In this document: positions 1 to 64,000 of the stretch, piece by piece
Layout: each line of letters begins with the position of its first letter
Numbering within the stretch: the first letter of the stretch is position 1
Assembly (NCBI GenBank): GCA_965238005.1
Contig: OZ250165.1
Span: forward strand, 3,936,001 to 4,000,000
DNA length: 64,000 nt
Direction of reading: 5' to 3'
Source: Longimicrobiales bacterium
GTDB lineage: Bacteria > Gemmatimonadota > Gemmatimonadetes > Longimicrobiales > Gaopeijiaceae
Program-made: the position numbers and the translations under genes
The notes under the pieces: model-generated
Databases searched by the model: none
Told to the model about the DNA's origin: nothing
Seen by the model: only the letters and a program-made list of their open reading frames with translations

Positions 1-737
1 TTGCGCCCATGCCGGAAGAACCGATCCCAGGGTCCGTCTCCCCGGTCATACCCCTGATACGGATTGCTCCCGTACCGCTTCCTCAAGTCGGCCGGGAAGC
101 CCGTGTCCCTGGAAAGAACCAGGGCATCCTCCAACTGCTCCTTCACACTCCGCCAATTCATGACCGTGGCGGGGATGAAGGTCAGCCGGTCTCCCGCGTA
201 CTGCCCCACCAGCCCCTCACCCGTCGCCTGCTGCCACCACGTCTCCGACTGCCGGTCGTACATGACCAGGTCCGAGTGCCGAAGCCGGCCCGTGGTACCG
301 AACTCGAGCACCTGCCCGTCGAAGTTGCGGTCGAACGCGATGGTCGTGTTGCAGAGGGGGCAGTAGGTGACGGTCACCGGCGCGCCCCCGATCTCGTCAT
401 TCACGATCTCGTGCCAGATGAGGATCGACAGCGGGTACGCCTTGGTCACCCCGTTCACCCTCACTACGGCAACTGGCTCGCGGTCCTTCAGCCAGTCGTC
501 GGCCTCCCGCACCGTCACGAAGCTCGGGCGATCGATGGAGCGAATCCCATCCTTGGGCGGTCCGCCCGACGTGAACTCCTCCAGGGGGACCGTGTGCTTG
601 CTGAAGTCCGTGGACCAGTCGTCCCGCCCGGCGATGGCCGGCCGCTGCTGGCCGGACGCCTCAAGTGGCGACGACGTGAATGCCGCGAGCATGCTCAGCA
701 ACAGGATCTGGAGGGGATGGGCGCGGGCGCGGATCAT
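1..737 (-). CDS. DUF3179-domain secreted protein (partial, runs off left edge)
   Basis: Manual translation from ATG at 737: signal-peptide-like MIRARAHPLQILLLSMLAAF, then GGPPKDGIRSID, AYPLSILIWHEIVND, VTYCPLCNT, GRLRHSDLVMYDRQSETWWQQATG. No stop before base 1, so it is absent from the ORF track. Confidence 0.85.
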   Translation of the reverse strand, partial: MIRARAHPLQILLLSMLAAFTSSPLEASGQQRPAIAGRDDWSTDFSKHTVPLEEFTSGGPPKDGIRSIDRPSFVTVREADDWLKDREPVAVVRVNGVTKAYPLSILIWHEIVNDEIGGAPVTVTYCPLCNTTIAFDRNFDGQVLEFGTTGRLRHSDLVMYDRQSETWWQQATGEGLVGQYAGDRLTFIPATVMNWRSVKEQLEDALVLSRDTGFPADLRKRYGSNPYQGYDRGDGPWDRFFRHGR

Positions 738-896
738 GGGTCTTCCTTTCATCTGGGGAGGCCTCTCTGTTACTCAACCCGCCGGGACGGACGGCCGTTC
801 CCCCCGGCGACCCGCCGCCATCTTGCTCGCCTGGGGTCCACATGGTCTCTTGCAGTGTCTTGCAGTCACACCGCACACGAGATCGAGCCCAGACCG

Positions 897-1268
897 ATGA
901 ACGATGCCTCCGTTCGACATATCCCTTGGGACAGCATTCCCGAGGAGGAGCTGAATCCCCTCCTGCGCCGGCGCCTCATCACCGGCGAGAAGGGCATGCT
1001 GGCCCACGTATACCTCGACAAGGGCGCCGTCGTCCCTCTCCACTCACACCATAACGAGCAGTTCACGTACGTCCTCGAGGGAGTCTTGCACTTCTGGATC
1101 GGAGACGACGAGTCGGAAGAAATCGTCGTGCACGCCGGCGAGGTGCTCCACATCCCGGCCCATGTGCCACACAAAGCCGAGGCACTGGAGGACACGCTGG
1201 ACCTGGACATCTTCGTTCCGCCCCGGGAGGACTGGCTGGCGGGGACAGACGACTATCTCCGGAGGTAG
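897..1268 (+). CDS. Cupin-domain protein
   Basis: 3' part of ORF 9..1268 from ATG 897; cupin motifs PLHSHHNEQFTYVLEG and GEVLHIPAHVPH. Confidence 0.9.
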   Translation: MNDASVRHIPWDSIPEEELNPLLRRRLITGEKGMLAHVYLDKGAVVPLHSHHNEQFTYVLEGVLHFWIGDDESEEIVVHAGEVLHIPAHVPHKAEALEDTLDLDIFVPPREDWLAGTDDYLRR

Positions 1269-1273
1269 CGGGG

Positions 1274-2065
1274 ATGGATCTGGGATTGAAAGGGAAGGCC
1301 GCCCTGGTGGCGGCATCGAGCAGGGGCCTGGGGCGAGCCGTCGCCGACGAGCTGGCGAGGGAAGGCGCCAACCTGGTCATCTGCGCCCGCAGGGTCCGGC
1401 CCCTCGAGAAGGCCCGGCAGGCGATCTTCGACGAGACCGGGGCCGAGGTGGTGGCGGTCCCGGCGGACCTGAGCGAGCCCGGCGACATCGACCGCCTCAT
1501 GGCGGCGGCGAGAGCCGAATTCGGCCGCGTCGACATCCTGGTCACGAACACGGGCGGGCCGCCCTTCGGACCCTTCGAGAGCCACTCCCGGGAAGACTGG
1601 AGCGTAGCCGTCCGTCAGAACCTCTACAGTGTCCTGAACCTGACGCGGGAAGTCCTACCGGACATGCGGGAGGCGGGGTGGGGAAGAATCATCAACATCA
1701 CGTCGGTGGCCGTAAAGCAGCCCATCGACGGCCTGATCCTCTCGAACAGCGTTCGGGCGGCCGTAACCGGATTCGCCAAGACCCTGGCCAACGAGGAGGC
1801 CCATTTCGGCATCACCGTAAACAATGTCATGCCGGGGTATACGAAGACGAAGCGGCTTGAGCAGCTGGCGGCCGACGCGGCGGATCGCTCCGGGTTGATG
1901 TTGGAGGAGGCGTACGCGCGCTGGGAGAGCCAGATCCCCATGGGGCGTACAGGCTCGCCGAACGAGTTCGCCGCACTCGTGGCGTTCCTGGCCTCCGAGC
2001 GAGCCAGCTACATCACGGGAGTCTCCATTCCCGTCGACGGAGGCGCCGTCCGCTCCCTTCTGTAG
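1274..2065 (+). CDS. SDR family oxidoreductase (3-oxoacyl-ACP reductase-like)
   Basis: AASSRGLG Rossmann motif, NTGGP, SNSVRAA variant active site, YITG..VDGG C-terminus. Confidence 0.9.
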   Translation: MDLGLKGKAALVAASSRGLGRAVADELAREGANLVICARRVRPLEKARQAIFDETGAEVVAVPADLSEPGDIDRLMAAARAEFGRVDILVTNTGGPPFGPFESHSREDWSVAVRQNLYSVLNLTREVLPDMREAGWGRIINITSVAVKQPIDGLILSNSVRAAVTGFAKTLANEEAHFGITVNNVMPGYTKTKRLEQLAADAADRSGLMLEEAYARWESQIPMGRTGSPNEFAALVAFLASERASYITGVSIPVDGGAVRSLL

Positions 2066-2168
2066 CGGGCCGATGGCACACCGGGAAGTGAGCAATGGTA
2101 TCAGCGGAGCGCCCGGCCGCAATCGATAGGGCGCTCGGCACGACCGATAAAGACGACTGGAGAAAAGC

Positions 2169-3107
2169 ATGTCGGGGAAGTTCGTAGAAGCTGAATTCAT
2201 ATGGCGAGATGGGGAGTTTATCCGTTGGGAGGACGCCACGGTCCATCTCTTGAGCACGGCGGTCCAGTTCGGGACCTCCATGTTCGAGGGCATTCGATGC
2301 TACGACACGCCCAAGGGGCCCTGCGTCTTCAGGCTGGACGCACACATCCTGAGGCTCGTCCACTCGTGTAGGATCTACCGGATGGAGCCGTCGTACTCCG
2401 AGCAGGAGCTCATCGATGCGTGCCGAGCCACGGTCGAGCGCAACGGGCTCAAGGACTGCTACATCCGGCCAATGGTCCTGCGGGGATACGGATCGGCCGG
2501 CCTGGATCCCTCCCAGAGCCCGATCGAGACGTACGTCACCGCGTGGCCGTGGGGCGCCTACCTGGGTGAAGGAGCTCTCGAGAACGGCGTCGACGTCGGC
2601 GTCTCATCGTGGAACCGGCCGGCGCCCAACACCTTCCCGGTCCAGGCCAAGGCCGCTGGGCACTACAACAACGCCCAGCTCGTCAAGATGGAGGCTGTCG
2701 CCAACGGCTATGCGGAAGGGCTGGTGTTGTCGCCCGACGGTCGTCTGAGCGAAGGCGGCGGACAGAACGTGTTCCTGGTGCGGGGTGGAATCCTGGTGAC
2801 GCCCGAGCTCGACGGAACGCTTCTGCGGGGAGTCACCCGGGACGCGGTCATGGTCATGGCCGCCGACCTCCGCCTGGAGGTGCAGGAACGACCCGTCCCC
2901 CGCGAGGATCTCTACACGGCCGACGAGCTGTTCTTCACGGGCACCGCCACCGAGGTCACGCCCATCCGGAGCGTGGACCGCATCACCATCGGTGAGGGGC
3001 GGGCGGGTCCGGTTACCCGCGCTGTCCAGAACCACTTCATGGCGGTCGTCAAGGCTGAGGAGGAGGACTTACACGGGTGGCTCACACCCGTGTGCCAGGG
3101 CGGCTGA
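2169..3107 (+). CDS. ilvE: Branched-chain amino acid aminotransferase (class IV PLP enzyme)
   Basis: FEGIRCY, YIRP, AKAAGHY (PLP Lys), EGGGQNVF, LRGVTRD, ADELFFTGTATEVTP. Confidence 0.9.
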   Translation: MSGKFVEAEFIWRDGEFIRWEDATVHLLSTAVQFGTSMFEGIRCYDTPKGPCVFRLDAHILRLVHSCRIYRMEPSYSEQELIDACRATVERNGLKDCYIRPMVLRGYGSAGLDPSQSPIETYVTAWPWGAYLGEGALENGVDVGVSSWNRPAPNTFPVQAKAAGHYNNAQLVKMEAVANGYAEGLVLSPDGRLSEGGGQNVFLVRGGILVTPELDGTLLRGVTRDAVMVMAADLRLEVQERPVPREDLYTADELFFTGTATEVTPIRSVDRITIGEGRAGPVTRAVQNHFMAVVKAEEEDLHGWLTPVCQGG

Positions 3108-3126
3108 CCGCCCCTTTCCGGGGCGG
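3108..3126. terminator. GC-rich hairpin between convergent ilvE and ggt
   Basis: CCGCCCC-TTTCC-GGGGCGG directly after the ilvE stop. Confidence 0.45.
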
Positions 3127-3184
3127 CTGACCCTGCGCGGTCGGTCCCTCGCCGACGGCCGCCCGCCCCGGCCTCGAGGGGCGG

Positions 3185-4930
3185 TCAGTTCCCCACCGCC
3201 CCCGCGTCGACATTCCTGGGATCGGCGGCCCCCAGGCGGTCACCGTTCTCGGGATCGATCATGATGGAGTGGGCGAGGCCCTGCCCTCCCTGGACCGACA
3301 GCGTGTAGCCCCGCCGCTCGAGCTCGGCGACCGTGGCTGGGGGCAGCCCATCCCGCTCGAAGCGGACGTTGTCCGGTAGCCACTGGTGGTGTAGCCGAGG
3401 CGCGTTGACGGCCTCCTGGATGTTCATCTCGAACTCGACGAAGTTCAGGATCACCTGCATTACGGTGTTGATGATCGTCCGGCCTCCCGGGCTCCCCACC
3501 ACCGCAACCAGCTCTCCGTCCTTGGTCACGATGCTCGGCGTCATGCTGGAGAGCATGCGCTGCTCCGGACGCGCGAGATTCGGCCGGGTACCGATGAGCC
3601 CACCGTCGTCGGTGAGGCCGGGCCCCGCGTTGAAGTCGCCCATCTCGTTGTTGAGCAGAAAGCCCGCCCCGGGAACGGTGATCGCAGAGCCGTAGCCGGA
3701 CTCGAGGGTGTAGGTGACGGAGACCGCCATGCCGTTCCGGTCCACCACGGAGTAGTGCGTGGTCTCGGGGCTCTCGTAGGGCTCCGTGACGTCCGACGGC
3801 GCCGACACGCTAGCGTTGAGCGGGTCGATGTCGGCACGGAGGTGTTCGGCATATGCCTTGCTGGTCAGCCGGTGGACAGGCACGTCCACGAAGTCGACGT
3901 CGGCGACGAAACGGGCCCGGTCCCGGTAGGCTCTCCGCATGGCCTCCGTCAGGTGGTGGATGTAGTCCGCCGAGTTGTGACCCATGGAGGCGAGGTCGTA
4001 GCCCTCGAGGATGTTGAGCATCTCAACCATGGCGACGCCCCCGCTGGACGGAGGCGGCATGGAGATGATGTCGTAGCCTCGGTACGTGCCCTTGATGGGG
4101 GTACGCTCCTTGGCCTGGTAGCGGGCGAGATCCTCCAGGGTGATGATGCCGCCGCCGCGCTCCATCTCCGCCGCCAGCAGGCTGGCGGTCTCTCCCTTAT
4201 AGAACCCGTCGCGCCCGTCGTTGGTGATGCGCTCCAGGGTCCGCGCCAGGTCGGTTTGCACGAGCCGGTAGCCGGGCTCGAAGGGACGGCCGTCCATGGA
4301 GAACGACGCCACGGTGCCCACATAGGCGGCCCCCCGGCCTTCCACGAGACGCTGCAGCCCCCGAGCCAGCCGCTCGGCGATCTCGAAGCCGTCGCGGGCC
4401 AGGCCCACTGCCGGGCTCACCAGCCGCCGCCACTCCTGACCGCCGTACAGCCGGTGCGCCTTCCAGAATCCGGCTACGGTGCCGGGAACGCCCACGGCCA
4501 TGTGGCTGTTGTGATGCTTGGTGCGCGAATACTCGCCGGACTCGTCGAGCCACATCTCGGGGTGGGACGCCAGCGGCGCCTTCTCCCGGAAGTCGAGGGC
4601 CGTGGTGGCCCCGTCGGAGAAGCGGATCACCATGAAGCCGCCGCCGCCGATGTTGCCGGCCGACGGATGCGTGACGGCCAGCGCGAGGCCCGTTGCGATG
4701 GCCGCGTCCACGGCGTTGCCACCGGCAGCCAGCACGTCGGCGCCCGCCTTGCTGGCGTGTACGCTCTCGGACACCACCATGCCATGGGGCGCCCGAACGG
4801 GCTGAACCGTGTCGGCCTGGACGCTCGTCGGAGCGAGCGGGGCGAGGGACTGGGGGGCGGTAAGTCCCGTCGTACCCAGCCACAGTACGGCCAAGGTCGA
4901 GAACGTGAAGAAATGACGGCGGTCGATCAT
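3185..4930 (-). CDS. ggt: Gamma-glutamyltransferase
   Basis: GGNAVDAA, GNIGGGGFM, DFREKAP, ETTHYSVVD (autoproteolytic Thr), LNNEMGDF, SSMTP, GSPGG; N-terminal signal peptide. Confidence 0.95.
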   Translation of the reverse strand: MIDRRHFFTFSTLAVLWLGTTGLTAPQSLAPLAPTSVQADTVQPVRAPHGMVVSESVHASKAGADVLAAGGNAVDAAIATGLALAVTHPSAGNIGGGGFMVIRFSDGATTALDFREKAPLASHPEMWLDESGEYSRTKHHNSHMAVGVPGTVAGFWKAHRLYGGQEWRRLVSPAVGLARDGFEIAERLARGLQRLVEGRGAAYVGTVASFSMDGRPFEPGYRLVQTDLARTLERITNDGRDGFYKGETASLLAAEMERGGGIITLEDLARYQAKERTPIKGTYRGYDIISMPPPSSGGVAMVEMLNILEGYDLASMGHNSADYIHHLTEAMRRAYRDRARFVADVDFVDVPVHRLTSKAYAEHLRADIDPLNASVSAPSDVTEPYESPETTHYSVVDRNGMAVSVTYTLESGYGSAITVPGAGFLLNNEMGDFNAGPGLTDDGGLIGTRPNLARPEQRMLSSMTPSIVTKDGELVAVVGSPGGRTIINTVMQVILNFVEFEMNIQEAVNAPRLHHQWLPDNVRFERDGLPPATVAELERRGYTLSVQGGQGLAHSIMIDPENGDRLGAADPRNVDAGAVGN

Positions 4931-4987
4931 GTAGCTCTCCCTACCTGTTGGCTCGTGCCTCGAAGTTTGGTCTTCTTCGACCGAAAG

Positions 4988-5422
4988 TCACGCCTCGGAG
5001 TTCCGGTCGTAGTCAACGATGTTCTCCCACTCGCTGGCATCCGAGCGCGCCACGACCGCTGTCACCGGCTCCGTGTCGCTCATGTTGAACACCTCGTGGG
5101 GAACGCCAGGCTCGATGAAGATGAAGTCACCCGCCTTGCTTTCCAAGACGAGCTCGAGTCCCGCCCCATACTCATGCCGCACATTCCCTTGGAGTATGTA
5201 CAGCATGACCTCGAAATCCACGTGGATGTGGGCGTACGCGACGCCCCCCGGCGGAATGGTGGCCACGTTCATGGAGAGCTTGCGGGCTCCGACGTTCTTG
5301 GCCGAGAGACCGGCCTTCTAGCGGATGTTGTTCCAACCGCGGAACGTGTCGCTTCCACGCACGGTGGAGATCCCCCCGCCACCTTCAACCATCGCCGTGA
5401 GATCCACAGCTTCTTCAGACAT
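4988..5422 (-). pseudogene. Cupin-domain protein with in-frame TAG at 5318-5320
   Basis: From ATG 5422 reads MSEEAVDLTAMVEGGGGISTVRGSDTFRGWNNIR*KAGLSAKNVGARKLSMNVATIPPGG..AHIHVDFEVMLY..PGVPH; the frame is continuous with ORF 4988..5272. Confidence 0.75.
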
Positions 5423-5488
5423 TCCGCCTAGCCCTCTAGTCGACGCCTCCGGTCGGCTGCGCGCGCCGTTCACCGGTGACACACATCG

Positions 5489-6193
5489 TCAGTTCGATTC
5501 CACTTCCTTCACAAAGAGATCGGCCAGGACGGGACCCGCGCCCTCATCCTCGTGCTTGAAGAACACGAAGACATCGTCCCAGCCCTGATCCTTGAAGGTC
5601 CCGGCCCAGCGGGTCAGCTCTCCGGGCTCGTACGCCTCCTTGCGGAGACGAGCATATCCGTAGGAAGCCGTCGCCACCACCGGGGGATCGTCGTCCTTCC
5701 CCGTATCGGCCGCCACCAGGGCTGCGCCGGCATCACATAGAACCTGGTAGACCGCGTCGTCGAACCACGAGGAGTTACGGAACTCGAAGGCGGCCCGGAA
5801 GCCCTGGGGAAAGAGGGCCACGAAGTCCCGCAAACGCTCCACGTCCTTCTTCAGATACGGTGGAAGCTGAAAGAGGATGGGTCCCCGGCGCCCGCCGAGC
5901 TCCTCCGAGACGTCCAGGAGGTAGCCGAGCTCGTCCTCGGCCTCCTTGAGCCTCTTATGGTGCGTGATCTTGCGGGAGGCCTTGAGCACGAACGAGAAGG
6001 CGTCGGGCACCTTCCCGGCCCAGTCGGTCAACACCTTCCGCGACGGCATGCGATAGAAGGTGTTGTTAATCTCCACCGCGTTGAGCCGCTCGCCGTAGTA
6101 CGAGAGCATCTGATCATTGGGCAGATCCTCCGGATAGAAGCCTCCCTTCCACTCCTTGTATGAGAATCCGCTGGTGCCGACCCAAAACGTCAT
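5489..6193 (-). CDS. DUF72-domain protein
   Basis: VGTSGFSYKEW, VEINNTFYRMP, LFQLPP, AFEFRNSSWF; likely start at ATG 6193. Confidence 0.9.
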   Translation of the reverse strand: MTFWVGTSGFSYKEWKGGFYPEDLPNDQMLSYYGERLNAVEINNTFYRMPSRKVLTDWAGKVPDAFSFVLKASRKITHHKRLKEAEDELGYLLDVSEELGGRRGPILFQLPPYLKKDVERLRDFVALFPQGFRAAFEFRNSSWFDDAVYQVLCDAGAALVAADTGKDDDPPVVATASYGYARLRKEAYEPGELTRWAGTFKDQGWDDVFVFFKHEDEGAGPVLADLFVKEVESN

Positions 6194-6249
6194 CGTCTCA
6201 CCCTCCCCGACAGGGATCTGAACCTCCATGAACATTGGCCCGAGAGGGC

Positions 6250-7170
6250 CTACAGTAGATAGCCACCGTCGATGGGAATCACGGTCCCCGTGATATGCCT
6301 CGCCGCCTCGGAGCAAAGGAAGAGGACCACGCTGGCCACGTCCTGTGGATCTCCCAGCCTGCCTAGCACGCTGCGCTCACGAGCCATGTCCAGAATTTCG
6401 GCAGGCACCCCCGCCGTGAGCCGCGTGGTTCGGATGTAGCCGGGAGCGACGGCGTTTACATTGATGTTCTTGGGGCCGAGCTCCACGGCGGCGCTTCGGG
6501 TGAAACCGATGATCCCCGCCTTGGATGCAGCGTAGTTGGCGATCCCGAACTCGCTTCGAAGCCCGTGGACGGACGTAATGTTGACGATCTTGCCCCACTC
6601 CTGCGCCCGGAGGTACGGCGCCACCGCCCGGGTGAAATAAAAAGCCCCCGTAAGATTCGTGTTCAGGACCGTGGACCACTGCTCGTCGTCCATCCGCCAG
6701 AGCGCCCGATCGCGTCCCACCCCTGCGTTGCTCACCAGGATGTGGACGCCCCCGAGACGCTCTACGGTCTTCTCGACAAATGCGTTAACCTGCTCAGCCT
6801 CCCGAACGTCGCATGCCTCGCAAAAAACCCTGACCTCCAACTCCCGGATGACGCCCGCCACCTCCTGGGCCTCGGCCCTGGACTCCTCGCCGGTGTCCAG
6901 GAAGCAGAACGCCACATCGGCGCCTGCCCGGGCGAAGTCCATGGCGATGGCCCGGCCGATTCCGCTCGATCCGCCACTGACGACGGCCACCTTGCTCCTG
7001 AGGCCCTCGAGGTTGCGAAGCGGTCGGGGCTGGGTCTGGATCCCCACCTCGTCGAGAAGCTGCTCCACAACGTCCTCCACAGCCGTGGGCTCCGCCGTGC
7101 CGATCCGCTCCTGCTCGGACGGCTCGTCACCCAGGGATGATATGGTCCTCTCGTGTCGTTGGTCGGACAT
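6250..7170 (-). CDS. SDR / FabG-like oxidoreductase with acidic N-terminal extension
   Basis: GGSSGIG, SNAG, YAASK, NAVAPG, IDGG. Confidence 0.9.
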   Translation of the reverse strand: MSDQRHERTISSLGDEPSEQERIGTAEPTAVEDVVEQLLDEVGIQTQPRPLRNLEGLRSKVAVVSGGSSGIGRAIAMDFARAGADVAFCFLDTGEESRAEAQEVAGVIRELEVRVFCEACDVREAEQVNAFVEKTVERLGGVHILVSNAGVGRDRALWRMDDEQWSTVLNTNLTGAFYFTRAVAPYLRAQEWGKIVNITSVHGLRSEFGIANYAASKAGIIGFTRSAAVELGPKNINVNAVAPGYIRTTRLTAGVPAEILDMARERSVLGRLGDPQDVASVVLFLCSEAARHITGTVIPIDGGYLL

Positions 7171-7230
7171 GCGTCGAGGGGAATGCTACACGGCCACGCC
7201 ATCCGGGATCGGAATGTCTCGACGTGGCAG

Positions 7231-7246
7231 GTAAACGCCCGTTTAC
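7231..7246. promoter_or_regulatory. Palindromic operator candidate GTAAAC-N4-GTTTAC
   Basis: GTAAACgcccGTTTAC about 60 bp upstream of the SDR start; the same core occurs at 49299-49314. Confidence 0.55.
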
Positions 7247-7287
7247 GGCATGTTACCGATCGAACCGTGTGTTTCGCAACGGAAGGC

Positions 7288-8271
7288 TCAGGATCCGTTG
7301 AGGAGTCCCACGATCTCCCCGTCGGTCAGGGTATGGTCCGTGGCCTTGGCGGCTTCGAAGAGGATGCGGCAGGCCTTCTCATCGTCGGGGTCGTACCCGT
7401 GGGCGGCGAGCCAGGCTTTTACGTTCGAGAGCCCGGACATGGGGCCTATCTCGATCTCCTGGACCCTCCCCACCATGGAGGCGGGCACGCCCGAGTAGAT
7501 GCGGTCGGCGACCCAGGCGTCCCCTTTGGCCGCGGCCTTCACGATGGCGGCGGCATGCACCCCCGTGCCGGTGCGGAACGCGTCGCGACCCACCACGGGG
7601 TAGCTGCTGGCGAGGGGCACCTGACAGGCCTCGGCCGCCGTGCTGCAGTACTCGGGCAATCGCGTGAGATCGGCTTCATGGAGCCCGAGTAGCTTGAGGT
7701 TCACCAGAAGGACGTCCATCTCCACGTTACCCACGCGCTCGCCGATGCCGAGGGCCGTGCCGTGGATGCGGGTGGCGCCGGCCTCGATGGCCGCGAGGGC
7801 GTTGGCCAGGCCGAGACCGCGGTCGCGGTGGCCGTGCCAATCCACGCCCACGTCCTCCCCCGAAGGCTCGACGATCTCTTCGATCACGAAGCGGACGAGG
7901 GCCCGCACGCGGTCAGGTATGGCATGCCCCACGGTGTCGGTAAGGCAGAGCCGGTGGGCGCCCCATCCGATGGCGTGTCCGTAAAGGGCCTTGAGCGTCT
8001 CGGGCTTGGCCCGCGCGGTGTCCTCGGTCACGAACATCACCGGCAGACAAGGGCCCGTGCCGGGGAGGCCGATGTCGGCCGTATGGATGCCCAGTTCGTC
8101 CATGAGATGGAGGAGCCGGATCTTCCCTTCGATGGGAGGATCCACCACGGACGGATTCTGAAGCCCGTCCCGTAGAGTCTCGTCATCGAGCTGGATGCCA
8201 GACACCGAGCCCCAGTCGAACGCGTCGCTACCGGCCGAGTTCCAGTCGTGAATGAGGTCCTGCTCCTCCAT
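7288..8271 (-). pseudogene. LeuA/2-isopropylmalate synthase-like (DRE-TIM) gene with apparent in-frame internal deletion
   Basis: DETLRDGLQ, HGHRDRG and GIGERVGN are present, but DIGLPGTGP joins directly to CLPVMFVTEDT near 8050, leaving out the central barrel segment; only 327 aa. Confidence 0.65.
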
Positions 8272-8465
8272 GGCCGTTGGGTTGAGTTGCCGCTGAAGTG
8301 AGACCCCGGGGCCCAGCCGTTGCTCGCACGCAAGATAGCCGGGGGCATGCGAATCCTACAGGTAAAGGCCTGTTGAAGAAGTGGGGCGAGCCGCGTGAGG
8401 AGCGTCTCGCAGAAATCGGGTGGGCACAGTTTGACGCGTCAGCCGTGGGCGCCGAGCTTGGACCC

Positions 8466-9722
8466 ATGTCTCATCCCGCGCTGCCCGCCGTGACCGAGCT
8501 CCTGGACCATCTAGGGGTCCGAGCCGCCCGTGACCACATCATGGCCACCGACGAGCGCACGCTCGAAGATCAGGTGGAGCTCACGGAGATTCCCTCCCCG
8601 CCGTTCGGCGAGGAGGCCCGCGGTCGGCGGATGGCGGAGCTCCTCGAGGAGGCCGGGCTGATCGATCTCCGCACGGACAGCACCGGCAACGTCGTGGGGA
8701 TGCGGCACGGCCTGGAAGCCGGGAGTCCGGTCGTGGTGTCGGCTCACCTGGACACCGTATTCCCCGCCGGAACGGACCTTACGGTGCGTAGCGATGACGG
8801 TGTCCTCCGGGCCCCGGGGATCTCCGACGATGGGCGGGGCCTGGCCGCGCTGCTTGCGGTGGTGAGAGCTCTCTCCGAGGCCGATGTGCCGACCCTGAGG
8901 CCCATCCTCTTCGTGGCCACCGTGGGCGAGGAGGGGAGCGGAGACCTGAGGGGCGTAAAGCACCTCTTCCGTGACGGGGGACCCGCCCACGACGCGTCCG
9001 CGTTCATCTCACTCGATGGCGCAGGCGCCCGGACGGTGGTAAACCGGGGACTCGGCGCTCGGCGTTTCCGGGTCACACTCCGCGGCCGAGGAGGGCATTC
9101 ATGGGTGGACTGGGGCATCCCCAACCCGATTCACGCCCTCGGGCGGGCCGTGGGAGCCTTGGCGGCCTGGCCCCCGCCGACCCGCCCGTCTGTGAGCCTC
9201 ACCATCTCGCGTTTCGGGGGTGGCACAAGCGTGAACACGATCCCCGTCGAGGCCTGGGCGGAGCTCGACGTGCGGAGCGAGTCGGAGCAGCACCTGGCGG
9301 TGGCCGAGAAGCGGGTCCGGGCCATTCTGAGACGCTCCGTGGAGGAGGAGAATTCGGGCGCAGCCGAAGAGTCGTACCGGCTCGATCTGCAGATCACGCT
9401 CATCGGCGATCGGCCTGCGGGGGCCACGGCCACCGACTCCCCACTTGTGGAGGCGGCGCTGGCCGCGACGCGGGCCCTCGATATGGAGCCTGAGCTGGTG
9501 GCCTCGTCCACGGACGCCAACCTCCCCATGTCACTGGGAATCCCGGCCATCACCCTTGGAGCCGGAGGCGAGGCCGGCGAGGCCCACACACTGGAAGAGT
9601 GGTATCGAAACACGGGAGGACCGGAGGGAGTGTGCCGCGCGCTCAACACGGTGCTCCTGATGGCGGGGTGTGCCCTGACCGGACGCGCCGCGCGCGGCCC
9701 CTCCTCTATTGACCGCCGATGA
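8466..9722 (+). CDS. Peptidase M20/M25/M40 family
   Basis: SAHLDTVF, PGISDD, VGEEG, GGHSW, STDAN, AHT; likely start at ATG 8466. Confidence 0.88.
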   Translation: MSHPALPAVTELLDHLGVRAARDHIMATDERTLEDQVELTEIPSPPFGEEARGRRMAELLEEAGLIDLRTDSTGNVVGMRHGLEAGSPVVVSAHLDTVFPAGTDLTVRSDDGVLRAPGISDDGRGLAALLAVVRALSEADVPTLRPILFVATVGEEGSGDLRGVKHLFRDGGPAHDASAFISLDGAGARTVVNRGLGARRFRVTLRGRGGHSWVDWGIPNPIHALGRAVGALAAWPPPTRPSVSLTISRFGGGTSVNTIPVEAWAELDVRSESEQHLAVAEKRVRAILRRSVEEENSGAAEESYRLDLQITLIGDRPAGATATDSPLVEAALAATRALDMEPELVASSTDANLPMSLGIPAITLGAGGEAGEAHTLEEWYRNTGGPEGVCRALNTVLLMAGCALTGRAARGPSSIDRR

Positions 9723-10707
9723 TCTCCGAGTGATCGACGACGCTGAGCTGGCCCCGGAACGCCCGCACCCGGGAGTGAGACCCCACCAGCGAGCCCCGCA
9801 GGTCGGACCACTCGATGACGGCGTCGCTTCCGACCATGGTGTCGACCAGCGTGGAGCCCTCTATCCGGGCGCCGGACTCGACCGTGACGTTGGGCCCGAG
9901 CGTGCAACCCATGACCAACGCACCGTCCTCTACACGAACCGGCTCGATGAGGTTGGAGCCCTCGACCGTGGCGGAGTCGTCGACGCCTGCCCGGCCTCTC
10001 TCCAACAGGTACCGATTGGTGTCGAGCAGGGTCTCCTGCTTACCGCAGTCGTACCAGCCATCGACGGGAGCCACCTGGATCTTGGCTCCCTGGTCCACCA
10101 TGTACTGGAAAGCGTCGGTGAGGTAGAACTCGCCGGACGGCCCCGGCTCTGAGGCCAGCGTATGGGCGATCCCCTCGAACAAAAGCCCCCAGTCTCTCAT
10201 GTAGTAGAGCCCGATGTTGGCGAGCTTGGAGATGGGCTCGGAGGGCTTCTCTACGATGCGGACCATGTGGCCGTCCTCGTCGGTGAGGATGACCCCGTAG
10301 CGCTGGTAGTCCTCCACTTCCTTGGCCCAGACGACGCCCCCGACGGTCTCCTCGACACGGTGCACGAGAGTGAGATCGGCGTCGAAGAGGGTGTCGACGA
10401 AGAGGATCAGCACCTCGTCGTCCACAAAGGGCTCGGCCAGCGCCACGGCTCCGGCCGTTCCGTCCTGGACCTCCTGAACGACGTAGTGGGCGGTGATCTG
10501 CGGATAGGTCTCGGCGATATACGCCTCGATAACCCCCCGGAGATAGCCCACAATGAACACGATTTCCAGCACCCCGAGGTCGGCGAGATCGTCCAGGATG
10601 TAGCTCATCACCGGTCGACCGGCCACGCGTATCAGGGGCTTGGGCGTGACGTGAGTGTGGGGACGAAGGCGAGTACCCTTTCCAGCCAGTGGAATTATAG
10701 CTTTCAT
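9706..10707 (-). CDS. Sugar-phosphate nucleotidyltransferase (glucose-1-P thymidylyltransferase-like)
   Basis: MKAIIPLAGKGTRLRPHT..PKPL, IVEKP, WYDCG, C-terminal hexapeptide-like repeats. Confidence 0.92.
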   Translation of the reverse strand: MKAIIPLAGKGTRLRPHTHVTPKPLIRVAGRPVMSYILDDLADLGVLEIVFIVGYLRGVIEAYIAETYPQITAHYVVQEVQDGTAGAVALAEPFVDDEVLILFVDTLFDADLTLVHRVEETVGGVVWAKEVEDYQRYGVILTDEDGHMVRIVEKPSEPISKLANIGLYYMRDWGLLFEGIAHTLASEPGPSGEFYLTDAFQYMVDQGAKIQVAPVDGWYDCGKQETLLDTNRYLLERGRAGVDDSATVEGSNLIEPVRVEDGALVMGCTLGPNVTVESGARIEGSTLVDTMVGSDAVIEWSDLRGSLVGSHSRVRAFRGQLSVVDHSEIIGGQ

Positions 10708-10826
10708 GTGGGCGGACATTATGGGGCGCAGGTATCCGGGGCAATCGCCGAAAGGGGAACACTGGTGCGGAGTGCGGGTCAAGACATCCGCTGTCGAACG
10801 ACCCCTTCCATGAATCGAGAGGGAAC

Positions 10827-11609
10827 GTGATTCGCTGCCTCCTCGCCACCTGGGCGATCGCGGGATGCGCCTCGGCTCCCGCTCCGGAGGGACCCAACCT
10901 CGACAATCCCGGTGACCCGAGCCGAATCTACCTGTACCAGGTGGATCCTCAGGCCGTGGCGGGCGTACCCGCCGATACGGTTGGTACAGTGGAGGTCACG
11001 GGGTACGGGGAGGTCACCGTCGACCCCGACCGGGTAGAGATCAGCTTCGCCGTGGAGACCGAAGCCGAGTCTGCCCGCGCGGCCACCACCGAGAACGCGG
11101 AGCGCATGGAGGCCGTGATCGCGGCCCTCCGGGACACGGAGCTGGAGGGTCTGCGAATCGAGACGCACGGCTACAACCTCCAGCCGAGGTATCGCAGAGC
11201 CAACTCGAACGAGCCCCAGGCAAACCGGATCATGGGCTATCAGGCGCTGAATAACGTTCGCGTGAGCGTGGCCGACGTCTCGACCGCGGGTCCTCTCATC
11301 GACGCGGCCATCGATGCCGGCGCCAACCGGGTCGCGAGCCTCGTGTTCCTGGCCACTGAGACAGAACAGGCTCGTCTGGAAGCCTTACGTATGGCCGTGG
11401 AAAATGCCCGCCGAGAGGCCGAGATCATCGCCCAGGCCATCGGCGTGCCCCTGGGGCCACCCCTCGAGGTCAGGGGCACACCCGCCCCCGTTCCACGCTT
11501 GCAGGCCCGGGCCAGTCTGGCCATGGCCGCCGAAGCGCTGACACCGGTGGAGCTGACACGGCAGACGATCCGAGCCACCGTCACCATACGATATCGCCTT
11601 GGAGGCTAA
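10827..11609 (+). CDS. SIMPL (DUF541) domain lipoprotein
   Basis: Lipobox-like IAGC; VTGYGEV..PD, LIDAAIDAGAN, A..A..A..IA pattern. Confidence 0.85.
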   Translation: MIRCLLATWAIAGCASAPAPEGPNLDNPGDPSRIYLYQVDPQAVAGVPADTVGTVEVTGYGEVTVDPDRVEISFAVETEAESARAATTENAERMEAVIAALRDTELEGLRIETHGYNLQPRYRRANSNEPQANRIMGYQALNNVRVSVADVSTAGPLIDAAIDAGANRVASLVFLATETEQARLEALRMAVENARREAEIIAQAIGVPLGPPLEVRGTPAPVPRLQARASLAMAAEALTPVELTRQTIRATVTIRYRLGG

Positions 11610-12051
11610 CCGGTTGCTGAGAGAACGCCTCGGGCGAGCCCTCACCACGAATCGGGCCGCAACCCACCCCCGGTCCGACGATCCCCGACTTCTGGGGCGA
11701 ACCTACGCCATTCCCTTTGATCGGGTCTGGACCGCGTGTCTCGTTCTGGTCGAGCGGCCTCGACGCTGGACCCTGCTCCAGGCCAACGATCTGGACGGCT
11801 ACCTCAGGGTCAAGTGCCAGACCCTGGTCTTCAAGTTCATCGACGATTTCGAAATCCGGATCGGCCTGGACGAGCACGCCATGACGCGGGTCGACGTCAA
11901 ATCCCGGTCCCGCAGGGGTAGAGCGGATCTGGGGACCAACGCCCGCCGCATCGGCCGCTTCTTGCGGCGTCTCGATCGGATTCTGGATGCCGAAGACGGG
12001 GCGATCCTGGATTCCACCCACCTGGAGACATGGCGCGCGGAAGCTGGATGA
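11599..12051 (+). CDS. DUF1499-domain protein
   Basis: TLVFKFIDD, VDVKSRSRRGRADLGTNARRI; start uncertain (11599 or 11614). Confidence 0.8.
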   Translation: MEANRLLRERLGRALTTNRAATHPRSDDPRLLGRTYAIPFDRVWTACLVLVERPRRWTLLQANDLDGYLRVKCQTLVFKFIDDFEIRIGLDEHAMTRVDVKSRSRRGRADLGTNARRIGRFLRRLDRILDAEDGAILDSTHLETWRAEAG

Positions 12052-12995
12052 CGGGCGGAAGCTCCGTTCGATCCCGGGCCCTCCTCGTCGTGTGCTTCCT
12101 CCTGACCGGATGTGGTCAGGATGCTCCCCCACCTCAGGCGGCGGCTCAGGGAACGACACCCGACGCCGATCCCGATCCGAACCTCGACGACCGGGTTTAC
12201 GAACGGAACGTCGTGTTCATGACAGTGGGCGCCGACAGCGCCATCATCGTCCCGTGGCTCTTCCGATCCTCTGCCTCCGAGCGGGGCGTCGCGCGAATCG
12301 CGGAAGGGTGGCTCGCACGAGCCGGGCTCTGGGAGCCCTTCTTCAACGACCGATGGGACTCTCCATTGACGCGGTCCCCGTTTCGCATCCACCCGCGCGG
12401 CGCCATGGATCTGGTGGTGGGCCCGGAGGATGTCCTGGAGGAGATTCTCTACGAGGAGGGCCCCAGGCAGCTGGAGGTCATCATTGACGAGAGGATGTCG
12501 GACTGGAGCGGAGGTCGGGGGGAGACCTTCCGCATTCATCAAGGCGCCGTTCACTTCGGGAATCTGCGGATCGAAGGCATGGTCCTCGACATGAGCCGGG
12601 CTCACCTTCGGGAGGGCCCGTTTCCCGGCGAGTGGATGTTCCTCACGGGGCCCGGGCGTCTGGCTCTCATGATCGAGGAGACAGGCGGATCCCCGCGCTA
12701 CACGGCCTGGGGCAGACGAGGTGAGGAGGAGTATCGCTGGCCGGAGATGGAGGTGGAGTGGATCTCGGTGCGATCGTTCGAGGAGGCGCGGCGTGACGTT
12801 CCGGTGGCTTGGGAGATCCGGTCCACCGACGGGGAGATGGAGCTCTCGCTCTTCAGCACCGGCATGGAGCTACGCTCCGTGGCGGGAGAGGGACCGCTCC
12901 TTCCTGTGGAGGGCCTCCATCAGGTCTCCGGCCCCCTCGTCATAGCAGGGGATTCCCTGGAGGTGTGGGGGCTCGTGCGCCACGTACAGCGTTAG
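12048..12995 (+). CDS. Hypothetical lipoprotein
   Basis: LLTGC lipobox; ATG overlaps the upstream stop (ATGA); coding-like composition. Confidence 0.7.
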   Translation: MTGGSSVRSRALLVVCFLLTGCGQDAPPPQAAAQGTTPDADPDPNLDDRVYERNVVFMTVGADSAIIVPWLFRSSASERGVARIAEGWLARAGLWEPFFNDRWDSPLTRSPFRIHPRGAMDLVVGPEDVLEEILYEEGPRQLEVIIDERMSDWSGGRGETFRIHQGAVHFGNLRIEGMVLDMSRAHLREGPFPGEWMFLTGPGRLALMIEETGGSPRYTAWGRRGEEEYRWPEMEVEWISVRSFEEARRDVPVAWEIRSTDGEMELSLFSTGMELRSVAGEGPLLPVEGLHQVSGPLVIAGDSLEVWGLVRHVQR

Positions 12996-13009
12996 AAAAA
13001 GGTAGCTGC

Positions 13010-14578
13010 GTGCCCGACGAGCTGATCCGCGCGCTGATCACCATCGCCTTCGGAGCCCTCGCAGGAGGGCTCACCAACTCGGTGGCGATCTGGATGCTCT
13101 TCCATCCCTACGAGCCCCCGCGTGTCGGGAGCCGGAACCTCAAGATGCTCCAGGGGGCCATTCCCAAGAACCAGCCTCGCCTGGCGGCTGCCGTGGGACG
13201 TACCGTGGGCACGCGCCTCCTCACCGAAGAGGATCTGGGAGAGATCTTCAGCGATCAGGAGTTCCGGGCCGCCTTCGACGGCCACCTCTCCGGCTTCCTG
13301 GATGCCCTCCTCCATAGGGAGAGGGGCTCGGTGCGTGACCTCTTTCCCGAGGACATGCACAAGCAGGTTGAGGGGATCGTGGACGACGTGGCGACGTTCG
13401 GACTCGAGCGCCTGCACGAGTACCTGCAGTCGGATCGCTTCACCGAGACGGTCTCGGCGCGAGCCGGGGACATCGTCCACTCCATCGCTGACGAACCGGT
13501 GGCGGGCATCCTGACGCCCGCCCGCGAGGGGGCCATCTCGGAGGCCGTAGACGACTGGATTACGGGAGCGGTCGAAAGCGAGGACTTCAGCCGGGCCATC
13601 GACGAATACCTGGATCGCGCGGCCCGGAGGCTCCTCGAGCCGCGACGCACCTTCGAAGAGATCCTTCCGCTGGGCCTGGTGGGGGCCGTCGAGAAGGGCA
13701 TCGCCGCCTACCTCCCGCTCGCGATCCAGCGCCTGGGGTCACTGCTGGAGGACAAGGAAGCGCGCGCGAAGTTCGAGACCTTCATCCACGACCTCCTCCA
13801 TCGCTTCCTGAGCGACCTCAAGTTCCATCAGAGGGTGGTCGCCAAGCTCATCATCACCGAGTCCACTGTGGACATGGTCCTGAACACCATTGAGGCCGAA
13901 GGGGCGGAGCGCTTAGCTGAGATACTCCAGGAGGAGGCCATGCAGGATGCCATGGCCCGGGGGATCAACGACGCCATCGTGGACTTCCTGAGGCGGCCCG
14001 TAACGTCGGTGCTCGGAGAGCCAGACGACCCCAGCGTGGTGGAGGCTCGGACGACGGTTGTGGGATGGTTCGTCGGTCTGGCACAGGACCCCACGTCGCG
14101 CAGCTTCGTGGTCGAGAAGCTCGAGGTGGCACTGGAAAAGATGGGTGCTCGGACGTGGGGCGAGGTGTTTGAAAAGCTGCCGCCCGACCGGGTGGCCGAG
14201 TGGCTGGTGGCCGGGGCACGGAGTGAGGCGGCGGCGACCCTCTACCGGGAGGCCGCGAGCCGGCTCTCGAAGAACATCCTAGAGCGCCCCATCGGGACTC
14301 CCGCCAACTGGCTCCCCGAGGGAGCCTCTCAAACCGCCGAAGAGACCCTCGGCGACCCGATCTGGGAGTGGCTTCAGACCCAGGTGCCCGACGTGATACA
14401 GCAGATCGACGTTGCCGGACGTGTGGAGGAGAAGGTCCTGGCCTTCCCGCCCGCCAAAGTGGAAGAGCTCGTCAAAAAGGTGACGCACAAGGAGCTCAAG
14501 ATCATCGTGCGGCTGGGTTATCTGCTGGGGGGCTTCATCGGGATCGCTCTGGTGATCCTGAACAGCCTCTGGGGCTGA
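13010..14578 (+). CDS. DUF445 family membrane protein
   Basis: GGLTNSVAIWMLFHP..QGAIPK and ELKIIVRLGYLLGGFIG; GTG start at 13010. Confidence 0.88.
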   Translation: MPDELIRALITIAFGALAGGLTNSVAIWMLFHPYEPPRVGSRNLKMLQGAIPKNQPRLAAAVGRTVGTRLLTEEDLGEIFSDQEFRAAFDGHLSGFLDALLHRERGSVRDLFPEDMHKQVEGIVDDVATFGLERLHEYLQSDRFTETVSARAGDIVHSIADEPVAGILTPAREGAISEAVDDWITGAVESEDFSRAIDEYLDRAARRLLEPRRTFEEILPLGLVGAVEKGIAAYLPLAIQRLGSLLEDKEARAKFETFIHDLLHRFLSDLKFHQRVVAKLIITESTVDMVLNTIEAEGAERLAEILQEEAMQDAMARGINDAIVDFLRRPVTSVLGEPDDPSVVEARTTVVGWFVGLAQDPTSRSFVVEKLEVALEKMGARTWGEVFEKLPPDRVAEWLVAGARSEAAATLYREAASRLSKNILERPIGTPANWLPEGASQTAEETLGDPIWEWLQTQVPDVIQQIDVAGRVEEKVLAFPPAKVEELVKKVTHKELKIIVRLGYLLGGFIGIALVILNSLWG

Positions 14579-14599
14579 TGAGCGAGCGGGCTTCACGCC

Positions 14600-14620
14600 C
14601 TAGGGGCCTCAGGCCCCTAG
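14600..14620. terminator. Perfect 21-bp CTAG-bounded palindrome between convergent genes
   Basis: CTAGGGGCC-TCA-GGCCCCTAG; overlaps the TAG stop of 14617..14874. Confidence 0.5.
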
Positions 14621-14874
14621 TCTTCCGAGCGCTTCTGCGACGGGTCCCGGGCGACGGCCGTCTTGAAGCGCCGGCGCTCACGCCGGCGCTGGGAGGCCCG
14701 CTCTCCTACCTTGAGGTAGTTGAGCCACATGAAGTGGCGCTTGGCCTGCCGGGGCCGCCCTTTGCCCATACGGGCGGAGACTTCTTCGGGTGATTGGGTG
14801 TAGCGAGTGCCCCCCAGGTAGATCCCCAGGGCGAGCGCCGCCACACCCACCAGGATCTTGAGAAAGAGGACCAA
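14617..14874 (-). CDS. Small hypothetical membrane-anchored basic protein
   Basis: N-terminal TM segment, GGAG RBS upstream of the TTG start. Confidence 0.65.
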   Translation of the reverse strand: MVLFLKILVGVAALALGIYLGGTRYTQSPEEVSARMGKGRPRQAKRHFMWLNYLKVGERASQRRRERRRFKTAVARDPSQKRSED

Positions 14875-14911
14875 CTTTGTCTCCGGTTGGGTCTGGTCGC
14901 TTCGACCGCCC

Positions 14912-15058
14912 TCAGGCCCGTCCGATGGACTCCAAGAGGAGGAGGGCCAGACCCGTTGCCAGAATGATGGCCACGGCCGTGGTGCCTACCGACACCAATC
15001 CCACGACCGTCCAGAACACGATGTGGATGAAGTTGTAGCCACCCGGAAGAAGATGCAT
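14912..15058 (-). CDS. 48-aa small membrane protein (below ORF-track cutoff)
   Basis: MHLLPGGYNFIHIVFWTVVGLVSVGTTAVAIILATGLALLLLESIGRA*; co-oriented with neighbours and strongly hydrophobic. Confidence 0.55.
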   Translation of the reverse strand: MHLLPGGYNFIHIVFWTVVGLVSVGTTAVAIILATGLALLLLESIGRA

Positions 15059-15148
15059 CGCTCTGTGCGTTGAGGTTCCAGTCGCCTACGCCTCTGGAAT
15101 ATGCGGAAGGCGCGATCGGTCTTCAATGGGCCGTCGTCAGTCCAGCCT

Positions 15149-15637
15149 TTACCCGTGCGGGTGGGCATCGTGACCGGCCGAATCCCTGCCGACCTCCACC
15201 CTCTTCTTCACGTCCGCCAGGTAGCCCGGAGACAGGTCCAGAAGGTTGCAGACCTTCCTCAGAAGAGACTCCTCGTGGCTCGACAGCTCGCCATCGGCGT
15301 AGACGAGCCCCCACATGACCTCCATCAGGACCATCTTTTGCCCCAGGGAGTAGTTGGCCTTGATGAGCTTGGTGAACTGATAGAGGTCCACGGCCTCCCC
15401 CCGGGCCAGCTCGGCCAGCTTGATGAGCGCCTCGGCGTGATCTTCGTCGAGTCCGTACTGCCTCCGCACAGCCGAGGTCACGTGCCGCCTCTCGTCCTCC
15501 GTGAACTCGTCGTCCGCGTAGGCGAGCTCGATGAGGAGGGCGCACGCGGCCAGGCGTATGTCCTCGTCACCCAACTCCTCCACGCTGGCCGGAGGGGTCA
15601 TGGAAGAGCCGAAAAATGACTTTATGGCATCAAGCAT
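15149..15637 (-). CDS. TerB family protein
   Basis: LAACALLIELAYADDEF, DLYQFT..I, LVYADGELSSHE..L. Confidence 0.85.
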   Translation of the reverse strand: MLDAIKSFFGSSMTPPASVEELGDEDIRLAACALLIELAYADDEFTEDERRHVTSAVRRQYGLDEDHAEALIKLAELARGEAVDLYQFTKLIKANYSLGQKMVLMEVMWGLVYADGELSSHEESLLRKVCNLLDLSPGYLADVKKRVEVGRDSAGHDAHPHG

Positions 15638-15744
15638 CGATCGCTCCTTGCCTCGATCGCTGATGCGGTGGCCGCAGTGTCCGATTCAACTCGGGGATGA
15701 TGCTAACGCGGCGCCGGAGTCTGGGCCAGGTGGCCGGCCCCGCA

Positions 15745-17444
15745 CTAGAGCTCCAGCGCTCGCACCTTCCGCACTCCGGCCCTGAGGGGAAGGGCAATGG
15801 AGATGGCTGTCAAAACGAGGGCGCCCGAGGCCCCCAAGACGAGGGGCAGGATCCCCGCCGACCCGCCCTCCGCCTGGAAGCGAACCAGCAGGAGGCGGTC
15901 AACGGGCCACGCAAGGAGGACCACGATACCGGTCAGGTAGCTGACAGCCGCCATCATGAACATGAGACCCCCGAACGACGTGGGAATCTCGGCCATGTTG
16001 TCGGTGTCGTAGTTCGGATAGAGGGCCCCGAACCCGAGGGCCAGAGCCGTCATGGCCAGGGTGATGCCGATCATGGCCACGGTGGTGATCACCAGGATCA
16101 GCGTCGTCGCCTCGAGGATGATGTTCGTGATCACGATGAGGGGGAGAGCCACAAGAAGAAGGGGGATGGTTCCCACCCAGTACTTCGTCAGGAACAGGGT
16201 ACGTATATCGATGGGCGACGACCTCAACAGCCACGCCATCCTACCTTCCAGGGAAATACCCGGGAATACGAACCGGGCAGCGATGGCGGCAACCACGAAT
16301 CCCGCGAGCCCCAGGTTCAGGAAGGAAACGGCGTTGATGAGGAAGAAGGAGACCTGCTCACCGGTGTAGAGCGGGAGCACCTTGATGTTGTAGACGTACA
16401 CCACCACCAGGACGCCCAAGAGTATCAGCTGCGACCACTGAGTAGCGTCCGGAAGAAGACCCGGATCTCCTTGGTCACGAGCTGGCGGGTCGCGGGAGCG
16501 GTCCAGGCGAAGCACCTCTCCAGCTTGGTCGTCCGGACCCGGCCCTCCTTGCGCTCGGCACCCTCCTGGGCCCGGGTGAATCCCGACCGAAAGAAGCGAT
16601 GGTGGAGCCAGGCGCCCCCTACGAAGACGGCCGCGGCCGTGCTCCACAGGAACCAGAACGGGAACGGATCGAACACCCCGTTGAGGTGGGACATGAGCGT
16701 GCCCGCTACCCACTCGTTGGGGAGCCAGGGAGACGTCGGCGACCTCAGCACTGCCATGAAGTCCACCAGGTCGCGGAACTCCTCAGGACTCACGAGGCGC
16801 TCCGGCCGGAGGAACCGGAAGAGGACCACCACGCCCGCCGCAGCAAAAAGCCCGATGAGAGCCAGGAGCTCTCTGGTGCGCCGGGCCGGGAACACGTTCA
16901 CGAGCATGAGCGTGAAAGCCGTCCCGAGAACGGCTGGAATCACCAGGTACGGGATCAGGGTGACGACGGCGAGACCATAGAAGGACCATCCGGCTCCGTA
17001 CACCATTCCGTAGGCCGCCAGGAGCGGAATCGCAAGGAGCGCCACCATCCAAGAGGAGTCCACGATCGTCTCCACGAGCCGGGCCCCGTAGAGCTTCACG
17101 GAGTCCACGGGCGAAGCCACGAGGAGCTCCATGTCCCTCGAGAGGAAGTACGTGGAGAGCGCGGTGATGACGTTGGAGAGGAGTAGGATCATCAGGAAGG
17201 TCAGCAGCGCAAGCCCGAGCAGCTTCCCCGCCAGCAGGTCGCCGATGCCCTGGGTTCCCCGGAAGTACAGCAGCATCCGGAAGATGACCCCGAAGATGAA
17301 CGACCAGAAGAACAGCCCGACGAAGGCGAGCACGCCCCACTTGAAGAGGCGTCCCTCCTCGCTCTTGGTCCGGTGGAGCTTCGACCGGATCTTCGGCCAG
17401 AGCAGCCAGAGGATCCCGGGCCCGCCGAAAGTGGCGCCGTTCAC
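15745..17444 (-). pseudogene. ABC-2 type exporter permease with 1-nt frameshift near 16450
   Basis: N-half (GTG 17444, ..KEIRVFFR) and C-half (DATQWSQLILL..SLEGRMAWLLRSSP) lie in different frames; TTC TTC CGG ACG is one base short of CGx GAC. Confidence 0.8.
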
Positions 17445-17447
17445 TAG

Positions 17448-17625
17448 TGTTCCGTTTCCGAGGTTCGCGAGCCACCAAGAGGGCCGGGACGCCGTGGGAT
17501 CAAGGCGGGACGACCCGGCGTAGCGCAAGCGGGCACCGCGCGAAGCGTGGTCGTAAGGAGTTCCAACGCCGAGCCCACGGATGCACCGCGCCCTCGACTG
17601 GCCGAGACACTTTGGTAACGGGACA
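17448..17625. mobile_element. 178-bp MITE copy 1 flanked by CTAG duplication
   Basis: CTAG|TGTTCCGTTTCCGA...TTGGTAACGGGACA|CTAG imperfect TIRs; about 13 mismatches (ungapped, counted by eye) to 29677-29854. Confidence 0.85.
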
Positions 17626-17630
17626 CTAGA

Positions 17631-18371
17631 CTAGCTGGTCTCCTGAAGGCTGGCCACCACGTCCGCCATGTCCTCGTCCCCGGTGACCTTGAGGAAGATC
17701 TCTTCGAGGTGGGCCTCGCCGGAGTCGACCTGCCCGCGAAGATCCTCCATAGTGCCCTTCGCGATGATGTCGCCGTCACGGATGATGGCGATGCGGTCGC
17801 ACACGGCCTCTACAACCTCGAGGGTGTGGCTCGACAGAAAGACCGTCCCTCCCCGGTTCGCGAAGGCCCGGAACAGATCCTTCAGAATTCTGGCAGACCG
17901 GGGATCGAGGCCCACCATGGGCTCATCCACCACGATGAGCTCGGGTTGATGGATCAGAGCCGAGGTGATGAGGAGCTTCTGGCGCATCCCGTGGGAGTAG
18001 CTCTCGATGAGCTCGTCCTTCCATTCGGTGAGGCTGAAGATCTCGAGGAGTCCGTTCGCCCGTTCTTCCGACGCGTGCTCGTCCTTGCCCCAGAGGCCCG
18101 CCACAAAGCGCAGGAACTCACCTCCCGAGAGCTTTTCGTAGAGGTAGGGCCGGTCGGGGATGTATCCGATGCGGGACTTGGCGTGGACGGGATGGACCTC
18201 CAGGTTGTTCCCTCCGATGAGGATCGTGCCCTCAGTCGGCTCGAGCACACCGGCCACCATCCGAATCGTGGTCGTCTTTCCGGCACCGTTGGGACCGAGG
18301 AATCCGAAGATCTCGCCCCGGGGCACCGTGAGGTCGATGCCGTTGACGGCGGTGAAGCCCCCATAACGTTT
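17631..18371 (-). pseudogene. ABC transporter ATP-binding protein, 3' part (split by IS1595)
   Basis: KRYGGFTAVNGIDL..GPNGAGKTT, YSHGMRQK, VDEP, SSH; the 5' part lies at 21325-21449. Confidence 0.9.
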
Positions 18372-18389
18372 GGGTATTATATACTAGAC

Positions 18390-18417
18390 TTGACTTTTGG
18401 GCTAATCATGGTATCTT
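18390..18417 (+). promoter_or_regulatory. Sigma70-type promoter of the transposase
   Basis: TTGACT-N16-TATCTT with extended -10 TG; the -35 overlaps the left TIR; AGGAGG RBS at 18444. Confidence 0.6.
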
Positions 18418-18453
18418 CTAAGTACAGCAAATCGTTGCCGCTTAGGAGGATAC

Positions 18454-19392
18454 ATGGCTCACAAGGCACCCGGCAAGGCGTACCGCGAGGGGATCACTCT
18501 CTTGCAGCTGGCAGACCTATTCCCGACCGAGGAATCGGCGGTGGGTTGGTTCGAGGGTGTGGTCTGGTCTGGCGAGCGGGCTTGCGGGCATTGCGGCTCT
18601 CTCGACACGTACGGTATCAAGAGCGGCAAGCCCATGCCGTATCGGTGCCGCGACTGCAAGCGGTACTTCAGCGTGAAGACGGGAACGCTCATGGCGTCGT
18701 CGCCTCTTCCCGTCCGCAAGTGGGTTTACGCGATCTATCTGGACGTGACGAGCCTCAAGGGTGTTGCGTCGATGAAACTGCACAGGGACCTAGGCGTCAC
18801 ACAGAAGACCGCTTGGTTCATGCAGCAGCGCATCCGCGAAGCGTTCCGTGCGGAAGGCCCCATGGTCTTCGCCGGGCCGGTCGAAGTGGACGAAACCTAT
18901 TTCGGCGGTCGGGAGAAGAACAAGCACGCGTCCAAGAAGCTGAGGGCTGGCCGTGGTCCGGTGGGCAAGACGGCGGTGGTCGGCGCGAAGGATCGGGCCA
19001 CGAATCAAGTAGCGGCCCGGGTGGTCGAGGGCACGGACAAGAAGACGCTCCAAGGCTTTGTGAAGACTCACGCGGCCAAGGGCGCGAAGGTCTACACGGA
19101 CGATGCGAGCGCCTACGATGGCCTAGAGAACCGCGAGGCGGTGAAGCACTCGGTAGCCGAGTACGTAAGGGGCCAAGCCCACACGAACGGGGTGGAGTCC
19201 TTCTGGAGCATGCTGAAGCGGGCGCACAAGGGCACGTTCCACAAGCTGAGCGCGAAGCACCTACAGCGGTATGTAGACGAGTTCGCGGGCCGTCACAACA
19301 TCCGCGACCTGGATACGATCCGGCAGATGGAGCACGTAGTCGCGGCGATGGTCGGGCGGCGGCTCATGTACCGGGATCTGATCGCCGAATAG
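18454..19392 (+). CDS. IS1595-family DDE transposase
   Basis: Zn ribbon CGHC..CRDC, VEVDETY, VYTDD, HTNGVESFW, KHLQRYVDEF. Confidence 0.95.
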   Translation: MAHKAPGKAYREGITLLQLADLFPTEESAVGWFEGVVWSGERACGHCGSLDTYGIKSGKPMPYRCRDCKRYFSVKTGTLMASSPLPVRKWVYAIYLDVTSLKGVASMKLHRDLGVTQKTAWFMQQRIREAFRAEGPMVFAGPVEVDETYFGGREKNKHASKKLRAGRGPVGKTAVVGAKDRATNQVAARVVEGTDKKTLQGFVKTHAAKGAKVYTDDASAYDGLENREAVKHSVAEYVRGQAHTNGVESFWSMLKRAHKGTFHKLSAKHLQRYVDEFAGRHNIRDLDTIRQMEHVVAAMVGRRLMYRDLIAE

Positions 19393-19454
19393 CTCCCGAA
19401 GGATTGCGGGGCCAAGGAAAGAATTGCACCCTTCTCCCCCCGAAGGGGGGGTGC

Positions 19455-21143
19455 ATGAGTCTTCCAACCAATACGCTCTACTACGGCGACTGCTTGGAGT
19501 GGTTGCCTCAGTTCCCATCCGAGAGCGTAGACCTGATCTACCTCGATCCTCCGTTCAACTCCAATCAGAGCTACAACCTGCTATTTGGAAACGGACAGCC
19601 CAAACCCAACGGGAGCCGGAGTGCACAGGTACGGGCGTTCGACGATATGTGGCGGTGGGACGATGCGGCGGCAAAGCGTGTAGATCAGCTATCCCGTGCC
19701 CGCGCGCACCCGGCACATAAGGCCGTAGTGGGCTTGCGCGCGATGCTGGGAGAAAGCGGAATGCTGGCCTATCTGTCCTACATGGCAGAGCGGCTGGCCG
19801 AGATGCCCCGTGTCTTGAAGCCCACAGGCTCAATCTACCTACATTGCGACCCTACGGCATCCCACGGCCTCAAGTTAGTGATGGATTGTGTCTGGGGTCC
19901 CGCAGCGTTCCGTAATGAGATCGTGTGGCGACGATCAAACGCCCACAATAAGCTGACGCGACAATATGGGCCAATCCATGATGTGATACTGTTTTACGCC
20001 CATGACAAGGCTACGTTTCATCCCGGCTATACGCCATACACGCAGGCATACGTCCATGACTATTTCTGCCATTCGGATGAACGAGGACCATATCAATCAA
20101 ACGTGTTGACGGGGCAGGGAGTTCGAAAGGGTGAGAGCGGGGAACCTTGGCGGGGGTACGATCCGACAGCAAGGGGACGGCATTGGGCAATCCCCAGGTC
20201 TCTAAAAGATGAGTTACCGGCTGAACAGCAGTCATTGGGACCCCTTAGACTGCTGGATATTTTAGCTTCCTCGAATGAGATAGTGTTTTCGCGAAACGGT
20301 GTGCCTCGTTACAAGCAACGCCGAGGACCGGGGGTTCTGTGCCAAGACATTTGGGCGTATCAGCCTGGTACCAAGGGGGTCCTATACAACGACGATGCTG
20401 AAATCGACCGTGATGTGAAGTGGTTGGATTCCGAAACCGAACGTCTCGGATATCCGACGCAAAAGCCGCTAGGGTTGTTGCAGCGGATCATGGAGGCTTC
20501 GAGCCGTCCTGGGGATATCGTACTGGACCCGTTCTGCGGCTGCGGCACGGCAGTAGTGGCGGCGCACAAGCTCAACAGACAGTGGGTGGGAATCGACATT
20601 TCGCCGTTCGCCATCGATCTGATTTGTAACCAAAGACTCCCAGAATATAAGGTTAAGACTGAGGGATATCCGTATGATTTATCCGGCGCTCGCAAGCTCG
20701 CCCGCGAAAAGCCATTCAAGTTTGAGAAATGGGCTGTGACCCGGATTCCAGGCCTTGCGCCGAATGACAAACAGGTAGGCGACGACGGCATAGACGGTGT
20801 CGGATACCTGTTGGCCAAGCCGGAGGACACAACCGATCAGGTGCTCGCGCAAGTCAAAGGTGGGAAATATCAGTTAGGGCAGTTGCGCGACTTTCTAGGC
20901 GTCATGGAACGGGAACAGGCCGCCATAGGCTTGTATACCACCGTTGAGCCGATCCGAGCGGCAGGAGCACGGACAGAGGCAACCCACAGGGGCTTCCTCA
21001 CGTTGGGCGCGTCGCAATATCCACGAGCCCAGCTGTGGTCGATTCAAGATTACTTCGACAACCGGATGCCGCTGCTGCCCGCGCTGGCCGATCCCTACAC
21101 CGGAAAGCCCGTGCAGGGCTCGCTGCAAATGTCTCTGTCCTAA
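19455..21143 (+). CDS. Beta-class N4/N6 DNA methyltransferase fused to C-terminal Mrr-like nuclease domain (562 aa)
   Basis: LYYGDCL, IYLDPPFN (motif IV), GYPTQKP, VLDPFCGCGT (motif I), then FEKWA..DDGIDG..LAQVKGG; visibly lower GC than flanks. Confidence 0.88.
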   Translation: MSLPTNTLYYGDCLEWLPQFPSESVDLIYLDPPFNSNQSYNLLFGNGQPKPNGSRSAQVRAFDDMWRWDDAAAKRVDQLSRARAHPAHKAVVGLRAMLGESGMLAYLSYMAERLAEMPRVLKPTGSIYLHCDPTASHGLKLVMDCVWGPAAFRNEIVWRRSNAHNKLTRQYGPIHDVILFYAHDKATFHPGYTPYTQAYVHDYFCHSDERGPYQSNVLTGQGVRKGESGEPWRGYDPTARGRHWAIPRSLKDELPAEQQSLGPLRLLDILASSNEIVFSRNGVPRYKQRRGPGVLCQDIWAYQPGTKGVLYNDDAEIDRDVKWLDSETERLGYPTQKPLGLLQRIMEASSRPGDIVLDPFCGCGTAVVAAHKLNRQWVGIDISPFAIDLICNQRLPEYKVKTEGYPYDLSGARKLAREKPFKFEKWAVTRIPGLAPNDKQVGDDGIDGVGYLLAKPEDTTDQVLAQVKGGKYQLGQLRDFLGVMEREQAAIGLYTTVEPIRAAGARTEATHRGFLTLGASQYPRAQLWSIQDYFDNRMPLLPALADPYTGKPVQGSLQMSLS

Positions 21144-21155
21144 GGAAACGAGCCG

Positions 21156-21311
21156 ATGAGCGAGAAGCGGAAGCCGTACAAGAAGGGGTTAAAGGCCGAC
21201 TATCGGGGTGCGAAGCCGGAGCAGGTAGCCGAGGCGCTACATCGGCACCGTCCCGATAAGGTGGAGCAGCGGGACGCCAAGGCCGGGAAGCCTCCGGGCA
21301 AATCAAGTTAG
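21156..21311 (+). CDS. 51-aa basic ORF at right end of the IS
   Basis: AAGGA RBS; MSEKRKPYKKGLKADYRGAKPEQVAEALHRHRPDKVEQRDAKAGKPPGKSS*; the stop lies within the right TIR. Confidence 0.5.
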   Translation: MSEKRKPYKKGLKADYRGAKPEQVAEALHRHRPDKVEQRDAKAGKPPGKSS

Positions 21312-21324
21312 GTATATAATCCCC

Positions 21325-21449
21325 TAACGTTTCACGACTCCCTCGAGCTGGAGCATTTCCGGGGTCGCGTCTTCCCCCGGCCCCACACCGTCCATGAGTT
21401 GGGCGAGGCGGGCCTCGAGGCCGGAGCTTGTTCGGGGGACTTCGGTCAT
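21325..21449 (-). pseudogene. ABC ATP-binding protein, 5' part (split by IS1595)
   Basis: MTEVP..EMLQLEGVVKR rejoins YGGFTAV in frame once the IS and one TSD copy are removed. Confidence 0.85.
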
Positions 21450-21516
21450 TGAGAATCCTCTGGAAGGTTGTCGTACATCGTTAGCGATCAGCCGCAGCCC
21501 GTCGCTCGGCCAGGCC

Positions 21517-21589
21517 CTAGGGAGGCCCACCAGACTGGTGCAGAGGCTCGCTAGGGGAGACTCACCAGACTTTTGCAGAGGCTAGCTAG
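21517..21589. repeat. Imperfect ~35-bp tandem duplication delimited by CTAG
   Basis: CTAGGGAGGCCCACCAGACTGGTGCAGAGGCTCG / CTAGGGGAGACTCACCAGACTTTTGCAGAGGCTAG / CTAG. Confidence 0.6.
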
Positions 21590-23112
21590 ATCACCTCGAT
21601 GTTGAGACGGCCGATGAGGCGGATGATCTCGACCTGCTGGGCGAGCCCTCCGATCACGAACCTGATATGTGCGGCATCGGCCGGGTACTGGCCGAAGGTC
21701 GGGTCGACCGCCACCCACTCTCCCAACCACACCTCGGGCCAGGCATGGTAGAAGAACGAGTTGTTGAGGTAGACGAGACCGACGGCCGTCCGGGCGGGAA
21801 GGCCGAGGGCCCTGGCCATGGCCACATACAGGACCGTGTGTTCGTTGCAGTCTCCCTGCCTCGACTCGAGCACCTGTAGGGCGCTGGGCACGGAGAAGGT
21901 CACGCTCTTCTCGAGCATGCGATCTACACGGGTGGTGAGCCGCTGAGCGGCCGCCTTGGGGTCTCGGAGCCAGCGCCCCACCGCCTGGCGGGCCTCCCGC
22001 TGGATTCGCGGGTCGTCGCTCTGGATCAGCGGCTCCGCCTCAAGCTCCTCGCGCATATCCATGAGCTTGTAGGGGAGCGAGAAGTCGGGCTCCACGGCCG
22101 CCCAGTTCTCGCGGCGCACGATGAGCGTGTCGCCTCGAAGCGTCTGGCGTCCCCCGTCGAGCTGGAAACCCGCCAGCTCCACTCCCGTGAGACGGAAGCG
22201 GAGCACGTCGTACTCCTCCACCGACCCTAGGTCGGCCTTGCTCCGGATGGCCGTCGACAGGATCACGTCCTGGTCGATGGCCAACGTGGCCACCCCTCGG
22301 GAGTCCTCCTGCGCCTGCCTCGCCAGCTCGTATTCGGTCTTCTCCATGGTGAAGCCGAGGGCGCTCGAGGCGCTGATGACCCGCCCGTCGTGATCCACCC
22401 AGCTCACCACCTGCACGCCACCATGGACCTCGGCGATCTTCCACACCGGAATGGAGTCGTAGCGGGCCGGCTCCCAGCGATTCGTGCTGGGATTCAGGTA
22501 TGCGCTGTCCGGAACCACGAGCGTGTCGTGCTCTAGCACATGGACCTCCACCGCCCTCGTGGCCAGCGTGGACGGATCGAAGACCGGAAGTCGCAGGGTG
22601 TTTCCAACCTCCAGCTCGCCAGCCATGGCGATCCGAATGGGGAGAGCGGCCGAAAAGATGGGTGGCTCGGCCAGCCGGTAGGAGATCTCCTGCTCCGAGC
22701 CACCGGCATCTATGGTGACGTGGAGCGTGGAGTCGGCCCCAAGAGTCCCGTCGGCCCGAAACGTCCCGACCTCGGAGTCCAGGGAGAAGGAAAAGGATTC
22801 CATGATGAGAGCGGGGCTGAGGCGGACCAGCGTTCGGACCACGGCGGAGCCCGTCTGGCCCAGGGCCGGGAGGTCGAGGACCATGACGTCCTCCAGCTCG
22901 AACCCCTCTGGGATCGTGTCCAGGCGCGATGTGGCCTGGCCCACGTTGCGCTCGCCCATGCGGAGCGTGTAGAAGCTCATCCCCGGAGCCAGCGCGAGCG
23001 CAGCCTCTGCCAGCCGTGTGAGCTCGGGCTGGAAGTACTCCCGCCGGGCCTGCCATCCCACCATAGCGACCCAGATCGCCACGATCGTGACGGCCAACAC
23101 CTTCCAGCTCAC
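21586..23112 (-). CDS. Membrane-anchored transglutaminase-like protein
   Basis: GDCNEH..HAWPEV..VDPT (Cys-His-Asp triad); N-terminal TM segment. Confidence 0.88.
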   Translation of the reverse strand: MSWKVLAVTIVAIWVAMVGWQARREYFQPELTRLAEAALALAPGMSFYTLRMGERNVGQATSRLDTIPEGFELEDVMVLDLPALGQTGSAVVRTLVRLSPALIMESFSFSLDSEVGTFRADGTLGADSTLHVTIDAGGSEQEISYRLAEPPIFSAALPIRIAMAGELEVGNTLRLPVFDPSTLATRAVEVHVLEHDTLVVPDSAYLNPSTNRWEPARYDSIPVWKIAEVHGGVQVVSWVDHDGRVISASSALGFTMEKTEYELARQAQEDSRGVATLAIDQDVILSTAIRSKADLGSVEEYDVLRFRLTGVELAGFQLDGGRQTLRGDTLIVRRENWAAVEPDFSLPYKLMDMREELEAEPLIQSDDPRIQREARQAVGRWLRDPKAAAQRLTTRVDRMLEKSVTFSVPSALQVLESRQGDCNEHTVLYVAMARALGLPARTAVGLVYLNNSFFYHAWPEVWLGEWVAVDPTFGQYPADAAHIRFVIGGLAQQVEIIRLIGRLNIEVI

Positions 23113-23115
23113 GTG

Positions 23116-23688
23116 CTACGCTCCATCGCCACTCAACGCTCCATCGCCGTTCGGCACTCCATCGTCGCTCGACTCCTCACGGTCATCGTCGAACTCCTTG
23201 AGACGGGTAGCGAACACCTGCAGCTCGTAGTCCGTCGTCACCATGACGACGACCCGCTTCGGGTATTCCTCGCGCTCCAGGTGCTCCCGCAGCACCTGTG
23301 CCATGACGTCCGCCGCCGCCTCGGCGTCCAGATTTCCCGCTCCTGTGCCGAGAGGAGGGAGGGCCAGGGTCTCGACTCCGAGTCGACAAGCATGCCGCAG
23401 GCCGTTCAGGAACGCCCTTCGTACACCAGATGCCGTCACGGGCTCGTCGTCGGACTGAACCACCACGTGCACCATAAACGCCGCCTGCAACGCCCCGCCC
23501 GGTGTGATCACCGCTCCACCCACGGGGAGCTCACCCATGCGCTCGATGCGCTCCTCGAGCTCGGCGCCGGCCGCGGCGCCCACCGCCCGTCCCAGACTCG
23601 TCACCGGCTCCATTCTCGAGCTGACGGCCCGAAGGACGCACTCGACCTCGGCCGTCACCAGATCGTCGCGACGAACTTCGATCATCAC
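23116..23688 (-). CDS. Macro-domain protein (divergent)
   Basis: GGAVITPGGAL..FMVHVV, LALPPLGTGAG. Confidence 0.8.
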   Translation of the reverse strand: MMIEVRRDDLVTAEVECVLRAVSSRMEPVTSLGRAVGAAAGAELEERIERMGELPVGGAVITPGGALQAAFMVHVVVQSDDEPVTASGVRRAFLNGLRHACRLGVETLALPPLGTGAGNLDAEAAADVMAQVLREHLEREEYPKRVVVMVTTDYELQVFATRLKEFDDDREESSDDGVPNGDGALSGDGA

Positions 23689-24641
23689 ACGTTCAGCGCC
23701 TGGGCCCGCCGATACATCTCGGCCGCTCTCTCCCGTTCGTGCTTCTTGTCGTAGAGCATCCCCAGTGTGTGATACGCACGCCAGTTGTGTGGCTGGAGCT
23801 GGATCACCCGCTCCATCACCTGGAGGGCCTCATCCACGCGACCAAGCCTGTTGAGGGCCTCGCCCCGGTAGAAGTGAGCTGGGCCATGGTCGGGATCGTG
23901 CTTGCACACCCCGCGGAAGCCCGCCTCGGCGTCGGCGTAAAGCCCTTTCCGAAACGCCAGGAGCCCTTCTTTGGCGCGGACCTCCACGCTCTCCGGCTCG
24001 AGGCGGAGGGCTCGCTTCAACTCGACGTCGGCATCCTCGAATCGGCCCCCCGCTCCATAGGCGGCCCCTAGGCTGGCCCGCACTTGGGCGTTGTCGGGGT
24101 CCACCTCACTGGCTGCGAGGAACCGCTCGATAGCCAGCTCATGGCGGCCGAGATCATCGTACAGGGTTCCGAGACCGAACTGTGCCTGGGGGTGTGTGGG
24201 GCTCTCGTCGAGGATCTCCATGAAAAGCAGCACGGCCTCCTGCACGCGGCCCTCGCGGGACACGCGGATGGCAGTGCTCACCCGGTCCTCCTCGGAAGCG
24301 GCCGCATCCGGAACGTCGCCGCCGCCGGGGCCGCCAGAGGGCACGTCGTCCCGCATGATCTCCTCGGGAAGGTCGGCGTCCGCAGTGACGACCTCCCCGG
24401 AGAACGCCGTTTCAGCGAGGTCGGGGGCAGTCTCGGCGGTGGCGTTGGCTTTCCCCTCCGCCGCCTCGTCGGCGAGGTCGCTCACAAAAACGACGGGGAT
24501 GACCTCGACTTCCCCTCGGTCGATGTCGGCTCCTCCGTGGTCCACCTCCCCCAACAGGTCTCCCTGTATCGGCAGGCCTTTCGGCTCCGCCTCGGCCCTC
24601 GCCTTTCGCCTTCGGGTCGGCCTACGATTCTTACTGGTCAT
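23685..24641 (-). CDS. TPR protein with acidic N-terminus
   Basis: About 5 TPR units (AQFGLGTLY, AHFYRGEAL, AYHTLGMLY). Confidence 0.85.
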   Translation of the reverse strand: MTSKNRRPTRRRKARAEAEPKGLPIQGDLLGEVDHGGADIDRGEVEVIPVVFVSDLADEAAEGKANATAETAPDLAETAFSGEVVTADADLPEEIMRDDVPSGGPGGGDVPDAAASEEDRVSTAIRVSREGRVQEAVLLFMEILDESPTHPQAQFGLGTLYDDLGRHELAIERFLAASEVDPDNAQVRASLGAAYGAGGRFEDADVELKRALRLEPESVEVRAKEGLLAFRKGLYADAEAGFRGVCKHDPDHGPAHFYRGEALNRLGRVDEALQVMERVIQLQPHNWRAYHTLGMLYDKKHERERAAEMYRRAQALNV

Positions 24642-24969
24642 GGGAAGACTCCGCCCGTGTGCACTCGCGCACCCACTCGAGGTAGGGCTCGTGCCCTCCC
24701 TCGACCGCCAACGTCAGGATCTCGGGAACGTCATACGTATGCAGCTCCGCAACCCTCTCGACGAGTCGCGAAGCTCGGTCTGCACTCGTCTTCAAGATAA
24801 GCAGAACCTCCGCCTCCTCCTGCATGCTTCCGTCCCACTCGAAAACGGAGGTGACGTCTGGAAGAAGGTTTCCACAGGCGGCGAGCCCCTCCTCCACGAC
24901 CTGGCGAGCCAGGGCGAGGCCCGTCTCCTTGTCTCCGGCGGTGACGAAGACGACTCGTACGTCCGACAT
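24631..24969 (-). CDS. cutA: Divalent-cation tolerance protein CutA
   Basis: GLAACGN, SVFEWDG, LHTYDVPEI, YLEWV. Confidence 0.9.
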   Translation of the reverse strand: MSDVRVVFVTAGDKETGLALARQVVEEGLAACGNLLPDVTSVFEWDGSMQEEAEVLLILKTSADRASRLVERVAELHTYDVPEILTLAVEGGHEPYLEWVRECTRAESSHDQ

Positions 24970-24974
24970 CTCGG

Positions 24975-26831
24975 TCACGGCTCCGAGAAGACGGTCTGGT
25001 CCAGGTTGTCTTCCAGATAGAACGCCTCGATGAGCTCGCGGTATCGTGCCTCCACCGCCCTCCGCTTGACCTTCTGGGTGGGTGTGAGGGTGCCCTCCTC
25101 GATGGTGAACTGCGACTCGATCAACCCGATCTTCTTGGGCGTCTCGAAGCGCGCCAGCCCCCTCAGCGCTCCGAAAACCTGCTCCTCTATGAGCTCTTGG
25201 ACTTCCGGTCGAGCCAGAAGCGCCTTCGCGTCCGAAGCCTGGATACCGGTCTTCCGTGCCCAGGCCTCCAGGTTCGGAAAGCTGGGAACAACCAGGATCA
25301 CGCAGAAGCTCCGGCGATCGCCGATCATCACCGCCTGCTCCACAAACTCGTTGGTCTTCAGACGATTCTCGATGGGTTGGGGCGCCACGTTCTTCCCCCC
25401 CGCCGTGACGATGATGTCCTTGATGCGGTCCGTGATCCGGAGGAAGCCGTCCTCGTCGATCTCGCCCACGTCCCCCGTGTGGAACCACCCTTCGGAATCG
25501 ATAGCCTCGGTGGTGGCCTCCGGCAGATTGTAGTAGCCCTTCATCACCTGCGGGCCCCGGATCAGGATCTCGCCTTCCTCTCCGATCCGGATCTCGGTCC
25601 CGGGGATGGGCTTGCCGACGGTCCCGATCCTGAAGCCCTCGAACGAGTTCACGTTGGTGACCGGGCTGGTCTCCGTGAGGCCGTAGCCCTCCAGAATCCA
25701 GATTCCGGCTGAGAAGAAGAAGCGATTGATGTCCGGGGCGAGGGGCGCCCCACCGCTGATGAAGTAACGGATCCGCCCCCCCATGGCCGCCCGGATCTTC
25801 TTGAAGACGAGGGCATCCGCGAGACGGTATACAAGTTTGAGAACACCGCTGGGCTCACGGCCTGCCAGCTTCTCTTCGGCCCAGGCCTCACCCACTTCCC
25901 TGGCCCACTGCACGAGCTTCTTCTTCAGGCCCTCTGCCTCCATCACGGCGTTGTAGACCTTCTCGTACAACCGTGGAACGGAGACCACGATGGAGGGCCG
26001 AACCACCTTGATATCGTCGGCCACTTTGTGGATGGAGTGTGCGTAGGCCGCCGTGTCGCCCCGTGAGAAGTACAGATAGCTGACCATGCGCTGAAGGACG
26101 TGTGACAAGGGGAGGAAGACCAGCGCCGTATCACCCTCCTTTCGGGGAAGCATTCGCCCCGCCGCCGTCACGTTGCTCCACAGGTTGTTGTGGGTGAGCA
26201 TCACCCCCTTGGGGTTCCCCGTCGTGCCTGACGTATAGAGGAGAGTGGCCAGACCGTCTGGCTCGGCTTCCAGGGCCATGGCACGGAAGCTCTCGTCGTC
26301 CATCTCGGCGTCGAATTCGCGCCCCTTCTCCAGGAAGTCTTCCCACGCCAGAGCGCCCTCGGGGAGGGAGTCGGACGCGTCGAAGACCACAATCTGGATG
26401 TCCCGTACCATCTCCCGGCTCGCGGCCTCGACCTTCTCCGCTTGGTCGGGAGTCGACGCGAAGACCAGCGACGCAGCCGAGTTCTCCAGAATGTACGCCA
26501 CCTGGGGGCCGGTCAGGGTGCTGTAGATGGGCACGTTCAGAACACCAGTGCAGATACAGGCGTAGTCGCAGACGGACCACTCCATACGGGTCTCAGAGAG
26601 GATCGCCGCCCGGTCTCCCCGCTTCATGCCGAGGGCCTGGAGCCCACCGGAAACGGCCCGAACGAGGTCGTATACCGCACTGTAGCTCATATCCTCCAGG
26701 TGGTCGCCGTCGCCCGGGAAGTACCGGAACGCCAACTCCTCGCTGCGATCCTCCACGGCCGTGAGGAAGAGCTGACTCAGCGTCCCGGGCGGGAGGTCCG
26801 CGGGATTGGACACGTAGTCGAGAGAGCCCAT
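24975..26831 (-). CDS. Long-chain fatty acid-CoA ligase
   Basis: YTSGTTGNPKG, EGYGLTET, WFHTGD, DRIKD, TPTQKVKR. Confidence 0.93.
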   Translation of the reverse strand: MGSLDYVSNPADLPPGTLSQLFLTAVEDRSEELAFRYFPGDGDHLEDMSYSAVYDLVRAVSGGLQALGMKRGDRAAILSETRMEWSVCDYACICTGVLNVPIYSTLTGPQVAYILENSAASLVFASTPDQAEKVEAASREMVRDIQIVVFDASDSLPEGALAWEDFLEKGREFDAEMDDESFRAMALEAEPDGLATLLYTSGTTGNPKGVMLTHNNLWSNVTAAGRMLPRKEGDTALVFLPLSHVLQRMVSYLYFSRGDTAAYAHSIHKVADDIKVVRPSIVVSVPRLYEKVYNAVMEAEGLKKKLVQWAREVGEAWAEEKLAGREPSGVLKLVYRLADALVFKKIRAAMGGRIRYFISGGAPLAPDINRFFFSAGIWILEGYGLTETSPVTNVNSFEGFRIGTVGKPIPGTEIRIGEEGEILIRGPQVMKGYYNLPEATTEAIDSEGWFHTGDVGEIDEDGFLRITDRIKDIIVTAGGKNVAPQPIENRLKTNEFVEQAVMIGDRRSFCVILVVPSFPNLEAWARKTGIQASDAKALLARPEVQELIEEQVFGALRGLARFETPKKIGLIESQFTIEEGTLTPTQKVKRRAVEARYRELIEAFYLEDNLDQTVFSEP

Positions 26832-26880
26832 CCGGTTCTCCTGTGGCCTTACCGGAACACTAGGAACAGGCCGACGGTGC

Positions 26881-27294
26881 TCAGACGCCCTCGACCACCG
26901 TCTCGAAGTCGAGGTCCTGGCGAAGCGAGTGGAGCACGCTGCAGTACTTGTCGCGGGAGAGCTGGATCGCGCGATCCACCTTGGGCCGCGCCTCGGCAGC
27001 CACGCCTCCCAATACGAAGGTCAGACGTATTCGTTTGAAGTAGCGGGGAGGGTCGGGGTTCCGGTCGGCATCGGCGTGAATCTCGAGGGAGCTCACATCG
27101 ACGCGGGACTTCTCGAGAATCATGAGCACGTCGATGCCCATGCAGCCCATGAGCCCCAGGAGCAGAGAATCCATCGCTGAGGCGCCGGCCTCGCCGTCCC
27201 CGTCGATGGTCACCTCGGGTCCTGACCCCGAGCGGCCCTTGAACACGTCGCCCTGCCCGGTCCAAAACAGGATCGTCTGTTTAGAAGAGCTCAT
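26881..27294 (-). CDS. OsmC/YhfA family protein (Cys form)
   Basis: GLMGCMGIDV..KYCSV; start at ATG 27294. Confidence 0.88.
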   Translation of the reverse strand: MSSSKQTILFWTGQGDVFKGRSGSGPEVTIDGDGEAGASAMDSLLLGLMGCMGIDVLMILEKSRVDVSSLEIHADADRNPDPPRYFKRIRLTFVLGGVAAEARPKVDRAIQLSRDKYCSVLHSLRQDLDFETVVEGV

Positions 27295-27745
27295 CCTGCG
27301 TGGGTTGAGGACCCTCGGTAGCAGGGTTCGATCCACCCTCTCCGGTGAGCTTGGCGAGGGTTCCCCGGGCATGGGACACGTGCTCGCCAGCCTCCTCGGT
27401 AGGTGCGTTCTCGAGAAAGGCGCGGAGGTGCGGGATGGCGTCCGGCTCCTGGCCGGCCCTCACGAGGAGGAACGCCAGACCGTAGTGGGCGCCGGCGGCA
27501 TCGGGGTTCTTCTGGAGCACGTGCCGATACGTCTTCGCGGCCTCCTCGGTCATCCCGATGCGGGTGTACGAGATTGCGATCTGCTGCAGCACCACGGAGT
27601 CCCCGGGTGACTCCTTGAGGGCCAGGCGAAACGAGGTGAGGGCTTCGTGGAACTTGCCCTCCGCCATCAAGGCGACGCCCTCGTCATAGTAGGCGACGCG
27701 CCCGGTGTCCCTGGATCCGCCGAAAACCTTATTCCACCACGCCAT
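27281..27745 (-). CDS. TPR protein
   Basis: YYDEGVAL, AHYGLAFLL; start MAWWNK at 27745. Confidence 0.82.
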   Translation of the reverse strand: MAWWNKVFGGSRDTGRVAYYDEGVALMAEGKFHEALTSFRLALKESPGDSVVLQQIAISYTRIGMTEEAAKTYRHVLQKNPDAAGAHYGLAFLLVRAGQEPDAIPHLRAFLENAPTEEAGEHVSHARGTLAKLTGEGGSNPATEGPQPTQDELF

Positions 27746-27863
27746 GGAGAGAAAGCTCGGCCGCGAGAAATGGTACGGCGCGACGGGCGAGCGGTCAGCC
27801 GCGAAACGCCGGAGTGGGTGGTGACGAAAGTAGAGAAGGCCCAAATGCGACGCAACGACAAGG

Positions 27864-28487
27864 TTATTGTCGTGCCGCCACCACCGCCGCCGTCTCCGAA
27901 ACCAGAACCTTCATTCCCGCGGTCTCGAGGGCGGAATCCCAGCCGTCGACGCCACCCCAGACGACCACGCGACCCAATCGCGCCACGACGCGTGCAACCT
28001 CGTGGGCGTCGAGCGGCCCCTCGTCTCCGAAGAGGGCCGCGCCGCGAAGGCTCTGAGCCTGGAACGGAAGCCGGGAGCCCGCGATCAGCCGGCTGACACC
28101 CTCGGCTTCGTGCCAACTCCGTAGCCCCGAAGCGATCCCCACGACCTCCACGACCTCCAACTTCTCGGCAAGAGCATCGGCGTGGCCCGCCATGCGGCCC
28201 AAGAGGGCCACATGACCGACGCCCTCCGTGATCCCCAGAAGACCCGCCACCTCCATGAGCGTTGGAGAGTCGGGCGCCGCGAGCGTATCCTCGTCGTGGA
28301 GGCTGATCCGGGGTGGAGGCCGCAGGTCCCCGAATCCCTCCCGGATCGGGTAGCGATCCCGGCAGTTCGGACAGCCCAGTGCTCCCTCCAGAACGCGCCG
28401 GTCCTCCAGCCGGTCCGCAAGGAGGATCAGCCCAAACTCGGGCCCACAGCGGGAACAGGTGAGGCGGTCGGTGAGGAGCAGATGCAT
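27864..28487 (-). CDS. Hypothetical protein with Trm112-like N-terminal Zn knuckle
   Basis: LTCSRC..GALGCPNCRDRYPIREG. Confidence 0.75.
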   Translation of the reverse strand: MHLLLTDRLTCSRCGPEFGLILLADRLEDRRVLEGALGCPNCRDRYPIREGFGDLRPPPRISLHDEDTLAAPDSPTLMEVAGLLGITEGVGHVALLGRMAGHADALAEKLEVVEVVGIASGLRSWHEAEGVSRLIAGSRLPFQAQSLRGAALFGDEGPLDAHEVARVVARLGRVVVWGGVDGWDSALETAGMKVLVSETAAVVAARQ

Positions 28488-28516
28488 GGGCCCTGGGCCG
28501 GGCCTTCGCTCACTGG

Positions 28517-28594
28517 GAGGGCGGGCTGTGGTCGGTCACCGCGAGGGCGGGCTGTGGTCGGTCACTAGGAAAGCGGGCTGTGGTCGGTCACGCA
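28517..28594. repeat. 3 x 26-bp tandem repeat at the folE 3' end
   Basis: Core GCGGGCTGTGGTCGGTCAC three times with period 26; the third unit is folE coding sequence. Confidence 0.85.
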
Positions 28595-29152
28595 CAGGCG
28601 GAGGAACTCGTCCCGGGTCCTCTGATCCGCGAGGAACGAACCGCGCATGGCCGAGGTGATCGTCTTCGAGTTCTGCTTCTGGACCCCCCGCATCATCATG
28701 CACAAGTGATACGCCTCTACGACCACCCCGGCGCCTTCGGGTTCCACCAGCTCCCAGAGCACCTGAGCGATCTGCTCTGTCAAGCGCTCCTGCACCTGAA
28801 GGCGGCGGGCGAAGACCTCGACCAAGCGAGCCGTCTTGGACAACCCGATGATCTTTCCGTTCGGAATATACGCGACGTGCACCTTCCCGAAAAAAGGCAG
28901 GAGATGATGCTCGCAGAGCGAGTACATCTCGATATCCTTCACCATCACCATGTTCCGGTGACAGTCTTCGAAGATGGCGCCGTTGATCACGTCCTCCGGT
29001 GTCATCCGGTACCCGCGGGTGAGGAAGGTCATGGACTTCGAGACCCTCTCCGGGGTTTGCTTCAGCCCCTGACGGTCGGGGTCATCGCCGAGGCGACGGA
29101 TCATCTCGGCTACCAGGTCCTCGAACGAGGCTCCCGAAAGCTCACTACTCAC
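28565..29152 (-). CDS. folE: GTP cyclohydrolase I
   Basis: [31 protein letters not shown]. Confidence 0.96.
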
Positions 29153-29561
29153 CGGTGTACTCCACGTAGCTTCGGGGGGTCTCCCAAAGCGTCAGCTTGC
29201 TGAGCTTCACTTCGTTGGGCAGGCCGTCAGCGAGACGGCTCCAGATCGCGACGACCATGTTCTCGGCGGAGGGGATGAGCCCCGCCAGCCAGGGTACATC
29301 GAGGTTCACGTTCTGGTGATCGAGGTCCTGGATCACGCGTGACTCCACGAGCGACTTCAGATCCCTGAAGTCCATGACGAACCCGGTCTCCGGATCCAAT
29401 TCCCCCTCGACCGTCACGTGGAGCTCATAGTTGTGGCCGTGCCAGTTGGGGTTTGCGCACCCCCCGAACACCTCTTGGTTGCGCTCGTCGGTCCACTCTG
29501 GATTGAACACCCGATGCGCGGCGCTGAACTCGAGCTCCGTCGTGACTGTCACCCGGGGCAT
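29145..29561 (-). CDS. queD: 6-carboxytetrahydropterin / 6-pyruvoyl-tetrahydropterin synthase
   Basis: [34 protein letters not shown]. Confidence 0.92.
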
Positions 29562-29611
29562 GGACTCCTCGTCGGCGATTCAAGTCGTACTCGGTGGACT
29601 CGGCGGGCAAC

Positions 29612-29648
29612 CTAGCATCCTGTTGCCAATGTGTCTCGGCCAGTCGAG
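29612..29648. mobile_element. Inverted 37-bp fragment of the MITE right end
   Basis: CTAGCATCCTGTTGCCAATGTGTCTCGGCCAGTCGAG versus the reverse complement of the copy-1 end CTAGTGTCCCGTTACCAAAGTGTCTCGGCCAGTCGAG. Confidence 0.75.
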
Positions 29649-29676
29649 CTACCCTCGTCCCAGGCTTTGGTTCGAG

Positions 29677-29854
29677 TGTTCGGTTTCCGAAGTTCCCGAG
29701 CCACCGAGCGGGTCGGGGCGCCGTGGGATCAAGGCGGGACGACGCGGCGTAGCGCAAGCGGGCACCGCGCGAAGCGTGGTCGCAAGGAGTCCCAACGCTG
29801 AGCCCACGGATGCACCGTGCCCTCGACTGGCCGAGACACTTTGGTAACGAGACA
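29677..29854. mobile_element. 178-bp MITE copy 2
   Basis: Same length and orientation as 17448-17625; flanks CGAG/CTGG look like decayed CTAG. Confidence 0.85.
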
Positions 29855-30041
29855 CTGGTAGGAGCCCGGGTGCGACCGTGCGTGCTGGTTCACCGAAGCG
29901 GCCTCGTCCCACACCGTTCGTGTCGCCCCGCCGGTGTTGCGTGCCCGAGCGGTGGAAGGCGAAGCTAAAGAACCGGCCACAGCGGCGGAGGACCAAGGCA
30001 GCGAAGTGCGTGTGACCACACGTCAGCAGAGTGGGGCGACT

Positions 30042-30809
30042 ATGGGGAACGCAGATTCGAAGGGGAACGCAGATTCGAAGGTGGCGCTGGTGACAGGCGG
30101 TGCCCAACGCATCGGCGCCCAGCTGTGCCGAGCCCTCCACGAAGCCGGCTATGACGTTGCGCTGCAATACCGGAGCTCCGCCGACGCCGCCGGGGCTCTT
30201 GCCGCCGAGCTCAACGGTCTGAGGGATGGATCAGTGACGTGTTTCCACGCGACGCTGGGGGATCGTAGCGCCGCCGAAGAGTTGGCGGGCGAGGTCATCG
30301 ACCAATTCGGCGGCGTGAACCTGCTGGTCAACAATGCTTCGAGCTTCTACCCCACGCCCATCGGCAGCGTGCGCGAGGAGGACTGGAACTCGCTCGTCGG
30401 TAGCAACCTCAAGGGGCCGTTCTTTCTCAGCCAGGCGCTGGCGGATAGCCTCGGGCAAAATCGGGGAAGCATCGTCAATCTGATCGACATCTACGCTGAG
30501 AGGCCGCTGGCCGATCATTCCGTGTACAGCATGACCAAGGCCGGGCTAGCCATGTTGACCAAGTCCATGGCCCGAGATCTGGCGCCGGCGGTTCGCGTGA
30601 ACGGCATTTCCCCCGGGGTGATCCTGTGGCCCGAAAGCGATGCCGTGGAGGACAGCGAGGAGAGGAGGCGGCGCTTGCTGGAGCGGGTGCCGCTCGGGTC
30701 CCAAGGAGATCCTCGGGATATCGCGGAGGCGCTGCTGTTCCTAGCCGAGCGAGCCCCGTATGTCACGGGTCAGATCATCGCGGTCGACGGCGGTCGCAGC
30801 CTGACCTGA
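30042..30809 (+). CDS. folM: Pteridine/dihydromonapterin reductase (SDR)
   Basis: TGGAQRIG, NNASSFYPT, YSMTK, LAPAVRVNGISPG; N-terminal 18-bp duplication (GNADSK x2, 30044-30079). Confidence 0.85.
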   Translation: MGNADSKGNADSKVALVTGGAQRIGAQLCRALHEAGYDVALQYRSSADAAGALAAELNGLRDGSVTCFHATLGDRSAAEELAGEVIDQFGGVNLLVNNASSFYPTPIGSVREEDWNSLVGSNLKGPFFLSQALADSLGQNRGSIVNLIDIYAERPLADHSVYSMTKAGLAMLTKSMARDLAPAVRVNGISPGVILWPESDAVEDSEERRRRLLERVPLGSQGDPRDIAEALLFLAERAPYVTGQIIAVDGGRSLT

Positions 30810-30913
30810 CTGGACTTGGTCGTGCCGCCCGGCAAGGGGCAGATGGGGACCCGAGTACCTCTAGTGCGTTGGCCCTTCTGAGGCTTCCCTCAGCGTACGT
30901 ATCTTTTGATTTG

Positions 30914-31475
30914 CCGGCGCTCAGGCGGGCGCTCGAGTCCAGGGACCGTGGATGCCGCTTTCCGGGCTGTGGACTCCGCTTCACATGCTCATCACGTGAG
31001 GCACTGGGCCGACGGCGGTGAGACGAAGCTGGACAACCTCGTGTTACTGTGCCGTTTCCATCACCGTTTGGTGCACGAGGACGGGTACACGGTGCACTTC
31101 CCCCGGCGCCCACGGCCGAATTCCCCGGACCGGGCGCCGTACTCCCTAGAGGGGCAGCCCAACTCTCCGGACCGGCGGCCGAACTTCCTAGAGGGGCAGC
31201 CGAACTCCCTAGGCCAGAGGCTCTACTTCGTCGACCCGAGGATGAGGCCGATCCCAGATGCTCCGCCCCCTCCGCCGCCACTTCCGAGCGAGCCGGTCGA
31301 GGCGCTCGTAGAGCAGAACCGACTCCGGGGTGTCGAGCCCGTCTACGGCACCTGCTCGGCTCGCTACAAGCGCCAGGACGACATCCCCTCGGCCGTCTTC
31401 GTGCGGGCGTTCGAGGCTCTGGAGAGTTCGTCCGAAGCTCCCGAGCCCGCCGTGATGGGCCCCGCGACCCCCTGA
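30914..31475 (+). pseudogene. DUF222/HNH endonuclease C-terminal remnant
   Basis: PALRRALESRDRGCRFPGCGLRFT, frameshift near 30984, then AHHVRHWADGGETKLDNLVLLCRFHHRLVHE; no N-terminus. Confidence 0.8.
31116..31220 (+). repeat. 5 x 21-bp degenerate tandem repeat (heptapeptides)
   Basis: PNSPDRA PYSLEGQ PNSPDRR PNFLEGQ PNSLGQR. Confidence 0.75.
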
Positions 31476-31482
31476 ACCCCAT

Positions 31483-32001
31483 TCAGCTCCCCGCTCTGGA
31501 GATCCACACACCGTCCCAGATAAAGTCTACGGGCCACAACTTCTGTTTTCCCTTGTCGAAGCGCCGCCACAGATCGGCGTAGCTGCGCTGCGCCGTGGGG
31601 TGAATCTCGGCACCGGCAACCTCCGCCAGAGGACACAAGATAAAGGCGCTTTCGGTGATCTCCTTCCGAGGGAGCGAGACGCCATCGACCAAGCCCGTCG
31701 CGTCGGCATAGGTCAGCAGGTCCAGGTCCAGCGTGCGAGGGCTGAACCGCGGAGTGTCGCGGTTTCGCCCCCGGTCGTCCTCGATCTTCCGCAAGGTTTC
31801 AGCCAGCTCACCGACCGTCTGCCCGGTATCCACCCCCACCACCAGGTTGTAGAAGGGGTCGCCCTCGAATCCTACCGATTCGCCCTCGAAGACGGAGGAC
31901 AAACGGAGCTTTCCGTAGGCGGCGGACAGGGCGTCCAGGGAGGCCGTCACGTTGCGCTCGCGATGGATATTGCTGCCTACGCTGATATACGCACGGGCCA
32001 C
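31483..32001 (-). CDS. folK: HPPK
   Basis: YISVGSN, FYNLV, PRTLDLDLL. Confidence 0.93.
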   Translation of the reverse strand: MARAYISVGSNIHRERNVTASLDALSAAYGKLRLSSVFEGESVGFEGDPFYNLVVGVDTGQTVGELAETLRKIEDDRGRNRDTPRFSPRTLDLDLLTYADATGLVDGVSLPRKEITESAFILCPLAEVAGAEIHPTAQRSYADLWRRFDKGKQKLWPVDFIWDGVWISRAGS

Positions 32002-32358
32002 CTAGGTGCGCTCTCCCCGCTCGATGACGACGCCCACGTCGGTCGCTCCAGTGACCGCACCGGGCTTACTCACTCGCAGGCGCAGCCAGGTCACGCCGAA
32101 CTCCTCGCGTATGATGTCCGAGATTCTCTCAGCCATCGTCTCCACCAGCAGAAACTCGGTCCCTTCGACGAAGGCGATGAGCCGCTTGGCCACCCCCTTA
32201 TAGTCTATCGTGTCCGCAATATCGTCGCTGTCGGCCGCCCTACGGATATCGGTGGCCATCTCGAGATCGAGACTCACGGTCTGCCGAGCCTCGCGCTCCC
32301 AGTCGTTGATCCCGATGATGGTGTCGATTGTCAGGTCACGGATGTACACAATGTCCAT
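32002..32358 (-). CDS. folB: Dihydroneopterin aldolase
   Basis: IIGINDWERE..Q, TIDY, LVET.AE, SKPGA; AGGAGG RBS before ATG 32358. Confidence 0.94.
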   Translation of the reverse strand: MDIVYIRDLTIDTIIGINDWEREARQTVSLDLEMATDIRRAADSDDIADTIDYKGVAKRLIAFVEGTEFLLVETMAERISDIIREEFGVTWLRLRVSKPGAVTGATDVGVVIERGERT

Positions 32359-32516
32359 ATGGCCTCCTGGGCTAGTATGGTGTCCCAGGAGTGTCTCGGC
32401 CATTGATCTCGCTCCGCTCGATCGTCTCGCGGTCAACTCGGCGCTCACGGCGAGCATGAAGGTCTCTCGGCTCGAGCACCGATGCATCCGGTCCGGCGCC
32501 TCGGCACTCTCGGTGG

Positions 32517-32769
32517 ATCGCGACCATCTACCGCACCATCAAAGCACTACTGAGCGAAGGGTGGCTGCATCCCGTGGAGCTTCCTGGCGAGCCGCCTCGC
32601 TACGAGCGGGGCGGGCCGCCCCCACCACCATCACTTCATCTGTCGGGAGTGCGACCAGGCGTACGACGTGAAGGCATGCCCCGAGGACGCGGAGCGACTG
32701 GCGCCCGCCGGTTTCCTGGTGGAGGCCCACGAGCTGGTACTCTACGGCCGTTGCCCCGGATGCTGTTGA
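32517..32769 (+). pseudogene. Fur/Zur family repressor remnant (5'-truncated, +1 frameshift)
   Basis: IATIYRTIKALLSEGWL..PPRYER, extra G near 32610, then AGRPHHHHFICREC..HELVLYGRCPGCC*. Confidence 0.8.
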
Positions 32770-33980
32770 CCCATCGACCAAGCCCCGAGTCGTGGTCCCT
32801 CCTCCTCCGAGATGGGCCGTCCGTCCAGCTCCTCGATGGTTTTGATCGAGGGACCGCGGGTCCTTTGGATCCTGCGCGCCGCGGACTCGGCCTCTCTCCA
32901 TGCCCGCAGGACGTTGCCGCCCGCGAGCTTGGCCAGATCTTCCTCGCTCCACCCCCGGCGCGAGAGCTCGGCGAACAAAGCCGGGAAGGTCGACACGTCC
33001 TCCAGCCCCACCGGAGTGTCGGTTATCCCGTCGAAGTCCGACCCGATGCCCACATGGTCGACCCCTGCGACGTCACGGATGTGCTCGATGTGGTCCGCCA
33101 CGTCGCCTAACGTCGCCCTCGGCGCGTCTCCTGGCCCTTCGTACGTGCGCGTGGCCTCGGAGATGAACACGGGAACGAACGTGATCATGACGACCCCGCC
33201 GTTCTCGGGAAGCCTGCGCAGCACCTGATCCGGCACGTTCCGCCGGTGATCGGTCAGGGCCCGGGCCGACGAGTGGGAGTAGATGACCGGGGCCTCGGCC
33301 ATGTCCAGAACGTCGTTCATCGTCTCCGGTGATGTGTGGGAGAGATCCACGAGCATCCCCAGGCGGTTCATCTCACGGACGACCTCTCTCCCGAACTCGG
33401 TGAGGCCGCCGTGCTCCGGCTCATCGGTTCCGGAGTCCGCCCAGTCGTTGTTGCCGGAGTGGGTCAACGTCATATAGCGCGCACCCAGATCGAAGTAGGC
33501 CCGCAGCGCGCCCAGCGAATTCTCGATGGCGTGACCGCCCTCCATCCCCAGAACCGAGGCGACCTTCCCCTCGCCGTAGATCCGCTCCACGTCCGAGACC
33601 GAGTAACCCTGCTCGAACACATCGGGGTACTTCCGGATGACTTGCCGTGCGATGTCGATCTGCTCGAGCTGATACCGGGCCGCTCCCTCGTCCACCGACT
33701 CCATGGGGATGTAGACCGACCAGAACTGAGCCCCCACCATGCCGGCGCGCAGCCGCGCGATGTCCGTGTGACCCGAGGTCGTGCGGCGCAGGTCGTAGGC
33801 CGCCACGTCGAAGGGCGCGTCCTCGTCCTGTCGAATCGCCCACGGCAAGTCGTTGTGACCGTCGAAGAGCGGCATGGTGGCCAACACCCGCCGGGCCTTC
33901 TCCAAATGCTCGTCCTGAGCGTGGACGGCGGTCGCCGCCATCAGTCCTACCGAGAGGATCAACCACGTACGCTTCATCAT
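32742..33980 (-). CDS. Membrane dipeptidase (peptidase M19)
   Basis: DGHNDL, AQFWSVY, MEGGH, YMTLTH, VDLSH, YSHS, GIGSDFDG; signal peptide. Confidence 0.93.
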   Translation of the reverse strand: MMKRTWLILSVGLMAATAVHAQDEHLEKARRVLATMPLFDGHNDLPWAIRQDEDAPFDVAAYDLRRTTSGHTDIARLRAGMVGAQFWSVYIPMESVDEGAARYQLEQIDIARQVIRKYPDVFEQGYSVSDVERIYGEGKVASVLGMEGGHAIENSLGALRAYFDLGARYMTLTHSGNNDWADSGTDEPEHGGLTEFGREVVREMNRLGMLVDLSHTSPETMNDVLDMAEAPVIYSHSSARALTDHRRNVPDQVLRRLPENGGVVMITFVPVFISEATRTYEGPGDAPRATLGDVADHIEHIRDVAGVDHVGIGSDFDGITDTPVGLEDVSTFPALFAELSRRGWSEEDLAKLAGGNVLRAWREAESAARRIQRTRGPSIKTIEELDGRPISEEEGPRLGAWSMGQQHPGQRP

Positions 33981-34142
33981 CACTCGGCACCTCATTCTTC
34001 CAAGGGGAGACAATCGTTACGCCCCTCGGGAGGGCTTAGCAAGGGAGCGGGCGGGAAAGACAACCTGACCCATCGGGATCCACAGGATCTCATACTGCAG
34101 GAGGCCGTGCGGATCGCCACCGGCTGGCCGGAATCGCAGGGG

Positions 34143-35366
34143 TCAATCAGGCCCGAACAGCTCCGTGCTGTCGGGAGCCAGAGCGCGGAGGTACTGCTTG
34201 AGCGCGCTGTGTTCGCGACTGTCTATGTCCACGATGGAGATCGCCAGCTCGTACAAGTCCTGCTCGTGCTGGTGGGCGCGGATGACCCGCCCATGCGCGC
34301 TCACTTTCCGGCTGTGGTCGGGAAGTATCAGCGTAAACTCTACGAGGGCGTTCACAGGTACGGGGCGATCTACGGTGACGCGTAGGCTGCTCTCGCTGAT
34401 GTCCAGCGTGGAAAACGGCCGGCTTTCTTCCTCGAAGACCCGGTATTCACCCTCAAAGACGGCATTGATCCGCCGGTGCGCCCGACGATTGGAGCCATAG
34501 AGTTGGACCTGGTTCTTGCCGCGGGCCTTGGCGACATACATGGCCCGGTCCGCGCACCGAATGAGGTCATCGGTAGTCACGGCATCGAGGGGATAGTTCG
34601 CGACTCCAAAGCTCATCGTGACTCGGTGCATGGGGTCGTCGGCCGACAACTCGAGGTCGCCGATGGCTTCACATACCCGATCGGCAACCCCTGCTGCATC
34701 GTCCTTGGATGTTTCGGGCATGATGAGCACGAACTCCTCACCTCCGTAACGCGCCGTAACGTCTTCTTCCCTGGCGGCCTCTACCAGCGTGCGCGCAACG
34801 ACTCGGAGCGTCGCGTTTCCTTGGGTGTGGCCGAACCGGTCGTTGTAGTCCTTGAAGTTGTCGATGTCGCCCATGGCGATCGAGAAGGATCCACCGTGTC
34901 TTTCGCAGCGGTGCACCTCCCAACCCAGATATTCCTGGAAGAAGCGAAAGTTGTGGAGACCGGTGAGGTCGTCTCTGTACGCCGAGGCCTCGGTCTCCTC
35001 GAAGACCTTGAGCTCGATCAGCTTCGGATTCTGGAGCTGACGGTTCACCTGCACGAAGTAGCTTACGAGCGCTACGGATACATCGACCTCGGACTCGAGT
35101 GCCTCCTCCATGGCTTCCCGATGGCCGATCACCGCGCGCCAGTGCCGTTCCGCCTCCCCCTCCTCGAAACGTATGTGTGAGAGCAGGTAGAGCAGCTCGG
35201 AGTACACTAACGCTCCCTCGCTCTGAGCGAGAGCCTCGAGCTCGGCTACCAGACGGTCGAGTCCGAGATCGTCGCGGTAGAGAAGGGCGTAGATAGCTTC
35301 TGTGACTTCCGGACGCCATGGAACGATGTCGGCGTCCGGAGGTGGGTCGGCTGGGTCGATTGACAT
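34143..35366 (-). CDS. Diguanylate cyclase (GGEEF) with C-terminal PilZ domain
   Basis: DDLTGLHN, DIDNFK, REED I-site, RYGGEEF; then RRAHRR..DISESSL PilZ-like motif. Confidence 0.88.
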   Translation of the reverse strand: MSIDPADPPPDADIVPWRPEVTEAIYALLYRDDLGLDRLVAELEALAQSEGALVYSELLYLLSHIRFEEGEAERHWRAVIGHREAMEEALESEVDVSVALVSYFVQVNRQLQNPKLIELKVFEETEASAYRDDLTGLHNFRFFQEYLGWEVHRCERHGGSFSIAMGDIDNFKDYNDRFGHTQGNATLRVVARTLVEAAREEDVTARYGGEEFVLIMPETSKDDAAGVADRVCEAIGDLELSADDPMHRVTMSFGVANYPLDAVTTDDLIRCADRAMYVAKARGKNQVQLYGSNRRAHRRINAVFEGEYRVFEEESRPFSTLDISESSLRVTVDRPVPVNALVEFTLILPDHSRKVSAHGRVIRAHQHEQDLYELAISIVDIDSREHSALKQYLRALAPDSTELFGPD

Positions 35367-35446
35367 CCACGCTCCGAGAAACGATGGGTCCAGCAAGATG
35401 AACTACGAGAGGGCCCTTGGCAAAGCCTTCGGCCACCGACGGGTAG

Positions 35447-37060
35447 TCAGTTCGACCCGCCGGCCTCGTCGGATATGGGACGGCTCGGAGGATAGTCCAC
35501 GCCCAACTGCTCCAGATACGTATCGTACTTCTCGGGATCGTAGCGGAGCTTCTCGAGCATGGGGCGGAAGCGCTCCATCTTCTCCGCGTTGAGGAACGTG
35601 GGAGGCGCCGTCCCCTCGGGGATCAGGGACTCCCACTGGTAGTCCTTGGTAGTCACCTCCCGGTGGTAGGTCCAAGCCTCCTCCACCAGATCCGGATCGT
35701 TGGCGAGCTCCACGGCGGTCATGGCGATGACCCGGGCGCCGTAGTTGGCCCCTTGATGCGCGATGGGAGTCGCCATTGCGATGCCACTGGACCAGTGATG
35801 CCCTGTCATGCCCGGGATGTTGCCGGGGTAGCGGAGGCGGATGGTCGGTAGATTCCAGGAGAGCTCTGCGATGTCATCGCTCCCTCCGCCCATACCCTGG
35901 TCCGACTCCTCGAGCTCCTCTTTCACCTCGGTGGGGAGGCCGTCCCTCTCGTCCGCCTCCATCATCCGCTGAGCCGCCTTGGCCAGGGCCTGGTCCCCGT
36001 CGCTCCACTCCGGCATCCCCACCGCCACCAGGTTCGCGTGCATCCGCTCGGCCAGAGGCTTGCTCATGTTCGACGGCCAGGCGGCGCCCAGGACCCGCTC
36101 GGTCACCTCGGTGTTGGTCATGAGCGCGGCACCCTCTGCCATCTTCTGACCGATCTCATGAAGATCCTTGATGCGGGAGTAGTCGAGCTCCCGGAAGTAG
36201 TACCAGACAGAGGCCTCGGACGGGACTACGTTGGGCTGATTGCCACCGTTGGAGATGATGTAGTGTGAGCGCTGTTGAAGCCTCAGGTGCTCTCTCCGGA
36301 AGTTCCAGCCCACGTTCATGAGCTCCACGGCGTCGAGGGCGCTGCGGCCCGCCCACGGCGAGCCCGCTCCGTGGGCTGACTGGCCGTGGAAGGTGAACAT
36401 GGTCGAGACCAGTCCCGAGCCCGAGATGCCCCAGGCGGTGGTGAAGTTCCGGCTGATGTGTGACGAGAGCATTACGTCCATGTCCCCGAACAGACCGCTG
36501 TTCACCATTTACGTTCGGCTCGACACCAGCTCTTCTGCCACCCCCGGAATCACCTTGAGGGTGCCGGTGAGCCCGTGCTTCTCCATCACCCTCTTGGCGG
36601 CGATGACGCCCACGACGTCCACGGCCGCCGCGCTGTTGTGGCCCTCACCATGGCCCGGCCCGCCCTCGATGAGCGGGTCGTGGTACGGAACACCGGGCCT
36701 CTGCGAGGTCTCGGGAAGGCCATCGATGTCACCCATGAAGCCGATGACCGGGTGACCGCTTCCCCACGACGCCACATAACACGTGGGCATGTCGGAGCAG
36801 CCCGTCTCGATGGTAAAACCCTCCGCCTCCAGGATTCCAGTGATGTACTCCATGGTCCAGAATTCCTGGAATCCGAGCTCCGAGAAGGAGAAGATCATGT
36901 CCACCATCTCCTGGGAGAGCTTCTCCATGGAGATGACCTCCTTGAGCGCCTCGTCCTTCAGGTCGTCGGTGGACTGGCCGGCCGACGGAGCAGGGAGAAG
37001 GGTGAGGGTGAGGGTGAGGCAGATGGAGACAGCGGGGAGGGGACCGTCTAGGCGTGCCAT
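35447..37060 (-). pseudogene. AbgB-like M20 amidohydrolase with in-frame TAA at 36509-36511
   Basis: Two abutting same-frame ORFs: ..GHGEGHN..GVAEELVSSRT*MVNSGLF..GQSAH..GRSALDAVELM..GGSDD. Confidence 0.85.
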
Positions 37061-37148
37061 CGAATTTCTCCTTGAGCGTCATATCAAGTAAGAACGGCCA
37101 ATATCGACGGCAACACAGTGCGACGGCAAGACGCCGGGGCGCCACTCG

Positions 37149-37217
37149 CCTGGGTGGGGCCCCGTGATGTACCTGGGTGGGGCCCCGTGATGTACCTGGG
37201 TGGGGCCCCGTGATGTA
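37149..37217. repeat. 3 x 23-bp perfect tandem repeat (VNTR)
   Basis: CCTGGGTGGGGCCCCGTGATGTA x3, no spacers, intergenic. Confidence 0.92.
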
Positions 37218-37246
37218 CTACTGGGCCGACCGGTCGTCGCTCTGGC

Positions 37247-37789
37247 CTAGACCTCGGTGGTGGGAGCACCCCTGAGGAGAGCCATGCCAAGCCCTCCGGC
37301 GAGACCGATCATGAGGCCGATCACGCCCCAACCGGCGCCGCTCATGGAGCGCTCGATGATCATCTCGTCGGCCCGGGCCGGAGACGCCTCCGCCTCATCA
37401 TGCCCGGCGGCCTCTTCACGGCTGTGCTCGGCCACCGCCGGCGCCGAGGCAGCCAGGACCGTGATGTCCAGGGCGGTTGCCCGCTCGCCACTGGGCTCAT
37501 AGGCGACCACCTGGTAAGCGCCGGGCCGGGCGTCGGCGGGAATCTCGAGGTCGATGGTGAAGCCACCCTCGTCGTTGGCCGTCGCCTCACCGAGCGGATG
37601 CTCGTCGAACACGCCCACGAGGACCAACGACACGGTCATGCCATCCTGGAAGTCCGCACCCACGAGCGGAAGGACCTGACCGGCCTCCACCGACTCCAGC
37701 GCACTCTTCAGAACGGCTCCGTGAACCGCAGCCATCAGGACTGCGACCAAGGCCAGCGACCCTACGTTACCGACGATGCGTGCAGACAT
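37247..37789 (-). CDS. Exported beta-rich protein with C-terminal TM anchor
   Basis: Signal peptide followed by VHGAVLK; PGAYQVVA; C-terminal WGVIGLMIGLAGGLG. Confidence 0.75.
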   Translation of the reverse strand: MSARIVGNVGSLALVAVLMAAVHGAVLKSALESVEAGQVLPLVGADFQDGMTVSLVLVGVFDEHPLGEATANDEGGFTIDLEIPADARPGAYQVVAYEPSGERATALDITVLAASAPAVAEHSREEAAGHDEAEASPARADEMIIERSMSGAGWGVIGLMIGLAGGLGMALLRGAPTTEV

Positions 37790-37807
37790 GTCCTACTCCC
37801 TCCTCCA

Positions 37808-38812
37808 TCACATGATGTGCTCTTGAACCTCTCCGAAGACACCGTACAGCCAGAGACCCAGTATAATGACACCCAACACGATTCCCATCCACCCCACCCA
37901 CCCGTGCCGGCCCGGCGTGTCGTCCTCGCGTCGATCGAGCAGCGGTACCGCCATCAGGAAGAGGAAGACGGCCGTGGGGCCGAGGACAAGCCCCCATGCT
38001 CCCAGCAGGTTCTCCAGGCCGTACACCCAGAGCACGGGCCAGAAGGGCTTCGTAATCTCCACGCCCGGCACCGCCGGGTAGCCGATCCCCTCCGGGGCCA
38101 GAACGGCCAGGACACCCAACCCCGCGAAGAACAGGAGGCTGTATCCGGTCAAACGCGTGGCATGACCTCGGAATGGTCCTGTCTGCGATGAGTCGGCGTG
38201 AATCCCCAAATGACGGATGAGCCAGAAGTGAAGCGCGATGAGCGCCACGAGCATTAGGGGCAGGAGGCTCGTATGGAGGCTGAAGATCCGCGACAGGAGC
38301 GAGGTGCTCGGCGTGAAGTCGTCGGTGAAGAACGCACCGAAGGCTCCCGTCATGTTGCCACCGGCGACGAAGTGGAGCAGTGCCTCGAACCCCTCTTGAT
38401 CGTATCGCAGAGTGGTTCCTGTCACCACCAGCAGAAAGATGAGGGCGGCCATGAGCACACCGGCCCACCACGTCATCTCCCGGGGCCGCTTGTACGACCG
38501 TCTCCAGAAGACGTAGGCCAGATGGGCGGTCACGGTCACCACCAGGGCACCGGACGCAAGGAAGTGCAGGCTGCGAATCCAATCACCGAGAGGAGCACGA
38601 CTGATGATGTAGAGGATGCTGTCGTGGGCGCCTTGGGTCGTGGGATTGTAGAACTGGGCCATGTACAAGCCCGTGACGATGATCACCACGATGAGGAAGG
38701 CGGTCATCCCCCCGAGCATGTACTTCCAGTCGGCCGTGGACTTCGGTACCTCGTAGTCGAGGGCACCGATGGCAAGACGTTCCTCGAACGCTCCACGCAG
38801 CTTTCCGCTCAC
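37808..38812 (-). CDS. Cytochrome b/b6-family protein (divergent)
   Basis: YMLGG, TGLYMAQFYNP, RSLH..TAHL, PREMTWWAG, LHT..ALHF: four heme His ligands. Confidence 0.88.
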   Translation of the reverse strand: MSGKLRGAFEERLAIGALDYEVPKSTADWKYMLGGMTAFLIVVIIVTGLYMAQFYNPTTQGAHDSILYIISRAPLGDWIRSLHFLASGALVVTVTAHLAYVFWRRSYKRPREMTWWAGVLMAALIFLLVVTGTTLRYDQEGFEALLHFVAGGNMTGAFGAFFTDDFTPSTSLLSRIFSLHTSLLPLMLVALIALHFWLIRHLGIHADSSQTGPFRGHATRLTGYSLLFFAGLGVLAVLAPEGIGYPAVPGVEITKPFWPVLWVYGLENLLGAWGLVLGPTAVFLFLMAVPLLDRREDDTPGRHGWVGWMGIVLGVIILGLWLYGVFGEVQEHIM

Positions 38813-38948
38813 GCGCTCTGGTCTCGATTACAGGGATGCGTCGGGATCTCGTCCCACGACATTGGAGACTAGGCTACGGAGGGGAGGATCGACTAGGCAA
38901 GTCCGACCGTCCGGCGGTGTCGGGTGGAGCTCACCCCCTACACCGCGA

Positions 38949-38981
38949 GAGAGGCCGAAACCACACGGGTCTCGGCCCCTC
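38949..38981 (-). terminator. Hairpin downstream of the 6S-like RNA
   Basis: GAGGGGCCGAGACC-CGTGT-GGTTTCGGCCTCTC on the minus strand; no clear U-tract. Confidence 0.5.
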
Positions 38982-38983
38982 GA

Positions 38984-39134
38984 AGCGTACCAGAGGGGAA
39001 TTATTGAAGCCCAAGGACACTTTTGGTGACTACCCGCTGGGTTCAGCCTTCCCCTCTCGGGGCATGACGTCGACCGGCAGAGTCAGTCCCGGCTTCACGG
39101 GTGTTGGCTCAATAAACGAGCCCCCCAGCACGCC
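38984..39134 (-). ncRNA. ssrS: 6S RNA-like (ssrS)
   Basis: Rod structure: GCGUGCUGGGGGG..UUAUUGAGCC pairs with GGCUUCAAUAA..CCCCUCUGGUACGC; central bubble AACACCCGUGAAGCC / AAAAGUGUCCUUG; GG-GACU/AGUC-A-CC stem; apical CCCC-GAGA-GGGG. Confidence 0.72.
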
Positions 39135-39141
39135 GGTATCG

Positions 39142-39171
39142 AATATAGGCTGGCTTCGGCCTCTCTGTCTA
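39142..39171 (-). promoter_or_regulatory. Sigma70-type promoter for the 6S-like RNA
   Basis: TAGACA-N18-TATATT about 7 nt upstream of the predicted 5' end. Confidence 0.55.
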
Positions 39172-39454
39172 GCTAGAGAATCGGCCCCGCTCGACGAGGC
39201 CCAGGGCGTCGTCGAAATCCTCGACGCCCGCGCTCTTCTGCGCACTTCTTGCCGATTTTGATCAAAACTTCCTGCCGCCCTGCGCCGAATAAACCCCTGG
39301 ATTAGCAGGGTCCTCTGGGCGTAAAGATATATTTCCCAAGAAGTTAGGCATGTTCTCCACAGACGTGCCGCCTACTGCCGATCGAGTCGGCACGGGTCTT
39401 CCATTGGTGACCTCCCGAACGGGCACGAAGAGTCGCTCTGATAAGGCATAGGAC

Positions 39455-39914
39455 ATGAGAACGCGCATACATGCAGATGGCTGGCTGGACGTATCGGACC
39501 GGCGCCGAGTGAGGATGCCCGGGAATCACGAAGTGGCCGTGGACCCGGCACCTGTAGCCGAAGCTCTGGCGTTTCTCCTCTCGCACAGCTTTCCAGGGTA
39601 CCGCAGGGTGATCCGGTCGATGAACGAGGCAGACCGAAAGCTGATCCAGCTCGCGATGTGGGCCAACTCGGTCAACGAGCGCATGGGACTCGTCGATCGG
39701 GTTTGGCGTCGAATCACCGAACCAGCAACCCCCCCCCAACGACCAGGAGCGACCGGAGCTGATCCAGGTGGTGCGGTACGGAAGCGCATGGGCGTACCCC
39801 ATCTACCTGGATGGCTCGGTCACTCGAGTGCTGCCTCACGGTGGAGTAACCGTGCCGGTGAAGGACAAGGAATTCCGGCGCCAGGAGATCCAACTCACGA
39901 TGGACAGCGCGTAA
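39455..39914 (+). pseudogene. Hypothetical protein with +1 frameshift in a C9 tract (39729-39737)
   Basis: Removing one C gives ..ITEPATPPNDQERPELIQVVRYGSAWAYPIYLDGSVTRVLPHGG..MDSA*, far more protein-like than the annotated tail. Confidence 0.65.
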
Positions 39915-40033
39915 TCAGCTACCCGGCTGAGCCCGGCGTGTCGACTTCGTTATTGTGCCGCTGACTCCCTCGAGGCAAGGGCGAATATTGTGGCCGGTGC
40001 GAAGCACGGTGCGTCGGGCGACCAGGTCCGGGC

Positions 40034-41431
40034 CTACCCTTCAGGAAGCCCGGGCTCCGTCATTTTTCGGACGTTGAGCGCCTCGTCCACCTTCTCGGGC
40101 GCCATCAGCTCCCGCTTCTCCACCACCTCGCGGACCGAAAGCCCGTCACGGGCGGCCTCCTTCGCTACCTCAGCGGCCTTGTCGTATCCGATGTAGGGAT
40201 TGAGCGCCGTGGCGATGGACGGGTTCTTCTCGAGAAGCTCCCTGGTCCTCTCCTCGTTTGCTTCGATTCCCGCCACGCATCGGTCCGCGAAGGTCGTGGC
40301 CATGTTCGCCAGGAGTGTCACCGACTCCAGCAGCGCATGGGCCATGACCGGCATCATCACGTTCAGCTCGAAGTTCCCCCGCTGGCCGGCGATGGTCACG
40401 GTCGTGTGGTTCCCCATGACCCGGGCCGCCACCATCATCATGGCTTCGGACATGACGGGGTTCACCTTCCCGGGCATGATGGAGCTCCCCGGCTGAATCG
40501 CGGGGATACGGATCTCGGAGATGCCCGAGGTCGGCCCGCTGGCCAACCATCGTAGATCGTCGGCGATCTTGAAGAAGCTGGTGGCGATCGTGTTCAGCGT
40601 GCCGGCTGCATTGACCACGGCATCTTTGGCGGCCTGGGCCTCGAAGTGGTTCTCGGCCTCACGGAAATCCAGCCCCAGGTCCTCGGATATCCGCGCGATG
40701 GTCTTAGCTGCGAACTCGGGGTGGGTGTTGATCCCCGTGCCCACGGCGGTCCCACCCAAGGCCAGCTCGGCGAGCTCGGCCGAGGCAGCGCGCACCCGCT
40801 CGATACCCTTGGTGAGCTGGTGGGCGTAGCCGCCGAACTGCTGTCCGAGCCGGACGGGTGTGGCGTCCATCAGGTGGGTGCGACCCGACTTGAGCACGTG
40901 ATCGAAGGCCTCCGTCTTGGCCGCCAGGGCGTCCCTCAGGTGGGTGAGCGCGGGGATGAGCTCCCGTTCCATGGCCACCCGGGACGAAATGTGGATTGCC
41001 GAGGGGATGGTGTCGTTCGAAGACTGGCCGAAGTTCACGTGGTCGTTGGGATGCACCCGACCCACCTCCCCGCCGAGGATCTGATCGGCACGGTGCGCCA
41101 CCACTTCATTGGTGTTCATGTTGGTGGAGGTGCCCGATCCCGTCTGATAGATGTCGAGCACGAACTCGTCATCCCACTTCCCGGCCGCCACCTCGTCGGC
41201 CGCCGCCGCGATCGCCTCGGCGGTCTCGGTGTCGAGGGTGCCCAGCTCCAGATTGGTCAGGGCCGCACACTTCTTGATGAGCCCCATGGCCTGGATGAAG
41301 CCCCGGCCGAAGCGCTGCCCGCTGATCGGAAAGTTCTCGAACGCCCTCTGCGTCTGGGCCCCGTACAGCGCATCGCTGGGAACGCGTACCTCCCCCAGGG
41401 AGTCTCGTTCTATGCGATAACCGTCGGACAT
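40034..41431 (-). CDS. fumC: Class II fumarate hydratase
   Basis: GAQTQRA, QTGSGTSTNMN, HPNDHVN, GRTHLMDATP, GSSIMPGKVNP. Confidence 0.95.
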   Translation of the reverse strand: MSDGYRIERDSLGEVRVPSDALYGAQTQRAFENFPISGQRFGRGFIQAMGLIKKCAALTNLELGTLDTETAEAIAAAADEVAAGKWDDEFVLDIYQTGSGTSTNMNTNEVVAHRADQILGGEVGRVHPNDHVNFGQSSNDTIPSAIHISSRVAMERELIPALTHLRDALAAKTEAFDHVLKSGRTHLMDATPVRLGQQFGGYAHQLTKGIERVRAASAELAELALGGTAVGTGINTHPEFAAKTIARISEDLGLDFREAENHFEAQAAKDAVVNAAGTLNTIATSFFKIADDLRWLASGPTSGISEIRIPAIQPGSSIMPGKVNPVMSEAMMMVAARVMGNHTTVTIAGQRGNFELNVMMPVMAHALLESVTLLANMATTFADRCVAGIEANEERTRELLEKNPSIATALNPYIGYDKAAEVAKEAARDGLSVREVVEKRELMAPEKVDEALNVRKMTEPGLPEG

Positions 41432-41530
41432 GCCTGCCTCATGGTCGTGTACGTGGAGATCTCAAGGTCTGGAGTACCCCGATGCCCCCGCATCGCGCCC
41501 CGCAGCCGAGCACCGGCCCGGGCTGGACCA

Positions 41531-42247
41531 TCAGCGCTTGGGTGGCCGGCTGGGCCGCATCTCCACCCGGCTGACCAGAGAGCTGTCGGGATATGAGAGA
41601 AGGTGCAGGGTCGCGGCAGCCACGTCGTCCACGCCCAGGGCCCACTCCCTGCTAGCACCGACCTCGTGATCCGCAAACGTCGTGTTCACACTACCAGGCA
41701 TGATGATGCTCACCCGGATTCCCGAGTGGCGCAGATCCAGCATCATGGCCTCCGTCATGCCCAGCAGACCGAACTTGCTGGCGTTGTAGCCGGTGCCACC
41801 AGCGAAGGAATTCCGGGAGGCGAGGGAGCCGATGTTGATGATCCACCCCTGCGTCGCCGTCAGATGCGGAACCGCGGCCTGCGAACAGCAGAACACCCCC
41901 CGAAGGTTGGTGTCGATCTGGGTCTGCCAGTCGTCGATGGAGAGCTCCTCGATGGAGCCGAAGATCCCGACGCCCGCGTTGTTGACCAGCACGTCCAGAC
42001 GATCCAGCTCCTGAACGGCGGCTCCGATGAGGCGGCCGCACTCGTCCGATCGGCTCACGTCCGCCGGGACTCCCACCACCCGCCCCGAGCCCGAGCCATC
42101 CAGCTCGGCAGCAACGCGCTCCACGTCTCCGGCCGTGCGAGCGCTCACCACCACGTCGGCGCCGGCGGTCGCGAGAGCCTCGGCAATGGCGCGGCCGACA
42201 CCCTTGGTGGCTCCGGTAACGATGCACGCCCTGCCTGCGAGATCCAT
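41531..42247 (-). CDS. SDR family oxidoreductase
   Basis: TGATKGVG, NNAG, YNASKFG. Confidence 0.9.
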   Translation of the reverse strand: MDLAGRACIVTGATKGVGRAIAEALATAGADVVVSARTAGDVERVAAELDGSGSGRVVGVPADVSRSDECGRLIGAAVQELDRLDVLVNNAGVGIFGSIEELSIDDWQTQIDTNLRGVFCCSQAAVPHLTATQGWIINIGSLASRNSFAGGTGYNASKFGLLGMTEAMMLDLRHSGIRVSIIMPGSVNTTFADHEVGASREWALGVDDVAAATLHLLSYPDSSLVSRVEMRPSRPPKR

Positions 42248-42249
42248 CG

Positions 42250-43251
42250 TCAATTCTCCGCGCCGACGGCGGCCGTGACGCTCTCCGCTCCCCCGTGGGC
42301 CAGCCAGCGCTCCGCGTCGAGAGCGGCCATGCAGCCGGTCCCTGCCGCCGTTACGGCCTGCTTGTAGTAGTCGTCCATTGCGTCACCGGCAGCGAACACT
42401 CCGGGCACCGATGTCTCGGTGCGCCACGGCACGGGTGTCTCGATCCATCCGTTGGCCTTGAGCTCCACCTGCTCACCCAGGAACTCCGTGTTGGGTGTGT
42501 GGCCGATGGCCACGAACAGCCCACCCACGTCGAGGCGGCGCTCCTCACCCGTCTGGGTGTCCTGAAGGATCACCCCGGTGATCACGTCGTCGCCCAGGAC
42601 CTCGGTCACCACGTGGTTCCACTCGAAGCGGATCTTCTCTTCGGCGAAGGCTCGATCCTGCATGATCTTCGACGCCCGGAGCTCGTCCCGCCGGTGCACC
42701 ACCACGACCTCTTCGGCGAACTTCGCCATGTATAGGGCGTCCTCCATGGCGCTGTCGCCTCCTCCCACGATAGCAATGACCTGGTCGCGGAAGTGGGGGA
42801 GCGCGCCGTCGCACACGGCGCAGGCCGACACCCCTCCGCCGCTCTGGGCCAGACGCTCCTCGTTTGGAAGCCCGATCCAGCGGGCGTTCGCGCCCGTGGC
42901 AATGATCACCGTGTCGCTCTCGATCTCGGCGCCACCGCTCGTCTTCAGGAGTAAGGGGCGCACCGAGAAATCGACCTCAACGACGTCCTCCGTGACGACC
43001 CGAGTGTCGAAACGGAGCGCCTGGGCCTTGAAGTCCGCCATCATCTCGAACCCCGTGATGCCCTCCGGAAAGCCGGGATAGTTCTCCACCTCCGTGGTAT
43101 ACATCAGCTGTCCGCCGGGGATCATGGTCCTGCTCACGGCGCCCTCGAGAACGAAGGGGCTCAGGCTGGCCCGAGCCGCATAGATCGCGGCGGTCCAGGC
43201 AGCCGGACCCGATCCGATGATGACGACTTGTTCGTGTTGGTGCTCAGACAT
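42250..43251 (-). CDS. trxB: Thioredoxin-disulfide reductase
   Basis: [43 protein letters not shown]. Confidence 0.95.
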
Positions 43252-43279
43252 GGTTCCATTCTGGGGTGTGCCTTGGCCC

Positions 43280-44287
43280 CTACTTGTCCTTGAAGATAGC
43301 AAGGTTCGTGGAGTGGCCAGGATTCACGCGGGCCTCAGGGTCCAGGTAGTTCACCGCGTTGTTCACGGCAATGGCGGCTTCGGCGTAGCCCGTGGCGATG
43401 AGATCAAGCTTGCCCGGATAGGACACGAGATCGCCGGCAGCGTAGATACCCGGAATCGACGTCTCCATGAGCTGGCTGACCACGATCCTGTTCCCCTCGA
43501 GCTCGAGACCCCACGACTTGATGGGCCCCAGGTCGGGCTTGAATCCCAGCAAGCAGAGCACCGCGTCGACGTCCAGATCGACGTCCTCGTCCGTTCGGTT
43601 GTCGTATATGGTCACGGATTCGACCGCACTGTTGCCGCGGATCTCTCGGACCTCGTAAAAGGTCTTCAGATCGATGTCACCGGCCTCGTGAGCGGCGTGG
43701 AGCTGATCAACCGACGCCTCGTGGGCCCGGAAGGCGTCCCGGCGATGCACCATCGTGAGCCGTGCGGCCCGGTTCTTCAGGCTGAGCGCCCAGTCCAGCG
43801 CGGAGTCGCCACCCCCGACGATGAGGACCTTCTTGCCTAAGTAGTCGTCGGGGTCCTTCACCGCGTAGTAGATGCCCTTGCCGAGCAGATCGTCATACCC
43901 GGGGCACTTGAGGTGACGGGGTTCGAAAGCGCCTTTGCCGCCGGCGATGAGCACGGACCTGCTCCCGTACTCTCGGTTCCGGCACCCTAGTACGAAGTGC
44001 TCTCCGTCCCTCTCCAGGTCGCCGATCTCTTCATCCAGGACCACGTCGGGATCGAACTGGAGTCCCTGGGTGGCCATGTCCCGAGCCAGGTCTTTGGCCA
44101 GGATCTTGGGAATGCCGCCCACGTCGAAGATGTATTTCTCGGGGTAGAGGGCCATGAGCTGGCCCCCCAGCTCGGGGAGGGAGTCGATGATGCGGGTCGA
44201 AATCCCCCTCATCCCCGCGTAGAAGGCGCCGAAGAGGCCGGTGGGTCCGCCTCCGATGATCGTGATGTCCCGTACGTCGTGGTGCAT
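43280..44287 (-). CDS. Ferredoxin-NADP reductase type 2 (YumC-like)
   Basis: [31 protein letters not shown], no CxxC, C-terminal PGHST. Confidence 0.9.
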
Positions 44288-44440
44288 GGTCTAGATGAGG
44301 GGTCAGATGCAGACGGGTGGCCGTCGGTTCTCGAAGAAGTAGGAGCCTAGAAGTCTAACTTCGGACCAGGGGACCTCCAACCGGACTTCGAGCCATGAAG
44401 GTCGTCGAGGAGACCGGAGTTCCTAGTCCGTTACAGACCA

Positions 44441-45703
44441 CTAGGCCCCTTCTACGGGCCCGGCTGCCCCGCCAGAGAAGAGCTCCGAATCGCGGTACTG
44501 ATCGAGCCCGCGCACGACGAGGAGCTTGACGCCCGCGGCGGCGGGCACGCCCATCAGAAGGCCGACGAATCCGCAGAAGAAACCCCCCACGGACAGGGCA
44601 AGGACGATCCAGACGGGGTGGAGCCCTACGGATTCGCCGACGATCCGCGGGCTGATGAAGCTGCCTTCCAGGATCTGTGTAGAGCCGAACACGGCGGCCA
44701 CTTTGATGAGGGACGTCACCACGTTGCCGCTGACCAGAGCGACGATGATCGCTGGAATGATGCTGAGAACGATCCCCAGGAAGGGAATGAGCCCGAGGAC
44801 GCCGACCAACGCACCCAACAGGAAGGGATAGGGAAACCGGACCACGAAGAGGAGCACGCCCGTGAGGAGCCCGAGAATGACCGCCACGGTGACCTGCCCT
44901 CGTAGGTACTTCGCCAGAAGGGTGTCGTATTCCGTGGCGAAGTCTACGATGGCCGCTTCGCGAGAGCGCGGAAGGATCCCCCGGATCCGGGTGACGATCT
45001 TGTCGTAGTCCCGGAGCAGATAGAAGGTGAGGACAGGCGTGAGGACCACGTACCCGGCCAGCGTCGCCGCCGATCCGAGTCCCCTGCCGAGGCCCAGAAC
45101 GCTCGCCCACGCTCCGCTCGCCAAGCTCAAGCGCCGCTCCTGCAGGAAGGTCACGACCCGCCCGGGATCGAGGGTGCGGAGGTCCGGGAGGGACCCCTCG
45201 TCCAGGCCGGGGATGTTGGCGAGGAGGATCCGCTCCCGTAGCGCGCTGACCCATCCGCCCACTCGATCCAGGAGCGTGGGGGCCGCCTCGATAAGCTGGT
45301 CCACCTGTACGATCAAAGCCGGGATCCCGAAGAGCACCAGAACCACACCGAGGCCCACCACGGGCAGAGAAAGAATCACGATACCCAGCGTGCGGCCGAC
45401 GCCGCGACCCTCGAGGCCGTCCACCAGCGGATCCAGCACGTATGCCAGGACGAAGCCCAGGACGAAGGGCGCCAGCAAGAAGCCCGTGGTAGCGAGCAGC
45501 CAGTAGAGTGTGAGGATAGCGGCCACGAAGACGAGCAGCCCATGCCCCTGTACGCCCCGGAACGGGAGCAGGACCACCACCAGGATCCAAAAGAGAAGGA
45601 AGGGGTTCAGCAGGCCCCAGACGCTGAACAGGAAAAGGCCGAGTACCAGTAGGGCTGCGACGGCTTGAGCCACCCTCCAGACGGACTGCGCGCTGGTCGT
45701 CAT
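44441..45703 (-). CDS. AI-2E family transporter (PerM-like)
   Basis: PFVLG..LAYVLDP, YLRGQ, LIPFLG, SPRIVGESVGLHP. Confidence 0.9.
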   Translation of the reverse strand: MTTSAQSVWRVAQAVAALLVLGLFLFSVWGLLNPFLLFWILVVVLLPFRGVQGHGLLVFVAAILTLYWLLATTGFLLAPFVLGFVLAYVLDPLVDGLEGRGVGRTLGIVILSLPVVGLGVVLVLFGIPALIVQVDQLIEAAPTLLDRVGGWVSALRERILLANIPGLDEGSLPDLRTLDPGRVVTFLQERRLSLASGAWASVLGLGRGLGSAATLAGYVVLTPVLTFYLLRDYDKIVTRIRGILPRSREAAIVDFATEYDTLLAKYLRGQVTVAVILGLLTGVLLFVVRFPYPFLLGALVGVLGLIPFLGIVLSIIPAIIVALVSGNVVTSLIKVAAVFGSTQILEGSFISPRIVGESVGLHPVWIVLALSVGGFFCGFVGLLMGVPAAAGVKLLVVRGLDQYRDSELFSGGAAGPVEGA

Positions 45704-46152
45704 ATCATGCCGGTCACTTCATCCGATTCGAGGACTTCCGCCGCCCTTTCCACTACCTGGCGCGCGTTGTCATAGGCTACCGTCGTGATGGCCTCCCGCA
45801 CGGGCAGCCACAGGCACTCGGTGATTCCCTCCTTTACCTCGGGCTCGGTGTCTCCGTCCCTGGAGGCCATGAAGAAATATTCACAGAACTTATGGATCAG
45901 ATCGCCCTTCAGCCGAAAGTACCAATCGATGGTTCCCAGGGACGGGCCCAACTCGAGCTGGTCGAGCCCCGTCTCCTCGCTGACCTCGCGAACGGCCGCC
46001 TCTTCCGGGCTCTCTTCACCCTCGAGATGGCCCTTGGGCAATCCCCACTTGCCGTAGGGATCCTTGATGAGCAGGAAGTGCACCGAGTCCCCGATGCGGC
46101 GCGCCACCACGCCGCCGGAGCTGCGCTCTGTCCTCGCCCGGGGCCTCGCCAT
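45700..46152 (-). CDS. NUDIX hydrolase
   Basis: PKGHLEGEESPEEAAVREVSEETG Nudix box. Confidence 0.92.
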   Translation of the reverse strand: MARPRARTERSSGGVVARRIGDSVHFLLIKDPYGKWGLPKGHLEGEESPEEAAVREVSEETGLDQLELGPSLGTIDWYFRLKGDLIHKFCEYFFMASRDGDTEPEVKEGITECLWLPVREAITTVAYDNARQVVERAAEVLESDEVTGMI

Positions 46153-46170
46153 CGATTCCGTGGTAACCGG

Positions 46171-47181
46171 TTAGAAGATGGAGAGTCGCACGTACTTGCG
46201 CGGATTCGCCCGGAGATCCTGCATGAGGAGGTTGAGCTCCTCCAGCAGATCCTCGGCTCGAATCGCCAACGCCGTGTCGGAGATGAGCCGGCCCAGTGAT
46301 CCCTCTCCCCTCTCCACCCTTGCCGTGATGCGGCTCAGGGCCAACATGGTCGAGTCGGCGAGAGCCAGAGTCTCGGTGAGACTCGTCGACGCGGAGGAGA
46401 CCTCGCCGGACACCCCCCTCAGGTCGGTCGTGATGACCCGTGCATTGGCGATGATGGAGTCCACGTCCCCGGAGGAGAGCACGCCATCGATGCGCTCCAG
46501 GGAACTCCGAGCGTGCGTCAGCGCCGCGGCGATCTCCCTGGTAGACGTCCTGACCTCGTCGGCGATGCCGGTGAACTGGGCCGACTGCTCGTCGACCACG
46601 TCGCGTAGGGTGGAGGTGAGCTTCTGCATGTTGTCGATGGCCTGAGCGAGCTGATCGGCAGATTCGTCGCTGAAAGCACGATCGAAGCGATCAGTGAGGG
46701 ATGCCAGGTTCTGGGCCACCTCGTCGGCGACCGCCGTCAGGCGCGAGAGGTCGGGGAGCGTATAGCCGCCCAGCACGCGGATCCCGGCCTGGAATCGCGC
46801 GTCGGCCGGGACCTCGTAGAAATCGAAGCGGGGAAAGCGGGATCGCGTAACGATCTCGGCCTGCCAGTCCCCGAACATGGACTCGGGCGCGATGACGACC
46901 ACGGCGTCCTGCTCGAGGATCCAGTCTCCCTCGAGCAGAAGCTCGATCCGCACGGCGGCGCGGCTGGGGTCGACGGTGATGTCGCCCACCCGCCCGATGC
47001 TCACCCCCCTGAACTTAACCCCGTTTCCGACAGCGAGCTGACCCGCGTCCCGTATCAGAACGTGGATCTCCGTCTGCGTGCGGCCGAAGCGCGTGCCCTT
47101 CAGCCAAAGTGTGCCGAAGACCCCGACGAACAGTCCCATAAGCACCACCGAGCCCACAAGCAGCTCCCGGCGGCGGGTCAC
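46171..47181 (-). CDS. MCE/MlaD family protein
   Basis: N-terminal TM, AGQL..G..V.FRGV.IG.V, helical tail, GEGSLGRL, NPRKY. Confidence 0.88.
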   Translation of the reverse strand: MTRRRELLVGSVVLMGLFVGVFGTLWLKGTRFGRTQTEIHVLIRDAGQLAVGNGVKFRGVSIGRVGDITVDPSRAAVRIELLLEGDWILEQDAVVVIAPESMFGDWQAEIVTRSRFPRFDFYEVPADARFQAGIRVLGGYTLPDLSRLTAVADEVAQNLASLTDRFDRAFSDESADQLAQAIDNMQKLTSTLRDVVDEQSAQFTGIADEVRTSTREIAAALTHARSSLERIDGVLSSGDVDSIIANARVITTDLRGVSGEVSSASTSLTETLALADSTMLALSRITARVERGEGSLGRLISDTALAIRAEDLLEELNLLMQDLRANPRKYVRLSIF

Positions 47182-47927
47182 TGCACGGACTCCATCAACT
47201 CCGGCCGTCCCTCGATGAACGCCTTAAGGAGCGGATCGGCAGACTCGCGGATCTCGCCCACGGTACCGATGGTGCGGAGGCAACCGTCGTGGAGCATTGC
47301 GATCCGGTCGGAGATGCGGTAGGCGCTCTCCATATCGTGTGTGATGACGATGCCGGTCACACCCAACTCCTCGCTCATCCGAATGATGAGCCGGTCGATG
47401 ATGGTCACGGTGATCGGATCGAGCCCGGTCGTCGGCTCATCGTACAACAGGTACTTGGGCCGCGTCGCGATGGCCCGGGCCAGGCCCGCCCTCTTCACCA
47501 TACCCCCCGAAAGCTCTGATGGGTAGCGCCCCTCGACCCCCTGGAGATCGACCAGCGCGAGGCACTCACCCACCCGGGCTCGGATCTCCTCCTCGTACAT
47601 GTCGGGGATGCGCCGGAGCCCCATGGCCACGTTGTCGGCGATGGTCATGGAGTCGAAGAGGGCCGCGAATTGGAAGACGTATCCCACCGTCCGACGCAGC
47701 TCAGCGAGATCATCCCCCTCGAGCTCGGCCACGTTCTGCCCGTCGACCCAGACCTCGCCACGATCCGGCTGGATGAGCCGCAACACGTGCTTGAGCGTGA
47801 CGGACTTCCCGGCCCCCGAGGCTCCAATGATGCTCAACGTCTCACCGTCGAGGACCTCCAGGGAGAACCCCCGGAGAATCTCCTTCGGCCCGAACGCCTT
47901 GTAGACGTCCTTGAGTTGGATGCTCAA
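47178..47927 (-). CDS. mlaF: MlaF-like ABC ATP-binding protein
   Basis: GASGAGKS, FQFAALFDS, LSGGMVKRAGLARA, YDEPTTGLDP; TTG start overlaps the mlaE stop. Confidence 0.88.
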   Translation of the reverse strand: MSIQLKDVYKAFGPKEILRGFSLEVLDGETLSIIGASGAGKSVTLKHVLRLIQPDRGEVWVDGQNVAELEGDDLAELRRTVGYVFQFAALFDSMTIADNVAMGLRRIPDMYEEEIRARVGECLALVDLQGVEGRYPSELSGGMVKRAGLARAIATRPKYLLYDEPTTGLDPITVTIIDRLIIRMSEELGVTGIVITHDMESAYRISDRIAMLHDGCLRTIGTVGEIRESADPLLKAFIEGRPELMESVQ

Positions 47928-48706
47928 AGCAGCACCAGCGCCCAGAAAGCGTCCAGGACCAGAATCAGCATGCTCGCCAGCACTACCGAGCGCGTTGCGG
48001 AGATGCCGACACCCGCGGCTCCGCCACTCGTATGGAACCCGTAGAACGAACCCACGCCCGTGACGATGAGACCGAAGCTCGTGCTCTTGATCGCGGCGAA
48101 CTGCACGTCCCACGGCTCGAAGGCGAACCTGAGTCCCTTCACGAACTCGGCGCTCGACATGTCGAGCAGTGCCATGGAGGCTGCCCAGCCCGCCACGACT
48201 CCCATGGCGGTAGCGAGGATGACGACCACGGGGAACATGAGGATGCCCGCCAGCACTCGCGGCACGACCAGATAGGCCAGCGGATCGTAGGCCAGCGTCT
48301 CCAGAGCGTCGATCTGCTCGGTGACGCGCATGGTACCGATCTCCGCCGATATGCTGGCCCCCACTCGACCGGCCAGGGAGAGACCGGTCAGCACCGGTCC
48401 CAGCTCCAGGATCATCGTCTTTCCGACCAGTGTGCCGACAAAGTACATGGGGACGGCGCCCGTGATGGTGTACGAGGCCTGAAGCGCAAGAACGATGCCG
48501 GTGAAGGTCGCGATGAAGAGGGCGATGGGAACGGAGGCGACACCGACGGCCACCATCTGCGGCATCAGTTGCGGTCCCCAGATCTCGACGTTCTTCAGGG
48601 CACGCGTGGCCCCGGCGGCGAGGTACCCGGCCTTCCCCAGCGATCGGACCGCCCCCAGCGTCCAGCGGCCGAGATACCTCACGGGAGCCACGATGATGCC
48701 GTTCAT
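47924..48706 (-). CDS. mlaE: MlaE-like ABC permease
   Basis: ELGPVLT..AGRVG..AEIGTMRVTEQIDAL, GGAAGVG. Confidence 0.92.
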   Translation of the reverse strand: MNGIIVAPVRYLGRWTLGAVRSLGKAGYLAAGATRALKNVEIWGPQLMPQMVAVGVASVPIALFIATFTGIVLALQASYTITGAVPMYFVGTLVGKTMILELGPVLTGLSLAGRVGASISAEIGTMRVTEQIDALETLAYDPLAYLVVPRVLAGILMFPVVVILATAMGVVAGWAASMALLDMSSAEFVKGLRFAFEPWDVQFAAIKSTSFGLIVTGVGSFYGFHTSGGAAGVGISATRSVVLASMLILVLDAFWALVLL

Positions 48707-48904
48707 GGACGCAAGATAGCCGAGCCGCGAACACGGTGGCTAGGGCGCCAGGACATGAGTACGGTTACGCACCGAGAGGGCCGAAGCGCTCGATCCGGGG
48801 CACCCGCGCCGGAGGCGTGGGTCAGGCACGAGGAGGAGGAATAGCACCGCGACAATGCGCGTGTGGAGGGGTCGACAGGTGGGGTGGAAAGGGTGCGCCG
48901 TGAC

Positions 48905-49264
48905 TCAGCCGCGTGACGCCATGGGCATGTCGTCTTCCAGCGTATACAAGACTTCTTCGGCGCGGCCGTCCGACCTGGGGACCATGCAGGTAACCTGAAC
49001 CCGGGACACGAGGTGGTACGGGTCCGACACCGCCACCTCCATGTCCAAGCCCTGACCCGGTGACACGATCCGGGTGCGGACCCGCTCTCCGGGGCTCGCC
49101 TCGCGCCTCTTCGCAGGGTTTCGGAAGAGCGTCTTGGTGGACTGCCGGCCACTGTCCAGCGTCCGGGTGACCTTCACCAGCCGAAGCCAGTCCGGCTGAT
49201 AGTTGATCTGGTATTCGAAACCCTGCTGGTCCGCGCCCTTGCCCTCCCGGTTGTGCCTCCCCAT
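48905..49264 (-). CDS. Hypothetical protein (119 aa)
   Basis: GGAGG RBS, upstream TTGACA promoter element, coding-like composition. Confidence 0.75.
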   Translation of the reverse strand: MGRHNREGKGADQQGFEYQINYQPDWLRLVKVTRTLDSGRQSTKTLFRNPAKRREASPGERVRTRIVSPGQGLDMEVAVSDPYHLVSRVQVTCMVPRSDGRAEEVLYTLEDDMPMASRG

Positions 49265-49297
49265 GTCGCCTCCGATGAAAATAGCAAAAAAGCGAGA

Positions 49298-49334
49298 GGT
49301 AAACGAATGTTTACCAGATTCACAAAATTGTCAA
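49298..49334 (-). promoter_or_regulatory. Promoter with overlapping palindromic operator
   Basis: Minus-strand TTGACA at 49329-49334; GGTAAAC-gaat-GTTTACC at 49298-49315 covers the expected -10/+1 region. Confidence 0.6.
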
Positions 49335-49413
49335 GTTTCTTCTCTCGAAAAACCAGAAAGCGCTCTTGGCATTTGATATTTCTCCGCATGTGGCGGAATG
49401 AATTCGCATCGAC

Positions 49414-50574
49414 TTACAAGCGAACGGGGAGCGGGACAAAAGTCAGAAAAAAGATCAAGATGGCCGACCAGGCGATGACGGTCCGGATGGGCCCCAGCAT
49501 CACTTGGGGCTGAAGCACCTTCGGATGAGCAAGGCGTCCGCGACTGACGAGGACGGCGAGTCCAGCCCACAGCCACCAGCCCCACCACAGCCGTCCAAGG
49601 GGGAGCAGGGCCAGCAGGAGAGCGGGCGCCGCCCACCGCTGCACCCCTCTCGAGAGAGCGTACAGGATGTGGCCGCCGTCCAGTTGACCGAACGGAAGCA
49701 GGTTGAGAAAAGTGACGAACAAGCCGAGCCAAGCCGCAAAGGCCACTGGATGGAGGAGAATCGGGTTCACGCCCAGGTCGGCGGGGAAAAAAAGGTAGAG
49801 GATCCCCTGCACCAGGAAGCCCGAGCCCAACCGGATTGGCTGGCCCGCGAACTCCACGACCATGGGCATCCATGCGTCGGCCGGCCCGTTGACCGTTCCC
49901 GAGAGCGCTAGTCCGGCGAAGAGCAAGAGAACGGAGAGGACGAAGCTCGCGATGGGACCGCCGACGCCGATGTCGAGGAGAATGGAGCGCCTCACGAGGG
50001 GCCCGCGTATGCGGATGAAGGCGCCCAGCGTGCCTATGACAGAGTAGTAGGCGGGGAACGGGATGAAGTATGGGAGACTGGCTCGGACCTGGTGCCGTCT
50101 CGCCATGAGGAAATGGCCCATCTCGTGGGCCATCAGGATGGACATCAGCGTGAGGGCGAACGGTACACCGGCCGCCATCCCCACCCAGTCCACCGTGGTT
50201 GGCACCGGAATCCACGCGCTCCCGACGTCGACGAACTCCGTCGCCATGGGATCGATCCCTCGCAGGAGCGCACCCGCCATGAGCATCGTGAAGAACGTAA
50301 GCAGAAGAAGGGCGCCGTGGATCAGCCAGGGCCGGGGCGCCCGTGTCCGGCTCGGTCGCAGCAGAACGACCTCGACACCCTCTTCCGTGTTCGCCAGATA
50401 CGTGGGACCGCCCCAGTCCCCGAGGGCCTCCACGACGACGGTGTCCTCGGCTGTCAGGTCGTCTCTGAGCTCGCCGACGACGAGCTCCGTGTCACCCACC
50501 AGACCCATGCGGTACGTGGCCAAGATGGTCATCCAGGTCCCGGATGCGCTCTTGACCCCCTCGCCGTCTCCCAT
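49414..50574 (-). CDS. Site-2 protease (M50)
   Basis: HEMGH, GTLGAFI, NLLPFGQLDGGH. Confidence 0.92.
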   Translation of the reverse strand: MGDGEGVKSASGTWMTILATYRMGLVGDTELVVGELRDDLTAEDTVVVEALGDWGGPTYLANTEEGVEVVLLRPSRTRAPRPWLIHGALLLLTFFTMLMAGALLRGIDPMATEFVDVGSAWIPVPTTVDWVGMAAGVPFALTLMSILMAHEMGHFLMARRHQVRASLPYFIPFPAYYSVIGTLGAFIRIRGPLVRRSILLDIGVGGPIASFVLSVLLLFAGLALSGTVNGPADAWMPMVVEFAGQPIRLGSGFLVQGILYLFFPADLGVNPILLHPVAFAAWLGLFVTFLNLLPFGQLDGGHILYALSRGVQRWAAPALLLALLPLGRLWWGWWLWAGLAVLVSRGRLAHPKVLQPQVMLGPIRTVIAWSAILIFFLTFVPLPVRL

Positions 50575-50750
50575 TAGAATCGACTCGATTCCCTCAATAA
50601 ACTCCCACGCTCGGCCCGCGCCGCATGGGCGCGGAACTCTCCATACTCTTCGCAGGTTTTGTTGTCGTGTCGCCCTCCAGCCTGACGCACTAGCCCCCGA
50701 CCTGCCGTCTCGGCCAAGAAGCCGTAGGTGGTGTGTAACCCGGAGTAGAA

Positions 50751-52004
50751 GTGGACATCGCGCAGTTAAGGAGCAAGAGCGTTGAAGACCTCCACGATTT
50801 GGCGGAGGAGCTCAACATCTCCAACTACTCAGGGCTCCGCAAGCAAGACCTTATCTTCCGCATCGAGCAGAATCTCCTCGACAACGAGGTGGTTCTCCGG
50901 GGGGAGGGGGTGCTGGAGATCTTGGCGGAGGGATACGGCTTCCTACGCTCTCAAGACTGGAACTATCTGTACGGGCCAGACGACATCTACGTCAGTCCCT
51001 CGCAGATCAAGCGCTTCGACCTCAGGACCGGGGACACCATCCTGGGTCAGGTACGGCCTCCCAAGGAAGGGGAGCGCTACCTCGCCCTGCTGAAGGTCGA
51101 GAGCGTCAACGGCGACGACCCCGACAACGCCAAGCTGCGGATCGCCTTCGACAACCTCCGGCCCCGTTATCCCGAGGACCGAATGACCCTCGAGGTTCCC
51201 GATTCGGACCTTTCCATGAGGGTCATGGACCTGGTAGCGCCGGTGGGAATGGGGCAGCGCGGACTCATCGTCTCGCCGCCCAAGGCCGGTAAGACGATGC
51301 TCCTCCAGAAGATCGCCAACTCCATCACGGCGAACCATCCGGACGTGCACCTCATCGTCCTGCTCATCGACGAACGGCCCGAGGAAGTGACGGATATGGA
51401 GGAGCACGTCGACGGCGAGGTCATCTCCTCCACGTTCGACGAGCCCGCGGATCGCCACGCACAGGTGGCCGAGATGGTGCTGGAGAAGGCGAAGCGGCTC
51501 GTGGAGCACGGAAGGAACGTGGTCGTCCTCCTCGACTCCATCACGCGACTGGCCCGGGCGTACAACGTGACCGTGCCGCACTCGGGGAAGATCCTTTCCG
51601 GCGGTGTCGATGCCAACGCCCTGCACAAGCCCAAGCGCTTCTTTGGGGCTGCCAGGAACATCGACGGCGGGGGATCCTTCACGATCATCGCTACCGCCCT
51701 GGTGGAGACCGGAAGCCGCATGGACGAGGTCATCTTCGAGGAGTTCAAGGGGACCGGGAACATGGAGTTGATCCTGGACCGCCACATCTCCGACAAGAGG
51801 ATCTTCCCGGCCATCGACATCAACCGATCCGGGACCCGGAAGGAGGAGCTCCTCCTCTCGCCCAACGAGCTGAACCGGGTATACCTCCTCCGCAACTTCC
51901 TCTCCGACATGCCCCCCACCGAGGCCATCGAATTCCTACTGGACCGCATGCGACGGACCGAGACGAATCAGGAGTTCATGGATTCCATGGCCGCCGGCGA
52001 ATGA
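50751..52004 (+). CDS. rho: Transcription termination factor Rho
   Basis: [52 protein letters not shown]. Confidence 0.98.
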
Positions 52005-52121
52005 TGCATCTGCCGCAGATGCGGCACCCTATGTGCAAGTCAGATCCCTCAGTTCGTCTGTTGAGGTAGGCGGGAACGGTTCCTTCGGTCCCGCGACGGG
52101 ACGACTGAGGGAGGAACCACG

Positions 52122-54101
52122 ATGCGCACTTTTGCACTGGTCCTGGCGCTTCTCGCCGGACTCATGACCGACGGGCCCCAGAGCACACGCTCGCTCGGCG
52201 TGGTCATCGGCACCGTAGCCGACGCCGCGACGGCCACGCCACTGTGGGGCGTCCAGATCTACGCGGACGGCCTCATGGCGAGCACTCTCACCGCCAGGGA
52301 CGGAGGCTACCTGCTCAGGCTCCCCGCCGCGGCCACGGGTGAGGTGACGATCCGGGCCGAGCTCATCGGATACAGTTCGATGACCAAGCAGGTGAGCTTG
52401 GGCGCCGACTCGGTTCGAGTGGACTTCGCTCTCGAGTCGACGAGCCGGCAGGACCGCGTCGCCCCGACGATGGACGAATCGGCCGTGCGGAGGAGCCGTG
52501 GGGAGGATGCCGTGGTGGTCCTGTCGCAGGCTGCGGAAGCCGCTCGGAAAGCCGTGGCGACCCCGTCGGCAACCCGAGCCGTAGCGGACCAGGCAAGGCT
52601 CCTGTCGCGCCGCGAATTCGACCGCTCCGCCTATGACCTTCGAGGACGTTACAACCCGCACTTCGAGCGCGAGGGCTACGAGCGGATCTACGAGAACGAG
52701 TTCCGGGCCGTGGGGTCGAATCCCCTCTCGACCTTCGGCATCGACGTGGACCGGGCCTCCTACGCCAACGTCCGCCGCTTCATCCGCGAAGGACGGCTTC
52801 CCCCGGCCGACGCCGTTCGAATCGAAGAGCTGATCAACTACTTCACCTACGACTTTGCCGCCCCCGAGGGGCCGGATCCCTTCTCGGTCCGCACCGAAGT
52901 GGCACCTGCGCCGTGGAACCCTCTCCACCATCTGGTCCGCATCGGAATTCAGGGCCGGAAGATCGACACGGAGGACCTTCCGGCCACCAACCTCGTGTTC
53001 CTGCTCGACGTGTCGGGCTCCATGAGGCCGGCCAACAAGCTGCCCCTCCTCAAATCCGCGCTCCGGCTCCTCGTGGACCAGGTACGCCCAGAGGACCGGA
53101 TCGCCATCGTGGTGTACGCCGGAGCGGCCGGCCTGGTGCTGGAGCCGACCCCGGGCAGCGAGAAGGGGCTTATCCTGGCCGCGCTCGATCGCCTGGAGGC
53201 GGGTGGGTCCACGGCCGGAGGAGCCGGCCTCCAACTGGCCTACGACGTTGCACGGCGATATCACGTCGAGGGCGGCAACAACCGGATCATCCTCGCCACC
53301 GACGGCGACTTCAACGTCGGGGCTTCCAGCGACGCGGAGATGGTTCGCCTCATCGAGGAGCGGCGTGAGGAAGGAACGTTCCTGACGGTCCTCGGCTTCG
53401 GCACGGGGAACCTACAGGACGCGAAGATGGAGAAGCTCGCCGATCACGGGAACGGCAACTTCGCCTACATCGACACCGTGCTCGAGGCCCGGAAGGTCTT
53501 GGTGAGCGAGTTCGGCGGCACCCTGCACACCATCGCGAAGGACGTGAAGGTCCAGGTGGAGTTGAATCCCACACGGGTTCGTGCGTACCGGCTCATCGGG
53601 TACGAAAACCGCGTGCTGGCGGCCGAAGACTTCAGCGACGACACCAAAGACGCCGGCGACCTCGGTGCCGGGCATACCGTGACCGCGCTCTACGAGGTGA
53701 TCCCGGCGGGCGTGGCGAGTGCGACGCCGGTCCGGGGCCTGGACGACCTGCGATACCAGTCTACCGAGGTTCGGATCGAGGCGTCGAGCCCCGAGCTGAT
53801 GTTCGTGAAGCTGCGCTACAAGGATCCCGATGGGAAGCGGAGCCGGCTCCTCACGCACAGCGTGATGGACGGCACGACCATCCCGTCCTCGGACTTCACG
53901 TTCGCCGCCTCGGTGGCCGCCTTCGCGGTGGTCCTCCGGGACTCCAGGTACTGCGGCGCGACCGACCTGGAGGAAGTCCTCCGGTGGGCGCGGAGCTCGG
54001 TCGGAGCCGACCGGGAGGGATACCGGCGAGAGTTCCTACAGTTGGTCCGGGAGGCCCACAGGCTGTCAGCGGCGGACGAGTCCGACGGAGGGCCGAGCTG
54101 A
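52122..54101 (+). CDS. YfbK-like VWA-domain exported protein
   Basis: PLSTFGIDVD.ASY, VRIEELINYF, DVSGSM (MIDAS), LATDGDFNVG, YRLIGYENR; N-terminal carboxypeptidase-regulatory-like domain. Confidence 0.92.
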   Translation: MRTFALVLALLAGLMTDGPQSTRSLGVVIGTVADAATATPLWGVQIYADGLMASTLTARDGGYLLRLPAAATGEVTIRAELIGYSSMTKQVSLGADSVRVDFALESTSRQDRVAPTMDESAVRRSRGEDAVVVLSQAAEAARKAVATPSATRAVADQARLLSRREFDRSAYDLRGRYNPHFEREGYERIYENEFRAVGSNPLSTFGIDVDRASYANVRRFIREGRLPPADAVRIEELINYFTYDFAAPEGPDPFSVRTEVAPAPWNPLHHLVRIGIQGRKIDTEDLPATNLVFLLDVSGSMRPANKLPLLKSALRLLVDQVRPEDRIAIVVYAGAAGLVLEPTPGSEKGLILAALDRLEAGGSTAGGAGLQLAYDVARRYHVEGGNNRIILATDGDFNVGASSDAEMVRLIEERREEGTFLTVLGFGTGNLQDAKMEKLADHGNGNFAYIDTVLEARKVLVSEFGGTLHTIAKDVKVQVELNPTRVRAYRLIGYENRVLAAEDFSDDTKDAGDLGAGHTVTALYEVIPAGVASATPVRGLDDLRYQSTEVRIEASSPELMFVKLRYKDPDGKRSRLLTHSVMDGTTIPSSDFTFAASVAAFAVVLRDSRYCGATDLEEVLRWARSSVGADREGYRREFLQLVREAHRLSAADESDGGPS

Positions 54102-54111
54102 GGGGTGCGCG

Positions 54112-54654
54112 CTACTCGTCTACGGCGCCTTCGTAGCGCGGGTTCACCACCAGACGATCCCCCTCGAACACCTTCCGGTCCCACGGGAAGATGATGGTGG
54201 CGTCGGTCTCGAGGGCGAAGTAGTCCGCCTTGTAACCCTTCGTGCGAGCGAAGCTCGTGGCGGTTCGCACCTCGGAGGGATCGACGTCCCGGACGGCCGC
54301 CAGGGCGAGGCGGAGTGTGTCGCCCGATGTGGCGATCTCATCCACCAGGAGCACTCGCTTCCCCCGTGCCTGGACCGGCGCCGCCGACAGGACGGCGGGG
54401 CGCTCCAGGCTCTGCTCGTCTCCTGGTTTGCGCGAGATCTTCATGGAGTAGAAGTCCACGCGAAGGATCGACGCCACGATGGCTGCAGGGATGGCGCCTG
54501 TACGGGCGATCCCCACGACGACGTCGGGGTGATAGTCCCGGGCCACACGGAAGGCGAGAGCCCGACAGAGCTCACCGAACATCTCCCAGGACAGCTCGAG
54601 GTACTCGTCGGTGCCGCGATAGTTGGGAGCCGGCGTTGGCTGCATCTGATGCAT
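54112..54654 (-). CDS. Type I phosphoribosyltransferase
   Basis: VVGIARTG, VLLVDEIATSGDTL, IIFPW. Confidence 0.88.
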   Translation of the reverse strand: MHQMQPTPAPNYRGTDEYLELSWEMFGELCRALAFRVARDYHPDVVVGIARTGAIPAAIVASILRVDFYSMKISRKPGDEQSLERPAVLSAAPVQARGKRVLLVDEIATSGDTLRLALAAVRDVDPSEVRTATSFARTKGYKADYFALETDATIIFPWDRKVFEGDRLVVNPRYEGAVDE

Positions 54655-54783
54655 GGGCTGTGCTCCTGGCACTGGAAGGGAATGATTAAGTTAGAGGTGT
54701 GGGAATGGCACATCAATGCTTCGGTTGACCGGCTTTCCGGGGAGCGCCATCGTAAAGGCCACGCCACTCAACACCGGTGCGAC

Positions 54784-55230
54784 ATGGACGAGGCGCAGCA
54801 GAGCCGAGCGGACGATCTCTTCGAAGAGACGCTGAAGCGATCGAGCGCCAAGGACCCCCGAGAGTTCTACCGGGAGCGCCTGCGGGAGATGAAGGCCACG
54901 GACCCCGACGCATACCGCGAGGCCGTCGAATACTACCAGGAGGAGCTGATCCCCTCCATCGCGGAGAAGGGGGCCGATCCTCTGTCGGCCTGGCAGGAGT
55001 ACGGGTGCCGCCTCGCCGAGCTAAGCTGTCCTGGCAAGCCGGTGGAGGTGGACGTAACCGGACAGGCCCACCGATACCAGCCGCCGACTCCTCAGGACCG
55101 TATGATCCTTCACCTCCCGAAGGGTAGCAAGGGTCGAGCGCTGGTGGTGGGTCTGCCAGCGGAGTTGTCATCCGCCCAGCGGGCCACGTACGAGCTACTC
55201 GTCGCGGGACGCCAGCGGTTACGTGAGTAG
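54784..55230 (+). CDS. Hypothetical protein
   Basis: 148-aa ORF with host-like codon usage from ATG 54784. Confidence 0.75.
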   Translation: MDEAQQSRADDLFEETLKRSSAKDPREFYRERLREMKATDPDAYREAVEYYQEELIPSIAEKGADPLSAWQEYGCRLAELSCPGKPVEVDVTGQAHRYQPPTPQDRMILHLPKGSKGRALVVGLPAELSSAQRATYELLVAGRQRLRE

Positions 55231-55252
55231 TCGTGTGAGTAAAGGAGAACCG

Positions 55253-55537
55253 ATGCCGCATGAAAGACGAGTGAGGACGCCCATCAACATGGTTTGGGCT
55301 CCACGTCCGGGTTGGGCTACCGTCCGGCTCGTGGGTACGTGTGCTGACCGGACCCTACGCCGCGGTCAGATCGTTCTCCACACGCCCAGCGACGAGTACG
55401 ACATACCGGGCCAGGATGAAGGACTGTCGCCCGGCACGCTGGTGATCATCCTCCACGAGGCGGCACGGCTCGTGGAAGACGATCTGCATCTGGTCCCCGA
55501 GCACGCCGTCGTGGCCATCGGCGAGCCGTTGCCCTAG
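55253..55537 (+). CDS. Small hypothetical protein, possibly GroES-like fold
   Basis: AAGGAG RBS; 94 aa ending LHLVPEHAVVAI. Confidence 0.6.
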   Translation: MPHERRVRTPINMVWAPRPGWATVRLVGTCADRTLRRGQIVLHTPSDEYDIPGQDEGLSPGTLVIILHEAARLVEDDLHLVPEHAVVAIGEPLP

Positions 55538-55554
55538 TGTGGTGTCCACACTAG
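55534..55554. terminator. Perfect 21-bp CTAG-bounded palindrome between convergent genes
   Basis: CTAGTGTGG-TGT-CCACACTAG; includes the TAG stop at 55535-55537. Confidence 0.5.
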
Positions 55555-55564
55555 CCAGACGGGG

Positions 55565-57388
55565 CTACTCGGCCGGATCCTCCACCAGGTAGGCCACTCC
55601 CCACGCTCCTGTCCCCAGGTGCGTTGAGATTACCGGGGTAGCCGGTGCGCTCAGGATCTCCACGTCTCCGTACCTCTCGATCAGCCTCTCCCGAACGTCG
55701 GGGACGATGTCGGGAGCCCCCACGTGTACGATGCCGAAGCGGACCTTCTCGGGCTCCGCCCCCATGTCCTCGGCCATGACGTCCAGGAGTGCAGTCATGA
55801 CCCGCTTGCGTCCGATGGCCTTCCCTTTCGGGAGCACCTTGCCCGCGCGGTCCAGGCCGAGAATAGGCTTCACGTTCAGAAGCGTCCCGAGGAGGGCCCT
55901 CCCCGTCCCCACCCGTCCCGATGCCAACAGCCGGTCGAAGCTCTCCACCGTGAAGAGGATGCCGGATTGCGCCCGGATACGATCGAGCTCAGCGACGATC
56001 TCGTCGGGCCCCTGGCCCGTCTCGGCCAGCTCCGTCGCCTTCAGCACGAGGAGCCCTTGCAGTAGGGAGGCTCCCAGAGAGTCCATGAGCCGGACCGCCA
56101 GGGCGTCCTCCATGGAGATCGCCGCCTCCGCGGACGTGAACGTTCCCGAGAGGCTCGAGCCCAGGATCACGCCCACCACCTGCTCGGCGTCCTCGGCGGC
56201 CCTCTTGAACCCCTCCAGGAACGCACCCGGCGGCGGCTGCGAGGTGGTCGGCAGAGCCTCCTGCATGGAGAGCATCTCGTGAAACTGCTCTGCCGTCACA
56301 TCGACACCATCCCGGTAGACCCTATCCCCCGCCACGAGCATGAGGGGGACCACCTGGATGCCGTGAGCCCGGATGATTTCCTCGGGAAGGTCCGCGGCGC
56401 TGTCGGTGACGATCCCAACCGGACGGCGAGTCAGGGAAAGATGTGACGTGGCAGAGCGCCCCACAGCAGCGTGCTGGGCCTTCATGTCCTCCGCCTTGTG
56501 GGTCACCAGGTTGCCCAGCCCCTTCAGGTAGGCGAACACGTCCTGGGGGTCGTCCGTGTGGATGTGCAGCTTGAGGACGTCGCCGGAGCGGATCACGATC
56601 AACGAGTTGCCGCGTCCGCGCAGCCGCTCGCGCACCTCCAGCTGCGTGGGCAGGCGGCTCCCACGTACGAGGGCTTCGGTGCAGAAGCGGTACCGCTCTT
56701 CCCGATCAGGGTACTCCACCATGGCCACGGCGGGGAGGCTGGCCGCGAAATCGCCGGTGGCCTTGGCCGTCAGCGGATCTCCATGGAGGAAGAGAACCAC
56801 ACCCTCCAGAAGGCTCACGAATCCCTTGGCGCCTGCGTCCACCACGCCGGCGGACTTGAGCACTGGAAGGAGCTCGGGGGTCCGCGCCAGGGAGTGCTGG
56901 GCCTTTTCCAGCATGTGCTCCACCAGTGGAGCGATATCGGCCATGTGAGCCCGGGAGACGGCTTCGGCCGTCTCGCGCATGACGGTGAGTATGGTTCCCT
57001 CCACCGGTTGTTCCATGGCCGAATACAGATTCTCCACCCCGGCCGAGAGCGCGATACCGAACTCTCCCGCATCGACGCGCTGGCGATGCTCCAGTCCACC
57101 GGCGAAACCGAGAAGGAAGTGGGACAGCATCATACCGCAGTTGCCGCGGGCACCCAGAATCGCGGCCTCTGCTGCCTCCTGAGCTACGATGCCTACGGCA
57201 CGGTGCGTGCTCCGCTCCAGATAGTCCGCGATGGCCTGAACCGTGAGAGTGAGGTTGGTTCCCGTATCTCCATCCGGAACCGGAAAGACGTTGATTCGGT
57301 TGAGCTCACCGCGCTGTTGCTGTGCCCATTGGCACGCCGCCACGAGCGCCCTTCGCAGGCGTGGACCATCGATGTAGCCGATCTGCAT
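55565..57388 (-). CDS. DAK2 (FakA)-DegV (FakB) fatty acid kinase fusion
   Basis: INVFPVPDGDTGTN, ARGNCG, PVEGTILTV, VDAGA, YRFCTE; then IVTDSAADL, TTSQP, SLSGT, HLG. Confidence 0.92.
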   Translation of the reverse strand: MQIGYIDGPRLRRALVAACQWAQQQRGELNRINVFPVPDGDTGTNLTLTVQAIADYLERSTHRAVGIVAQEAAEAAILGARGNCGMMLSHFLLGFAGGLEHRQRVDAGEFGIALSAGVENLYSAMEQPVEGTILTVMRETAEAVSRAHMADIAPLVEHMLEKAQHSLARTPELLPVLKSAGVVDAGAKGFVSLLEGVVLFLHGDPLTAKATGDFAASLPAVAMVEYPDREERYRFCTEALVRGSRLPTQLEVRERLRGRGNSLIVIRSGDVLKLHIHTDDPQDVFAYLKGLGNLVTHKAEDMKAQHAAVGRSATSHLSLTRRPVGIVTDSAADLPEEIIRAHGIQVVPLMLVAGDRVYRDGVDVTAEQFHEMLSMQEALPTTSQPPPGAFLEGFKRAAEDAEQVVGVILGSSLSGTFTSAEAAISMEDALAVRLMDSLGASLLQGLLVLKATELAETGQGPDEIVAELDRIRAQSGILFTVESFDRLLASGRVGTGRALLGTLLNVKPILGLDRAGKVLPKGKAIGRKRVMTALLDVMAEDMGAEPEKVRFGIVHVGAPDIVPDVRERLIERYGDVEILSAPATPVISTHLGTGAWGVAYLVEDPAE

Positions 57389-57525
57389 CGAGCAAAGATC
57401 GAGAGCGCCCTCGACCCGCGCAACGCGGCCCAACGCGGCCCGCCCGAGGAAGCGATGCGTGCGCCGTCCGGAGTCGCCATATTGCTAGATCTTCAAGCAG
57501 CATTCCACGACGCCATGGAAGAGAG

Positions 57526-58821
57526 GTGGAGCATCCCTTGAGCGATTCCTCGACTCACTGGCTCGCGACGCTCGCGCTGCGCGCGGGCCTCGGAGACGCC
57601 ATGAACTCGGGCGTGTCCGATGAGATTCCGGTGGAGAGAGCATGGCCCTGGGTAGCGGACTTCCTCGGGATCACGCAGGAGCAGCTCGCAAAGGGGATCG
57701 GTGAGGCCCTTCGCTTACCCACGGCGGACCTGGCCGACGCGGACCCCTCTGCCCTCGCGTTCCTGCCCAAGGAGGAGGCCGATCGGCTCCGTGTGCTCCC
57801 CATCCGGGCCAGCGACCGCGAGCTGGTCGTGGCGACCTCCGATCCTCTCGACTTCGAGGCGGAGCGTGAAGTGGCTTTTCTCTCCAGCCGCCGCACTGTG
57901 TTCGAGGTGGCACCGCCGGACGAGCTAACGGCGGCCCGGGAGAAAGCCTACAAAAAGGCCACCGCCAGCGCTCGCGAGATTATCGGTGGCGACCAACTCG
58001 CCGAGGCCTACGACCGCGTGCAGGTGGACCCGTCGTTCGAGGGCACCATCCCGTACCACGCCGAGTCGGTTATCAAGGTCGAGCGGCTGATCCTATACGA
58101 GGCGTCCAAGCAGGGGGCAACCGAGGTTCACGTGGCACCCCGGGGTAGCGTAGGGCGTGTACAGTTCGAGCTGGACGGCCAACTCACGACCTTCGTTCGC
58201 GTTCCCCTCAAGATGATGACGGAGGTCGTGGATCGGCTGCGTACCCTAGCAGGCCTTTCGCACAGCGGGACCGAGCGGGAGTCCGGGACGATCCCCCTCC
58301 TCATCGCCGACGCCAAGTATACGCTGTCCGTGCACACCGTCCCCTCCTCCTCCGGGCACCTCGTGCTGGAGCTCGTGGGCGAAGGCGTGCCGGCGCCGGC
58401 CGTACCCAAGAAGCGGGACTGGCAACCTGCCACGACGACCGACGAAGGGCACATCCTCATCGTCGACGACGACGCCGGCGCGCGCATGCTCATGCGCACG
58501 GTCCTGGAGAAGAACGGTTTCAAGGTGACTGAAGCCGACGACGGCAGCACGGCCATTCCCTTCCTCCAGCAGGCCGAGGACATCGACGGAATCCTCCTCG
58601 ACCTGATGATGAAGAGCATGGACGGCCTGGAGACCCTCGAACGTATCCGGAAGTCGATGAAAACGGCCGCGCTGCCGGTGGTGATCCTCACGGGCTCGCC
58701 AAACCCGGAAGACGAAAAGCGCCTCATGAAGGCCGGGGCCGATGACTACCTGCGCAAGCCCGTGGATCCCCTCCAGCTCGTGATCCGGATCAGGTCGGTG
58801 CTCAAGAGGGCCGGCTCCTAA
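57526..58821 (+). CDS. T2SSE_N/MshEN-like domain fused to response regulator receiver
   Basis: VLP..LVVATSDPLD, GATEVHVAP, then ILIVDDD..LLDLMM..PVVILT..GADDYLRKP; no Walker motifs. Confidence 0.82.
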   Translation: MEHPLSDSSTHWLATLALRAGLGDAMNSGVSDEIPVERAWPWVADFLGITQEQLAKGIGEALRLPTADLADADPSALAFLPKEEADRLRVLPIRASDRELVVATSDPLDFEAEREVAFLSSRRTVFEVAPPDELTAAREKAYKKATASAREIIGGDQLAEAYDRVQVDPSFEGTIPYHAESVIKVERLILYEASKQGATEVHVAPRGSVGRVQFELDGQLTTFVRVPLKMMTEVVDRLRTLAGLSHSGTERESGTIPLLIADAKYTLSVHTVPSSSGHLVLELVGEGVPAPAVPKKRDWQPATTTDEGHILIVDDDAGARMLMRTVLEKNGFKVTEADDGSTAIPFLQQAEDIDGILLDLMMKSMDGLETLERIRKSMKTAALPVVILTGSPNPEDEKRLMKAGADDYLRKPVDPLQLVIRIRSVLKRAGS

Positions 58822-60487
58822 TCCGATCTCGCCGGCGCTCTTCGGGCGGGACACCGGTCACTCCGGCAAAGGGGATCCCCGTGAGCTCGGCCACGTTCCT
58901 CTTCCACGTGGTGAGGTCGCCCAGGCTCATCTCCGAGAGATGGCTCTTCCCGCACGCCCGGGCCAAGACCTTAATGAGCTCGGTGGAGGCCGTAAAGTAA
59001 TTGGCGAGCCGCTTCGCGGACTCCTCCACGATGAGCCGTGCCCTCAGATCCTTCCTCTGCGTGGCGATGCCCACCGGGCAGTTGTTGGTGTGGCAGGCTC
59101 GCATCCCGAGGCACCCGATGGCCTGGATCGCCGCGTTGGCCACGGCCACGGCGTCGGCGCCCAGAGCCAGAGCCTTGATAAAGTCCGACTCGGTCCGAAG
59201 CCCCCCCGTTATGATGAGCGTCACATCGCCGGCGCCCACCGAGTCCAGGTGCCGCCGAGCGCGGGCCACGGCCACCATGGTGGGAACCGAAATGTTGTTC
59301 TTGAAGATCTCCGGAGCGGCTCCCGTGGCACCCCCCCGGCCGTCGAGAATGACGTAGTCGATGCCGACCTCCAAGGCGAAGTCCAGGTCGGCCTCGATGT
59401 GCTGCGCGGACATCTTGAAGCCGATGGGAATCCCGCCCGTGCGCTCCCGGATCTGATCCGCCAGCTCGCGGAAGTCGGCCGGGGTCGCGAGGTCGGGAAA
59501 GCGTGGCGGAGAGATGGCGGGCTTGCCCTCCTCCAGGCCTCGCACCTCGGCGATCTTGCCGACCACCTTGTGCCCGGGCAGGTGGCCCCCGGTTCCGGTC
59601 TTGGCTCCCTGCCCTCCCTTGAAGTGGAAGGCCTGAGCCGAGCACGCCATGTCCAGGCTCCACCCGAAGCGAGCCGAGGCCAGCTCGTAGAAGTACCGGG
59701 AGTTGGCCGCCTGCTCCTCGGGAAGCATCCCGCCCTCGCCGGAGCAGATCCCGGTGCCCGCCATCTCGGCTCCGGTGGCCAGCGCCACCTTGGCCTCCTC
59801 CGAGAGCGCCCCGAAGCTCATGTCGCTCACGAACATGGGCAGCTCGAGGCGGAGGGGCCGGCCGGCCTTGGGGCCGATAACCACGTCCGTGCCCACCCGA
59901 TCCTCGTCAGCCAGCGGCCGGGTGGCCAGCTGTGCCGTCAGGATCTGAACGTCGTCCCAGCGCGGAAGCTCGGTGAGAGGAACTCCCATGGCGGAGACGA
60001 CCCCGTGGTGGCCCACGCCCTCGATACCGCCCTTGGCCAACCTCTGGATGTAACCGTTGTGGGGCTCGGCGGGCGTGCCGTGAACGTCGGCGTACAGACC
60101 GAGGTACTCGTTGCGACGGTAGGGCTGGGGGTGCTCCTCCTCCCACTCCCGGAACTCGTCGGCGTCCACGAACACGGCGTCTTCCAGGGCGTCGATCCAC
60201 GAGGTGAACTTGTGGAGCACCTCCTCGTTGCTGTACTCGCTCACACCCGTGTCGTACCGGTAGTCCCAGTTGTGCACTCCACAGATGAGGCTCTCTCCAC
60301 GGATGCTCCCGTCCGCCAGTAGTGCGCCCCGGTGGAGGCAGCGACCGTACAGCACCGAGACCTTGTCGTCGTAGCGGACGACGACCAGGTCGACGTTCCC
60401 CACGAGGGCGTAGGTGGGCTTTCGGTCCTCGAGCTCATTCCAGTTGGCAACTTTGACTCTCTGGGCACTGACGGTGGGAAGGTTCAT
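58802..60487 (-). CDS. Rieske 2Fe-2S + FMN-binding glutamate-synthase-family fusion
   Basis: CLH..CGVH Rieske motif; MSFGALS, SGEGG, GQGAKTGTGGHL, CLGMRACHTNNC. Confidence 0.92.
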   Translation of the reverse strand: MNLPTVSAQRVKVANWNELEDRKPTYALVGNVDLVVVRYDDKVSVLYGRCLHRGALLADGSIRGESLICGVHNWDYRYDTGVSEYSNEEVLHKFTSWIDALEDAVFVDADEFREWEEEHPQPYRRNEYLGLYADVHGTPAEPHNGYIQRLAKGGIEGVGHHGVVSAMGVPLTELPRWDDVQILTAQLATRPLADEDRVGTDVVIGPKAGRPLRLELPMFVSDMSFGALSEEAKVALATGAEMAGTGICSGEGGMLPEEQAANSRYFYELASARFGWSLDMACSAQAFHFKGGQGAKTGTGGHLPGHKVVGKIAEVRGLEEGKPAISPPRFPDLATPADFRELADQIRERTGGIPIGFKMSAQHIEADLDFALEVGIDYVILDGRGGATGAAPEIFKNNISVPTMVAVARARRHLDSVGAGDVTLIITGGLRTESDFIKALALGADAVAVANAAIQAIGCLGMRACHTNNCPVGIATQRKDLRARLIVEESAKRLANYFTASTELIKVLARACGKSHLSEMSLGDLTTWKRNVAELTGIPFAGVTGVPPEERRRDRIRSRPS

Positions 60488-60603
60488 CTCGGGCTGTCTC
60501 CAGGCTGGACGCGTCGGTGAATACAGGAATCCGAAGATACTCAACTCCACGTCACTGGACCTGTGGACGGCTTTGGCGTATCAGCCCGCCGCTCTCCTCT
60601 CTT

Positions 60604-61542
60604 TCAGGCCTCGGATCCGAAGCCCGCCTCCACCTCCAGGAGCCGCTTCTTCCGCCAGAGGCCCCCACCATACCCCGTGAGCTTGCCGTCCGCACCGATG
60701 ACGCGATGGCAGGGGATGAGGATGGCGATCCGGTTGTCCCCGTTAGCGCGAGCCACGGCCCGGACGGCGGTGGGGCGATCGATGTCTGCAGCGATCTCGC
60801 CGTAGCTCTTGGTGGTCCCGGCGGGGATGGACCGGAGGCGCGCCCATACCTCCTGCTGGAACGACGTTCCCGGCGTCACGAGGGGAATGGTGAACTCCAC
60901 CGCCTCACCGCTGAAGTACGACTCGAGCTCCTCCGCCAGGCGATCGAACACCTCGCTCGTGCCGGGGACGAACACACAGTCCAGGCGCTTCTGAAGGCGC
61001 ACAAGCTGGGTCTCGAGCATCCGCCGGTCGGCGAATTCCAGAAGGCAGAGGGCGTCGTCGACGGCGCCAGCCACCATGGGGCCCAGGGGCGTGGGGATGC
61101 GGGTCACCGACACCAACGTCGAGCTCCGCACGTCCCGGGGAGCCTGCCCCACGAACCGCTTGAAGGCCTCGTTGAATCCGCTCAGCGATTCGTAACCCGA
61201 GCTCAAGGCGGCCCGGCTGACCCCCGATCCCTGCTGGATCTGATCCAGTGCCAAGGCAAGGCGGCGCACTCGGGAATAGGCGTGGAAGGTCATTCCGTGG
61301 TTCGACTGGAACCACCGCCGGACCCGCTCCGGGCTGAGCCCCCGGCTACGAAGATCCTGATCGGTCCAGCGCCGCTCGGGCTCGGCCTCGACATCACTCA
61401 TGAGACGGCCGAGCCAGATCGGAAGCGTACCCGATGGCTCCATGGGCCGGGATCGCTTGCACGGCCGGAAGCCCGCCACAAGGGCATCCCTGGTCGATGG
61501 AAAGAAGTCGACGTTCTCCTCGCACGGCTTCTGGCCGAGCAT
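60604..61542 (-). pseudogene. ada: Ada-type regulator/O6-alkylguanine methyltransferase with damaged N-terminus
   Basis: Intact AraC HTH (SGYESLSGF) and IPCHRV active site; Zn-site CKRC changed to CKRS; TCSAR is out of frame and the upstream N-terminus is missing. Confidence 0.72.
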
Positions 61543-61824
61543 GTATGAACGACAATCTGAGACATCGGCACCTAGCTTTCCACCGGAGAATCGGCGTCGA
61601 ATTCTTGTCCCGCGATTCCCGAGGCCGAGCGGCGAGTCCACTCGCAACTTCGCCCCCGGAAGGCTCAGGGAGCCCCCGGCTCTTGAGACCATTTTTGCCG
61701 TCCCCACGTCGTACAGACATGGGGGTGTTTGCAAAGCCCCCCGGAGACCAGACGAGACTGGAAGAGCTTCAGGAAGCTCCTCCATGTGAGTTGGCATCCA
61801 GATCCTCTCCGTAGCGCCCCTCCA

Positions 61825-62016
61825 CCCGCGATGGGAACGGCGACTCCAGACCAACTTCAGACACCGGGCAAGGCGGCCTTGGGCCTCCAAGCTTCGATCC
61901 CGGGATGCGCTGACGGCGCCCACGGTGGGCAGCCCCGTGGCGATGGCCACAGCCTCCATGAGCGTGGACTTCCCGGAACTGTTCTCACCGACGAAGCAAC
62001 ACACGGGGCCGTCGAG
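61825..62016 (-). pseudogene. Fragment of a predicted AAA/ABC-type ATPase
   Basis: PVCCFVGENSSGKSTLMEAVA Walker A region only, about 64 codons. Confidence 0.65.
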
Positions 62017-62111
62017 ATTGGCATCCTTCCTGCATCCTGTGATCCCCATGTCTGGGCACGACCAACCTGCCCAGGAACCGACCACATCAGGATCCAAGAG
62101 CAGGAGGACCG

Positions 62112-62795
62112 ATGATCAACACGGGAACCAGGTCGCGCCTCGGCGTGGCCCTGACCATTTTCCTTGCCGGCCTCGGCGCGTGCGCCCACGTGGGCCAGGA
62201 TCAATTCGACGCCGAGGTCGAGTCTCTCCATCGCGAGATCAAAGAGGGCGACCGGGCCAACCAGCAGCGCGTGGACGATCTTGGCCGCCGCACCGACGAG
62301 CAGATGGAGGAGCTCTCGGCTCGTCTGGACGGGCTGACCCAGAGCCTTTCGGAGCTCCGAGGTGAGTTCGACGTCACGGTCGAGCGGCTGGAGAGCGCCG
62401 TTCGCTTCGACATACCGGTGTACTTCGGATTCGACGAGGCCACTCTCCGGCCCGAGGATCTTCCGGTCCTGGACCGGTTCAGCAGGGTCGTGATGGAATA
62501 CTACCCCGACGCCCTCGTCACAGTGGAGGGGTTCACCGATCCCGCCGGGTCTGTGGAGTACAACCGCCGGCTCGGATTACGGCGGGCGGAGGCGGTCCGG
62601 GGATACCTGGTGGAGTCCGGCGGCTTTCAGGAGAGCCGGGTCAGAGCCGTCAGCTACGGAGAGGACGTGGCCCGCCTCGTGGCGCCCAGACAGGCGGGCC
62701 GCGACGCAGGCTGGGAGAATCGCCGAGTGGCCCTCGTCATCGAGCATCTCGGTGTGGTAAGCGATCCGGCGCCCATGACGGGAGGAGCGCGCTAG
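62112..62795 (+). CDS. OmpA/Pal family lipoprotein
   Basis: LGAC lipobox, coiled coil, VYFGFD, VEGFTD..YN..LG.RRA, SYGE, NRRV. Confidence 0.92.
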   Translation: MINTGTRSRLGVALTIFLAGLGACAHVGQDQFDAEVESLHREIKEGDRANQQRVDDLGRRTDEQMEELSARLDGLTQSLSELRGEFDVTVERLESAVRFDIPVYFGFDEATLRPEDLPVLDRFSRVVMEYYPDALVTVEGFTDPAGSVEYNRRLGLRRAEAVRGYLVESGGFQESRVRAVSYGEDVARLVAPRQAGRDAGWENRRVALVIEHLGVVSDPAPMTGGAR

Positions 62796-63259
62796 CCCGA
62801 CTCCTCGAAGACCAATTCCGTGGTGATGTCGATGCACCCCGAGATCGACTTGTATACGGGGCATTTCGAGTGATGGAACTCGTGCACGCGCCTGGCCGTC
62901 TGCTCGGCCTCGGCGTCTCCCACCAAACGATAGCGGACGTGGATCCGCTTGATCACGAGGACGCCGTCCTCCTTCTCGACTTCACCTCTCACGTCGGCCG
63001 CGAGCCGTCCGTCGCCAGCCGAGATCCCGCGCGCCTCCAGCGCGCCTCCGAGGGTGCCGGTCAGTCAGCCGCCAGTGGCGGCCACGACGTGATCGAGCGT
63101 GGTGGCGAACTCCTCGTCGGGGTCGACTCCGTAGTGTTCTGCGATGGCGCCATGCACGCCGAACATCGCGGGCTCCGCCGTGGCGGGAAGGTAGGCTCGG
63201 CGCACCGGACCCTTCACGCGCTCGATCCGGATGTCCGCCGTGTAGACCACGTCACCCAT
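62792..63259 (-). CDS. OsmC-family selenoprotein (Sec at TGA 63065-63067), 155 aa
   Basis: MGDVVY..LDHVVAATGG-TGA-LTGTLGGALEARGI..VLVIKRIHVRY..KCPVYKSI in a single frame; hairpin GCGCGC-TGGAG-GCGCGC starts 19 nt after the TGA. Confidence 0.85.
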
Positions 63260-63461
63260 GTTGGCTTCTCCATGCGGTTGAGGTGCCCGATGGTATCGGT
63301 TGATCACCGACCGCGGCAAGCCGACCACAGGCTCCGGCAACCGAACGAGCGGCGACGGGCCGGAGTTCCGTGGAACCTCTGCCCGGCCAGGGATCGTATG
63401 TGAGGGTATGTGTGGCAAGGGTCGTTGACCTGCGACGGTCGATCAGAGGGGAGGGTGCGGC

Positions 63462-64000
63462 ATGAGCGAGCGTGGTCTGGTCCCCATCATCTGGAGTCCC
63501 CGGTCCGAAGTGAACATTGGGAAGCACGCCTTTCCGGTTGAGAAGTACCGGTTGGTCAAGGAGCGCCTCGAGGACGGAGGCTGGCTCGAGAAGACCCGTC
63601 TGGAGTCGCCCGAGCCTGCCACCGACGAGGACATCCTCCGAGTCCATTCGCCTGCCTATTGGGAGAAGATCACTACGGGAGCCTTCACGCCCTCTGAAGA
63701 GCGCATCCTGGAGATCCCCTTCTCTGACGACCTAAGGGAGGCCTCGGTCCTTTGCGCCGGTGGCACCACGCAGGCAGGGCGGCTGGCGCTGGCAGAGGGG
63801 AGAGCCGTTCACCTGGGCGGGGGATTCCATCACGCCTTCGCGGATCACGGAGAGGGCTTCTGCCTCCTCAACGACGTCGCCATCGCAGTGGCGACCCTGC
63901 TGGCCGAGAGCGCCACGGAGCGCATCGCCGTGGTCGACCTGGACGTGCACCACGGAAACGGCACGGCCGCCATCTTCGCCGATGAGCCCCACGTCTTCAC
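63462..64000 (+). CDS. Histone deacetylase family protein (partial, runs off right edge)
   Basis: HAFPVEKY, LRVHS..Y, GGGFHHAF..GEGFCLLNDVA, VDLDVHHGNGT. Confidence 0.92.
   Translation, partial: MSERGLVPIIWSPRSEVNIGKHAFPVEKYRLVKERLEDGGWLEKTRLESPEPATDEDILRVHSPAYWEKITTGAFTPSEERILEIPFSDDLREASVLCAGGTTQAGRLALAEGRAVHLGGGFHHAFADHGEGFCLLNDVAIAVATLLAESATERIAVVDLDVHHGNGTAAIFADEPHVF

Follow-up and report, generated by a model that had tools for sequence, protein, structure and literature searches.

What separates the two parts of a divided ABC transporter ATPase gene, and what does the intervening DNA bring with it? In the 64-kb window (the whole stretch of DNA analysed here), the downstream, C-terminal part of the gene lies at 17631-18371 on the minus strand (PF00005 ABC_tran, 1.8e-27), and the upstream, N-terminal part, whose start codon is uncertain, at 21325-21449 on the same strand; the two are contiguous in congeners. 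An initial annotation had read the DNA between them as a recently inserted IS1595 element with a methyltransferase gene as its passenger.

A recent insertion into an ABC ATPase gene

The intervening DNA is an IS1595-family element of 2,953 bp (18372-21324), flanked on both sides by the 8-bp sequence TAACGTTT (18364-18371 and 21325-21332), which occurs at these two places only when both strands of the window are searched. The element begins with a 22-bp terminal repeat (GGGTATTATATAC...CTTGA; 18372-18393, plus strand) and ends with its inverted counterpart (21303-21324, minus strand), the two agreeing at 18 of 22 bases, and of 141 inverted pairs detected within 18200-21500, these ends are the longest (32 nt, 81%). 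Sibling elements have the same GGGnATTATA...CTTGAC ends, and 20 of them are flanked by perfect 8-bp duplications, with targets of 31% G+C as counted by hand. The GC content of the element is 0.584, compared with 0.648 for the genome, and falls to 0.54-0.56 across 19800-21000, against 0.62-0.69 in the flanks. The 22-bp repeats, the perfect 8-bp target duplication and the AT-richer passenger described in the initial annotation are all present, although the repeats are imperfect.

In silico removal of 18372-21332 yields a single open minus-strand frame of 329 codons (...LEGVVKRYGGFTAVNG..GPNGAGKTT..), as had been predicted for excision of the element. The corresponding empty site is found in both same-genus genomes (2/2), where the flanks abut with an overlap of exactly 8 bp and 96-100% identity, TAACGTTT is present as a single copy, and the cargo methylase is absent (0/2). 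An empty-site allele had also been proposed as something to look for, and one metagenome contig has it, joining 18363 to 21325. There is no second copy of the element in this genome. The perfect duplication, the three intact ORFs, the single copy and the empty site in relatives together support the recent insertion of the element into the ABC ATPase gene, as first suggested. What is documented is the insertion event; because the element is single-copy in this genome, we infer that the present copy can transpose. We also considered whether two overlapping ABC permease ORFs might represent decay after the insertion, and rejected this idea, as the same split is found in at least one congener (L019).

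A transposase, a cargo slot and a conserved small ORF

Inside the repeats there is nothing besides a transposase, a methylase and a small ORF. The transposase (18454-19392, plus strand, 312 aa) is intact, as annotated, with matches above the cut-offs to both PF12762 DDE_Tnp_IS1595 (1.6e-40) and the PF12760 zinc ribbon (7e-07), and a score of 188 bits against NCBIfam transpos_IS1595 (NF033547; cut-off 75). Residues D146 and D216 and the HTNGxESFW...KR block are invariant among 12 relatives. The predicted combination of DDE domain and zinc ribbon is that of the IS1595 family. A promoter-like site at 18390-18417 on the plus strand (9/12, TG-extended) has its -35 (TTGACT) inside the left repeat, and TTGAC is kept in the terminal repeats of relatives, making this a candidate transposase promoter; the scan of the region returned 1 such site versus 1.3 expected from shuffles, which is not above the shuffles, and no terminator. 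The spacer between transposase and methylase has an RNA fold z of -0.93, which is not special. Among the sequencing runs listed for this DNA, none is an RNA data set.

The small ORF (21156-21311, plus strand, 51 aa) has its stop codon in the right repeat and belongs to the conserved core of the IS clade, with homologues in 12 sibling elements, including cargo-less ones of 1,456 bp, and 1,139 matching database proteins at E <= 0.01. It matches nothing in Pfam or NCBIfam, none of the 120 listed homologues has a Pfam family, and its best ESM Atlas score, 0.80, is to clusters without names. PADLOC returned nothing for the transposase or the small ORF.

From the end of the transposase gene up to the small ORF (19393-21155, plus strand), sibling elements differ in what they contain. 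Minimal relatives of 1,456-1,458 bp consist of the transposase and small ORF only. A sibling in this genome, element B, shares both ends, but its homology stops just past the transposase stop, and unrelated DNA lies between there and the small ORF. Similarly, the closest backbone relative (G005), with a transposase 88.6% identical at the nucleotide level and the same ends, has unrelated DNA in the slot: homology breaks at element position 1008 and returns at 2772, the methylase stop. These comparisons support the exchangeable cargo slot of the original proposal, filled here by the methylase at 19455-21143. Neither of the two cargo ORFs of element B matches Pfam or NCBIfam, PADLOC returned nothing for them, and of 18 passenger genes of this chassis that were scanned, none reaches a Pfam cut-off; that such genes are mobile suggests a part for them in conflicts between hosts and mobile DNA. 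A metagenome contig with a joint from 19385 to 21156 hints, weakly, at a cargo-less form.

A methylase with a swappable middle and an Mrr-type C-terminal domain

The cargo gene (19455-21143, plus strand) encodes a 562-aa protein that matches PF01555 N6_N4_Mtase (6e-40). Motif IV (DPPF) precedes motif I (FCGCG), the order typical of the beta class, and the recognition region falls between the two. D31, P32, F34 and D358-P-F-C-G-C-G364 show no variation among 57 sequences. The AlphaFold model of the whole protein has a pLDDT of 86.5; its Foldseek list is filled by methylases, and its best matches among solved structures are Type III Mod subunits, M.MboIIA, CcrM and M.BceJIV. Judging from the DPPF motif and these nearest solved enzymes, which mostly make m6A, the methylated base is probably N6-adenine. 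The methylase is likely to be active. PADLOC recognised the cargo by generic methylase models only.

The middle of the protein behaves differently from its two ends. In 13 of 21 homologues, residues 1-160 are 76-90% identical and residues 401-555 remain 74-92% identical, but residues 161-325 (19935-20429, plus strand), the predicted target-recognition region, are only 26-40% identical, having been swapped between close homologues.

The C-terminal domain (residues ~401-555; 20655-21119, plus strand) contains E424, D443, D447 and Q466-V-K468. Against Mrr_cat (PF04471, cut-off 21), the whole protein scores 18.2 bits, below the cut-off, and the domain alone 21.1 bits, just above it; all 67 homologous domains match Mrr_cat at E <= 0.01 (best 2.4e-11). 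Of the 67, 64 also match PF22722, a family whose name designates it an inactive restriction-endonuclease fold. D443 and D447 are invariant in 67 sequences and K468 is conserved in at least 90%, but across the family position 466 can be Q, S or E, and E424, in the helix, alternates between E and Q. When the domain model (pLDDT 89.6) was compared with solved structures by VIA-align, the LlaBIII nuclease (Z 8.7), MspJI (8.6), AF1548 (8.4), AspBHI (8.4) and FokI (7.7) were matched, values near 8.5 being middling for this method. The top 19 rows, judged by their titles, are all PD-(D/E)xK-fold nuclease domains, with the Mrr type in the lead. Foldseek alone gave a weak result with the domain model (E 0.02), and a profile of the C-terminal domain searched against PDB sequences gave chance-level matches only. 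The initial annotation had described a co-oriented beta-class methyltransferase with a C-terminal D..QxK motif, and had staked its reading beforehand on a PD-(D/E)xK/Mrr fold; the protein is as described, and Mrr_cat and the structural matches agree on the fold. The nuclease domain may be active, a call that we place slightly on the doubtful side of even.

Contexts of the methylase family

Among 71 neighbouring ORFs at 41 homologue loci, there is no recurring partner gene and no recurring helicase, the sole ResIII match being a PriA. Temperate Streptomyces phages carry full-length homologues as solitary genes next to their integrase (27 phage records at >=80% coverage). On plasmid pTL2A, the homologue is immediately preceded by a separate gene annotated 'restriction endonuclease'. 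Overall, the methylase belongs to a very large family whose members are solitary in their contexts and also occur on phages and plasmids.

An IS1595 transposase adjoins a methylase homologue at 6 of 79 loci, in four phyla, and the pairing is seen in Gemmatimonadota, Chloroflexota, Bacteroidota, Verrucomicrobiota and Pseudomonadota. The methylase directly follows the transposase, co-oriented with it, in 5 of the 6 other paired loci. The tree contains a clade with 100% support in which 4 of 6 rows are IS-borne, and the other three IS-borne rows fall elsewhere, suggesting at least four separate origins of the pairing. Transposase-less cassettes, defined by repeats of >=15/18 and a duplication of >=7/8, were found directly around methylase homologues at 0 of 59 loci, compared with 1 of 54 in a displaced control. 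Scanning metagenomes with the methylase gave only 3 loci, at 44-45% identity, and no adjacent transposase at any of them.

Restriction-modification enzyme or solitary methylase

The element is almost certainly a real transporter IS. Our preferred reading of its cargo is a one-protein restriction-modification enzyme, which we place just short of an even chance; the account as a whole, of an autonomous transporter IS recently inserted in an ABC ATPase gene and carrying such an enzyme, we regard as evenly balanced. The zinc-ribbon/DDE transposase, probably expressed from a promoter with its -35 within the left repeat, would bind the GGGnATTATA...CTTGAC ends and, as expected from its family, insert the element into AT-rich 8-bp targets. 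The cargo would be a self-sufficient gene for a beta-class, Type III Mod-like and probably N6-adenine methyltransferase, whose swappable middle region would set the target motif, with the Mrr-type nuclease domain conserved alongside the methylase core. It would methylate its motif throughout the genome of a new host, the tethered nuclease domain would cut DNA bearing the unmethylated motif, and the outcome would be host defence together with a penalty for losing the element. Restriction enzymes habitually swap their recognition regions, as PMC2853133 notes for Type IIG.

Alternatively, the same transporter IS could carry an orphan methyltransferase, with a non-cutting Mrr-fold domain used in DNA binding, dimerisation or site choice. 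Such an enzyme might shield element-bearing DNA (chromosome, plasmid or phage) from restriction of the same specificity, or alter host expression. Anti-restriction is the usual reading of a solitary phage methylase, and the solitary homologues on temperate phages and plasmids, the matches to the 'inactive REase' family and the variation at Q466 and E424 all point this way, giving the explanation a substantial probability, if one somewhat below even. However, D443, D447 and K468 are kept across phyla and would not obviously be needed for a pure DNA-binding role, every domain matches Mrr_cat, and the swapping of recognition regions on a conserved scaffold fits diversifying defence better than regulation. 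The methylase could also mainly serve the element, by methylating its ends or promoter and coupling transposition to replication, much as Dam methylation links the two in IS10 and IS50. This would suit a pairing with transposases that spans four phyla, arose more than once and usually places the methylase co-oriented behind the transposase; yet most siblings in the IS clade move without any methylase, and with the recognition region exchanged among close homologues, no fixed site in the ends would stay a target, so we think it improbable. Least probable of all, and very unlikely, is that a faulty assembly or an immobile relic mimics a fresh insertion. The assembly is a single contig whose method is not stated, and none of the listed metagenome contigs bridges the right junction, but a metagenome contig spans the left junction without any difference, another of 1,777 nt, from a separate study, is identical across 19532-21308, and the perfect duplication, the exact empty site in two genomes and the intact state of all three ORFs also speak against it.

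Relation to known systems

If the preferred restriction-modification reading is correct, the cargo may work like Type IIG/IIC enzymes. In these enzymes (MmeI, BpuSI, Eco57I), the nuclease is N-terminal and the methylase behind it is of the gamma class. The cargo likewise has a methylase, a recognition region and a PD-(D/E)xK-fold domain on one chain, with the recognition region exchanged between close relatives; in contrast, the methylase here is beta-class, Mod-like and comes first, and the predicted Mrr-type nuclease domain is C-terminal, which is why we do not file the cargo as Type IIG. Type III Mod proteins (EcoP15I Mod, 4zcf and 6k0w), the best solved-structure matches of the whole model (E 1e-16 to 2e-15), similarly have a recognition domain inserted in a beta-class core, but their identity to the cargo is 13-16%, the element has no Res helicase-nuclease gene, and none recurs beside the homologues. 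The domains of Mrr, MspJI, AspBHI and the Type ISP enzyme LlaBIII share the fold (Z 8.4-8.7), Mrr_cat and the D...QxK motif, but are joined to a modified-DNA reader or a helicase-methylase, unlike here. Modified DNA is what Mrr and MspJI cut; in a host methylated by this cargo, such cutting would be suicidal, so the logic of the cargo must differ.

The general kind of element is already known, with passenger-carrying IS1595 elements in print. Transporter ISs (tIS) of this family, such as tISCpe8 and MTnSag1, carry lincosamide-resistance genes (PMC5704250; Siguier, Gagnevin and Chandler 2009, as cited elsewhere). The present element resembles them in having a DDE transposase of the IS1595 type, inverted repeats at its ends, a short target duplication and a passenger inside the repeats. 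It differs from those named in carrying a methylase-nuclease fusion instead of lincosamide resistance, and its clade also has the conserved small ORF. Transposon-like restriction-modification units have also been reported, set between imperfect inverted repeats with a duplication of 8 bp and matched by the empty site in a relative (Furuta, Abe and Kobayashi 2010, PMC2853133). The present element shares all of these features, and its putative restriction-modification cargo would correspond to theirs. Those units had no recognisable transposase; this element encodes its own. Within the full-text literature covered, with Siguier et al. 2009, ISfinder and REBASE outside its scope, no IS1595 element with a methylase-Mrr fusion was found, nor any description of the small ORF that ends in the right repeat of this clade.

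More broadly, and as a speculative proposal that we think more doubtful than not, the cargo may represent a very large, uncharacterised class of one-protein restriction-modification enzymes (Mod-like beta methylase, swappable recognition region, C-terminal Mrr nuclease) riding on a modular IS1595 chassis of transposase, slot and conserved unannotated micro-protein, which would be both the smallest self-mobile restriction-modification unit and a platform that ferries many unknown genes. Should the fused domain cut DNA, genes now labelled only 'site-specific DNA-methyltransferase', thousands in number, would each encode a complete restriction-modification enzyme of undescribed build. A 3-kb element with its own transposase offers a concrete route for methylation or restriction genes to pass between distant bacteria, and its chassis marks out a set of passenger genes to which no function has been assigned.

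An IS1595-family element interrupts an ABC transporter ATPase gene

The element proper occupies positions 18372-21324 of the window (2,953 bp) and is flanked by two copies of the octamer TAACGTTT (18364-18371 and 21325-21332), the only copies in the 64-kb window when both strands were searched. Directly inside the octamers lie inverted repeats in which 18 of the first 22 bases are identical, the longest of the 141 inverted pairs found when 18200-21500 was scanned. The initial annotation had described a perfect target-site duplication and terminal repeats enclosing a transposase, a co-oriented methyltransferase and a terminal small ORF, and this layout was recovered in full. All three ORFs are co-oriented: a 312-aa transposase (18454-19392) with an IS1595 zinc ribbon (Pfam, 7e-07) and a DDE domain (Pfam, 1.6e-40), which scores 188 bits against NCBIfam (cut-off 75); a 562-aa methyltransferase (19455-21143; PF01555, 6e-40); and a 51-aa small ORF (21156-21311) whose stop codon falls within the right repeat. 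The passenger is indeed AT-richer than its surroundings, with 54-56% G+C in the methylase stretch against 62-69% in the flanks, and 58.4% for the whole element against 64.8% for the genome.

When the element and one octamer were removed in silico, a single minus-strand frame of 329 codons with a Walker A motif was obtained, the larger part of which matches ABC_tran (1.8e-27), bearing out the earlier proposal that excision restores an ABC ATPase. The uninterrupted site is also found in nature. In both same-genus genomes (G001 and G002), the flanks adjoin with an overlap of exactly 8 bp and 96-100% identity, and in a 755-nt metagenome contig from a second study, about 96% alike, position 18363 is joined directly to 21325. 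The methylase was not found in G001 or G002, and its top match among 60 relatives has 47% identity. The left junction is crossed with 0 differences by a 165-nt public metagenome contig, the right one by none of the metagenome contig records listed; a 1,777-nt contig from a third study is identical across 19532-21308. The whole element is present as a single copy in the 4.84-Mb genome. It is a real, recent insertion.

Two features of the neighborhood were also noted. The 126-bp intergenic stretch upstream of the ATPase gene (window 21459-21586) is replaced by about 30 other letters in contigs of three metagenome runs, which is a strain-level indel. Downstream of the interrupted ATPase, the ABC_tran_2 permease (window 15745-17528, minus strand) consists of two overlapping ORFs in different frames, covering profile positions 6-313 and 314-542. 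The same split is present in G001 (L019), and is therefore older than the insertion.

Sibling elements carry different DNA in the same slot

A tblastn search of the window's own genome (G000) revealed eleven further places with an IS1595-type transposase, and eight copies could be delimited by their repeats and perfect 8-bp duplications: the window's element; element B, in two identical copies of 2,172 bp (G000:C1 4807683-4809854 and 415771-417942; L002:1467-3638); element C (G000:C1 3749282-3751583); element D (G000:C1 1728773-1731335); two of the three copies of element E (G000:C1 2048003-2049814 and 2348692-2350503); and element F (G000:C1 2695-4904). These span 1.8-3.0 kb, and each therefore has 0.9-2 kb beyond its transposase, giving at least six different IS1595-family elements of this kind in one genome. 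The DDE transposase would act on the element's own ends, and its promoter probably uses the TTGAC inside the left repeat as a -35 sequence, although promoter-like sites in the region are no more numerous than chance would give. Insertion would be into AT-rich 8-bp targets: across 20 elements with perfect 8-bp duplications (from G000, G001, G002, the relatives G005 and G007, and three elements from other phyla), 49 of 160 target bases are G or C (31%, hand count), whereas the host genomes have 52-68% G+C.

The earlier proposal of an exchangeable cargo slot, bounded by the end of the transposase gene and the small ORF, is borne out by three comparisons. In G007, four copies of 1,456-1,458 bp contain the transposase and the small ORF and no other content. 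Element B, whose transposase has 72% identity to that of the window, remains collinear with the element of the window between its left repeat and the stop codon of its transposase gene. Two ORFs on the minus strand (93 and 124 aa) follow, neither of which matches Pfam, NCBIfam or PADLOC, and a homologous 61-aa small ORF closes the element. The nearest backbone relative, a degraded copy in G005, aligns at the DNA level over element positions 300-1008 (88.6%) and 2772-2953 (75.8%), with about 720 bp of unrelated DNA between the two stretches; homology therefore ends 13 bases short of the transposase stop codon and restarts at that of the methylase. Among 18 other cargo ORFs (4 + 14) searched against Pfam, none reaches the cut-off.

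One sibling has a nested insertion and another a putative one. A 3,879-bp element in G002 (L043:942-4820) has slot contents that by eye resemble a nested IS3-type insertion, with minus-strand ORFs of 93 and 348 aa. A methylase-carrying sibling in another genome, titled Longimicrobiales (L050:2306-6872), has its transposase gene split by an insertion of about 1.5 kb with a 420-aa ORF (2841-4103), and nevertheless its 22-bp repeats are perfect and it retains an 8-bp duplication.

Passenger-carrying IS1595 elements are already established, with tISCpe8 and MTnSag1 named in PMC5704250, and the term tIS appears in PMC9330008. In its introduction, PMC2853133 refers to the 2009 paper on IS1595 as one of four sources on IS elements flanking restriction-modification systems or solitary methylase genes. 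The conserved micro-protein together with the slot may be new.

A conserved small ORF lies at the right end

A profile built from 13 copies recovers the small ORF in sibling elements, including L002:3448-3633, L027:1093-1299 (minus strand), L050:6685-6867 and L055:6542-6706. The proteins are 45-75 aa long with a basic start and share the motif NPxY(R/K)GA..(S/P)(E/D).(V/I)..A(L/I)L..P, and in co-oriented copies the final codons and the stop fall within the right repeat. Of 2,688 candidates from a database of 5.8 billion proteins, at least 1,139 are relatives at E <= 0.01; the 120 listed are without any Pfam family, and "hypothetical protein" is the sole name they bear. In three elements the small ORF is inverted jointly with the gene for a signal-peptide protein, convergent with the transposase (L044:5208-5808, L045:5156-5815 and L048:2285-2904), which suggests that the segment of cargo and small ORF is able to flip. 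The co-inverted gene products are 123-144 aa long with a signal-peptide-like start. We count the small ORF among the core genes of this IS clade, and our guess is that it serves as a regulator or end-binding helper.

The cargo couples a methylase to an Mrr-type domain

Both methylase motifs, DPPF at 31-34 and DPFCGCG at 358-364, are intact and do not vary among 57 homologues; their order, IV then I, makes the enzyme beta-class. The AlphaFold model of the whole protein is confident (pLDDT 86.5), and among solved structures it best resembles Type III Mod subunits, M.MboIIA, CcrM and M.BceJIV, which would make N6-adenine the probable modified base. Over 8,000 full-length relatives received a score, and many of them show the two-domain Pfam record of the window's protein under the bare name "site-specific DNA-methyltransferase".

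The C-terminal domain had been described as Mrr-like, and this fold was found, so that the earlier reading passes the check on which it would have failed, a domain unlike PD-(D/E)xK or Mrr. Modeled alone, the last 165 residues reach a pLDDT of 89.6, and the top places of an all-against-all structure comparison go to Mrr-type nuclease domains, those of LlaBIII (Z 8.7), MspJI (8.6), AF1548 (8.4) and AspBHI (8.4), with R.BspD6I and FokI alongside; with Foldseek alone the E value was only 0.02. All 67 homologous domains match Pfam Mrr_cat (best 2.4e-11), the window's domain alone scoring 21.1 bits against a cut-off of 21, and PF22722, named as an inactive fold, also matches 64 of the 67. D443, D447 and V467 do not vary in 67 sequences, and conservation of K468 is at least 90%; position 466 is Q in the window's protein and Q, S or E across the family, and position 424 is E (E424) and E or Q, respectively.

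Between these two conserved ends, the recognition region varies. In 13 of the 21 closest homologues compared, residues 1-160 are 76-90% and residues 401-555 are 74-92% identical to the window's protein, while residues 161-325 are only 26-40% identical. By these comparisons, the recognition region has been exchanged and the scaffold of methylase and nuclease that carries it conserved. The stretch concerned, window 19935-20429, is replaced wholesale among homologues that are otherwise 74-92% identical, and such swaps offer a ready-made natural series for mapping the segment that sets the target motif.

Full-length homologues (at least 80% coverage) also occur in 8 plasmid records, in one of which a gene annotated as a restriction endonuclease lies immediately upstream, and in 27 phage records. 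In Streptomyces phage RedBear the homologue (L129, 34342-35976) adjoins a serine integrase, and in RedBear and the 26 other records, all temperate actinophages, it is solitary, Mrr-type domain included. A scan of 71 flanking ORFs at 41 of the 79 homologue loci (the first 75 of 141 candidates, minus three already-known transposases and one short ORF) found no recurring partner gene; the neighbors are ordinary and varied, including enolase, DNA ligase, PriA and ribonucleotide reductase. The cargo would act alone.

What such a protein does could be understood in two ways. It may be an orphan methylase whose nuclease fold does not cut, as the occurrence of homologues on phages and plasmids, the hits to the "inactive" family PF22722 and a motif with a varying middle residue would suggest; we regard this as only slightly the less likely possibility. 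The catalytic residues and the entire domain, on the other hand, have been kept with the methylase core even as the specificity was swapped, and for this reason we slightly and tentatively prefer a one-protein restriction-modification enzyme, whose chances come close to even but fall short of it. If this putative restriction-modification enzyme does cut DNA, its class may be new.

Pairing of the methylase family with IS1595 elements

Among 79 homologue loci from species-representative genomes, six have an IS1595 transposase within 5 kb. At five (L050, L055, L056, L087 and L122) it lies directly upstream of the methylase and is co-oriented; at L061 it is convergent, with an IS1595-type end about 65 bases before the methylase. 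Complete elements with 8-bp duplications were delimited at L050, L055 and L122, and at L056 the element occupies the contig from repeat to repeat. In the methylase tree, the window's protein, L050, L055 and L056, all IS-borne, fall in a clade supported at 100% that also contains L051 and L059, at which no transposase was found, while L122, L087 and L061 are placed elsewhere. Transposase and methylase identities to the window fall in the same order (67/63% for L050, 54/48% for L056 and 52/46% for L055), only a hint, from three pairs, of co-descent within the clade. The IS-borne label requires 5 changes on the tree against a shuffled mean of 6.8, with 6 of 500 shuffles as low. On this evidence, the methylase family joined IS1595 elements on several occasions, and within one clade the association has held across phyla. 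Elsewhere in G000, 7 kb separate a transposase fragment (G000:C1 2739211-2739594; 63% identity over residues 60-188) from another match to a PF01555-like methylase, a distant one (G000:C1 2746304-2747017; 27% over residues 125-376).
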